From an uncultured virus (IMG/VR IMGVR_UViG_3300009873_000002) (lineage: Duplodnaviria; Heunggongvirae; Uroviricota; Caudoviricetes), in the IMG/VR virus record IMGVR_UViG_3300009873_000002, positions 108,846 to 128,845 of that record: DNA of 20,000 nucleotides. One strand, given 5' to 3'. Positions 1 through 20,000 of the stretch are shown here, piece after piece. Every line of letters starts with the position of its first letter. Position 1 is the first letter of the stretch. The notes under the pieces are model-generated. The model was given only the letters and a program-made list of their open reading frames with translations. It searched no databases and was not told the origin of the DNA. Both the position numbers and the translations under genes were made by a program.

Positions 1-39
1 TGACTGACTGCAATAATAATATACACAAAACTACTCAAA

Positions 40-56
40 TAAACCTTATAAGTTTA
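40..56. promoter_or_regulatory. 17-bp palindromic operator-like site TAAACCT-TAT-AAGTTTA
   Basis: Intergenic, downstream of the portal gene; arms match the site at 9999-10015 at 13 of 14 positions. Confidence 0.45.
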
Positions 57-93
57 CAAGATGTATGAAGTTTTGCGCAACATATAGCTACGG

Positions 94-2844
94 CTACTTC
101 TTCTTCTTAGCCGGCTCTTTTTTGTCGAACCGGTTCTTGTTCTCTCGGGCAATTTGAACATCCTTTTCTTTCATGGCTAATTGGGCTGCTACTTTCTCGC
201 GCTCTATGTTGATTTTGTCGCGATGCATAGCAAGCTTATTACCCTCTTTCTGACGATCGAGATTCATGATATCTTGATGCTCTTGTGTAGCCTCGAGCCT
301 ATCTAAAGCATCAAGGTAATCACTCTGAGCATTGGCATTTACATCCTGCATAGCTCCATAACCTGCAGCACGAATTTTAGCCTCAAGAATATCAGCCTGA
401 CGATCTTTTTCATTCTCGGCTGCTTCGAACTCCATTTTCTCTCTACGCTCACGATCTTTAGCCGCGATCATTTCCTCCTGGAGTTTTGCAGCATTCTCAT
501 GTTCTTGTTGACGGATAGCATCCTGCTTAGCTTCTGTATTCTTCAATACGGTATTCAGCTCAGCAAGCGTATCAGTTTGCATCACACGTCCAAGATCATA
601 TACCGATGCACCGGTTGTATTATTCTCAACCATGAGTTTCTTAAGCTGCTCAAGAATTGCACGGTGGTTTGTCTTGGTAGATGCGAATATGTTGAGATCT
701 CTTAGAAGGAGGTCTGTTCCATTTATCTGGAAGTTCATCCGCTCATCTGCTGCTGTAATATACTGCAGACGAATAGATGGGTTACTTGATTGATAATACT
801 GAGCAAGATCTGTACGCATCTGATGTACTCTAGGCATTAAACGATCAGAGTGATCAATGAAGTAATTCTCAGTTTGAGCATACGATGCATTCAATGATTC
901 TTCCACACCAGTTGCTGTCTGACGGCCCATTTGTTGACCCATACGTTGAGGAGTTAGACCAATAGTTTCAAAGCATTGTTGCTTGAAGTAGTTGGCCAGC
1001 TGAACACGACTCATCAATCGATTTGTCTGCTCAAGGTCGAGCTTTTGGAAATGTTGGAAGTTAAGAGCATTCTCAGTATTGGTAATGGTAGTATCCAATG
1101 GTAAGATCTGGAAGTTCTTCATGGCTACATAAGCCTTTCCGAAGTTGTGTTTACCCCAGTCTTCGCCCATTGATTGGCGAGGAATAGCATTCTGATCAAG
1201 TACAATTACTGTACCCAACTCATCGATGAGGATATCGGCAATCTGATTATTTACTACATTATATCCAATCTGGAACGGCTTAGTGCGATCTACGAGAGAT
1301 CTTGACTGTGTATTGTAGTCAGAGAATACGGCACCCTCTACAGGAAGTTTACATCCGTATAAACTGTGATCACCTTTGAACTGGAACTTTACACGACCTG
1401 GTTTATTTTGGTTGATACCAATGTACATAGGAGATACACCGGCCGCATTATTCATACCCCAATAACTTGGTAAATTAGGTCCGATTTTCACTCCACCATA
1501 AACTTCGTTAATCCAGATCCAATCAATATGCTCACCATACACAAGTGTGCGTTTATCCTTGCTTTTAAACAGCGAGGTATCGTACACAGGTTTAGTAGTG
1601 ACTTTATATGTTTCATCAACTACATCGTGTGTTGCTTCGCCACGATCATCGATCTTGGTTAAGTGACCAACACGTCTCTGGGTTTTCCAGTAAATAGTAG
1701 CTACGCGTAATAGGTATTGTGTACCGAAATCCAAGAAGTCTTCAGACTCACCCAAGATCCAGCTGATAACATCACTTCCGTACTTCAAGAATTCATCAGT
1801 CACTGATGTAAACTGACGATATGCCAAACCAGGTTGACTTGTGTTCCATTCGTAGGATTTGGTAGCATCGTAGTAAGAACCGTCATTCTGCATACCACCG
1901 ATCATATAACCGGCTGCACGGATTGGGTAAATCATCTCAAGAGATTTGAGTTGATCCTCATCCATGATGTAACCGTATTTGTCGATAACATCAGCCACAG
2001 TCATCATATCAACTTTACCAACCCAGTTACCCTGGGAGATGTAGCGAACACTTGGTGATTTGTGGTAGAAAGTTAATGCCGGATTCCATAACTCAATATC
2101 ATAATCATCTTCCATCATCTGGAAATGCCAGAACTGACTATCTGTGATTAGCATATCACGGAAACCGCGCTGCTCAAGCTCATCCATCTTGAAGCGCTCA
2201 GTGTCTGCTTCATGCTGATGTTGAGCCCATATTTCAGGGATGCTGCGATATTTCTTACGGAAGAATTCCTCAATCTCTGGCAAGCTTCGTAGCTTATCCG
2301 GAGCCGTTGCTTGTTGCACAAGTTCATCATTAGGGTCATGACCCATCTCGAGAAGTTTTGATACAACTTTACGCTCAGCTTCGGCCAGAAGGTTCTGCTC
2401 AATCATTGCTCTTTTCTGTTCGAGCAACTCATTGTGGGAATATTCATCTACAGCACGGAAGGTAACTTTACTACTGCGCTTTGCAAATTCAGATGTAAGA
2501 ACATTGATGATATTCGGAACAAGAGGGTAGAACTTTAACTCAAGTGCTGATTCATCCTCCTGAGTAAGCATTTCAAGAAGGTCGGCATACTCATTGTCAC
2601 CATCTACAATGTAATCGGTTCGATCAATGATACCGTTGGCAAGCTTGTAATTTTTTAAGAGCCTGCGTGATTTACGCCTCAATTGTTTGAGACCCTGCCA
2701 TTCCAACCAGTCCATATTCCAGGCACACCATTGCTCATCCTTCTGGTCTCTCGACAGGAATTGGGTAGGTTGAGTCAAGCTACCCATTTTATTGGGTTCG
2801 GCTTTGGCTCCAGCCTTTAGTTGCATTGCGTTTAATATCTGCAT
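94..2844 (-). CDS. Portal protein (crAss-like)
   Basis: 916-aa ORF directly downstream of the large terminase, with a long C-terminal coiled-coil/charged tail; size, position and sequence character fit crAss-like portals (recognition, no search). Confidence 0.85.
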   Translation of the reverse strand: MQILNAMQLKAGAKAEPNKMGSLTQPTQFLSRDQKDEQWCAWNMDWLEWQGLKQLRRKSRRLLKNYKLANGIIDRTDYIVDGDNEYADLLEMLTQEDESALELKFYPLVPNIINVLTSEFAKRSSKVTFRAVDEYSHNELLEQKRAMIEQNLLAEAERKVVSKLLEMGHDPNDELVQQATAPDKLRSLPEIEEFFRKKYRSIPEIWAQHQHEADTERFKMDELEQRGFRDMLITDSQFWHFQMMEDDYDIELWNPALTFYHKSPSVRYISQGNWVGKVDMMTVADVIDKYGYIMDEDQLKSLEMIYPIRAAGYMIGGMQNDGSYYDATKSYEWNTSQPGLAYRQFTSVTDEFLKYGSDVISWILGESEDFLDFGTQYLLRVATIYWKTQRRVGHLTKIDDRGEATHDVVDETYKVTTKPVYDTSLFKSKDKRTLVYGEHIDWIWINEVYGGVKIGPNLPSYWGMNNAAGVSPMYIGINQNKPGRVKFQFKGDHSLYGCKLPVEGAVFSDYNTQSRSLVDRTKPFQIGYNVVNNQIADILIDELGTVIVLDQNAIPRQSMGEDWGKHNFGKAYVAMKNFQILPLDTTITNTENALNFQHFQKLDLEQTNRLMSRVQLANYFKQQCFETIGLTPQRMGQQMGRQTATGVEESLNASYAQTENYFIDHSDRLMPRVHQMRTDLAQYYQSSNPSIRLQYITAADERMNFQINGTDLLLRDLNIFASTKTNHRAILEQLKKLMVENNTTGASVYDLGRVMQTDTLAELNTVLKNTEAKQDAIRQQEHENAAKLQEEMIAAKDRERREKMEFEAAENEKDRQADILEAKIRAAGYGAMQDVNANAQSDYLDALDRLEATQEHQDIMNLDRQKEGNKLAMHRDKINIEREKVAAQLAMKEKDVQIARENKNRFDKKEPAKKKK

Positions 2845-2851
2845 ATTACGA

Positions 2852-5065
2852 CTATCTTAGGTTCTTAAACGGGTTACGGGGAGGTCTGTTCTTCCCGCTT
2901 AAACCACCACCCGTTCCGCCAATGTGACGAAATGGGCTCTTATCTAATTTAACGATTTTATCTGACTTGTGCAAATTATCATTGCGTTCTAAACGCTTGC
3001 TATATCCTCGGTTGGCCTGTTGAATCTTCATGAAAGCAACCAAAGCAGCAAAGGAAACTAACCGGTCAACGTTGATATCTTCGTTGTAAGCGGTCATCTC
3101 CTTGATCAGCATAGGATCCGGAATGCGTTCTACACCGAATGTAATCTTCACAATATCACCGTTTTCCTTGGTTTCTACATCAAGTTCTTCGGTAAGGTAT
3201 TCAATAGCATAACTGAGCAGGTGATTCTTGAATATGGTACCTACGTTCTTCCAACCATACTCTTGGTACACATTACTATTGGCGCCAAGATCTTTGAGGA
3301 AGAGGATCTGATTCTTAGGCACCAGATAGCGCTGCTTACGCTTACTGATCATGTACTGGATAAATAAGGAAACGTTGTTCTCAACAACCGCCCATGCATT
3401 ATACCACTCCAGCATCAACTCCAAACGCTCATGAGTTTTGTTGATATCATTGAATCGACCACACCAAGCAGCCACAATCTTATCCCTCTCGATGAAGGTT
3501 TCGAACGTACCATCCCCGCGCTCGCGTGTTACTTCTATCGCATTCTTCATGATATAGATGGAACACAGAGATTCGGAGGTTGTAGTTTTTCCTTCAGATA
3601 CCGGGTCAATTGATGCGTAGTACATTCCAAACTCAGGCTTATCAACTGGTCTCTCCCATACAACAATAGATCCTTCTTTATCCTCAGCCTTTTTATCTAC
3701 CGGGAAAGTTGATATAGGAAGCTTGTTAGTTTCTTTCCACTGAATCTTACCTGAAGCATCCCGGGATAGATCCACAAAAGTGTACGGGTATTCTTTATCC
3801 TCGATTCGCTTACCTTGCTTGGCCAGGAGATGGATCGGGAACTTAGACTCTTTACGGTAAGCAAAGGCTTCCGCAATATTTCTTGGGCGCTGAGAAACTT
3901 CAAGCTGATAATCCTCGGGATCCAAAACCTTCTTGAGGTGTTCAAACTCCTTGTTTAAAGCATCAAGAGCTTCTTCAACTTTAGAGTTACCGAACTCATC
4001 AATGAATGGCGGCATTGACCATTGCTCTGGTAAAAACAAACCAGTCTTTCCGATTGTACCTTTCTCATCTAAGAGATTGGTCTCAACAGGATACATCCCG
4101 TTAGCTTCAGGATTCAGGATGAATTTCTTCAGAGGTTCACATTGTTCAAGATCACCCACAGAACCTGCAATGATGAAGATACCGGTAGTCTGTTGACCGA
4201 ATCGCATAGCTGGTTTGATATAACCATAGGTTTCATCAGCATCCGGGGCAATACCACCCTCTTCGTAAAAGAAGATACGACATGGACCCCCTACACCTGC
4301 AGCAGGATCTTGTTCAAACGAAGTACCTTTGATCTCACCTTTCAAACCTTCATCATACTTTCTACCATTGGCATCAGTCACCTCGATCTTCTGCTCCCAG
4401 TGGAGAGGCTTACCAGGATTCATGGGACGATACCATGCTGTATTCTTATTGAGGAATGATCTGTACTCATCAAAGAACTTCCAGCTACCAGACGCATCAA
4501 TGTAACCCTTAAGACTTGCACCGATCTTTCCTTTGAAACCTTCTTCGAACCAAACATAATTTGTAAGTTTGGCTACGTGATAGTAGGATGATGCAATCTG
4601 TCGTTTCTTAAGAACAGGTGCATGTTTATAATACAACTCCGCCAGTAACTCATAGAGGGCCATGTGATACTGCACATCCATGACTTCGGGGAAAGCGAAC
4701 TTATTCTTCCGCTTGTCATTTATCTGCAGATAGTTTAACCACATGTAATACTCTCGAGGTATGTACCAGGTGTGGGATCCACTTATGAATAATACACCTA
4801 ATCGACAGCGTTCTTTATTTGTATCCCAATATCGATCGTAATCTCGGGTCTTCTTGGGAGCTCCGCAATAGAATCCTCTTTGCTCAAATATCCTGGATTG
4901 TTCGTTGAAGACGTAGGAAGTATCATTGAACTGGTACTTACCAGGTTCCCTGAACAATGGTGTTAGGAAGTCGCGGAATTCATCCCGGGTACCGAAACCA
5001 GTGTACTCCCAGTTACCGTTACGCCATGTAGGCACATCTATGAAAGGTTTAGTGGCGTGGGTCAT
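2852..5065 (-). CDS. terL: Terminase large subunit
   Basis: 737 aa; ATPase motifs VLKKRQIASSY (Walker A-like) and IFFYEEGG (Walker B); RNase H-like nuclease motifs YYASIDP, VVENN and NVDRLVSF. Confidence 0.93.
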   Translation of the reverse strand: MTHATKPFIDVPTWRNGNWEYTGFGTRDEFRDFLTPLFREPGKYQFNDTSYVFNEQSRIFEQRGFYCGAPKKTRDYDRYWDTNKERCRLGVLFISGSHTWYIPREYYMWLNYLQINDKRKNKFAFPEVMDVQYHMALYELLAELYYKHAPVLKKRQIASSYYHVAKLTNYVWFEEGFKGKIGASLKGYIDASGSWKFFDEYRSFLNKNTAWYRPMNPGKPLHWEQKIEVTDANGRKYDEGLKGEIKGTSFEQDPAAGVGGPCRIFFYEEGGIAPDADETYGYIKPAMRFGQQTTGIFIIAGSVGDLEQCEPLKKFILNPEANGMYPVETNLLDEKGTIGKTGLFLPEQWSMPPFIDEFGNSKVEEALDALNKEFEHLKKVLDPEDYQLEVSQRPRNIAEAFAYRKESKFPIHLLAKQGKRIEDKEYPYTFVDLSRDASGKIQWKETNKLPISTFPVDKKAEDKEGSIVVWERPVDKPEFGMYYASIDPVSEGKTTTSESLCSIYIMKNAIEVTRERGDGTFETFIERDKIVAAWCGRFNDINKTHERLELMLEWYNAWAVVENNVSLFIQYMISKRKQRYLVPKNQILFLKDLGANSNVYQEYGWKNVGTIFKNHLLSYAIEYLTEELDVETKENGDIVKITFGVERIPDPMLIKEMTAYNEDINVDRLVSFAALVAFMKIQQANRGYSKRLERNDNLHKSDKIVKLDKSPFRHIGGTGGGLSGKNRPPRNPFKNLR

Positions 5066-5558
5066 AACCTGAATTTCCTCGTGAACGTTTTTGTTCTTCC
5101 ATCAGATCCTGATAGACTCCCTTGAAGGATTTGCGTATTGCCTCAAAATCTTTACCGGCACGTAGTAGAGAGTTAATGTTACCATCTCGACCATGAGTCA
5201 CCGGTGTGTGTTCGAGATATACAGCCATACGATCTATCATAGTTTTCATACCACGATACATCCGAACAGTAGGTGTTTCATAAAGATCTGTACAGAACTT
5301 GACAGCTCTAATGATGGTCTCGTTGTCAAGAGAAACAGATAACTGAATCTCATCAAGGATAGCACTTTCCTTATCCTCCTCGGCCGTATTAAAATACGGA
5401 TTAAGATCAGGATCAGGACAGGTCATGTAGAAGATGTACTGATACACTTTCAAATACTCATCCGGAAATTCATCCATGATAGCTTTTAAACTCTTGAGAG
5501 TGTAACAGTGCTCTGTCGGCACGACCTGCTTGTCCTGTATGTCAAATAATCTTATCAT
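5049..5558 (-). CDS. Conserved phage protein upstream of TerL (possible small terminase subunit)
   Basis: 169-aa helical ORF overlapping the terL start; function inferred only from position. Confidence 0.5.
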   Translation of the reverse strand: MIRLFDIQDKQVVPTEHCYTLKSLKAIMDEFPDEYLKVYQYIFYMTCPDPDLNPYFNTAEEDKESAILDEIQLSVSLDNETIIRAVKFCTDLYETPTVRMYRGMKTMIDRMAVYLEHTPVTHGRDGNINSLLRAGKDFEAIRKSFKGVYQDLMEEQKRSRGNSGYDPRH

Positions 5559-5842
5559 TGTGCAGCAGCCCAGTCATCGGCTAAAATATCGGTTTGACTT
5601 GCTAACCATGGTACCAGCTTGTTGTCCGCTGTCTTCATGGCTATAAACGGTAATGTTGCTAATGGTTCAGTGTGACCATTGATAAATGAGTGAAAGCCTG
5701 ACTTGTTCTCTATACCCAATTGCTGGGTATGCTCCGGAGATACCGGACTTACAAGAACAATCCACATACCTTTACCATTCCAGCCCTGACGGGAAACCTT
5801 CTTCCCGTCACGGAGCATCTCGAGTGCTTTTTCAAAGTACAT
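5555..5842 (-). CDS. tad2: DUF2829 / Tad2-family anti-defence sponge protein
   Basis: Signature FEKALEMLRDGKKVSRQGWNGKGMW...PWLASQTDILADDW of DUF2829/Tad2; start moved to the ATG at 5842, just after the upstream stop. Confidence 0.85.
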   Translation of the reverse strand: MYFEKALEMLRDGKKVSRQGWNGKGMWIVLVSPVSPEHTQQLGIENKSGFHSFINGHTEPLATLPFIAMKTADNKLVPWLASQTDILADDWAAAQ

Positions 5843-5844
5843 GA

Positions 5845-6111
5845 TTAAACCTCCCCATGCGACCAAGTTGCCGCTTTTACCGCGTTCATTTGCGCATCTT
5901 CCATAGCACTGATAGCTTTAGAATAGTAGCGTTTCTTGTCCGGGTTGTTGGTAGCATTACGAGCTACATGACATTGATCAATGAACTGTGCTGCAATTCC
6001 CTTGAGCACGGTTACCTCGGAGTGTCCTCTAGAATTAAAGTTTACACCTGCGGCTTTCTCACCGAAGGTTAATTCGCGCTGCTGTGCGCCTTCTTCTGTT
6101 ACATTCTCCAT
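5845..6111 (-). CDS. Acb2/Tad1-like helical-hairpin protein (putative immune-signal sponge)
   Basis: 88 aa with TFGEKAAGVNFN...KRYYSKAISAMEDAQMNAVKAATW, resembling the Acb2/Tad1-like hairpin family; adjacent to tad2. Confidence 0.6.
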   Translation of the reverse strand: MENVTEEGAQQRELTFGEKAAGVNFNSRGHSEVTVLKGIAAQFIDQCHVARNATNNPDKKRYYSKAISAMEDAQMNAVKAATWSHGEV

Positions 6112-6133
6112 GATATGTTGATTTAATTGGTTA

Positions 6134-6421
6134 CTACTTGACCTTATGTTTACGCACTACATTACCACTTTTCATGTTGATAGCTTCAACAATATCACCT
6201 TTTTTGATCGGTTGCTTTTGAAGAGCCCAAATAGCATAACATGCCGAATTGTGACAGATGGTGCTCCACTGCCCGTCCGGTATCTTAGGTGTTTTAGGAT
6301 GAGTTGTCAGATCCTGATTAGGGATCATCTGATCCATGATTGCATTGTAAAGAGCCTTGTGCTCTTTGAATTTACGCCACATCTTTAGTGGCACTTTGTA
6401 CTTGTTAGGTGTGTTGCTCAT
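6134..6421 (-). CDS. Hypothetical protein
   Basis: Likely start MSNTPNKY at 6421, which avoids overlap with the nuclease gene; 95 aa, basic. Confidence 0.7.
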   Translation of the reverse strand: MSNTPNKYKVPLKMWRKFKEHKALYNAIMDQMIPNQDLTTHPKTPKIPDGQWSTICHNSACYAIWALQKQPIKKGDIVEAINMKSGNVVRKHKVK

Positions 6422-6431
6422 ATAGCTTAGT

Positions 6432-7277
6432 TTAATGTTTTTTCTTGATCTCATCTCTGTGTTCATGCACCCAATTGATGATGTCTATAACCTCACGCTT
6501 AAGGTAAGGTACATCCATCTTCTTAACATCCTTCACAATAGGATCACCATTTTGCTCATTGTATCTGAGTATAGGATTACCGTATTTATCGCTACCCTCT
6601 GTCTCGAAAACTACATGATGTAAACACATGTCACCAGCTTTGAGAAGAGGATTATGTTTCAAGATGATGTACATGTACAGACTTAACTGTAGTGAGTAAT
6701 GGTTGAAGTTGCAATTGTCCAGGTGCATAACTGGATTCAGCATTTTCTCAACAACACCCTCCCAATTTTTGTATCCCTCTGTACGGATTTCTTTGTTGGT
6801 CTTGTAGTCCGTGATTGATACTACACCATTGACAACTTCAACTAAATCTGATTGCCCACATATACCTGCAGATTTAAGATACACAAAGTGTTCAGGATAT
6901 ACTCCGTCTACAAGTTTTTGATCCGGTGCTCTCTTGATTCCATCAGTATCTATTACTGGAGGTTTTATGACAGGGACTTCAACCCCTCCTCGAGATATGG
7001 TGTTAAGGAGTGTCAGATCAGCTTCTCTCTGATTGTGGTAGAATGTACCAAGACTGATTGCTCGATCTGATTCAGCATTCCATGCTTGTTCAATTTCGGA
7101 TGGAGTCATTCCAAACCACTTTGACTTACGATTCTTCGCAGACTTCTTTGACTGCACTTTAGCATCAAAGGGTTTTTTGAACTGTGAAACTACAGTAGTC
7201 ACACTGACCCATTGAATGTCTTCAGATGGATCCATACTGTGATATGAGTGGTCTGCTTGTTTAAATATTACTGCCAT
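6432..7277 (-). CDS. PD-(D/E)XK family nuclease (RecB/Cas4-like exonuclease)
   Basis: Motifs SVTTVV, GTFYH, ICGQSDLV, ITDYKT and HYSLQLSLY. Confidence 0.85.
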   Translation of the reverse strand: MAVIFKQADHSYHSMDPSEDIQWVSVTTVVSQFKKPFDAKVQSKKSAKNRKSKWFGMTPSEIEQAWNAESDRAISLGTFYHNQREADLTLLNTISRGGVEVPVIKPPVIDTDGIKRAPDQKLVDGVYPEHFVYLKSAGICGQSDLVEVVNGVVSITDYKTNKEIRTEGYKNWEGVVEKMLNPVMHLDNCNFNHYSLQLSLYMYIILKHNPLLKAGDMCLHHVVFETEGSDKYGNPILRYNEQNGDPIVKDVKKMDVPYLKREVIDIINWVHEHRDEIKKKH

Positions 7278-7590
7278 GGTTGTTCATTTCAAGTTTAGCT
7301 TCGATAACAGACTCTGCTACTGTTATATTTCCAGGATCATCTGACTGTATCATTTCCGTCAATCGCAAAACTTCAACCGGTGTAACTACACCAATAGAAG
7401 CTGCATAACTAAGTTGCTTCCTAACGGCTTCTCTACGAAGTTCCAGATGGAACAACTCAGCACCACGGATACCGGTATGAATAACAATATCCCGTTGTCC
7501 AAGTTGTGGAGTCATAAACAACTTTACCAGTTCCTCTTGCATGTTGTCAAGACTAAAGGGTCTTGCCGGCTTGTTCTGAATCTGGATCAT
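7261..7590 (-). CDS. Hypothetical protein
   Basis: ORF in a tightly packed operon; start uncertain (7623, 7614 or 7590). Confidence 0.6.
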   Translation of the reverse strand: MIQIQNKPARPFSLDNMQEELVKLFMTPQLGQRDIVIHTGIRGAELFHLELRREAVRKQLSYAASIGVVTPVEVLRLTEMIQSDDPGNITVAESVIEAKLEMNNHGSNI

Positions 7591-7894
7591 ACCCAATAGT
7601 CCCGTAGAGTTCATCCTGTTCATTTTCGGTTAATACTGCTTCCCATCGTTTATCATCGCATGCACTTGCAAGCGATCGGGTCTTGAACCCAAGTTTACAT
7701 CCGCACAGCCCGCAACACGGTGCTGTTCCCGGTATCATACATTTCGCACCTTCCCGGTCAATGTGTGGACACTTCTCGCAAATGTCCATACGTTCTTTAG
7801 CAATCTCCTCAACAGCTCTCTTCTTGAAGAGACTGTTCTTCATCCCCTCGATTATCTTCGCTTTGTTTCGCCATATCTGAGCTAATGATCCCAT
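7553..7894 (-). CDS. Small Cys-rich, probably Zn-binding protein
   Basis: RMDICEKCPH...CMIP...CCGLCGC...KTRSLASACDDKRW pattern. Confidence 0.7.
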   Translation of the reverse strand: MGSLAQIWRNKAKIIEGMKNSLFKKRAVEEIAKERMDICEKCPHIDREGAKCMIPGTAPCCGLCGCKLGFKTRSLASACDDKRWEAVLTENEQDELYGTIGYDPDSEQAGKTL

Positions 7895-8249
7895 ATCGCT
7901 TTTCCTTTACCTGTTGTTTACGTTCGAACTCTTTGTCCCATAAAGCAAGATTCTTATTGAGCTTATCTATCTTGCCTTGTAAATCCTGTATGATCTTCAT
8001 CCCGCGCATCGTCTCCGGATTTATCTTCGAGAGGATGGCCTGCAGTTTGGTTATTCGTGCTTTTATTGCTTTCGGACGGCTCCTGAATATTCCCAGTTGC
8101 TCAACCGAAATATGAGTATACTGCATACTACTCATCTTGTTCCTAAGATCTTTGTAGAAGAAGTCAACAACATCTCCCACAAGTTTCTCATTCATGTTAA
8201 GCTCCCGAGCTACTTCTGGAACTAATGTCTTAGCCTTTCTCGGTGTCAA
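7809..8249 (-). CDS. HU/IHF-like DNA-binding protein with C-terminal coiled coil
   Basis: N-terminus LVPEVARELNMNEKLVGDVVDFFYKDLRNKM...ISVEQLGIF matches the HU/IHF helix-helix-strand pattern; IHF-like genes are typical of the crAss-like packaging block. Confidence 0.65.
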   Translation of the reverse strand: MTPRKAKTLVPEVARELNMNEKLVGDVVDFFYKDLRNKMSSMQYTHISVEQLGIFRSRPKAIKARITKLQAILSKINPETMRGMKIIQDLQGKIDKLNKNLALWDKEFERKQQVKEKRYGIISSDMAKQSEDNRGDEEQSLQEESC

Positions 8250-8661
8250 GCGTCACAAATTTAAAGTCCAACAATATGTTCCCCTTGGTCTGAATCTTCA
8301 GATCAGGATTCAATTGTATCTTCTTACGTCTGTCACCTCGCTTTATTATGAGGTTACTCTTCTCAGCTCTGATAAGGATATTCCTTATGGTTTGCGGAGA
8401 AGCTTCCGGTCTACGCTTGGAAGGATCATGAGGATCCGGTTTCCATGTGGTAAGCCTTTCCTGGAGACGCTTCTCTGCTTGCATGTCACAGAAATCACTC
8501 AGGTCAAATTCACCTATTTCCCCTAAACATGTAAGGCAATCCAGGTCAGCATCGCTCATGACTATACCATTAAGGAAACAGTGAGTCATGAGCTGATACC
8601 GGATAACAGCTGAACGAGACAAGCGAGCACGCTTGTCGACCTGGTTTACTACAGCTTTCAT
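8230..8661 (-). CDS. Hypothetical protein, possible winged-helix DNA-binding protein
   Basis: 143 aa; ASPQTIRNILIRAEKSNLIIK...KIQLNP resembles a wHTH recognition helix and wing. Confidence 0.5.
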   Translation of the reverse strand: MKAVVNQVDKRARLSRSAVIRYQLMTHCFLNGIVMSDADLDCLTCLGEIGEFDLSDFCDMQAEKRLQERLTTWKPDPHDPSKRRPEASPQTIRNILIRAEKSNLIIKRGDRRKKIQLNPDLKIQTKGNILLDFKFVTLDTEKG

Positions 8662-9617
8662 AGATTTTTCAGTGCACTTACTAATTCTGGTTGTGGAAAC
8701 ACATCACTCTTATCAGAGCGGATATTGGTATGAGATAAGATACCCTTCACTTGTCCTTTATAGGCTTCTGGTCGGAAGCTAAATACTTTCGAAGGATGTT
8801 CAGTACGTAACCAATCAACTAATCCTGATCTCATATTGATCTTAGGATGTCTACGCTCAATCTCAAAGATGAGCTTTATCAGACTGTCGATCTGTTTGGT
8901 TGTGTACTTGTGGTAGTATTGTTTACCACAGAATTTATATCCTAAGTCGCATACCATAGATGCCGGCACTTCCTTATTTACGTAGTTGAAGAACTTACCA
9001 TCTCTTTCTTCAAGATAACCCCAGTTACAGATTTCAATACCTATGGATTGAGGATGCAGAGCACTGCTTCCGTTTTCACCAAGGTGATATGCCCAATCTG
9101 CATCAGGGAAACACTCAACTACAGAACCATCGTGAGTAGCATCACCGTTAGTTGTAGAAATTCCTCCGATCACAAATTGTGTAGCAATGCGACCACGAGT
9201 ATCGTTATTCCACTGACTGATTGTAGCAAATGGATTATGACCACCTGCTGTATGATGCAACACTAACCATTCTTTGTCTACTCCCTTTTTACCGGCTACA
9301 TACTCATCATTATCCAAGTAGGACTTGAAGATAGTTAAACCCTGTGAAGTTTGGTATGAACTTACAGCTGCAGGTAACGTCTTCGAAGGAGAAGATGATG
9401 AGGTTTTCAAATCTGTAGAGATGTAATCCTCTATACGGAAACCGAGTTTCTCAGCAGTTTGGGAACCGCAAACACCATCAGGATCGAGACCGTTAGCTTT
9501 CTGGTAAGATCGTAATGCAACTTCGGTGTCACTCCCGAATTTATTGTCGACCGCGATACCAAGTAAAGACTGCAGTTTTCCTACCGCAGTGCCTTTATCA
9601 CCACGTTTAAGTACCAT
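8658..9617 (-). CDS. Endolysin: peptidoglycan-binding domain plus N-acetylmuramoyl-L-alanine amidase (Amidase_2)
   Basis: N-terminal LKRGDKG..V..LQ..L...D..FG..TE.AL..YQ..NGL.PDG..G..T (PG_binding_1); amidase motifs VLHHTAG, SIGIEICN and SHTNIRSDKSD. Confidence 0.9.
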   Translation of the reverse strand: MVLKRGDKGTAVGKLQSLLGIAVDNKFGSDTEVALRSYQKANGLDPDGVCGSQTAEKLGFRIEDYISTDLKTSSSSPSKTLPAAVSSYQTSQGLTIFKSYLDNDEYVAGKKGVDKEWLVLHHTAGGHNPFATISQWNNDTRGRIATQFVIGGISTTNGDATHDGSVVECFPDADWAYHLGENGSSALHPQSIGIEICNWGYLEERDGKFFNYVNKEVPASMVCDLGYKFCGKQYYHKYTTKQIDSLIKLIFEIERRHPKINMRSGLVDWLRTEHPSKVFSFRPEAYKGQVKGILSHTNIRSDKSDVFPQPELVSALKNL

Positions 9618-9946
9618 TACTCACCTCCTCCTTTCTCTGCCGGATCCCTCTTTAATTTACGAGGACCTTTACCCTCCTCAGCATCTGGTGGAAGAGGTGG
9701 TGTTTTACCTTCACCTTCATCACCATTACCTTCGCCTGGTGCTGGCGCCATAGCAGATGCCATCTGGAATTGCATCTTGAAACGTTCAAAACGTTCCTTC
9801 TCAATCTGAGTCTGAAGCTTTTCATACTCCAGCTGTTTCTTGAGTCTTGGGATTTGCTTAGTGTAAAAAGCATCGAGGATTACACGTTGAGCCTCGATTT
9901 GCTCAGGAGTCATATCCTTAGCTGATTCGTTGGTTGTTTCTGACAT
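9617..9946 (-). CDS. Hypothetical coiled-coil protein with low-complexity tail
   Basis: 109-aa ORF, first gene after the promoter at about 9970-9990; overlaps the endolysin start by 1 nt. Confidence 0.7.
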   Translation of the reverse strand: MSETTNESAKDMTPEQIEAQRVILDAFYTKQIPRLKKQLEYEKLQTQIEKERFERFKMQFQMASAMAPAPGEGNGDEGEGKTPPLPPDAEEGKGPRKLKRDPAEKGGGE

Positions 9947-9968
9947 AGTTGTTGGTTTATAAACTTAT

Positions 9969-9987
9969 CAAATTTACAACAAATGTA
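9969..9987 (-). promoter_or_regulatory. Tandem Bacteroidota sigma-A -7 elements (TACATTTG, TAAATTTG)
   Basis: Two TAnnTTTG matches at 9980-9987 and 9969-9976 upstream of the ATG at 9946. Confidence 0.6.
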
Positions 9988-9998
9988 CACATTCGTAG

Positions 9999-10015
9999 TA
10001 AACTTACCAAGTTTA
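9999..10015. promoter_or_regulatory. 17-bp palindromic operator-like site TAAACTT-ACC-AAGTTTA
   Basis: Perfect 7-3-7 inverted repeat; near-identical copy TAAACCT-TAT-AAGTTTA at 40-56. Confidence 0.5.
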
Positions 10016-10031
10016 TTTACAAAATGTGCAT

Positions 10032-10056
10032 AAAAAACCCCGGATAGAACCGGGGA
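10032..10056 (-). terminator. Intrinsic terminator
   Basis: CCCCGG-TTCTAT-CCGGGG followed by TTTTTT right after the stop of 10061..10306. Confidence 0.85.
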
Positions 10057-10060
10057 TATC

Positions 10061-10306
10061 TTAACAAGGTAAAGCTGCGATGAAGTCGATAAGCTCCTGT
10101 TTATACTGGGGTTCTTTAGGTATAGCCCTCATCTTAAAGTAGTTAACAGCTTGTACAATCGAGCTAGGACTCGTTGTTGTACGGGTCCATTCGTTATCCC
10201 AATTAGCGACTTTGTCGTTAAGGATAGCTTTGAACTCGTTGATGTATTCGGTGAGCCCTTGCTCGCATAGAGCATTGGCATCTGGTTGTAATAATTCTAT
10301 AATCAT
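10061..10306 (-). CDS. Hypothetical protein
   Basis: 81-aa ORF ending at the terminator. Confidence 0.7.
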   Translation of the reverse strand: MIIELLQPDANALCEQGLTEYINEFKAILNDKVANWDNEWTRTTTSPSSIVQAVNYFKMRAIPKEPQYKQELIDFIAALPC

Positions 10307-10326
10307 GGGGTCTATGGTTTTACGAT

Positions 10327-10620
10327 TTACTTGTGATTATCCAGCTGTAGATCTACCAGCTTCTTTACGCTTGCTGACAGCTCCTGTACTGTGGTTGCTA
10401 AATTACGTAGTTCAAGCTGTGTTGTTTGCTCAATGCGTTTTACATCACTGTTGAGCTGTAACTCCACAAGCTCAATACGACCTTTGTTCTTACCGGTCTC
10501 TTCGACTGCTTTCTTAGCATCTCCATGAACGATCTTCAGAAAATATCCGATGATCCCAAAGAGGATAAGGATTACGGCTCCGGCCACACCTAACAAAAAG
10601 TACGCTAAATCTGGTGTCAT
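10327..10620 (-). CDS. Membrane-anchored coiled-coil protein (holin/lysis-accessory-like)
   Basis: One N-terminal TM helix (LAYFLLGVAGAVILILFGIIGYFL) followed by a heptad-rich region. Confidence 0.6.
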   Translation of the reverse strand: MTPDLAYFLLGVAGAVILILFGIIGYFLKIVHGDAKKAVEETGKNKGRIELVELQLNSDVKRIEQTTQLELRNLATTVQELSASVKKLVDLQLDNHK

Positions 10621-10626
10621 ATCTGG

Positions 10627-11115
10627 TTATTTACGTGGTTCAAAATATTGGGCTTTGAGTTTATTGCGAGCCTGCAAATAATTCCAGGCATCTCTAGCAT
10701 GTTGCTTCTGACCAAATGCAAAGTTCAGCGCTTTGCTGAACCACTTACCGGTTTTGTTGAGATCGTTATCTATCTCAAGCTTTCCTACGCTGGCAGAAAC
10801 TGATACATTCTTTTCTGTGAAAGTGGTATCCTCTTTTGCGGTGATACAATCCTCCAGGAATTCTCCACCTACTACATTCCACGAAAGATCCCATCCGTAT
10901 GCAAACTCATAAATAGTATGTCCTATTGCAGCACATACACCATCAATGATCCGCCATACAAATCGAAAGATTGCAGTCCATCGATTACCTTTACGTGCAC
11001 GTTTACTAAGCCAAATACCGTATAGTAAGTTGTACACAAAGCCTACCGGTAGTAAGGCTACGCTAACGATCAAAGCCCATAATAAGGCCCATAATGCAAT
11101 TGCTAGTTCTTTCAT
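10627..11115 (-). CDS. Membrane protein, hypothetical
   Basis: Hydrophobic N-terminus (ELAIALWALLWALIVSVALLPVGFVYNLLYGIWL); 162 aa. Confidence 0.65.
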   Translation of the reverse strand: MKELAIALWALLWALIVSVALLPVGFVYNLLYGIWLSKRARKGNRWTAIFRFVWRIIDGVCAAIGHTIYEFAYGWDLSWNVVGGEFLEDCITAKEDTTFTEKNVSVSASVGKLEIDNDLNKTGKWFSKALNFAFGQKQHARDAWNYLQARNKLKAQYFEPRK

Positions 11116-11465
11116 GGTTGGTATCTATTATCGACAACAGCATTTACACACGCTTCATCAGTACAAGCTTTAATCTGGTCCTTCAATGCTGATCCGGAAA
11201 ACAACGGTGTTGTTTTAGCTGAAACTGCAGCCAGATAGAAGTTAATCTTGTTAGCTAAAGTGAGGTAGTAAACACTCTCATCTTTGGTTGATATCGGTAT
11301 AGGAAAAGCAGCATCTGGTAATAATGGTATATTACTCCAGTTGATCTGCGCAGTAAGAGACATAGAAAATGTCTTGTTGTCAAAGACAAACCCTTGATCT
11401 ATGATTAAACGAGATACCTCATCAATCTCGTTGTATCTGATATCTTTTAACTCGTCTAGTGTCAT
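11112..11465 (-). CDS. Tail-associated protein (DUF4376-like)
   Basis: LDELKDIRYNEIDE...GFVFDNKTF...LKDQIKACTDEACVNAV pattern, typical of small genes following tail fibres. Confidence 0.55.
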   Translation of the reverse strand: MTLDELKDIRYNEIDEVSRLIIDQGFVFDNKTFSMSLTAQINWSNIPLLPDAAFPIPISTKDESVYYLTLANKINFYLAAVSAKTTPLFSGSALKDQIKACTDEACVNAVVDNRYQP

Positions 11466-12064
11466 GTTAATATACTGGTTGCTTGGTAAACATCAAGTGT
11501 ATGGTTAGATCCTGCAGTAACAACCTCCCATTGTAAGTCAATTGTATTGGGTATAGCTTTATTCCAGGTTCCTGATCCTCGAACTGTCCGACGATTTATT
11601 TCGGAAGTCGCAGTCTGGTTGAATAATCTGAACAATCCTTCAACCGTATTTCCGGCACGAAAAGTGAGATCTACTTCGAATATGAAGAAACGACCTGATA
11701 TAATACCAACACCCGGTGCAAAAGGAGCAAATGTTAAAGTCAGTCCTCCAATGTTAACTCTGAAGTTTATAGTACCCGGACCTCCGGTTTTACTATATTG
11801 GCAGATGACTTGGATCTTTCTCGAGCGACCATCAACTACTGCAGCATCTACGGGAAATGGCATGCTCATGAAATTGGACATAGGAGATATCCCAGCTTTA
11901 GCATAAGAGGCTGCAACTGGAAAAAGATATTCAGACTTCACATTTCCACTACCTGCAACTATATCAGCCATCGTAGCAAATGGATTGCCCGGTGCTGGTG
12001 CATTAGCATTCATCAAAGCCTTAAACTGGTTGTAAGGCAGTAGTTGGTCTATCTCTGTCTTCAT
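11462..12064 (-). CDS. Putative virion/tail protein (beta-rich)
   Basis: 200 aa, G/T/V-rich beta-strand pattern, within the tail block. Confidence 0.55.
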   Translation of the reverse strand: MKTEIDQLLPYNQFKALMNANAPAPGNPFATMADIVAGSGNVKSEYLFPVAASYAKAGISPMSNFMSMPFPVDAAVVDGRSRKIQVICQYSKTGGPGTINFRVNIGGLTLTFAPFAPGVGIISGRFFIFEVDLTFRAGNTVEGLFRLFNQTATSEINRRTVRGSGTWNKAIPNTIDLQWEVVTAGSNHTLDVYQATSILT

Positions 12065-12921
12065 TAAGATACGTAAGTTACAAGTAAATCGGTTCCTGTT
12101 CCATTATAAGCAATCACAGCTAATGTATCATCTTCTCCATCCGCAGAGAATGATACACGCTCTCCTGGAAGGAGAGTTGCTCCTAATACCGTGGCATTAC
12201 CTCCACCCGCGTTATAAATAGAAGCTGAGCGAGCACCGGCCGGCACTGTACCTGCAGCAGATGCACGCACCATTACAGGAGTTCTTACTACCGCTGTAAA
12301 CTTGGCGCTAAAAGCCGCTAATGTAACTTCTGTTGCCAAAGGTCCTAAAGCTGCAGTAATCGCAGCAAGACCTGCTACTAATGTAGCTTCAGTAGCTCTT
12401 GTAGATAATGGTACATCAAGGTTAGCTGTGTTAGTAACAATACTACCAAGTAATGCATTTGTAGCAAGAAGAGTTACTTCACTGGCACGCGTACTAAGTG
12501 CAACATCAAGATCAGCATTAATTGCTGTTACCTGTGCTAGTATTCCCTCAAGAACAAACTGAGGATTTACAATCTGAATCGGACCAACTGGTACAACTAC
12601 AGCACCGCTTCCGTCATAGTAAATAGGCGGATCGAATGTATGAGTAGTTGTATTCCAGATGCGCACTTGCAAATAAGTTGGACAGTTAGCCGGACAGCCA
12701 ACTCCACCCAAATCCATTACAAGATTTTGCTCGAACTCTTTACCGTTTTGTAATGCAGCAAGAACCATAGTAAGAGTAGCCTCTGTGGCTAATCCTCCAG
12801 GAACTGTTACACCAGCAGCGATCTGAGCAAGCAGATGCCATGCTTTGTTCTGGAACGTGAAGTTATTCCCCTTCGTTCCATAGGTCTTGGTGTTACCTAT
12901 ACTTCCGCCTTTTCCGCTCAT
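12064..12921 (-). CDS. Putative structural protein with internal A(T/S)E(A/V)TL repeats
   Basis: 285 aa, Ala/Thr/Val-rich; repeats LATEATL, LDVALSTRASEVTL, LDVPLSTRATEATL and LATEVTL. Confidence 0.6.
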   Translation of the reverse strand: MSGKGGSIGNTKTYGTKGNNFTFQNKAWHLLAQIAAGVTVPGGLATEATLTMVLAALQNGKEFEQNLVMDLGGVGCPANCPTYLQVRIWNTTTHTFDPPIYYDGSGAVVVPVGPIQIVNPQFVLEGILAQVTAINADLDVALSTRASEVTLLATNALLGSIVTNTANLDVPLSTRATEATLVAGLAAITAALGPLATEVTLAAFSAKFTAVVRTPVMVRASAAGTVPAGARSASIYNAGGGNATVLGATLLPGERVSFSADGEDDTLAVIAYNGTGTDLLVTYVS

Positions 12922-12922
12922 G

Positions 12923-13249
12923 TTATAGCTGATTTAAAAGGTTAATAAATGCGTCAACTTTATCCTTGTCTTGTTGGGACATATTGTTGTAGTCCAACGT
13001 GACTGGAGTCATATCTACAGCAACTGCTATAGGTCGATTAGCATCGATACCTACAGAAGTATTACTGATGGTAACCATGGCCTTGTTTGATAACAAGCTG
13101 GTGAACCCATCATAAACCGGTTGTTGAACCGGCTGTAGTTCAGAACGAGTGATAGCTACAGTTTTTGTAGAACCATCACCTTGTGTTACGAACACCCCCA
13201 TGCAATCAGGGGCTGTTGTATCTTGGAATTGAGTAGCTGTAGTTTCCAT
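12923..13249 (-). CDS. Hypothetical protein (tail block)
   Basis: 108-aa ORF separated from each neighbour by 1 nt. Confidence 0.7.
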   Translation of the reverse strand: METTATQFQDTTAPDCMGVFVTQGDGSTKTVAITRSELQPVQQPVYDGFTSLLSNKAMVTISNTSVGIDANRPIAVAVDMTPVTLDYNNMSQQDKDKVDAFINLLNQL

Positions 13250-13250
13250 A

Positions 13251-15197
13251 TTAGAATACTGTTGGGATTATTAGACCTGGATCAACAATAACCCCGGTCG
13301 GAGTGAATACGTCAGTTACAAAAGCACTATTCGGTTTGCGTGTACGTACATTTTGGAAGCCTGATGTTACGGGAACACTTCCTGCTACAAGCTCTCCAAG
13401 AGCGCCTGCGCTGTCAGCCTCACAATTGTACATATAGATGTTATTACCAAGTTGGAACAAGTCAATCAATGCGATTGTACTATCCACTCGTGCATTATAC
13501 AATCTGCAGTCTTTTAAGTACAGCACATTGTTAGGTTGGTCAGGTAAACCTACATAACCAACACCTTGAACAATTACATAAGGATAAGGACCTGTAGTAC
13601 CGTTGCTCGAAATCAAACCTTGTTCAACCATAACCGGGCAAGTACTGCTCGATTGGCGAATAGCTTCTCGGTTACTTGACACGGATCCTTTGACATACAC
13701 ACGACCAACATCACCAACTACACCATCAGTTTGGATACCGGCATGATCATTTCCTGTGATGTTACCGTAGATCTTTACATTTCCACCGCGTACCGCAACT
13801 GTGTAGTGTTCTACACCAGCTGCTGGAACACCTGTTATAATCATATTACCTCTTACGGTAATATTAGAGGTTATAGGTGTAGTATTACCACAGTTCAATA
13901 CATCACGCTCATAGTTCGATGTACTGTTACCGTTCATGGTGATCTCAGGACATTCGATGTAAAGATTACCTTGGAACACTGCGGCTCCACTGTTTCTCAC
14001 AAAGAATATTCTTCGGTTAGAAATAATGTAGTCACGCACAAATAACTTCACATTACACAATCCACGGAATGTTGACATGAAGTTGAATCCGGCAAATGGA
14101 GTAGCATTGATCTTGTTACCCTTGATTGTAACGTTTGCAGTAGTTACAGTAGGCGCAATAGAGAATGCATAAAATGATGTTGTTATATGATCAAACTCGA
14201 AGTTGATAGTTGATCCTCCAGTGATGTTCAATACACCTATGAAACCATTTACAACAAGACTACCGGTAACTTTACAAGTTACGGATCCACCACCATCCTG
14301 GAATCCTCCAGAGATAATAGTAGCACCTGGTTCGAAATAGAAATCAACAAGGTTTTTGAAAGTCAATGTAGGCGGTGAGTATTGTCCTCTGCGTACATAG
14401 ATCAAAGCAGGTGTACCTGCAGGGGCTGCAGCAAGCGCTGCTTGTATAGTTTGATAAGGACGATCAAGTCTGTTAGGAAGACCGGTACCATCGTTACCAA
14501 ATGCAGCATCTACATAGTAGTCGCTGGCTGGTAAACTGAATGTCGGAGCTGCCGGTGATGTGCACAATCTGGTACCGTCTGGGAAGTGTATACAACCATC
14601 ACAGATATCAGTGATCTCTTGGCGTTCGTAGATAAATCCACCACCACCCCCTGCTTGCCAATCGATGAATGAAATAAGGTAGTACTTATCATTCACCGTA
14701 TCATGCATCACAAGACTGTTACCCGGAAGAGATCCAAAGGATCCGAGGTTATTTATTACCTCATTGTATAACGTGTCATAAGTCAGATTCTTTACCTGAC
14801 TTAAGTCACTTGTATCAAATGACCATTCGGTGTTTGCGGGCGAACCTGCATTTGCAGAGCTTTCCACGAGAGGGTTATACAACCACTGGCTTAATCCACG
14901 AGTGATAGCAACATCTTTATCGATGTTGTCATAAACAGTGGCGCCAGTACCGGTTGGATGATTGAAGATAAATTTCTCACTCAGGGTAAAACTCTTCTGC
15001 AGGTTTACCGAGCATTGAGATACACCCATAGCAGCAATGAAGTCTTCGACAAGCATAGCCATCTCGCGATATTTGGTGCTGTCTCGCTTACTATTTATGC
15101 TGCGACCTACAAGAATGAGGTCTTTATTTTTGATTAACTCAGAGGCTTTAAGAAGACCGTACTGAGCGACCATTGCGTTAAAATTTACTATATCCAT
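13251..15197 (-). CDS. Tail fibre/spike-like protein with right-handed beta-helix (pectin-lyase-like) domain
   Basis: YYVDAAFGNDGTG...PYQTIQAALAA...IYVRRGQY cap motif followed by N/G/I/T-rich beta-helix coils. Confidence 0.7.
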   Translation of the reverse strand: MDIVNFNAMVAQYGLLKASELIKNKDLILVGRSINSKRDSTKYREMAMLVEDFIAAMGVSQCSVNLQKSFTLSEKFIFNHPTGTGATVYDNIDKDVAITRGLSQWLYNPLVESSANAGSPANTEWSFDTSDLSQVKNLTYDTLYNEVINNLGSFGSLPGNSLVMHDTVNDKYYLISFIDWQAGGGGGFIYERQEITDICDGCIHFPDGTRLCTSPAAPTFSLPASDYYVDAAFGNDGTGLPNRLDRPYQTIQAALAAAPAGTPALIYVRRGQYSPPTLTFKNLVDFYFEPGATIISGGFQDGGGSVTCKVTGSLVVNGFIGVLNITGGSTINFEFDHITTSFYAFSIAPTVTTANVTIKGNKINATPFAGFNFMSTFRGLCNVKLFVRDYIISNRRIFFVRNSGAAVFQGNLYIECPEITMNGNSTSNYERDVLNCGNTTPITSNITVRGNMIITGVPAAGVEHYTVAVRGGNVKIYGNITGNDHAGIQTDGVVGDVGRVYVKGSVSSNREAIRQSSSTCPVMVEQGLISSNGTTGPYPYVIVQGVGYVGLPDQPNNVLYLKDCRLYNARVDSTIALIDLFQLGNNIYMYNCEADSAGALGELVAGSVPVTSGFQNVRTRKPNSAFVTDVFTPTGVIVDPGLIIPTVF

Positions 15198-15221
15198 CTT
15201 CGAAGGTATTAGGTGTACAAC

Positions 15222-15253
15222 CTAATATACGAAAATGTTACGATACCTCCAAA
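15222..15253 (-). promoter_or_regulatory. Putative promoter of the tail block (TTTG-N20-TATATTAG)
   Basis: One mismatch to the Bacteroidota -7 consensus, with a correctly spaced -33 TTTG; overlapped by an 8-bp inverted repeat (15207-15227). Confidence 0.45.
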
Positions 15254-15259
15254 TTTTTG

Positions 15260-15331
15260 TTGCCCGAGCTGGATTCGAACCAACCTTCCTTGAACCAAAA
15301 TCAAGTGTCCTGCCAGATAGACGATCGGGCA
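15260..15331 (-). tRNA. tRNA-Gln(UUG)
   Basis: Cloverleaf; anticodon arm CTTGA-TT-TTG-GT-TCAAG; U1-A72. Confidence 0.95.
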
Positions 15332-15336
15332 TTAAG

Positions 15337-15409
15337 AGGTCCCGGAGGGATTCAAACCCCCAACCTTTTGATCCGTATTCAAATGCTCATTCAGTTGAGC
15401 TACGGGACC
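15337..15409 (-). tRNA. tRNA-Arg(ACG)
   Basis: GGTCCCG/CGGGACC acceptor stem; TTTGA-AT-ACG-GA-TCAAA (unusual A32). Confidence 0.9.
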
Positions 15410-15421
15410 TGGTAATCTTTG

Positions 15422-15496
15422 GGTGGCCGGTGGGCTTCGAACCCACAAATCCGAGAACCACAATCTCGTGAGTCTACCCAATTCCTCTACGACCAC
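15422..15496 (-). tRNA. tRNA-His(GUG)
   Basis: CGAGA-TT-GTG-GT-TCTCG; C73; genomic -1 base is T, not G. Confidence 0.93.
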
Positions 15497-15498
15497 AG

Positions 15499-15572
15499 AG
15501 CCCAAGGAGGGAATCGAACCCCCGACCCTCTGTTTACAAAACAGTAGCTCTAACCTGCTGAGCTACTTGGGC
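15499..15572 (-). tRNA. tRNA-Thr(UGU)
   Basis: GCCCAAG/CTTGGGC; ACTGT-TT-TGT-AA-ACAGA. Confidence 0.95.
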
Positions 15573-15580
15573 TTAATCAG

Positions 15581-15655
15581 TACTCCGGACGGGATTTGAA
15601 CCCGTGATCTTCAGGATGAAAACCTGATGTCCTGGACCAGCTAGACGACCGGAGC
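15581..15655 (-). tRNA. tRNA-Glu(UUC)
   Basis: TCAGG-TT-TTC-AT-CCTGA. Confidence 0.95.
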
Positions 15656-15663
15656 AAAACCGG

Positions 15664-15714
15664 TTGATAGGGCGGACCTGGTACTATATCCGCTTTTATC
15701 AGGCATTCCTATCA
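15664..15714 (-). ncRNA. Small structured RNA (tRNA minihelix-like / pseudoknot-capable)
   Basis: TGATAGG/CCTATCA 7-bp stem stacked on a GCGGA/TCCGC 5-bp stem; CCTG/CAGG cross-pairing possible. Confidence 0.4.
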
Positions 15715-15718
15715 TCAG

Positions 15719-15792
15719 TAGCGGGGGTGCGACTCGAACGCACGACCTTTGGGTTATGAGCCCAACGAGCTGACCAACTGCTCTACCCCGCC
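15719..15792 (-). tRNA. tRNA-Met(CAU), initiator-like
   Basis: TTGGG-CT-CAT-AA-CCCAA (three G-C pairs), A11-U24, G1.U72 wobble. Confidence 0.9.
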
Positions 15793-15800
15793 ATTACCTG

Positions 15801-15874
15801 TGGATCCTACCGGTTTCGAACCTGTTACCTTCGCATTATGAGTGCGCTGCTCTAACCAATTGAGCTAAGGATCC
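15801..15874 (-). tRNA. tRNA-Ile2(CAU) (lysidine type; elongator Met not excluded)
   Basis: GCGCA-CT-CAT-AA-TGCGA; Ile2-like body, A73; the leader of this operon contains an ATA codon. Confidence 0.75.
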
Positions 15875-15879
15875 AGTTG

Positions 15880-15952
15880 TACCCTCGGTAGGACTCGAAC
15901 CTACAACCTTAAGCTTAGAAGTCTCCTGCTCTTCCAATTGAGCTACGAGGGC
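15880..15952 (-). tRNA. tRNA-Arg(UCU) with weakened anticodon stem
   Basis: A20 Arg identity element; GGAGA-CT-TCT-AA-GCTTA (G27xA43 and A31xG39 mismatches). Confidence 0.85.
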
Positions 15953-15955
15953 TTG

Positions 15956-16026
15956 TTCCCCCACCGAGAATCGAACTCAGGTCAATAGATTAAAAGTCTA
16001 CGGCTTTACCACTAAGCTATGAGGGA
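15956..16026 (-). tRNA. tRNA-Lys(UUU)
   Basis: GTAGA-CT-TTT-AA-TCTAT; U1-A72; 4-nt variable loop. Confidence 0.93.
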
Positions 16027-16034
16027 ATGAAGAA

Positions 16035-16100
16035 TCATGACGAACGTTTTCGTCTGCTCTTTATTCTATCCCATATCAATAGTACCATTGCCATTTTCAT
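16035..16100 (-). CDS. Putative 21-aa micro-ORF MKMAMVLLIWDRIKSRRKRSS
   Basis: Fills the Val-Lys tRNA spacer; A-rich sequence before the ATG. Confidence 0.35.
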   Translation of the reverse strand: MKMAMVLLIWDRIKSRRKRSS

Positions 16101-16108
16101 TTTTGTTG

Positions 16109-16183
16109 TAGGAACAGAGAGATTCGAACTCCCGGCCCTCTCCTTGTAAGGGAGATGCTCTGAACCAGCTGAGCTATGTTCCT
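16109..16183 (-). tRNA. tRNA-Val(UAC)
   Basis: TCTCC-CT-TAC-AA-GGAGA. Confidence 0.95.
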
Positions 16184-16186
16184 ATT

Positions 16187-16264
16187 TGGTCGACACACAT
16201 GGATTTGAACCACGGACCCCCACATTATCAGTGTGGTACTCTAACCAAGCTGAGCTATGTGTCG
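16187..16264 (-). tRNA. tRNA-Ile(GAU)
   Basis: CCACA-CT-GAT-AA-TGTGG; encoded ACCA end. Confidence 0.95.
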
Positions 16265-16270
16265 ATTTTG

Positions 16271-16343
16271 CGTACTGGGTTGGGTTCGAACCAACGTACT
16301 CTTGATTAACAGTCAAGTGCTGAACCAGCTCAGCTACCAGTAC
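16271..16343 (-). tRNA. tRNA-Asn(GUU)
   Basis: CTTGA-CT-GTT-AA-TCAAG; G73; 5' 14 nt overlap the end of the HNH ORF. Confidence 0.95.
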
Positions 16344-16668
16344 TTTTTGCATGTTCCTCTCTATGACAGTTTGCACATAGAAGTTCACATTTGTCAATTT
16401 CCTCTTTAACCTTTTCCCAACTCCGTGTGTATCCCTTGTCACTAATACTAAAATCCTTACCTCCTTTATGATGGAAATCAAGAGCATCCACGCATTTATC
16501 ATATCCACACCTCTCACATTTACCACCCTTATAAGCTACAGCCATTAGCTTAATCTTCTTCCTACGCTTAGCTACAGCTTCGACCATGCACTTTTTACAT
16601 CTCCAACAGTTTTGATCCTTTCTGAGAGAGTGTTCTTGTAAACCATGCTTACGACATTCCTTTTCCAT
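16330..16668 (-). CDS. HNH endonuclease (Zn-finger type, putative homing endonuclease)
   Basis: CKKC, CERC..ALDFHH...CELLCANCHREEH; start at ATG 16668 (MEKECRKHG). Confidence 0.88.
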   Translation of the reverse strand: MEKECRKHGLQEHSLRKDQNCWRCKKCMVEAVAKRRKKIKLMAVAYKGGKCERCGYDKCVDALDFHHKGGKDFSISDKGYTRSWEKVKEEIDKCELLCANCHREEHAKSTGS

Positions 16669-16672
16669 TCTA

Positions 16673-16703
16673 CAAAGGTATAACAATTTCTTGTTATACC
16701 AAT
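16673..16703 (-). promoter_or_regulatory. Internal promoter for HNH (ATTG-N19-TACCTTTG) within a perfect 10-bp inverted repeat
   Basis: TACCTTTG at 16673-16680, 4 nt before the ATG; GGTATAACAA-GAAA-TTGTTATACC at 16677-16700. Confidence 0.65.
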
Positions 16704-16706
16704 CTT

Positions 16707-16811
16707 TGGGGCCGAGTAGGGTTCTTAACCCACATCCATCGTCTTTAAGTCAACGACCGTTTTCACCTCCAGTGTCAGCACGCCACACCGGATCTTTTAA
16801 ACTATCGGCCA
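16707..16811 (-). ncRNA. tRNA-like RNA with a hairpin inserted in the D-loop
   Basis: GGCCGA/TCGGCC acceptor followed by CCA; TA; GTTT/AAAC D-stem enclosing TCCGGTGT/ACACTGGA; GTCGTT/GACGAT stem with GACTTAAA loop; GTGGG/CCTAC T-like stem. Confidence 0.65.
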
Positions 16812-16817
16812 ATCCTG

Positions 16818-16891
16818 CGGTCTATATGGGACTCGAACCCATGATCTCCTCCGTGACAGGGAGGCGTCCACTCCAACTGGACTGATAGACC
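16818..16891 (-). tRNA. tRNA-Asp(GUC)
   Basis: CCTCC-CT-GTC-AC-GGAGG; G73; C8 instead of U8. Confidence 0.93.
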
Positions 16892-16903
16892 TTCAATTGC
16901 TTC

Positions 16904-17029
16904 GAGAGACACTCTTGCAAAACACAGCTTTTTCAAACATCGTCCTCGGCTTCTAAGGACTGTGGGCTTTAACCACTCTGTGTTCATCATACCATCTCAG
17001 CCAACAGTACTGCTGTCACTGTATCTCTC
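16904..17029 (-). ncRNA. Candidate multi-branched structured RNA
   Basis: Closing stem GAGAGATAC/GTGTCTCTC; inner AACACAG/CTGTGTT enclosing GTGG/CCAC and GTCCT/AGGAC hairpins. Confidence 0.45.
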
Positions 17030-17059
17030 AGGCGCCCAAGTGATAGTTGGGTACCGGTG

Positions 17060-17133
17060 AGCGAGTGGTGAGACTCGAACTCACAACACCCTGCTTGGAA
17101 GGCAGGTACTCTAGCCAATTGAGCTACACTCGC
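17060..17133 (-). tRNA. tRNA-Gly(UCC)
   Basis: CCTGC-CT-TCC-AA-GCAGG; U73. Confidence 0.95.
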
Positions 17134-17175
17134 TGGTCGAGCGGATTTTAACGAGTACCGCCCATACTCTCGTTG

Positions 17176-17250
17176 TGGAATGGCTGGGATTTGAACCCAG
17201 GACCTTCTGCTTGCAAAGCAGCTGCTCGACCAGACCGAGCTCCGCACCCC
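17176..17250 (-). tRNA. tRNA-Ala(UGC), atypical
   Basis: G3.U70, A73; GCTGC-TT-TGC-AA-GCAGA; extra base at the acceptor-D junction and no U8/A14. Confidence 0.8.
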
Positions 17251-17304
17251 TAGTGACCCTTTTCTTTAATTTTCAGTTTGTGGCGGTCAATCCGTATCTG
17301 CTAG

Positions 17305-17377
17305 TCTAAGTGGCAGGACTCGAACCTGCGGCCTGAACATCCCAAATGTCCCGCGCTACCAACTGCGCTACACCTAG
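17305..17377 (-). tRNA. tRNA-Pro(UGG)
   Basis: C1-G72; GGACA-TT-TGG-GA-TGTTC; begins immediately after the terminator U-tract. Confidence 0.95.
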
Positions 17378-17413
17378 AAAATAAAAAGGCCCCCGGTGTT
17401 AGCGGAGGCCTTT
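17378..17413 (-). terminator. Attenuator terminator of tRNA operon A
   Basis: AAAGGCCTCCG-CTAACAC-CGGGGGCC-TTTTTATTTT between the leader ORF and tRNA-Pro. Confidence 0.88.
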
Positions 17414-17438
17414 GGTATCATTGGGTTGGTGTTGTCTA

Positions 17439-17543
17439 TTATCCTTTGATGAATATACCCAAAATAGCGGCCTCCAGAGATAGGCGATCCACGCCTTTCT
17501 CCATCGTATTAATCGGTTGCGCTATATGTTGTAGTTGTCTCAT
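17439..17543 (-). CDS. Leader peptide A (34 aa) MRQLQHIAQPINTMEKGVDRLSLEAAILGIFIKG
   Basis: Starts 8 nt after a TATATTTG -7 box; codons 2 and 6-20 cover the 16 codon boxes of the 16 downstream tRNAs; contains the antiterminator GGAGGCC. Confidence 0.85.
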   Translation of the reverse strand: MRQLQHIAQPINTMEKGVDRLSLEAAILGIFIKG

Positions 17544-17551
17544 CTGCTCTG

Positions 17552-17582
17552 CAAATATACATAGAATCTTTATACGTGCAAC
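17552..17582 (-). promoter_or_regulatory. Bacteroidota sigma-A promoter of tRNA operon A
   Basis: GTTG-N19-TATATTTG. Confidence 0.8.
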
Positions 17583-17620
17583 ATTACATGTAAACTTTTT
17601 TTACTTTTCTATACATGTAG

Positions 17621-17694
17621 TACTCCCGATGGGATTCGAACCCATACTGGACGGATTTTAAGTCCGTTGACTCTGCCGGTTGGCCTACGGGAGT
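17621..17694 (-). tRNA. tRNA-Leu(UAA), short variable loop
   Basis: ACGGA-CT-TAA-AA-TCCGT; 5-nt variable region; A73. Confidence 0.92.
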
Positions 17695-17750
17695 TTGTGT
17701 ATCATTAATCTTCAATTATGAGACACAAAATAATTTGCGTCTCATCTGTG

Positions 17751-17825
17751 TACCCCTACTCGGACTCGAACCGAGAAAACTTCTGATCCTAAGTCAGACG
17801 ACTTTACCAATTTGCCCATAGGGGT
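17751..17825 (-). tRNA. tRNA-Leu(UAG), short variable loop
   Basis: TCTGA-CT-TAG-GA-TCAGA; 6-nt variable region; A73. Confidence 0.92.
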
Positions 17826-17830
17826 ATGAG

Positions 17831-17916
17831 CGGAGAACAGTGGCCCTGATCCACAATCGGTGTTAGCCGATCGAGCAGCTTAGCAGGCTGTCCCTACCCA
17901 GGTAGGTTTGCTCTCC
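17831..17916 (-). tRNA. tRNA-Ser(GCU), 8/4 fold
   Basis: GGAGAGCA/TGTTCTCC 8-bp acceptor, GTGG/CCAC 4-bp T-stem, 5-bp D-stem, long variable arm, G73. Confidence 0.85.
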
Positions 17917-17921
17917 TTGAG

Positions 17922-17993
17922 AGGTACCGGCAGGATTTGAACCCGCGTAATCGAGTTTTGCAAACTGATGACTAACCACTCATCCACGGTACC
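17922..17993 (-). tRNA. tRNA-Cys(GCA)
   Basis: U73; TCAGT-TT-GCA-AA-ACT(C)GA with a bulged C. Confidence 0.88.
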
Positions 17994-18048
17994 TTATTTA
18001 AGTTTCCGGCCGTAAAGTTAAATAGCCGAATTCTTATTTTACTTTCTG

Positions 18049-18119
18049 CACAGAGTGTAGGGATCGAACCCACCCGGCAAGGTTTTGGAGGCCCGCCCGC
18101 TGCCATCGCTGTACTCTGT
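18049..18119 (-). tRNA. tRNA-Trp(CCA), atypical
   Basis: Perfect ACAGAGT/ACTCTGT acceptor and T-arm, CT-CCA-AA loop, G73; weak D-arm and C31xA39. Confidence 0.72.
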
Positions 18120-18125
18120 GTGTTG

Positions 18126-18216
18126 CGGAAAGCGGAGGACCCGACCCCCAGTCCAGTTACCCAGACACCCAGTTTTCAAGACTGGTCGCGGCTCCAATGC
18201 CACTGCTTCACTTTCC
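18126..18216 (-). tRNA. tRNA-Ser(UGA), 8/4 fold
   Basis: GGAAAGTG/CGCTTTCC 8-bp acceptor, GGGG/CCTC T-stem, CCAGT-CT-TGA-AA-ACTGG, long variable arm, G73. Confidence 0.85.
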
Positions 18217-18224
18217 ATTCTATG

Positions 18225-18310
18225 TGGGACCCGGTGGACTCGAACCACTCCCCATTGCTGAGACCGAATTTACAGTCCGGCTGCCGTATCCAAGACGACT
18301 TTCAGTTCCC
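18225..18310 (-). tRNA. tRNA-Tyr(GUA), probable 8/4 fold
   Basis: GGGAACTG/CGGGTCCC acceptor (one mismatch), GTGG-TTCGAGT-CCAC, 5-bp D-stem, GCCGGA-CT-GTA-AA-TTCGGT, variable arm CTCA-GCAA-TGGG, A73. Confidence 0.87.
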
Positions 18311-18317
18311 AAGTTTG

Positions 18318-18389
18318 TGAGACCACGTGGAATCGAACCACGGCTGTCGGCTCTTCAGGCCGATGCTCTACCAACTGAGCTATAGTCCC
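18318..18389 (-). tRNA. tRNA-Phe(GAA)
   Basis: TCGGC-CT-GAA-GA-GCCGA (G37); starts 2 nt after the terminator U-tract. Confidence 0.93.
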
Positions 18390-18391
18390 GG

Positions 18392-18429
18392 AAAACAAAA
18401 ACCCCGGTATCATTGCTGACCCGGGGCTT
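18392..18429 (-). terminator. Attenuator terminator of tRNA operon B
   Basis: AAGCCCCGGGTCA-GCAA-TGATACCGGGGTTTTTGTTTT (GNRA-capped hairpin plus U-tract). Confidence 0.88.
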
Positions 18430-18462
18430 CTGTGTATGCAAGAGGTAACTTCTTGTACTCAG

Positions 18463-18534
18463 CTATGCGCGTTCCTGGGCAGCTCCTGGATGGAGTAACC
18501 AAAACGAACAATAACTGAGTAATAATGCTTTCAT
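18463..18534 (-). CDS. Leader peptide B (23 aa) MKALLLSYCSFWLLHPGAAQERA
   Basis: ATG 4 nt after the TATCTTTG -7 box (near-leaderless); codons 5-12 match the 8 downstream tRNAs one-for-one. Confidence 0.88.
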   Translation of the reverse strand: MKALLLSYCSFWLLHPGAAQERA

Positions 18535-18538
18535 GTGA

Positions 18539-18570
18539 CAAAGATAATGCATGCAATCGGATCCACCAAA
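18539..18570 (-). promoter_or_regulatory. Bacteroidota sigma-A promoter of tRNA operon B
   Basis: Consensus TTTG-N20-TATCTTTG. Confidence 0.85.
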
Positions 18571-18623
18571 GGTTTTCTCAACTTTTTTCATGGTGGTGTC
18601 AGCAATAACCAGTATATTATAAT

Positions 18624-18932
18624 ATGAAGATTCAAGAAATAGCAAACGATCCCGGGACCTATATCTTCCACTGTCCGGGCTGTGGTATGTTACACCAGGT
18701 GCCGACCAAGAGAGCCGGTGGTCCAAACTGGTCGTTCAATGGGAGTATGCAACGGCCGACCTTTAGTCCAAGCTTGTTGATCCGGTTCCCGCATTTCGAT
18801 GGAAGTAAGGATGTCAATTTAGTTTGTCACAGTTTCGTAAAAGATGGGAACATTCAATATTTGAGTGACTCCAGTCATGAACTGGCCGGACATACTGTAG
18901 AGATTCCGGAAGTAGAGACTTTCCTGAACTAA
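18624..18932 (+). CDS. DUF6527-like small metal-binding protein
   Basis: FHCPGCG..H, WSFNGS..RPTFSPSLL and CHSFVKDGNIQYLSDS.H.LAG.TV motifs. Confidence 0.75.
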   Translation: MKIQEIANDPGTYIFHCPGCGMLHQVPTKRAGGPNWSFNGSMQRPTFSPSLLIRFPHFDGSKDVNLVCHSFVKDGNIQYLSDSSHELAGHTVEIPEVETFLN

Positions 18933-19135
18933 CGCTTCTCAAGACTTTCAAGCTTGGCGTCAACGCGGCCTCTCTGGTAAGCATCATCTACCAAGTGTTT
19001 CTGATAATCCTCTGTGAGGCGGATACCATGGTCGCGCAATTCCTTGTACATATTCAACGCCTCTTTATATCGAGCGTCACTTCGCTCATCCCGGATCTGA
19101 TTCTCCCGCTCAACATTGTGCTCGATCTCCTCCAT
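18929..19135 (-). CDS. Hypothetical protein
   Basis: 68-aa charged helical ORF converging on 18624..18932 with a 4-nt overlap. Confidence 0.55.
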   Translation of the reverse strand: MEEIEHNVERENQIRDERSDARYKEALNMYKELRDHGIRLTEDYQKHLVDDAYQRGRVDAKLESLEKR

Positions 19136-19457
19136 GCGAGACTCGGCATCTACTCACCCTTATCATATCTACATAGATACGAATAACCTTCCGCTGATTC
19201 TTTACTCGCTGCGGCTTGCGAGATTTTGACTTAGACTTTGGCATGTGTGTTGGTTTGGTACAAAGGTAGCGAAAATTGTGGAATATAGGATGTGGAAGGG
19301 GTATCTAGTAAACAACCCCCGGCCCCTCGCTCGCTTGGGCTCCTACCCCGCCATCGCTCCAGGCCCTCGCTCCGCACGCCAACGCACATGCACGTTTTTT
19401 TCTCCAGCAGAAGAAGTGTTCGCTTGCAACCCAGAACAGGGTACAAATCCATCTACC

Positions 19458-19541
19458 ATGAAAACCATCATCCGAAGTGAGATTACCTGGCTGGCAGCTT
19501 GGTTCTCTGCTATGTTATTCATTGCATACGTTGTGTGCTAG
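19458..19541 (+). CDS. Small membrane peptide MKTIIRSEITWLAAWFSAMLFIAYVVC
   Basis: 27 aa, one TM helix, preceded by the GCAACCCA motif. Confidence 0.5.
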   Translation: MKTIIRSEITWLAAWFSAMLFIAYVVC

Positions 19542-19605
19542 TATAAGGCCCTGTAATGGGGTCTTCTCTTTTGCTTCGCAACCCATTACGGGCACAAAAT
19601 CACAC

Positions 19606-19800
19606 ATGGAAACAATAACCAAAGACACCATAGGACGAAGGATAGTAAGCCATGGTCAAGAAGTAAAGGTCATCGATGTCTGGGAAGAAGCAGGTGATCG
19701 CATTTACTTGGAGCTTGAACACCCGATTGTAGTACCAGGTCCTGAGTACACTCGTGATGTAATCAAAGCTGATGAAGTACAGAAGGTTGTGCCCGAATAG
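19606..19800 (+). CDS. Hypothetical small beta-barrel-like protein
   Basis: 64 aa from METITKDT; preceded by the GCAACCCA motif. Confidence 0.65.
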   Translation: METITKDTIGRRIVSHGQEVKVIDVWEEAGDRIYLELEHPIVVPGPEYTRDVIKADEVQKVVPE

Positions 19801-19852
19801 GGTACAATCTTTTTGCTCGAGGCAACCCAATACGCGGGGGAAATACACAATC

Positions 19853-20000
19853 ATGATAGCATCATTAATCAAAGACGGTATCCTGCACATGGTGCAGATC
19901 CGTAAAGACTCTAACAAGAGTAAGTCTGTTGCCCGCGTGCACACAGTAACCGGTGAACCAATTCAGCTACTTAAGGAAGTAGGTGAGAACAAGTTCATCG
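19853..20000 (+). CDS. Hypothetical protein (partial, runs off window)
   Basis: Open frame MIASLIKDGILHMVQIRKDSNKSK... to the window end; preceded by the GCAACCCA motif. Confidence 0.6.
   Translation, partial: MIASLIKDGILHMVQIRKDSNKSKSVARVHTVTGEPIQLLKEVGENKFI

Follow-up and report, generated by a model that had tools for sequence, protein, structure and literature searches.

What governs transcription of the two blocks of tRNA genes carried side by side by this uncultured phage? In the window (the whole 20,000-nt stretch of DNA analysed here), two units lie on the minus strand and have the same order: a Bacteroidota-type promoter, a short ORF, a hairpin with a U-run, and the first tRNA gene of a block (Table 1). 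As the earlier note on this DNA had described, the final gap is within 0-2 nt, being 0 nt in unit A (last U-run position 17378, first tRNA-Pro position 17377) and 2 nt between terminator B and tRNA-Phe. On the strength of the sequence we consider it likely that each tRNA block is preceded by a ribosome-mediated (leader-peptide) transcription attenuator, and that a block is probably made only when translation of its codons is slow.

Table 1. Features of the two leader units and the tRNA blocks behind them.
Feature	Position	Strand	Description	Basis
Promoter B	18539..18570	-	TTTG (18570-18567), 20 nt, TATCTTTG (18546-18539)	sequence and motif search
Leader B ORF	18534-18463	-	23 codons and stop, MKALLLSYCSFWLLHPGAAQERA	ORF translation
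Leader B matched window	18493..18525	-	codons 4-14	codon comparison with block B
Leader B hairpin 1:2	18458..18521	-	5' arm is codons 5-12	folding
Terminator B	18391..18433	-	hairpin at 18433-18395 with GC-rich stem and 13-nt loop, then UUUUUGUUUU	folding
U-run of terminator B	18400-18391	-		
tRNA block B	17620..18389	-	8 genes: Phe GAA, Tyr GTA, Ser TGA, Trp-like CCA, Cys GCA, Ser GCT, Leu TAG, Leu TAA	ARAGORN, Rfam; lowered threshold for Trp and Ser GCT
Promoter A	17552..17581	-	TTG (17581-17579), 19 nt, TATATTTG (17559-17552)	sequence and motif search
Leader A ORF	17543-17439	-	34 codons and stop, MRQLQHIAQPINTMEKGVDRLSLEAAILGIFIKG	ORF translation
Leader A matched window	17484..17543	-	codons 1-20	codon comparison with block A
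Predicted antiterminator segment A	17469..17476	-	UGGAGGCC, codons 23-25	folding
Terminator A	17378..17413	-	hairpin at 17413-17385 with 11-bp stem and 7-nt loop, then UUUUUAUUUU	terminator scan and folding
U-run of terminator A	17385-17378	-		
tRNA block A	15259..17377	-	16 genes, split by HNH endonuclease gene: Pro, Ala, Gly, Asp, Asn, Ile GAT, Val, Lys, Arg TCT, CAT, CAT, Glu, Thr, His, Arg ACG, Gln	
HNH homing-endonuclease gene with own promoter	16330..16702	-	ATG at 16668; 3' end overlaps tRNA-Asn	
HNH gene promoter	16702-16673	-	TTG-N19-TACCTTTG-N4-ATG	motif search

With default settings ARAGORN finds 22 tRNAs between 15259 and 18389, all on the minus strand, and a lowered threshold adds two non-canonical ones, a Trp-like CCA tRNA (18049-18120; sub-threshold in Rfam at 20.8 bits) and Ser GCT (17830-17912). 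The Gln(ctg) call at 17176-17248 (Rfam score 40.7 bits) is a miscall: the loop is TGC and the tRNA has a G3:U70 pair, and we therefore read it as Ala. One of the block A CAT tRNAs best matches tRNAs annotated as fMet and the other matches tRNA-Met. The genome has three additional tRNAs outside both blocks, without a leader-terminator unit of this kind. These genes run counter to the earlier view that the phage's complete tRNA set is gated, as does the promoter of the HNH gene inside block A, which may transcribe 12 of the 16 block A tRNAs and so bypass leader A.

The front of each leader is spelled in the codons of its own block. Codons 4-14 of leader B (TTA TTA CTC AGT TAT TGT TCG TTT TGG TTA CTC) are filled by Leu, Ser, Tyr, Cys, Phe and Trp codons alone, covering all eight block B boxes with none of the 11 codons belonging to block A. 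Codons 1-20 of leader A cover 16/16 block A boxes, the one off-set codon among the 20 being a CTA (Leu, block B). The proposed partition of the code between the leaders thus holds in the matched windows (8/8 and 16/16), apart from the stray CTA, but not in the tails of leaders A and B, which are not partitioned by tRNA block. In the tally of 24 boxes for 24 tRNAs, the 'two Ile' depends on the identity of a CAT tRNA, and the Ile-ATA box would require one of the two to be a putative tRNA-Ile2. The sole change to leader B in three other metagenomes is at codon 5 (TTA to TCA, Leu to Ser) and stays within the block B set. Leader A is identical in the contig of metagenome run X2, and the contig of run X4 has four differences, of which the two listed (17403, 17420) fall outside the ORF.

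Translation of the leaders is plausible, judging from the promoter-to-ATG layout. The arrangement TAYCTTTG-N4-ATG also precedes five long ORFs (100-247 codons) of the same genome, the HNH gene included, although TAnnTTTG itself shows no genome-wide enrichment (108 sites, with shuffles giving 97 ± 8). The leader B ATG lies only 4 nt after TATCTTTG, and its mRNA is therefore probably leaderless; in unit A the distance from TATATTTG to the ATG is 8 nt.

We infer that the leaders are translated, that an antiterminator switch operates in them and that read-through into the blocks is regulated, as follows. Transcription would start at the Bacteroidota-type promoter a few bases 5' of the leader ATG, and a ribosome would translate the leader while RNA polymerase nears the terminator. 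Each box read by the downstream tRNAs is represented in the front of the leader by roughly one to three codons, and slow reading of any matched codon, or of several jointly, would make the ribosome linger in the matched window. This would leave a downstream segment free to pair with the 5' arm of the terminator, giving read-through into the tRNA genes. With fast decoding the ribosome would cover that segment or pass beyond it, the terminator would form and the transcript would end just before the first tRNA. Since the tRNAs made from a block would themselves end the stalling that switches it on, each block would be controlled by negative feedback, with tRNAs supplied on demand. Classical attenuators contain runs of the sensed codon. 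Most boxes occur only once per leader here, without runs, and sensitivity to a single tRNA could therefore be low.

The purpose of such control may be to adjust for a poorly matching host tRNA pool, to make good host tRNA loss in infection or to meet host tRNA-cleaving defences. Phage tRNAs can rescue host tRNAs cleaved by nucleases, and it is possible, if rather unlikely, that the attenuators serve mainly as a counter-defence alarm, releasing replacement tRNAs when any host tRNA is cut by an anticodon nuclease or by another defence that depletes tRNAs, which is how the earlier note read them. A sensor that spans every box its block can replace would suit an unpredictable point of attack. However, no feature of the window or the genome connects the array with a defence system, the loss of one tRNA species would be sensed weakly through a single codon per box, and plain feedback on tRNA supply accounts for the same sequence facts.

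The predicted folds of both leaders have the classical 1:2 / 2:3 / 3:4 attenuator layout. In leader B the hairpin with the matched codons as arm 1 has a fold z-score of -4.27 (0/200 shuffles as stable), and its 3' arm (18480-18458), which holds the stop codon, is the predicted antiterminator partner of the terminator 5' arm. With a modelled ribosome footprint on codons 2-13, this second arm forms 11 pairs with the terminator 5' arm, and in the model it does so before the terminator 3' arm exists. The terminator fold of leader B is far more stable than the antiterminator fold (-36.3 vs -22.9 kcal/mol), and switching would therefore have to be kinetic; the corresponding values for leader A are -34.3 and -31.4 kcal/mol. 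In leader A, UGGAGGCC pairs with the terminator 5' arm GGCCUCCG, whereas the full-length fold pairs it upstream with 17524-17513. A ribosome stalled at any of codons 1-19 is modelled as leaving the GGAGGCC of codons 23-25 free, and one stalled at codons 20-29 as covering it, although with an A-site-centred footprint the leader A window is not sharp. The alternative pairings are thus predicted to place the matched codons where a stalled ribosome would free the antiterminator.

These pairings are modestly better than shuffles, 4.1% and 7.5% of 2000 equalling them (the 4.1% applies to the antiterminator A duplex, at -16.7 kcal/mol vs -11.9 ± 2.4 shuffled). Such weak statistics leave some room for a reading that accepts the codon match but does not take the hairpins for regulated terminators. 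Translation of the leader might, for example, influence 5' processing or stability of the pre-tRNA, or the mini-ORFs might have another role in tRNA use. It is true that read-through makes the hairpin and U-run the 5' leader of the first pre-tRNA, so that their removal by processing would be needed. Nevertheless, we regard this reading as quite improbable: a GC-rich stem followed by a U-run is the signature of an intrinsic terminator, and the stop codon and matched window fit the classical layout in leaders A and B and in leaders 1 and 2 of the cultured Cellulophaga phage phi4:1 (NC_021788.1). The consensus scan called terminator A; it missed terminator B because it limits loops to 8 nt and loop B has 13 nt.

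Phage phi4:1 has three tRNA blocks, and a separate matched leader with a terminator precedes each of them. Leader 1 (MKIQRLHLQELEQPIISGGTGV) precedes Pro, Glu, Gln, His, Leu, Leu and Arg ACG, and its codons 4-14 cover 7/7 boxes (P 3.3e-8), with a matched run of 11 against a next-best 7 among 762 ORFs. Leader 2, with codons for Thr, Lys, Gly, Ile, Val, Asp, Ala and Arg-AGA, is followed by Ala, Lys, Ile, Gly, CAT, Asp, Thr, Val, Arg TCT and CAT. Leader 3, beginning MKTNYCTYNNSNWSFSY, precedes Tyr, Ser, Ser, Asn, Trp, Phe and Cys. The folding model fits the classical layout in leaders 1 and 2 and is uninformative for leader 3; in leader 1 the model leaves the antiterminator free only when the hungry codon is one of codons 1-14, the last of which is the end of the matched run. 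The leaders of phi4:1 and phi17:2 (NC_021798.1) differ by a single, synonymous change. In both database records the leader units are unannotated or mis-annotated as gp075/gp076. The architecture of the window's units recurs in phi4:1 and phi17:2, where a promoter of the TAnnTTTG type is followed by a short ORF that begins with MK and contains the matched codons, and then by a terminator directly adjoining the first tRNA. The units of these phages differ from those of the window in lacking sequence similarity to them and in serving three blocks with another tRNA partition, and the phages are of different families, phi4:1 and phi17:2 being Lightbulbvirus and the window's phage a distant crAss-like relative. 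The comparison of leader codons with anticodon sets in other phages that the earlier note proposed is therefore positive in an unrelated phage, for three blocks. In a blind scan of nine arrays, Bonferroni-significant hits occur only in the window and phi4:1, and none of the seven other phage arrays is significant (minimum adjusted P 0.06 to 1). A search for close relatives carrying an array found none, and within-lineage covariation is consequently unavailable; a literature search found no paper describing codon-matched leaders before phage tRNA blocks.

The phi4:1 units also bear on whether the leaders are general sensors of translation stress that report any slowing of ribosomes rather than tRNA supply. 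Upstream ORFs sensing several classes of ribosome inhibitor are described (PMC12121999), and a many-codon leader would react to any global slowing. Such a sensor would, however, have no reason to divide the code between leaders exactly as the tRNA genes are divided; the partition in phi4:1 is different, and the phi4:1 leaders follow it. We therefore judge this explanation very improbable.

The codon partition between the leaders is far beyond chance. The 128.8-kb genome contains 2447 ATG-ORFs with 20 codons or more. Leader A is the only one of them with 16/16 block A boxes (next best 14, in five ORFs), and 8/8 block B boxes with a run of 11 are unique to leader B (counted from two in-frame ATGs; next-best run 9). 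The analytic chance probabilities are 1.5-1.9e-6 for leader A and 1.9-2.7e-7 for leader B. The idea that meaningless short ORFs between ordinary promoters and terminators acquired these codons from T-rich and A-rich DNA draws on the composition of the leader B window (18/33 bases are T, and codons beginning with T specify Leu, Phe, Ser, Tyr, Cys and Trp), but with composition-keeping local shuffles equalling the match just 61 (A) and 74 (B) times in 2,000,000, both leaders at genome-wide extremes and three further matched leaders in phi4:1 against none in the seven control arrays, it is close to refuted by the statistics and hardly credible. Taken as sequence evidence, the codon partition, the predicted pairings and the co-variation in phi4:1 strongly support attenuators with codons matching the gated block, and to that extent bear out the attenuator interpretation of the earlier note.

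Several known systems resemble these units in part. In T-box riboswitches, as is proposed for the units here, the choice between terminator and antiterminator depends on tRNA status. They differ in needing no ribosome, a single uncharged tRNA being bound directly by the RNA, and in their conserved specifier and T-box sequences; neither leader matches any family in the Rfam library, which includes T-boxes. The pheM leader of pheST attenuates an aminoacyl-tRNA synthetase operon and is thus, like the units here, a case of leader-peptide attenuation of a gene for the translation apparatus rather than for biosynthesis, although Phe is the one amino acid sensed there and the regulated gene encodes a protein. 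The closest layout is that of the amino-acid operon attenuators (trpL, hisL, leuL and pheL, and the multivalent thrL and ilvL), which share the promoter, the codon-rich short leader, the 1:2 / 2:3 / 3:4 hairpins and the intrinsic terminator; in these operons, and we infer in the tRNA units, ribosome position decides between termination and read-through. Their regulated genes are biosynthetic enzymes rather than tRNAs, and their leaders repeat the codons of one to three amino acids, whereas those described here have one to three codons per box for 8 or 16 boxes. Unlike the amino-acid leaders, the tRNA units have a sensed set defined by the downstream anticodons, a probably leaderless mRNA and products that are proposed to act directly on the sensor as product feedback.

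Both tRNA blocks of this phage are preceded by the same series of elements, namely a promoter, a short open reading frame (ORF), a hairpin with a U-run and then the first tRNA gene. As in leader-peptide attenuators, a short ORF thus lies between the promoter and the putatively regulated genes of each unit, and a predicted intrinsic terminator lies between that leader and the first of these genes. The leader ORFs of units B and A are 23 and 34 codons long and start 4 and 8 nt, respectively, past a TAnnTTTG motif. We take the Bacteroidota sigma-A consensus to be -33 TTTG / -7 TAnnTTTG, and both motifs are found 19-21 nt apart upstream of the start in each unit (N20 for B, N19 for A), in agreement with the earlier note's proposal of a sigma-A promoter ahead of each leader.

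Features of the tRNA arrays, leader units and associated genes (window positions unless marked; C1, whole phage contig; L092, NC_021788.1, the phi4:1 record; L098, the phi17:2 record)
Feature	Position	Strand	Content	Basis
tRNA array	15259-18389	minus	22 genes	ARAGORN default
Block B			8 tRNAs: Phe, Tyr, Ser TGA, Trp, Cys, Ser GCT, Leu TAG, Leu TAA	
Block A			16 tRNAs: Pro, Ala, Gly, Asp, Asn, Ile GAT, Val, Lys, Arg TCT, CAT, CAT, Glu, Thr, His, Arg ACG, Gln	
Trp-like tRNA	18049-18120	minus	CUCCAAA loop motif; Rfam 20.8 bits, under cut-off	lowered ARAGORN threshold
tRNA-Ser GCT	17830-17912	minus		lowered ARAGORN threshold
Unit B	ATG at 18534	minus	TTTG-N20-TATCTTTG, 4 nt, ATG; leader peptide MKALLLSYCSFWLLHPGAAQERA, stop	
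Terminator B	18433-18395	minus	hairpin, then UUUUUGUUUU; tRNA-Phe 2 nt on	folding, stem -17.1 kcal/mol
Unit A	ATG at 17543	minus	TTG-N19-TATATTTG, 8 nt, ATG; leader peptide MRQLQHIAQPINTMEKGVDRLSLEAAILGIFIKG, stop	
Terminator A	17413-17385	minus	hairpin, then UUUUUAUUUU; tRNA-Pro at 0 gap	terminator scan
HNH homing endonuclease gene	16330-16702	minus	within block A	phrog_2255
HNH gene promoter	16702-16673	minus	TTG-N19-TACCTTTG-N4-ATG	
Degenerate tRNA-like stretch	16708-16781		just upstream of HNH gene	low-threshold ARAGORN
TAYCTTTG-N4-ATG starts	C1 46191, 22991, 18872	plus		motif search
TAYCTTTG-N4-ATG start	C1 33781	minus		motif search
TAYCTTTG-N4-ATG starts	16668, 18534	minus		motif search
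phi4:1 unit 1			TATGTTTG-N4-ATG; leader peptide MKIQRLHLQELEQPIISGGTGV, stop; terminator adjoining tRNA-Pro; block Pro, Glu, Gln, His, Leu TAG, Leu TAA, Arg ACG	
phi4:1 unit 2			unit 1 promoter again; leader peptide ending VQLTKTGITVIDKTKGARAYLGDTVIG, stop; terminator; block Ala, Lys, Ile, Gly, CAT, Asp, Thr, Val, Arg TCT, CAT	
phi4:1 unit 3			leader peptide MKTNYCTYNNSNWSFSYDTGSVCTLGSDGLIG, stop; terminator; block Tyr, Ser TGA, Ser GCT, Asn, Trp, Phe, Cys	
Apparent mis-annotations	L092 4049-4168 and 6177-6278; L098 likewise			

The array lies in the terminal 20 kb of a viral contig of 128,845 bp (42.6% G+C). GenBank matches to its terminase reach at most 27% identity, and because all 136 GenBank matches to the large subunit, TerL, are crAss-like, Bacteroides, Flavobacterium, Cellulophaga or Azobacteroides phage records, the host is likely to belong to the Bacteroidota. 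Two extra tRNA genes, both non-canonical, surface only when the ARAGORN threshold is lowered. The gene at 17176-17248 (Rfam 40.7 bits) is called Gln(ctg) by ARAGORN, an identity we reject in favor of Ala because it has a TGC loop and a G3:U70 pair. A 242-nt gap separates the blocks. The claim that the array constitutes the complete tRNA set of the phage does not hold: genes for Ile GAT, Ile AAT and Gln TTG are located outside it, at C1:11336-14443, and have no leader units. In the same region (C1 ~11411-11560; 5412-5560 of locus L006) another entire tRNA gene, ARAGORN's Ile aat, apparently interrupts the anticodon region of a tRNA-like gene, whose 5' half (acceptor, D arm and anticodon stem) precedes it and whose 3' half (anticodon stem, T arm and acceptor) follows it. 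In block A, the 62 nt that separate a CAT tRNA from tRNA-Glu (15656-15717, minus strand) are predicted to fold into a hairpin (-12.2 kcal/mol) followed by UUUU adjoining tRNA-Glu, with no ORF before it.

We assigned codons to the 24 boxes given by the tRNA anticodons, a box being the group of codons read by one anticodon. In leader B, codons 4-14 (TTA TTA CTC AGT TAT TGT TCG TTT TGG TTA CTC) all belong to block B, and they cover its 8/8 boxes, both Leu and both Ser included. Codons 1-20 of leader A cover 16/16 block-A boxes, with AGA and CGC matching the two Arg tRNAs and CTA as the sole outsider. Both leaders are accordingly enriched in codons that would report on their own downstream genes, another property of leader-peptide attenuators. 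Past these matched windows, leader B runs into block-A codons (HPGAAQERA) and leader A into a mix. The earlier note's view that each leader samples the codons of its own block is therefore upheld for the matched windows (11 and 20 codons), but not for the unpartitioned tails. Its further claim of one leader box per tRNA is borne out by the coverage of every box in both blocks (16/16 and 8/8), but falters at the second Ile: one of the two CAT tRNAs is closest to tRNAs annotated fMet and the other to tRNA-Met, so the ATA box of leader A may lack a match. The two matched boxes may instead be the start ATG of this leader and its codon 14, which is also ATG.

Chance is not a reasonable explanation of the codon match. 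Of the 2447 frames genome-wide that begin with ATG and span at least 20 codons, only leader A has 16/16 boxes (runner-up 14, in five ORFs), and only leader B, counted from two in-frame ATGs, has 8/8 in an 11-codon window together with a run of 11 block-B codons (runner-up run 9). Each of these extreme ORFs stands directly before the block that it matches. When codons are drawn at random, the match has an exact probability of 1.5-1.9e-6 in leader A and 1.9-2.7e-7 in leader B, depending on the model. Because the matched window of leader B is rich in T, and codons beginning with T encode block-B amino acids, we ran a further control that shuffled the bases within each matched window; it equaled the match 74 (B) and 61 (A) times per 2,000,000 shuffles. 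Codons that are rare within their families are used in the window (GCG 0.08, ACG 0.06, GGC 0.07 and TCG 0.07), but rare-codon use is not counted as evidence, since a sequence unshaped by protein function would look alike.

The expectation that leader codon sets would correspond to anticodon sets in other phages is confirmed in Cellulophaga phage phi4:1, an unrelated cultured phage that was chosen solely by tRNA similarity and has three leader-terminator-tRNA units. Their U-runs directly precede tRNA-Pro, tRNA-Ala and tRNA-Tyr (L092 about 3246-3255, 4219-4229 and 5975-5985). In its leader 1, each of codons 4-14 (QRLHLQELEQP) is in the set, and together they cover 7/7 boxes (P 3.3e-8), the matched run of 11 comparing with a next-best run of 7 among 762 ORFs. 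In leader 2, 23 of the 26 post-start sense codons are in the set and 9/9 non-Met boxes are covered, whilst codons 4-17 of leader 3 cover 7/7 boxes with one outsider, which about 1 in 2,000,000 random draws equals. The partition of the tRNAs differs between the two phages, with the Leu tRNAs of phi4:1 grouped with Pro, Glu, Gln and His, and the leader codons track the partition. The leaders of phage phi17:2 are those of phi4:1 bar one synonymous change. A blind scanner run on nine arrays returned Bonferroni-significant leaders only in the window (adjusted P 1.8e-3 for A and 2.1e-2 for B) and in phi4:1 (3.7e-5 for leader 1 and 1.3e-2 for leader 3); it understates the signal because default tRNA calls were used. 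The seven other arrays, analyzed by the scanner alone (crAss-like cr111_1, Phass-1, Vibrio phage Bakedbeans, DSS3_MAL1, Aeromonas phage CC2, Bacillus phage P59 and Alishewanella phage Slicko01), gave no matched leader (minimum adjusted P 0.06 to 1).

The GenBank records of phi4:1 and phi17:2 annotate gp075/gp077 from a TTG within the leader 2 promoter, and gp076/gp078 overlaps an unannotated tRNA-Ser(TGA). A 'pseudo' tRNA at L092 6913-6986 reads Cys GCA, and phi17:2 carries an unannotated tRNA-Lys.

Searches by neighboring proteins, TerL, exact DNA patterns and a metagenome scan yielded no close relative with a tRNA array. GenBank phages gave DNA matches no better than generic tRNA similarity, and the neighboring 648-aa and 102-aa proteins each led to two distant viral loci with 0 tRNAs. 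TerL has 477 relatives at ~60-66% identity; 40 loci around these carry 0-1 tRNA, and of 10 whole records nine have none and one a single tRNA. Exact leader B and tRNA-Phe patterns have 0 matches in viral contigs, and the three metagenome matches of a tRNA-Cys 18-mer, all without tRNAs, are taken as chance. Contigs from four other metagenome runs carry nearly identical leaders, too close for a covariation test: leader A is identical in the run X2 contig, and leader B has a single change in 3/3 other runs, TTA to TCA, which remains within the block-B set. Strain differences concentrate in the inter-tRNA spacers and the Ser GCT variable arm (17725-17738, 17860-17901 and 17995-18047), with the leaders almost invariant; in one metagenome variant, the stretch from the Cys to the Trp tRNA is 51 nt shorter.

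The TAnnTTTG motif shows no genome-wide enrichment (108 sites vs 97 +/- 8 in shuffles). The exact arrangement TAYCTTTG-N4-ATG fronts leader B and five long ORFs, of 247, 189, 157 and 100 codons and the 112-codon HNH gene. These genes would have leaderless mRNAs, since the N4 spacing, read with the Bacteroidota consensus, puts the transcript start at the A of the ATG. In phi4:1, the annotated genes gp015 and helicase gp079 begin 4 and 3 nt past such a motif. Translation of the leaders is supported, though not proven, by this promoter-ATG layout, which starts long ORFs here and annotated genes in phi4:1.

The 3' end of the HNH gene overlaps tRNA-Asn by 14 nt, and its promoter could transcribe the last 12 block-A tRNAs independently of leader A. 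Inside this gene, in another frame, a 24-codon ORF, MVYKNTLSERIKTVGDVKSAWSKL (16572-16646, minus strand), covers 8 boxes of the next 9 tRNAs within 11 codons; the blind scan gives it an adjusted P of 0.012. No terminator follows it, and it may be a chance match or the remnant of a former leader. The two leader units also have a 10-mer in common, CAATGATACC, on the minus strand at 17416-17425, directly before terminator A, and at 18406-18415, within the loop and 3' arm of terminator B.

RNA folding suggests how the leaders could act on the terminators. Leader B without its terminator folds with a z of -4.27, which 0/200 shuffles match, pairing codons 5-12 with 18480-18458, the segment that holds the stop codon. 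We modeled stalling by blocking a ribosome-sized stretch and folding the transcript before the 3' arm of the terminator exists. With the footprint at codons 2-13 of leader B, 18480-18460 is predicted to form 11 pairs with the terminator 5' arm, and with the footprint elsewhere a weak 6-pair contact. Codons 23-25 of leader A contain GGAGGCC (17475-17469), which in the stall-model fold is predicted to pair with GGCCUCC of the terminator arm. Footprints on codons 1-19 leave this segment free, and those on codons 20-29 cover it; its partner in the full-length fold is 17524-17513. The modeled layout is that of trp-type 1:2 / 2:3 / 3:4 pairing, with the matched codons inside the stall-relevant window. 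Likewise, the modeled antiterminator of phi4:1 leader 1 is free only for hungry codons 1-14, a limit that coincides exactly with the end of the matched run, and the stall window for leader 2 is codons 1-18. Predicted energies for antiterminator and terminator are -31.4 vs -34.3 kcal/mol in leader A and -22.9 vs -36.3 kcal/mol in leader B. The predicted antiterminator duplexes surpass just 95.9% and 92.5% of 2000 shuffles (4.1% and 7.5% equal them), and under a second footprint scheme the leader A window is not sharp. Counting terminator-arm pairs as a measure of the stall window was uninformative for leaders A and B and phi4:1 leader 3.

A T-box riboswitch was rejected on the Rfam model, which finds no stem I / specifier loop or T-box match; neither a T-box nor any other riboswitch matches in 15000-18800 at E up to 1, and the leaders match no Rfam family. 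Ribosome-mediated attenuation of each tRNA block is the best-supported reading of the sequence. Slow decoding of the codons of the downstream tRNAs would keep the ribosome in the matched window, allowing the antiterminator to form and polymerase to enter the tRNA genes, and fast decoding would lead to termination at the U-run. The tRNAs produced would speed decoding of the same codons, giving each block negative feedback on itself. Since most boxes occur once or twice, the leader is probably better described as summing decoding delays across boxes than as a strict OR gate, such that a single severe stall would be enough, as would several mild ones. Its purpose could lie in codon-usage mismatch, in decay of host tRNAs during infection or in host tRNA-cutting nucleases. 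On balance we favor the general proposal that a leaderless 'codon-sampler' mini-gene gates tRNA operons of Bacteroidota, and perhaps other, phages, acting as a box-by-box decoding sensor with on-demand release and shut-off by product feedback.

Phage tRNA genes are usually treated as constitutive cargo. If their transcription is tied to the decoding of their own codons, translation capacity would feed back directly on tRNA supply. If correct, this would make the phage robust to any host tRNA loss, including cleavage by defense nucleases, and would explain the division of arrays into blocks, each with its own promoter. The design would represent a compact natural many-input codon sensor, and it offers an interpretive key for small unannotated ORFs in tRNA arrays; gp075 and gp076 of phi4:1 appear mis-annotated. 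Cultures exist of both phi4:1 and its host, Cellulophaga baltica, making a direct experimental test possible.

In a full-text literature search covering mainly open-access journals, no paper describing control of tRNA genes by a leader peptide was found. To our knowledge, all described leader-peptide attenuators regulate amino-acid biosynthesis or aminoacyl-tRNA synthetase genes, whereas the targets here would be tRNAs. Because of this difference in the regulated genes, we file the system as a variant that would work like the attenuator family rather than as an ordinary member of it. The proposed mechanism is classical, and what departs from the classical pattern is the tRNA-gene target, the many-box sampler design and the product feedback.

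Follow-up and report, generated by a model that had tools for sequence, protein, structure and literature searches.

A candidate leader-peptide attenuator ahead of a 16-tRNA array in an uncultured phage

How does a phage control its own tRNA genes? The reason why phages carry tRNAs has been debated for decades, and to our knowledge their control has hardly been addressed. No published account of leader-peptide control of tRNA genes was found in our literature search. Codon compensation has been set against a new proposal, named in the title of that paper as the evasion of tRNA-targeting host defences by phage tRNAs (PMC10264068), and phage tRNAs are reported to evade retron defences (PMC11555353). 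The question of control is raised by a locus in the window analysed here, a 20,000-nucleotide stretch of an uncultured virus of the Caudoviricetes (positions 108,846 to 128,845 of IMG/VR record IMGVR_UViG_3300009873_000002). A short ORF lies there between two tRNA blocks, and its stop codon is followed after 25 nt by a strong intrinsic terminator. Our reading, of moderate confidence, is that this arrangement (unit A) controls the 16 downstream tRNA genes as a leader-peptide transcription attenuator of the ribosome-mediated kind. Its parts are as follows.

17581-17552, minus strand: promoter-like stretch, with an 8-nt box at 17559-17552 and TTG 19 nt upstream
17543-17439, minus strand: leader ORF-A, 34 codons plus stop, between the two tRNA blocks
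17540-17484, minus strand: sensor codons 2-20 of ORF-A, containing every one of block A's 16 codon boxes
17413-17378, minus strand: intrinsic terminator of unit A, with its stem at 17413-17385 (regions 3 and 4) and a U-run to 17378
15259-17377, minus strand: tRNA block A, 16 tRNAs, the first being tRNA-Pro, which starts at 17377
16330-16686: HNH endonuclease ORF, inside block A

The tRNAs of block A stand in the order Pro, Ala-like, Gly, Asp, Asn, Ile, Val, Lys, Arg(UCU), Ile2-like (CAU), initiator-like (CAU), Glu, Thr, His, Arg(ACG) and Gln. Each codon of ORF-A and all coordinates were found as an earlier note on this DNA had written them. That note had placed codons 6-20 each in a different codon box and had let codon 2 (AGA) account for Arg(UCU). 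The count bears this out: codons 6-20 (17528-17484) are 15 different boxes in succession, all of them from block A and none from the six upstream tRNAs, and codon 2 completes the 16. The run is the longest among the 257,686 six-frame positions of the 128.8-kb genome, in which the next-longest independent runs reach 12 boxes, at two places. Among in-frame codons (37,847 in 127 ORFs), box runs never exceed 12. With codons drawn independently according to genome codon usage, a 15-codon run of distinct boxes has P = 4.5e-8 per position, and all 16 boxes were covered in none of 2,000,000 simulated 19-codon draws. If only strict wobble is allowed, 14 of block A's 15 elongator tRNAs have a codon among codons 2-20 (P = 4.7e-6).

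Taken over the whole of ORF-A, the enrichment for block A codons is weak. Block A boxes hold 27 of the 33 codons versus a background of 75%, amino-acid coverage of the block has P = 0.026, and a Fisher comparison of own versus other block gives P = 0.07. This weak enrichment in the window favours the view that the hairpins of this locus are ordinary terminators, leaky or overridden by a phage factor, which govern how strongly or when the tRNAs and late genes are transcribed, much as processive antitermination does, with ORFs that are incidental or are translated but do no sensing. The same view draws support from the stretch beyond block A, where no terminator precedes a 648-codon tail-like gene at 15197, such that readthrough would feed late genes. 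However, it leaves to chance a codon pattern with a probability of about 1e-6 or less, and we consider it unlikely.

The earlier note had further stated that each box has a tRNA in the operon. This holds for most boxes, but the match of codon and tRNA needs qualifying in three of the 16 cases. The CAU tRNA at 15718-15792 is initiator-like: it has 88% identity to a record's tRNA-fMet and, as read from its sequence, three G-C pairs in the anticodon stem together with A11:T24, features that we take to be hallmarks of initiator tRNAs. The internal ATG (codon 14) is therefore without an elongator tRNA in block A. The Ala-like tRNA is atypical; it was miscalled by ARAGORN, is placed by Rfam at 17176-17248 with 40.7 bits, the lowest score of the cluster, and has two non-standard acceptor pairs. 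Lastly, GGC is decoded by anticodon UCC solely under four-way wobble and is unread by strict wobble. The match of the ATA codon is supported by the other CAU tRNA (15800-15874), whose best matches are E. coli records annotated as tRNA-Ile.

The family-box codons used in ORF-A are rare in the phage (GCG, 9% of Ala; ACG, 7% of Thr; GGC, 9% of Gly; CGC, 15% of Arg). Codons 2-20 thus supply one codon, mostly a rare one, for nearly every tRNA of the block, and so could act as an any-of-many sensor of slow decoding. Each sensor codon is present once. Classical attenuators repeat their regulatory codons, and the once-only codons make a weak sensor design that counts against the attenuator reading.

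Within the leader and terminator, folding predicts the following elements.

17526-17515, minus strand: region 1 (codons 7-10), 5' strand of the anti-antiterminator helix, with its partner at 17475-17464
17501-17477, minus strand: hairpin in codons 15-23, -12.1 kcal/mol, present in both alternative states
17475-17464, minus strand: region 2 (codons 23-27), pairing with region 1 or, via 17475-17469, with the terminator 5' arm
17466-17416, minus strand: antiterminator inner helix and loop, the stop codon (17441-17439) lying in the loop

The unit A terminator has 11 pairs, seven of them G-C, with a loop of 7 and a predicted energy of -17.4 kcal/mol. Its U-run directly adjoins tRNA-Pro, which leaves no room for a promoter, and the 16 tRNAs would therefore be made solely by readthrough. 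Upstream pairing and termination are predicted to be alternatives, in the form of three mutually exclusive helices: 1:2 (codons 7-10 with codons 23-27), 2:3 (region 3 being the terminator 5' arm) and 3:4 (the terminator). The structure at 17527-17463 that includes the 1:2 helix has -21.8 kcal/mol, of which -12.1 comes from the nested hairpin, and the whole antiterminator (17476-17403) has a predicted -22.0 kcal/mol. The two compete for bases 17475, 17474, 17471 and 17469. The 7 nt at 17475-17469, said in the earlier note to complement the terminator 5' arm (17410-17404), do so exactly and begin 8 nt after codon 20; such an ORF-internal complement is left unexplained if the terminators are ordinary ones. 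A rival helix between codons 7-8 and 17469-17464, likewise put forward before, is predicted and does compete. Two further proposals had to be given up or altered. The hairpin at 17501-17477 is stable, yet it coexists with both states, and was ruled out as a competitor of the antiterminator. For the inner extension of the antiterminator, RNAfold prefers another register, in which 17466-17457 pairs with 17426-17416.

These predictions suggest a leader-peptide attenuator laid out in four regions. On a leader free of ribosomes, the 1:2 helix would form first and then the terminator, and transcription would stop. An unhindered ribosome would melt region 2 and halt on the stop codon within the antiterminator loop, so that the terminator again forms. 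A ribosome stalled anywhere in codons 2-20 would keep region 1 from region 2; the freed region 2 could then capture the emerging terminator 5' arm, and the polymerase would continue into the tRNAs. The phage would in this way probably make its own tRNAs only while ribosomes read the codons of the leader slowly, and the released tRNAs would relieve slow decoding, a negative feedback. That the locus is a leader-peptide attenuator had been claimed before, and each computational test run here (anatomy, helices, stall window, unit B and analogues) is in agreement with it; the mechanism itself is what we infer from them.

The stall window was derived by folding the RNA with a ribosome at each position, using a transcript cut before the terminator 3' arm and also the full-length leader at equilibrium. 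In the cut transcript, the terminator 5' arm had an upstream partner with a probability of 0.86-0.91 when the A-site codon was 1-19, and of 0.46-0.74 when it was 20-30. The predicted stall window (A-site codons 1-19) fits the place where the 16 boxes are packed. In the same cut RNA, the antiterminator also formed with no ribosome and with a ribosome at the stop codon, which counts against the proposed default of termination. In the full-length leader at equilibrium, the terminator reached a probability of at least about 0.9 for every ribosome position except two. Since equilibrium folding favours the terminator nearly everywhere, a switch of the kind proposed must be kinetic; the result is also what ordinary terminators would give.

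The unit A leader folds better than its shuffles (z = -3.3). The 242-nt spacer between the tRNA blocks might on this ground be taken for a non-coding structured RNA, or for an element in the processing or stability of a tRNA precursor, in which ORF-A is untranslated and its run of boxes coincidental. The rarity of its codons in the phage is what non-coding sequence would show, the ORF-A protein had no match in Pfam or PHROG at E up to 1, and no motif like a Shine-Dalgarno sequence was seen before ORF-A. The last of these points loses its weight in this genome, where 100 of 127 ORF starts are without such a motif, so that its absence is no argument against translation of ORF-A. An Rfam cmscan of 15000-20000 at E up to 1 returned tRNAs and chance-level hits, with no leader family or T-box, and the best non-tRNA match on the spacer is at chance level (E 0.52). 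An untranslated spacer would also leave it to coincidence that the longest six-frame run of the genome stands exactly before the tRNA block that it matches, and we regard this account as very unlikely.

The promoter of unit A is not established. The box at 17559-17552 fits TAnnTTTG, which we take to be the Bacteroidota -7 consensus, and the ATG of ORF-A lies 8 nt downstream of it, so the mRNA would be nearly leaderless. The promoter-like stretch was not listed by a sigma-70 scan. As a marker of promoters in this genome the -7 box is only mildly enriched, with 0.71 per kb upstream of ORFs versus 0.42, and nine matches in 127 upstream regions. A promoter-like site, an ORF and a terminator would together make a complete small gene, and the C-terminal third of ORF-A is hydrophobic. 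The ORFs could hence be small functional peptides, each with its own promoter and terminator, that simply lie next to the tRNA genes. That account predicts neither the match of a leader to its own tRNA block nor the lack of room for a tRNA promoter after the terminator. No family was found for ORF-A in Pfam or PHROG and no homologue for ORF-B among proteins of 23-74 residues, and we give the account little credence.

A second, weaker unit is present in the window, ahead of the upstream tRNA block.

18645-18616, minus strand: promoter-like site of unit B, 10 of 12 sigma-70 consensus matches, spacer 18
18591-18463, minus strand: leader ORF-B, 42 codons plus stop, from an internal ATG of the frame 18463..18726
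18525-18493, minus strand: sensor block B (codons 23-33), 9 of 11 codons in the six boxes of block B, with all six present
18521-18456, minus strand: long hairpin of unit B, -29.0 kcal/mol, its 5' arm formed by the sensor codons
18433-18392, minus strand: intrinsic terminator of unit B, a bulged stem at 18433-18395 and a U-run to 18392, -25.1 kcal/mol
18389-17620, minus strand: tRNA block B, with Phe, Tyr, Ser(UGA), Cys, Leu(UAG) and Leu(UAA)
18120-18049, minus strand: tRNA-like element between tRNA-Ser and tRNA-Cys, whose loop would present CCA (Trp)

Unit B looks like the same device as unit A for six tRNAs, with a weaker predicted antiterminator (0.64-0.71 versus 0.34-0.65 at other ribosome positions). 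The 3' arm of its long hairpin consists of the end of the ORF and the stop codon, and 18480-18469 can pair with the terminator 5' arm. The terminator lies 2 nt before tRNA-Phe, and was missed by a simple scan because that scan allows no bulge. The two codons of sensor block B outside the block's boxes are Ser AGT and Trp TGG, and 17 windows in the six frames of the genome equal or better this block. ORF-B had no homologue among proteins of 23-74 residues. The tRNA-like element scored below every tRNA threshold; when 141 bases were searched with the tRNA-Sec model, it reached 20.8 bits (E 0.036). No third leader unit was seen before the extra tRNAs at genome positions 11336-14443.

Units of the same build were found in independent tRNA arrays of other uncultured phages by means of a tRNA-Phe anticodon-arm pattern. 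There are nine of them (L101, L106, L108, L112, two in L113, L114, L115 and L116); L106 and L108 share their ORF and terminator, and L101 and L113 unit 1 are homologues. Every leader begins with ATG, runs for 23-35 codons and draws on an unusually wide range of amino acids; its stop lies 23-38 nt before an intrinsic terminator by coordinate subtraction, and a tRNA block on the same strand comes next. The analogue leaders match their own tRNA blocks. In each of the two L113 leaders, the Leu, Arg and Ile codons are those that belong to its own block (Fisher P = 0.002), and the L112 leader is without Leu, Asn, Pro, Gln and Tyr, whose tRNAs occur solely in a later block. In a swap test of eight units, the true pairing of leaders and blocks was reached by 4 of 40,320 permutations, and by 4 of 5,040 when L101 was omitted. 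Two leaders lack an amino acid of their block, namely Pro in L113 unit 2 and Glu in L114. A 30-codon ORF before the second tRNA block of L112, which covers the amino acids of that block, has no credible terminator and was not counted.

The recurrence of the pattern at unit B and in other phages is left unexplained by ordinary terminators. Their case is helped by the distance from terminator to first tRNA, which is 90-140 nt in three units (L113 unit 2, L114 and L116), and by a promoter-like box after the terminator of L113 unit 2, the tRNAs of which may thus not depend on readthrough. Between L101 and L113 unit 1 there are two 3-nt indels, which keep the frame and speak against an untranslated RNA, and the changes in their terminator stems preserve pairing. 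The ORF length is conserved in this pair, as it would be for small functional peptides; against these, the analogue leaders have no sequence similarity to the leaders of the window and share with them composition and position. Two of the analogue units adjoin a GOLLD RNA, and the window contains no GOLLD RNA. In the 23-tRNA array of phage crAss001, no tRNA abutted by a terminator and no such leader was found, and none of the GenBank phages had the L113 leader.

The attenuator proposed for unit A has clear likenesses to known systems. Among the attenuator leaders of enterobacterial amino-acid operons, his, leu, trp and pheA respond to a single amino acid, and thr (Thr and Ile codons), ilvGMEDA and ilvBN (Ile, Leu and Val) are multivalent. 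Unit A resembles these in its short leader ORF, with the regulatory codons in or next to region 1, in four predicted regions that provide an anti-antiterminator, an antiterminator and an intrinsic terminator, and in the position of the stop codon, where a ribosome that has met no delay would work against the antiterminator. In both, readthrough at slow decoding would be expected. Unlike them, unit A occurs in a phage and would regulate tRNAs rather than biosynthetic enzymes, and it has one codon for each of about 15 tRNAs, whereas they carry one to three codon kinds in runs. The T-box riboswitch of Gram-positive bacteria binds one uncharged tRNA directly, with no translation, and controls synthetase and amino-acid genes. 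Unit A would likewise tie terminator readthrough to the tRNA pool through a predicted antiterminator, but it is proposed to sense through translation of the leader, and its regulated genes are tRNAs. In processive antitermination of the lambda N/Q type, a phage protein and a recruitment site act on many terminators. The terminator of unit A similarly lies inside a phage transcription unit, and readthrough is required downstream; the lambda N/Q type, in contrast, predicts no codon match.

Were the attenuator reading true, the phage would measure decoding speed and answer with tRNA supply. The question of what phage tRNAs are for would become testable, as a matter of which shortage opens which gate, and it could be asked directly which leader codons limit during infection. 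Attenuation, a textbook mechanism that deals with one to three amino acids, would be widened to a sensor covering about 15 tRNAs, and synthetic biology would gain a compact reporter for the condition of the entire tRNA pool. A further reading, which we offer only tentatively, makes the leader an any-of-many alarm that responds when host tRNAs are lost. One hungry codon out of about 15 would then open the gate; the trigger could be an anticodon nuclease of host defence or the phage's own run-down of the host, and the phage would replace the whole tRNA set on demand. Phage tRNAs would in that case be an inducible counter-defence and not a simple codon-usage supplement, and near-pangram leaders would be a general, undescribed control class of phage tRNA arrays, here with probable Bacteroidota hosts.

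The phage is distantly placed within the Crassvirales, from which it follows that its host is probably in the Bacteroidota. Homologues of leader A were not found in searches of GenBank phages, viral contigs or metagenome contigs, and neither conservation nor covariation can therefore be cited for this locus. A blastn search of 17300-17700 against GenBank phages gave matches confined to the tRNA parts, and tblastn with the neighbouring 648-aa ORF found nothing. Searches for related loci with the 648-aa ORF turned up two weak loci among viral contigs and a single one among metagenome contigs, and a 102-aa neighbour protein gave two loci at 53-55% identity. The terminase has 477 relatives, the best 80 of the 477 being 60-66% identical; among the matches listed, of the 16 relatives with the longest contigs, 14 have no tRNA and two have one. 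A tRNA-Pro anticodon-arm pattern was found at four loci, at none of which a tRNA was called at the match; three have no tRNA at all, and the four tRNAs of the other (L089) lie elsewhere.

Among the sequencing runs listed as containing near-identical DNA, which include activated-sludge and aquatic ones, none is an RNA run. Near-identical strains were compared over 15200-18750, using contigs of four metagenome DNA runs. Their differences are too few to test covariation. Leader A is identical in run X2, and in run X4 a 356-nt piece covering leader A has four differences. Among those listed for X4, one falls at the innermost terminator pair, which is lost, and one at a bulged base. In leader B, a variant found in three runs changes, among the differences listed, a Leu codon to a Ser codon, which is still within block B.

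The leader ORF preceding the 16-tRNA block (ORF-A and block A) contains a run of 15 codons from 15 different codon boxes, every one of them a box of the block downstream. The run is real and far exceeds what chance would give, subject to three corrections of the tRNA list. The attenuator reading of the earlier note stands as the best explanation of this leader and terminator (unit A), and we consider it fairly probable that a known mechanism is placed here in front of tRNA genes. The parts of unit A, with energies in kcal/mol for predicted structures, are as follows.

17543-17439, minus strand: leader ORF-A, 34 codons, in the 242 nt that separate tRNA-Leu(UAA) from tRNA-Pro
17525-17515 (region 1, codons 7-10) with 17475-17464 (region 2, codons 23-27), minus strand: anti-antiterminator helix, about -9.7 added to the nested hairpin
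17501-17477, minus strand: nested hairpin, -12.1
17475-17469 with the terminator 5' arm 17410-17404, and inner helix 17466-17457 with 17426-17416, minus strand: antiterminator, -22.0 in total
17413-17385, minus strand: intrinsic terminator, 11 pairs (7 G-C), loop of 7, -17.4

The U-run of the terminator ends at 17378 and abuts the first base of tRNA-Pro at 17377. No promoter fits there, so that the 16 downstream tRNAs would be transcribable only through the terminator. The codons listed in the earlier note match the sequence exactly: codons 6-20 make up the run, and codon 2 supplies the sixteenth box of the block. The chance of such a run under genomic codon usage (127 ORFs, 37,847 codons), a calculation that the earlier note had proposed, is 4.5e-8 per position. 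The longest run of block A boxes inside the 127 ORFs is 12; among 257,686 positions in six frames the ORF-A run is the genome maximum, and the next independent runs reach 12 in two places. Run counts in the six frames drop about three- to four-fold with each added codon, which, given the genome size, leads us to expect a 15-box run a few hundredths of a time genome-wide. The run is located in the sole 242-nt gap preceding the matching block, on the correct strand. Of 2,000,000 simulated sets of 19 random codons, none covered all 16 boxes; leaving Met aside, coverage of the other 15 boxes has P = 1.5e-6. Under strict wobble, codons 2-20 (the sensor codons) cover 14 of 15 elongator tRNAs (P = 4.7e-6). 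Statistics on the whole ORF are weak, by contrast: 27 of 33 codons belong to block A where the background share is 75%, amino acid coverage of the block has P = 0.026, and the contrast with the leader ORF of the second block (ORF-B) has a Fisher P of 0.07. The signal is therefore one-codon-per-tRNA packing in codons 2-20 and not a general bias. The family-box codons of ORF-A are rare in the phage (GCG 9%, ACG 7%, GGC 9%, CGC 15%), and, by reading codons against anticodons, the wobble third base pairs with the phage anticodon in 9 of the 11 codons offering a choice.

The claim that each sensor box has its tRNA in the operon held in part. The match to ATA is supported, since the best matches of the tRNA at 15800-15874 are E. 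coli records annotated as tRNA-Ile (79%). An annotated tRNA-fMet of a Stenotrophomonas phage shares 88% identity with the tRNA at 15718-15792. As read from the sequence, the latter has A11:T24, a G-T pair at positions 1:72, and an anticodon stem with three G-C pairs at its base. We take these to be initiator marks; such an initiator-like tRNA would serve the start codon and not the internal ATG (codon 14), and no elongator Met tRNA was found in the genome. The GGC codon would be readable by anticodon UCC only via four-way wobble. The Ala tRNA is atypical: placed by Rfam at 17176-17248 (minus strand), it shows UGC in the anticodon loop, scores below every other tRNA in the cluster (40.7 bits), and has two non-standard pairs in the acceptor stem and one in the anticodon stem. 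An ARAGORN call of an 89-nt Gln(CUG) at this position was rejected as a misreading.

Leader A folds more stably than its shuffles (z = -3.3), and three mutually exclusive helices are predicted: the 1:2 helix, the antiterminator and the terminator. Pairing of the 7-nt segment 17475-17469 with the terminator 5' arm, as proposed earlier, was borne out in the predicted antiterminator, and the ORF-A stop codon is placed inside the antiterminator loop. Folding was repeated with a ribosome footprint masked at each A-site codon, for cut and full transcripts. In the transcript cut before the terminator 3' arm, the 5' arm was held upstream with P of 0.86-0.91 at codons 1-19, 0.46-0.74 at codons 20-30 and 0.88 at codons 31-35. 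These results suggest that a ribosome stalled at codons 1-19, where the 16 boxes are located, would leave the antiterminator free. The cut RNA without any ribosome also makes the antiterminator, and the default state of unit A without a ribosome is uncertain in these models. In the full transcript the terminator prevails at every ribosome position except two; the attenuation decision would thus have to be kinetic. The predicted layout of unit A is that of ribosome-mediated attenuators such as those of thr, ilv, his, leu, trp and pheA. No Rfam leader or T-box model matched in the region, and full-text literature searching, at the level of listings and abstract openings, brought up no description of tRNA genes under the control of a leader peptide.

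These elements recur once more upstream of tRNA-Phe (unit B).

18645-18616, minus strand: sigma-70-like promoter match, from a sequence scan
18591-18463, minus strand: leader ORF-B, 42 codons
18433-18395, minus strand: bulged terminator, -25.1 kcal/mol, U-run ending 2 nt before tRNA-Phe

Nine of ORF-B codons 23-33 come from the six boxes of the downstream block (block B), with all six present; the others are Ser AGT and Trp TGG. A predicted hairpin of -29 kcal/mol has the sensor codons as its 5' arm, and pairing of part of its 3' arm with the terminator 5' arm is 0.64-0.71 with the ribosome masked at codons 28-32 versus 0.34-0.65 elsewhere. The statistics of the codon pattern are modest: its chance is 7e-4 per random ORF, 7 of the 36,704 windows taken from real genes equal or better it, and so do 17 stop-free windows in six frames that contain all six boxes. 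As block B carries tRNAs for TTN, TCN, TAY, TGY and CTN codons, a U-rich arm favors such codons. Between tRNA-Ser and tRNA-Cys lies a tRNA-like element (18120-18049, minus strand). Its acceptor stem has 8 pairs, its T arm is good and its anticodon loop, which contains CCA, is enlarged; it scores under every threshold for tRNAs. A functional element would supply the tRNA-Trp that the phage otherwise lacks and would match the TGG codon of ORF-B.

A 17-nt pattern of the tRNA-Phe anticodon arm located 19 loci on other uncultured viral contigs, 12 with tRNAs, and five were extended. At L089, L101, L106, L108, L112, L113 (twice), L114, L115 and L116, a simple terminator finder marked a terminator no more than 200 nt ahead of a tRNA block. 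In all nine units examined for leader ORFs (L089 was not among them), an ATG ORF of about 23-35 codons ends before the stem, at 23-38 nt by coordinate subtraction, versus 25 and 30 nt in the window. One ORF has all 20 amino acids within 27 post-start codons (P = 2.3e-5), and two others have 19. One block amino acid is missing from the leader in two units. L106, a duplicate of L108, and a possible terminator-less ORF before the second block of L112 were excluded from the tests.

Leader coverage of block amino acids (P)
L115: 1.1e-4
L108: 1.5e-3
L112: 2.5e-3
L114: 3.3e-3
L113 unit 1: 5.2e-3
L101: 9.8e-3
Window unit A: 0.026
L116: 0.17 (ATG start), 0.042 (GTG start)
L113 unit 2: 0.25
Window unit B: 0.26

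The two-block loci, L113 and L112, are the most telling. At L113, each leader draws on its own block (Fisher P = 0.002): leader 1 has CTN, CGN and ATY codons, leader 2 TTR, AGA and ATA codons. The L112 leader is without Leu, Asn, Pro, Gln and Tyr, the tRNAs for which occur only in the later block. When leaders and blocks were swapped among eight units, the own-block score was positive in 8/8 and the true pairing was reached by 4 of 40,320 permutations (4 of 5,040 with L101 removed). L101 is homologous to L113 unit 1; two 3-nt indels between them preserve the frame, and changes in the terminator stem preserve pairing. Counting against generality, the gap from terminator to first tRNA is 90-140 nt in three analogue units, and in L113 unit 2 a promoter-like box can be read within it. 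The 23-tRNA array of crAss001 has no leader-terminator unit of this kind.

Several analogue blocks have a common motif of about 15 nt with a perfect TTGACA directly before the first tRNA (L112:750-770, L113:9335-9352, L115 about 3385-3400, L116 about 1940-1955), too near the tRNA to be its promoter. In two analogue phages, GOLLD RNA (Rfam RF02032, 274-278 bits; L093:4351-4767, minus strand, and L096:1455-1869, plus strand) lies directly upstream of the leader-ORF/terminator unit preceding a tRNA block; an Rfam scan of window 15000-20000 found none. Downstream of the tRNA arrays of L112, a 142-kb phage contig, a tRNA with anticodon CUA (9732-9806, plus strand; ARAGORN label Pyl) would read the TAG stop.

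The virus record is 128,845 bp long and has direct terminal repeats; the window is its final 20 kb. Both terminase and portal match PHROG families of the crAss type, and the terminase has 22-27% identity to those of Crassvirales phages with recorded hosts Bacteroides, Flavobacterium and Cellulophaga. Genome-wide, no Shine-Dalgarno-like motif precedes 100 of 127 ORF starts, and positions -14 to -10 are A-rich, which we take to be typical of Bacteroidota and their phages. The 22 tRNA genes run on the minus strand from 18389 to 15259, with a tail-like gene directly downstream and the terminase and portal genes further down on the same strand. An HNH homing-endonuclease ORF (16330-16686, minus strand) lies within the tRNA block; one metagenome contig connects 16257 to 16699, omitting 441 nt, and the ORF may thus be missing in a variant. 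Three further tRNA calls occur elsewhere in the genome, distant from the cluster. On the plus strand outside the window (G000:C1:11336-11560, in the genome record), after tRNA-Ile(GAU), one tRNA appears to be nested in another: a 76-nt tRNA-like unit, itself complete, ending in CCA and called Ile(AAU) by ARAGORN, interrupts the anticodon loop of an apparent tRNA whose outer loop minus the insert would show UAC (Val).

No homologue of leader A or leader B was found in the relative searches run. Near-identical DNA occurs in contigs of four metagenome runs. Leader A is identical in one (X2) and has four differences in another, one of which falls at the innermost pair of the terminator and another at a bulged base. 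In three runs, one Leu codon of leader B is replaced by a codon for Ser, still within block B. So few strain differences give no power for covariation. Five clustered differences in two metagenome runs fall at 17725-17738, in a hairpin-forming spacer between two tRNA-Leu genes. The tRNAs on either side, like leader A, do not vary in X2, the better-covered of the runs.

Follow-up and report, generated by a model that had tools for sequence, protein, structure and literature searches.

A probable ribosome-mediated attenuator with one leader codon for each of eight downstream tRNA genes in an uncultured phage

The window analysed here comprises 20,000 nucleotides at the end of a virus record (IMG/VR IMGVR_UViG_3300009873_000002) that is 128,845 bp long and has direct terminal repeats. 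Its minus strand encodes a portal protein, a large terminase, an exonuclease, and an endolysin. Terminases of crAss-like, Bacteroides, Flavobacterium, and Cellulophaga phages share 24-27% identity with that of the window, and Shine-Dalgarno sequences are rare in the phage genome, in which no single Shine-Dalgarno-like motif precedes more than 6 of the 98 long ORFs. From these terminase relatives and the scarcity of Shine-Dalgarno motifs, we infer that the phage has a Bacteroidota host. The minus strand also carries a tRNA array that runs from 18389 to 15259, for which ARAGORN makes 22 calls and Rfam 20. A BLAST search of the region against 50,697 phage records returned tRNA-sized matches only.

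The array begins with eight tRNA genes (17620..18389, minus strand), which have the same order in three orthologous contigs and which we treat as one operon. By default, ARAGORN finds six of them, namely tRNA-Phe(GAA) (18389-18317), tRNA-Tyr(GUA) (18310-18224), tRNA-Ser(UGA) (18216-18125), tRNA-Cys(GCA) (17993-17921), tRNA-Leu(UAG) (17825-17750), and tRNA-Leu(UAA) (17694-17620). The remaining two are noncanonical and appear only under relaxed ARAGORN settings, under which both fold as cloverleaves: a Trp(CCA)-like element with an 8-nt anticodon loop (18120-18049), which scores 20.8 bits on an Rfam tRNA-clan model and is below gathering, and a Ser(GCU)-like element (approximately 17916-17830), for which Rfam returns nothing. 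When the orthologous contigs were searched with ARAGORN at -ps90, which is looser than the default, Trp(cca) was called at the same position in all three and Ser(gct) in two. Further, in a divergent contig from run X2, changes at 17889 and 17877, by our mapping, swap A-U for U-A at one pair of the anticodon stem of Ser(GCU).

Upstream of tRNA-Phe lies a short ORF of 23 codons and a stop, MKALLLSYCSFWLLHPGAAQERA (18463..18534, minus strand), here called leader B. It starts with ATG (18534) AAA GCA TTA (codons 1-4) and ends with TTA CTC CAT CCA GGA GCT GCC CAG GAA CGC GCA (codons 13-23) and the stop TAG at 18465-18463. Between these stretches, codons 5-12 (18499..18522) read UUA CUC AGU UAU UGU UCG UUU UGG. 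The first-pass annotation had matched these eight codons, at 18522-18499, to the eight tRNAs that follow, and both the coordinates and the assignments are exact: each codon is read by one tRNA of the operon, with the reservation that the reading of CUC by Leu(UAG) requires a U34:C wobble. The sensor codons are embedded in a longer run, codons 4-14 (18525-18493), in which 11 codons in a row specify amino acids of the operon.

Bacteroidota promoters have the consensus TTTG-N19-21-TAnnTTTG (-33/-7). On the minus strand ahead of leader B, a -7-like element, TATCTTTG (18539..18546), stands 4 nt before the ATG, and a putative -33-like element, TTTG (18567..18570), stands 20 nt upstream of the -7 element, a spacing that we take to fit this consensus. 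The pattern TA[TC]CTTTG-N4-ATG occurs six times in the genome (chance expectation about 0.2 by our own estimate); five of these occurrences open ORFs of 100-247 amino acids, and the sixth opens leader B, which stands as a short ORF between a promoter-like motif and the genes it may regulate. Because TATCTTTG sits only 4 nt from the ATG, the arrangement suggests that the leader B mRNA is leaderless or nearly so. No Shine-Dalgarno sequence precedes leader B, and its probable start is placed by the promoter-like motif; a second in-frame ATG at 18591 would give the same sensor codons in the same frame. The sole match of a promoter scan was a sigma-70-type candidate, TTGCTA-18-TATAAT, at 18645-18616, which we did not adopt because the genome is without Shine-Dalgarno usage and has TAnnTTTG-type starts. 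Were this candidate used, ATG 18591 would still read the same sensor codons.

The match between codons and tRNAs was then evaluated over the whole genome in all six frames, which gave 257,644 eight-codon windows scored with a generous wobble table. Only three of them cover all eight tRNAs, and these overlap at leader B (18522, 18519, and 18516); seven tRNAs are covered by 16 windows, two of which flank leader B. Local shuffling of the genome, done 200 times, gave on average 0.075 full windows per shuffle, with at least one in 6.5% of shuffles. The sole full-set locus is on the correct strand, with a promoter-like motif on one side, a terminator on the other, and the operon directly downstream. 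A bias toward rare codons was not significant for leader B alone (P=0.19).

The RNA of this leader (18534-18397) folds at -52.6 kcal/mol (z = -5.67), and none of 200 shuffles folds as well. The first-pass annotation had proposed three pairings on the classical 1:2, 2:3, and 3:4 plan, and minimum free energy (MFE) folding bears this out, giving 1:2 and the terminator without a ribosome and the antiterminator when the sensor is masked. Segment 1 (18492..18521), the 5' strand of the 1:2 protector hairpin, overlaps the sensor codons; segment 2 (18456..18486), the 3' strand, holds the stop UAG. The 11-bp protector helix proposed earlier, 18521-18511/18466-18456, is present in the MFE structure (with one G-U pair) and is extended by 18509-18492/18486-18467 through the helices 18509-18508/18468-18467, 18506-18501/18475-18470, 18500-18498/18480-18478, and 18495-18492/18486-18483. 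The 5' strand of the antiterminator, 18483-18469, is inside segment 2. Segment 3 (18415..18427; core CCCCGG, 18426-18421) is the 5' arm of the terminator and may pair either with that strand or with the 3' arm of the terminator. The latter arm (UGAU, 18412-18409; CCGGGG, 18407-18402) and the U-run TTTTTGTTTT (18401-18392) make up segment 4 (18392..18412). A small hairpin, CAAGA-N7-UCUUG (18439..18455), forms in both states and in the antiterminator state is lengthened by pairing of 18462-18456 with 18436-18430. With the sensor masked, on a transcript without the 3' arm of the terminator, the MFE structure contains the proposed antiterminator, 18483-18474/18424-18415 with the CUG/GUA/CAAGA hairpin; in full, 18483-18469 pairs with 18427-18415 and encloses that hairpin. 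As isolated elements, the 1:2 hairpin has a folding energy of -28.3 kcal/mol, the antiterminator (18483-18415) -19.4 kcal/mol, and the terminator (18431-18397) -20.3 kcal/mol. The hairpin 18431-18397 and TTTTTGTTTT make a predicted intrinsic terminator between the ORF and the first gene of the operon, tRNA-Phe, which begins 3 nt past the U-run. A simple terminator scan missed this hairpin, in our view because its 13-nt interior exceeds the 3-8 nt loop limit of the scan.

To follow the effect of ribosome position, we used a kinetic model in which the transcript is cut before the 3' arm of the terminator and ddG is the free energy that holds the 5' arm in the antiterminator. As a positive control, we took E. 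coli trpL, an experimentally established attenuator, for which this procedure gave -1.0 kcal/mol when no ribosome was present, -8.5 and -10.1 when one sat on the two Trp codons, and -0.2 when it had reached the stop. For leader B, ddG was -1.1 kcal/mol without a ribosome; with the ribosome on codons 7-13, it was -5.4, -5.7, -7.4, -9.0, -7.1, -8.8, and -8.4 kcal/mol, and on codons 14-24, it was -1.1 to -3.0. With the default footprint, stalls at codons 5-6 were weakly effective (-1.4 and -2.9). In 10 footprint variants, the effective window always spanned 7-8 codons within codons 5-15, and with a footprint reaching +17 nt, it was exactly codons 5-12. The predicted footprint at the stop UAG, which lies within segment 2, covers 18480-18453, with a ddG of -3.0, and a terminating ribosome would therefore block the antiterminator. 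In silico, the position of the ribosome chooses between mutually exclusive pairings, and the antiterminator becomes free only while the ribosome is at about codons 6-13. We defined a switch score as the sensor value minus the stronger of the no-ribosome and post-sensor values; that of leader B is -5.28, and none of 150 dinucleotide shuffles reaches it (mean +0.17, sd 1.23, minimum -3.35).

Equilibrium folding of full leader B with ribosome masks gave a different picture, with a terminator probability of 0.998-0.999 at all positions. The first-pass annotation had named dominance of the terminator over a masked sensor as evidence against its reading, and at equilibrium, this dominance is formally what is found. 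However, the terminator of trpL is likewise dominant at equilibrium (0.905-0.998); since the control behaves alike, the masking test does not discriminate, and we rejected equilibrium folding as a test of the switch. Because the terminator dominates at equilibrium whatever the ribosome position, as in trpL, the attenuator model needs kinetic control. The proposal that a ribosome stalled on the sensor frees the antiterminator is supported by the modelled, trpL-like profile for codons 7-13, and the attenuation mechanism of the first-pass annotation is upheld as far as computation reaches.

Orthologs were located through a 26-nt stretch of the window's tRNA-Tyr, which led to three viral contigs whose TerL proteins are 62-63% identical to that of the window. 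Their tRNA order is the same (Phe Tyr Ser Trp Cys (Ser) Leu Leu, then Pro through Gln), and upstream of Phe they have TATCTTTG-N4-ATG followed by the ORF MRQSLLFSYCWLSPKGGPGSY, with the sensor codons UCG UUA CUC UUU AGU UAU UGC UGG UUA UCG. The alignment shows homology with in-frame codon indels and relocation of the Phe and Ser(UCG) codons; 39 of 75 ORF alignment columns (52%) and 29 of 65 columns from the ORF end to the U-run are identical to the window. The ortholog leaders hold the complete eight-codon set in permuted order, and codons cognate to all eight operon tRNAs are kept in 3/3 contigs; within each 6-kb ortholog locus (12,006 windows each), full-set windows occur at the leader only. 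A set that is kept while its order changes is predicted by selection for one codon per tRNA, not by selection on the peptide. Folded independently, each ortholog leader gave a 1:2 hairpin, a terminator, and the same modelled switch as leader B: ddG was -1.0/-1.4 kcal/mol without a ribosome, reached -4.3 to -8.5 on codons 3-12, and lay between -0.1 and -3.5 once the ribosome was at codon 14 or beyond. A degenerate pattern of the eight sensor codons in leader B order had 0 matches in viral contigs; the codon order of the orthologs differs from that of the pattern. Relatives sought through the neighboring 102-aa and 648-aa proteins gave two loci each with no nearby tRNAs, and at none of 80 loci of TerL relatives was the array present within 10 kb.

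Contigs of four DNA runs showed strain variants at two positions in the leader region. In three runs, the variant 18521 A>G makes codon 5 UCA instead of UUA; the new codon still belongs to the operon set, and 8/8 windows persist at codons 6-13 and 7-14. The variant 18553 G>A, in one run, falls in the promoter spacer. This variation is strain-level only, too little for covariation analysis.

The window contains a second leader of this kind. The leader A ORF, MRQLQHIAQPINTMEKGVDR... (17543-17439, minus strand), is followed by a hairpin and U-run (17413-17385) and then by the tRNA genes Pro through Gln. Its first 20 codons cover 16/16 tRNAs of its own operon, provided that the gene at 17248-17176 is taken as Ala(UGC), which is the result of the Rfam alignment; ARAGORN calls an 89-nt Gln(CUG) there. 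The only windows in the genome with this property are at leader A, and none of 40 shuffles reaches 16 tRNAs. The ortholog of leader A, MRNIQHTAQMNIVRKGDEP..., is also 16/16, in permuted order. Leaders A and B together partition all 20 amino acids. Rare codons are significantly favored in leader A (P=0.0009) and in the two leaders together (P=0.0008). The ribosome-position profile of leader A is less clean than that of leader B, with the antiterminator forming by default in the truncated transcript.

Leaders of the same type are present elsewhere among phages. One is on a 30.7-kb fragment, reached through an exact stretch of the window's tRNA-Phe, that bears 28 tRNAs; the first block of these (Phe Phe Ser Ser Ser Asn Asn His Thr Lys x5) is preceded by MRTTKSHNHFNSSTFSNKS... 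and a terminator. This leader has 17 consecutive codons drawn from the six amino acids of the block, a run length reached by 0/200 shuffles; elsewhere in the locus, such runs reach at most 10 codons. The second block of the fragment has a second leader, with W, P, V, M, G, A, D, Y, R, I, and T. A pattern scan for a U-run motif 2-32 nt from a tRNA D-arm motif, which is biased toward terminators before tRNAs, yielded 10 loci: eight clear leader-tRNA matches (five distinct families), one weak match (L117), and one without a match (L122). In an exact permutation of eight independent leaders against eight tRNA sets, which used unedited ARAGORN calls and whole ORFs, 2 of 40,320 pairings were as good as or better than the true one (p=5e-5). 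Here, the whole leader B ORF, with 45% of its residues being operon amino acids, ranked its own set second among the eight sets, as its 3' half carries structure rather than sensor codons. By sequence comparison, unrelated phage contigs thus contain no fewer than five additional leader families whose codons follow their own sets of tRNAs. An effect of ribosome position was likewise obtained for the leaders of other phages (the terminator arms of L115 and L120 were chosen by hand), some of which have designs without a protector hairpin. Such leaders are not universal among phages. A tRNA-model scan of 13 long records (11 found via TerL and 2 via the 648-aa neighbor) gave 11 records with no tRNA, one with 1, and one with 22. 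In this last record, G013, from a 266-kb phage whose tRNAs are scattered, no leader-like ORF followed by a terminator was found ahead of the tRNA groups.

On this evidence, we consider it likely that leader B is a ribosome-mediated (leader-peptide) transcription attenuator that gates the eight-gene tRNA operon. According to this model, transcription would start at or just before AUG 18534, and a ribosome would translate the 23-codon leader while RNA polymerase approaches the terminator. If all eight sensor codons are read fast, the ribosome would reach the stop inside segment 2 and cover the antiterminator strand; the terminator hairpin and U-run could then form, and transcription would end 3-8 nt before tRNA-Phe. 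If a cognate charged tRNA is scarce, the ribosome would be slow at any one sensor codon and would occupy segment 1, segment 2 would pair with the 5' arm of the terminator, and polymerase would read through into all eight tRNAs. Without translation, 1:2 and 3:4 would form, and transcription would terminate. Leader B would in this way behave as an eight-input OR gate with negative feedback, since the products of the operon are the molecules sensed.

Four other explanations were weighed against this attenuator. The first is a switch that uses the same structures independently of translation, through a protein antiterminator or a T-box-type contact with tRNA, and to which the ORF is incidental. 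RNA switches that sense tRNA do exist (T-box), leader B is without a Shine-Dalgarno sequence, and translation of its ORF is putative. However, eight adjacent in-frame codons, conserved as a set under codon indels, are sensible only if read in frame, and the window in which a modelled ribosome is effective coincides with the codon run. Further, Rfam leader families (Trp_leader, His_leader, Leu_leader, Thr_leader, and others) gave no match at gathering score over the window, nor did the T-box riboswitch model, and over 15000-19000, neither the T-box nor any other cis-regulatory leader family matched at E<=1. We therefore regard this explanation as improbable. We also give little credence to a second, in which translation of the leader matters but its output is something other than control of termination, such as protection from decay or Rho or the timing of tRNA processing. 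Termination at the U-run is a prediction, the designs of the leaders vary, and two of those from other phages (G014 leader 1 and L117) adopt the antiterminator by default with no ribosome present, all of which would suit this explanation. On the other side, a canonical G+C hairpin and U-run adjoin the first tRNA both here and at every other leader examined, and in metagenome relatives of one leader family, the sensor is kept and, as we read the alignment, compensatory changes preserve the stems of the terminator and antiterminator.

The third explanation holds that the structure is a constitutive leaky terminator or insulator, or a set of signals for processing of the tRNA-precursor 5' leader, and that the codons match by chance or through T-richness. 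The amino acids of the operon are those with UNN codons, which makes a match likelier in any U-rich stretch, and, as noted, a full-set window turns up in a small fraction of shuffled genomes. We nevertheless consider this very improbable, because the lone occurrence in the genome falls exactly between promoter-like motif and terminator, the second leader is 16/16, the orthologs keep both properties, leaders of other phages pair with their own tRNA sets in the permutation test, and the switch arose in none of the 150 shuffled leaders. Finally, that the ORF encodes a small functional peptide, for example in the membrane, with a terminator that merely ends its gene, is scarcely credible despite the hydrophobic character of KALLLSYCSFWLL, as the ortholog differs in residue order and has an unrelated C-terminal half (LSPKGGPGSY versus LLHPGAAQERA), the leaders of other phages are polar or charged with a composition that follows the tRNA set (TTKSHNHFNSSTFSNKS and FDFAFEFAAEAD), and a terminator 3 nt before a tRNA operon without its own promoter would silence that operon.

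Ribosome-mediated attenuation is textbook knowledge for amino-acid operons, and leader B has all of the structural features of a trp-type attenuator. With E. coli trpL, it shares a leader with a short ORF whose control codons fall in segment 1, the 1:2/2:3/3:4 hairpins, an intrinsic terminator, and a stop at which a ribosome completing the ORF would block segment 2, as well as the in silico ribosome-position profile and the equilibrium dominance of the terminator. In contrast to trpL, it is phage-encoded, has no Shine-Dalgarno sequence, is probably leaderless, and would gate tRNA genes rather than amino-acid biosynthesis genes, sensing the operon's own products through eight single codons, all different, where trpL has tandem codons for one amino acid; the two are without sequence or Rfam similarity. 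The ilvGMEDA leader (Ile/Leu/Val) and thrL (Thr/Ile) also respond to several aminoacyl-tRNAs from one leader, with any stall giving read-through, and in sensing several different aminoacyl-tRNAs, they resemble leader B. Unlike these leaders, which have repeated codons for 2-3 amino acids, leader B has one codon for each of eight tRNAs, for six amino acids in all, its targets are tRNAs, and the neighboring leader covers 16 tRNAs in 20 codons.

Attenuation also acts on genes of the translation apparatus: pheM-pheST is a leader-peptide attenuator of aminoacyl-tRNA synthetase genes, and T-boxes bind uncharged tRNA directly, without a ribosome. These systems share with the phage leader the regulation of translation-apparatus components by tRNA charging, but the synthetase-gene attenuators target proteins, and neither they nor T-boxes are described as controlling tRNA genes. 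In bacilli, the hisS leader is a leader-peptide attenuator of an aminoacyl-tRNA synthetase gene, according to excerpts of an attenuator survey (PMC2965389) that do not mention tRNA genes. The excerpted text of PMC3082878 mentions a tRNA operon once, in a context unrelated to leader-peptide attenuation of tRNA genes. In the full-text literature, subscription journals apart, we found no account of leader-peptide attenuation of tRNA genes, nor of a sensor with exactly one codon for each of many tRNAs. Leader B belongs to no described family and differs from those described in its target, tRNA genes, and in its logic of one codon per tRNA. Phage tRNA arrays are viewed as compensating for codon usage or as replacing host tRNAs cut by defence nucleases (PMC12409363, in the part consulted); that literature deals with the same class of cargo and concerns why phages carry tRNAs, not a sensor that controls their transcription.

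A more general reading, which we offer tentatively, as a possibility, is that large phage tRNA arrays are modular in their sensing, with each block behind a mini-gene that has one codon per tRNA and acts as a multi-input OR gate reading the decoding capacity of the host in real time. If this is true, a block would be on only when some tRNA is limiting, for instance, as a result of host anticodon nucleases or shut-off, and would be switched off again by its own products; the sensor would be rewritten through codon-level indels as the tRNA content and order of the block change. The regulated quantity would be the supply of tRNA, not of amino acid, and these leaders would be the first leader-peptide attenuators known to control non-coding RNA genes, forming a feedback loop that measures a non-coding RNA product through translation. 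Retention of the set under a changed order, as in the orthologs, leaves an unusually clean signature by which such elements may be found genome-wide, and, should leader B work as modelled, a compact natural OR gate with 8 or 16 inputs in about 140 nt could serve as a design for reporters of tRNA availability. If leader B works as modelled, phage tRNAs would be expressed on demand, when decoding of the corresponding codons slows, which would link phage tRNA arrays with tRNA-depleting defences of the host and would settle in a direct, testable way a long debate over when and why phages express tRNAs of their own.

The window contains a second predicted leader-attenuator (leader A; 17385-17549, minus strand), consisting of a start motif, an ORF, and a hairpin followed by a U-run, which precedes the next operon of the tRNA array. 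The ORF (17543-17439; MRQLQHIAQPINTMEKGVDR...) starts at an ATG located 8 nt past TATATTTG (TATATTTG-N8-ATG), and the hairpin and U-run (17413-17385) lie downstream of it. All 16 tRNAs of this operon (Pro through Gln) are matched within codons 1-20 of leader A, and the full codon set is retained, in changed order, in the orthologs (three viral contigs with the same tRNA order). When truncated transcripts were folded, the profile of leader A was less clean than that of leader B, the predicted attenuator of operon B, because the truncated leader A transcript adopts the antiterminator by default.

Leaders A and B partition all 20 amino acids between them. The amino acids of operon B (17620-18389), Phe, Leu, Ser, Tyr, Cys, and Trp, are exactly those of the UNN codons, with second Leu and Ser isoacceptors also present, and the tRNAs reading UNN codons have A36 in common. 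Bacterial tRNAs with A36 usually need an i6A37-type modification. We note that the sensor codons of leader B (18499-18522) run roughly opposite to the tRNA gene order: the first three correspond to the last three genes of operon B, reversed, and a post hoc hand count gave 23 discordant pairs of 28. Such a reversal is absent from leader A.

Two genes of operon B, both on the minus strand, are non-canonical. The tRNA-Trp-like gene (18049-18120) has an anticodon loop of 8 nt (CUCCAAAA) and a weak D-arm; ARAGORN called it only at a relaxed setting, as "Trp|Leu (ccaa)," and it scores 20.8 bits with an Rfam tRNA-clan model. The tRNA-Ser(GCU)-like gene (approximately 17830-17916), which was not detected with Rfam, has a D-stem of 5 bp whose loop measures 4 nt, and its T-loop does not contain the TTC motif. 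Positions 17889 and 17877 are changed in a divergent contig and, by our own mapping, these changes preserve a pair in the anticodon stem. Further, the minus-strand 89-nt ARAGORN call at 17175-17263, tRNA-Gln(ctg), is aligned by Rfam (40.7 bits) as tRNA-Ala(UGC) at 17248-17176 with two non-standard acceptor pairs; for the orthologs, the ARAGORN call at the matching position is Gln(ctg) or Arg(ccg). Three plus-strand ARAGORN calls (Ile-gat, Ile-aat, and Gln-ttg; 11336-11520 and 14372-14443 of the whole record) lie outside the window, distant from the array.

An HNH endonuclease gene (16330-16686, minus strand), which has its own start (TACCTTTG-N4-ATG), sits inside the array between Asp and Asn, overlapping tRNA-Asn at the 5' end of the tRNA. 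Protein-coding genes are likewise interspersed in the array of a 30.7-kb phage fragment with 28 tRNAs. A perfect 12-bp hairpin without a U-run (17714-17745, minus strand; -16.3 kcal/mol) separates tRNA-Leu(UAG) from tRNA-Leu(UAA), and a different hairpin, with ACATGTA arms, lies downstream of tRNA-Leu(UAA).

Among other phages with tRNA arrays, one family (L109, L110, L121, and L125-L131) keeps throughout a tRNA-like element, labeled "???" by ARAGORN (3168-3254 in L109, 2908-2994 in L110, and the homologous spot in the others). It adjoins, on the upstream side, the promoter of the first leader, and its anticodon region is odd or interrupted. In three further contigs (L116, L118, and L123), a TTGAC-N17-TATAAT promoter is followed 6-7 nt on by the start of a tRNA-matched leader. 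These leaders appear to be leaderless, as in the window, and the host looks like a different, sigma-70-type one.
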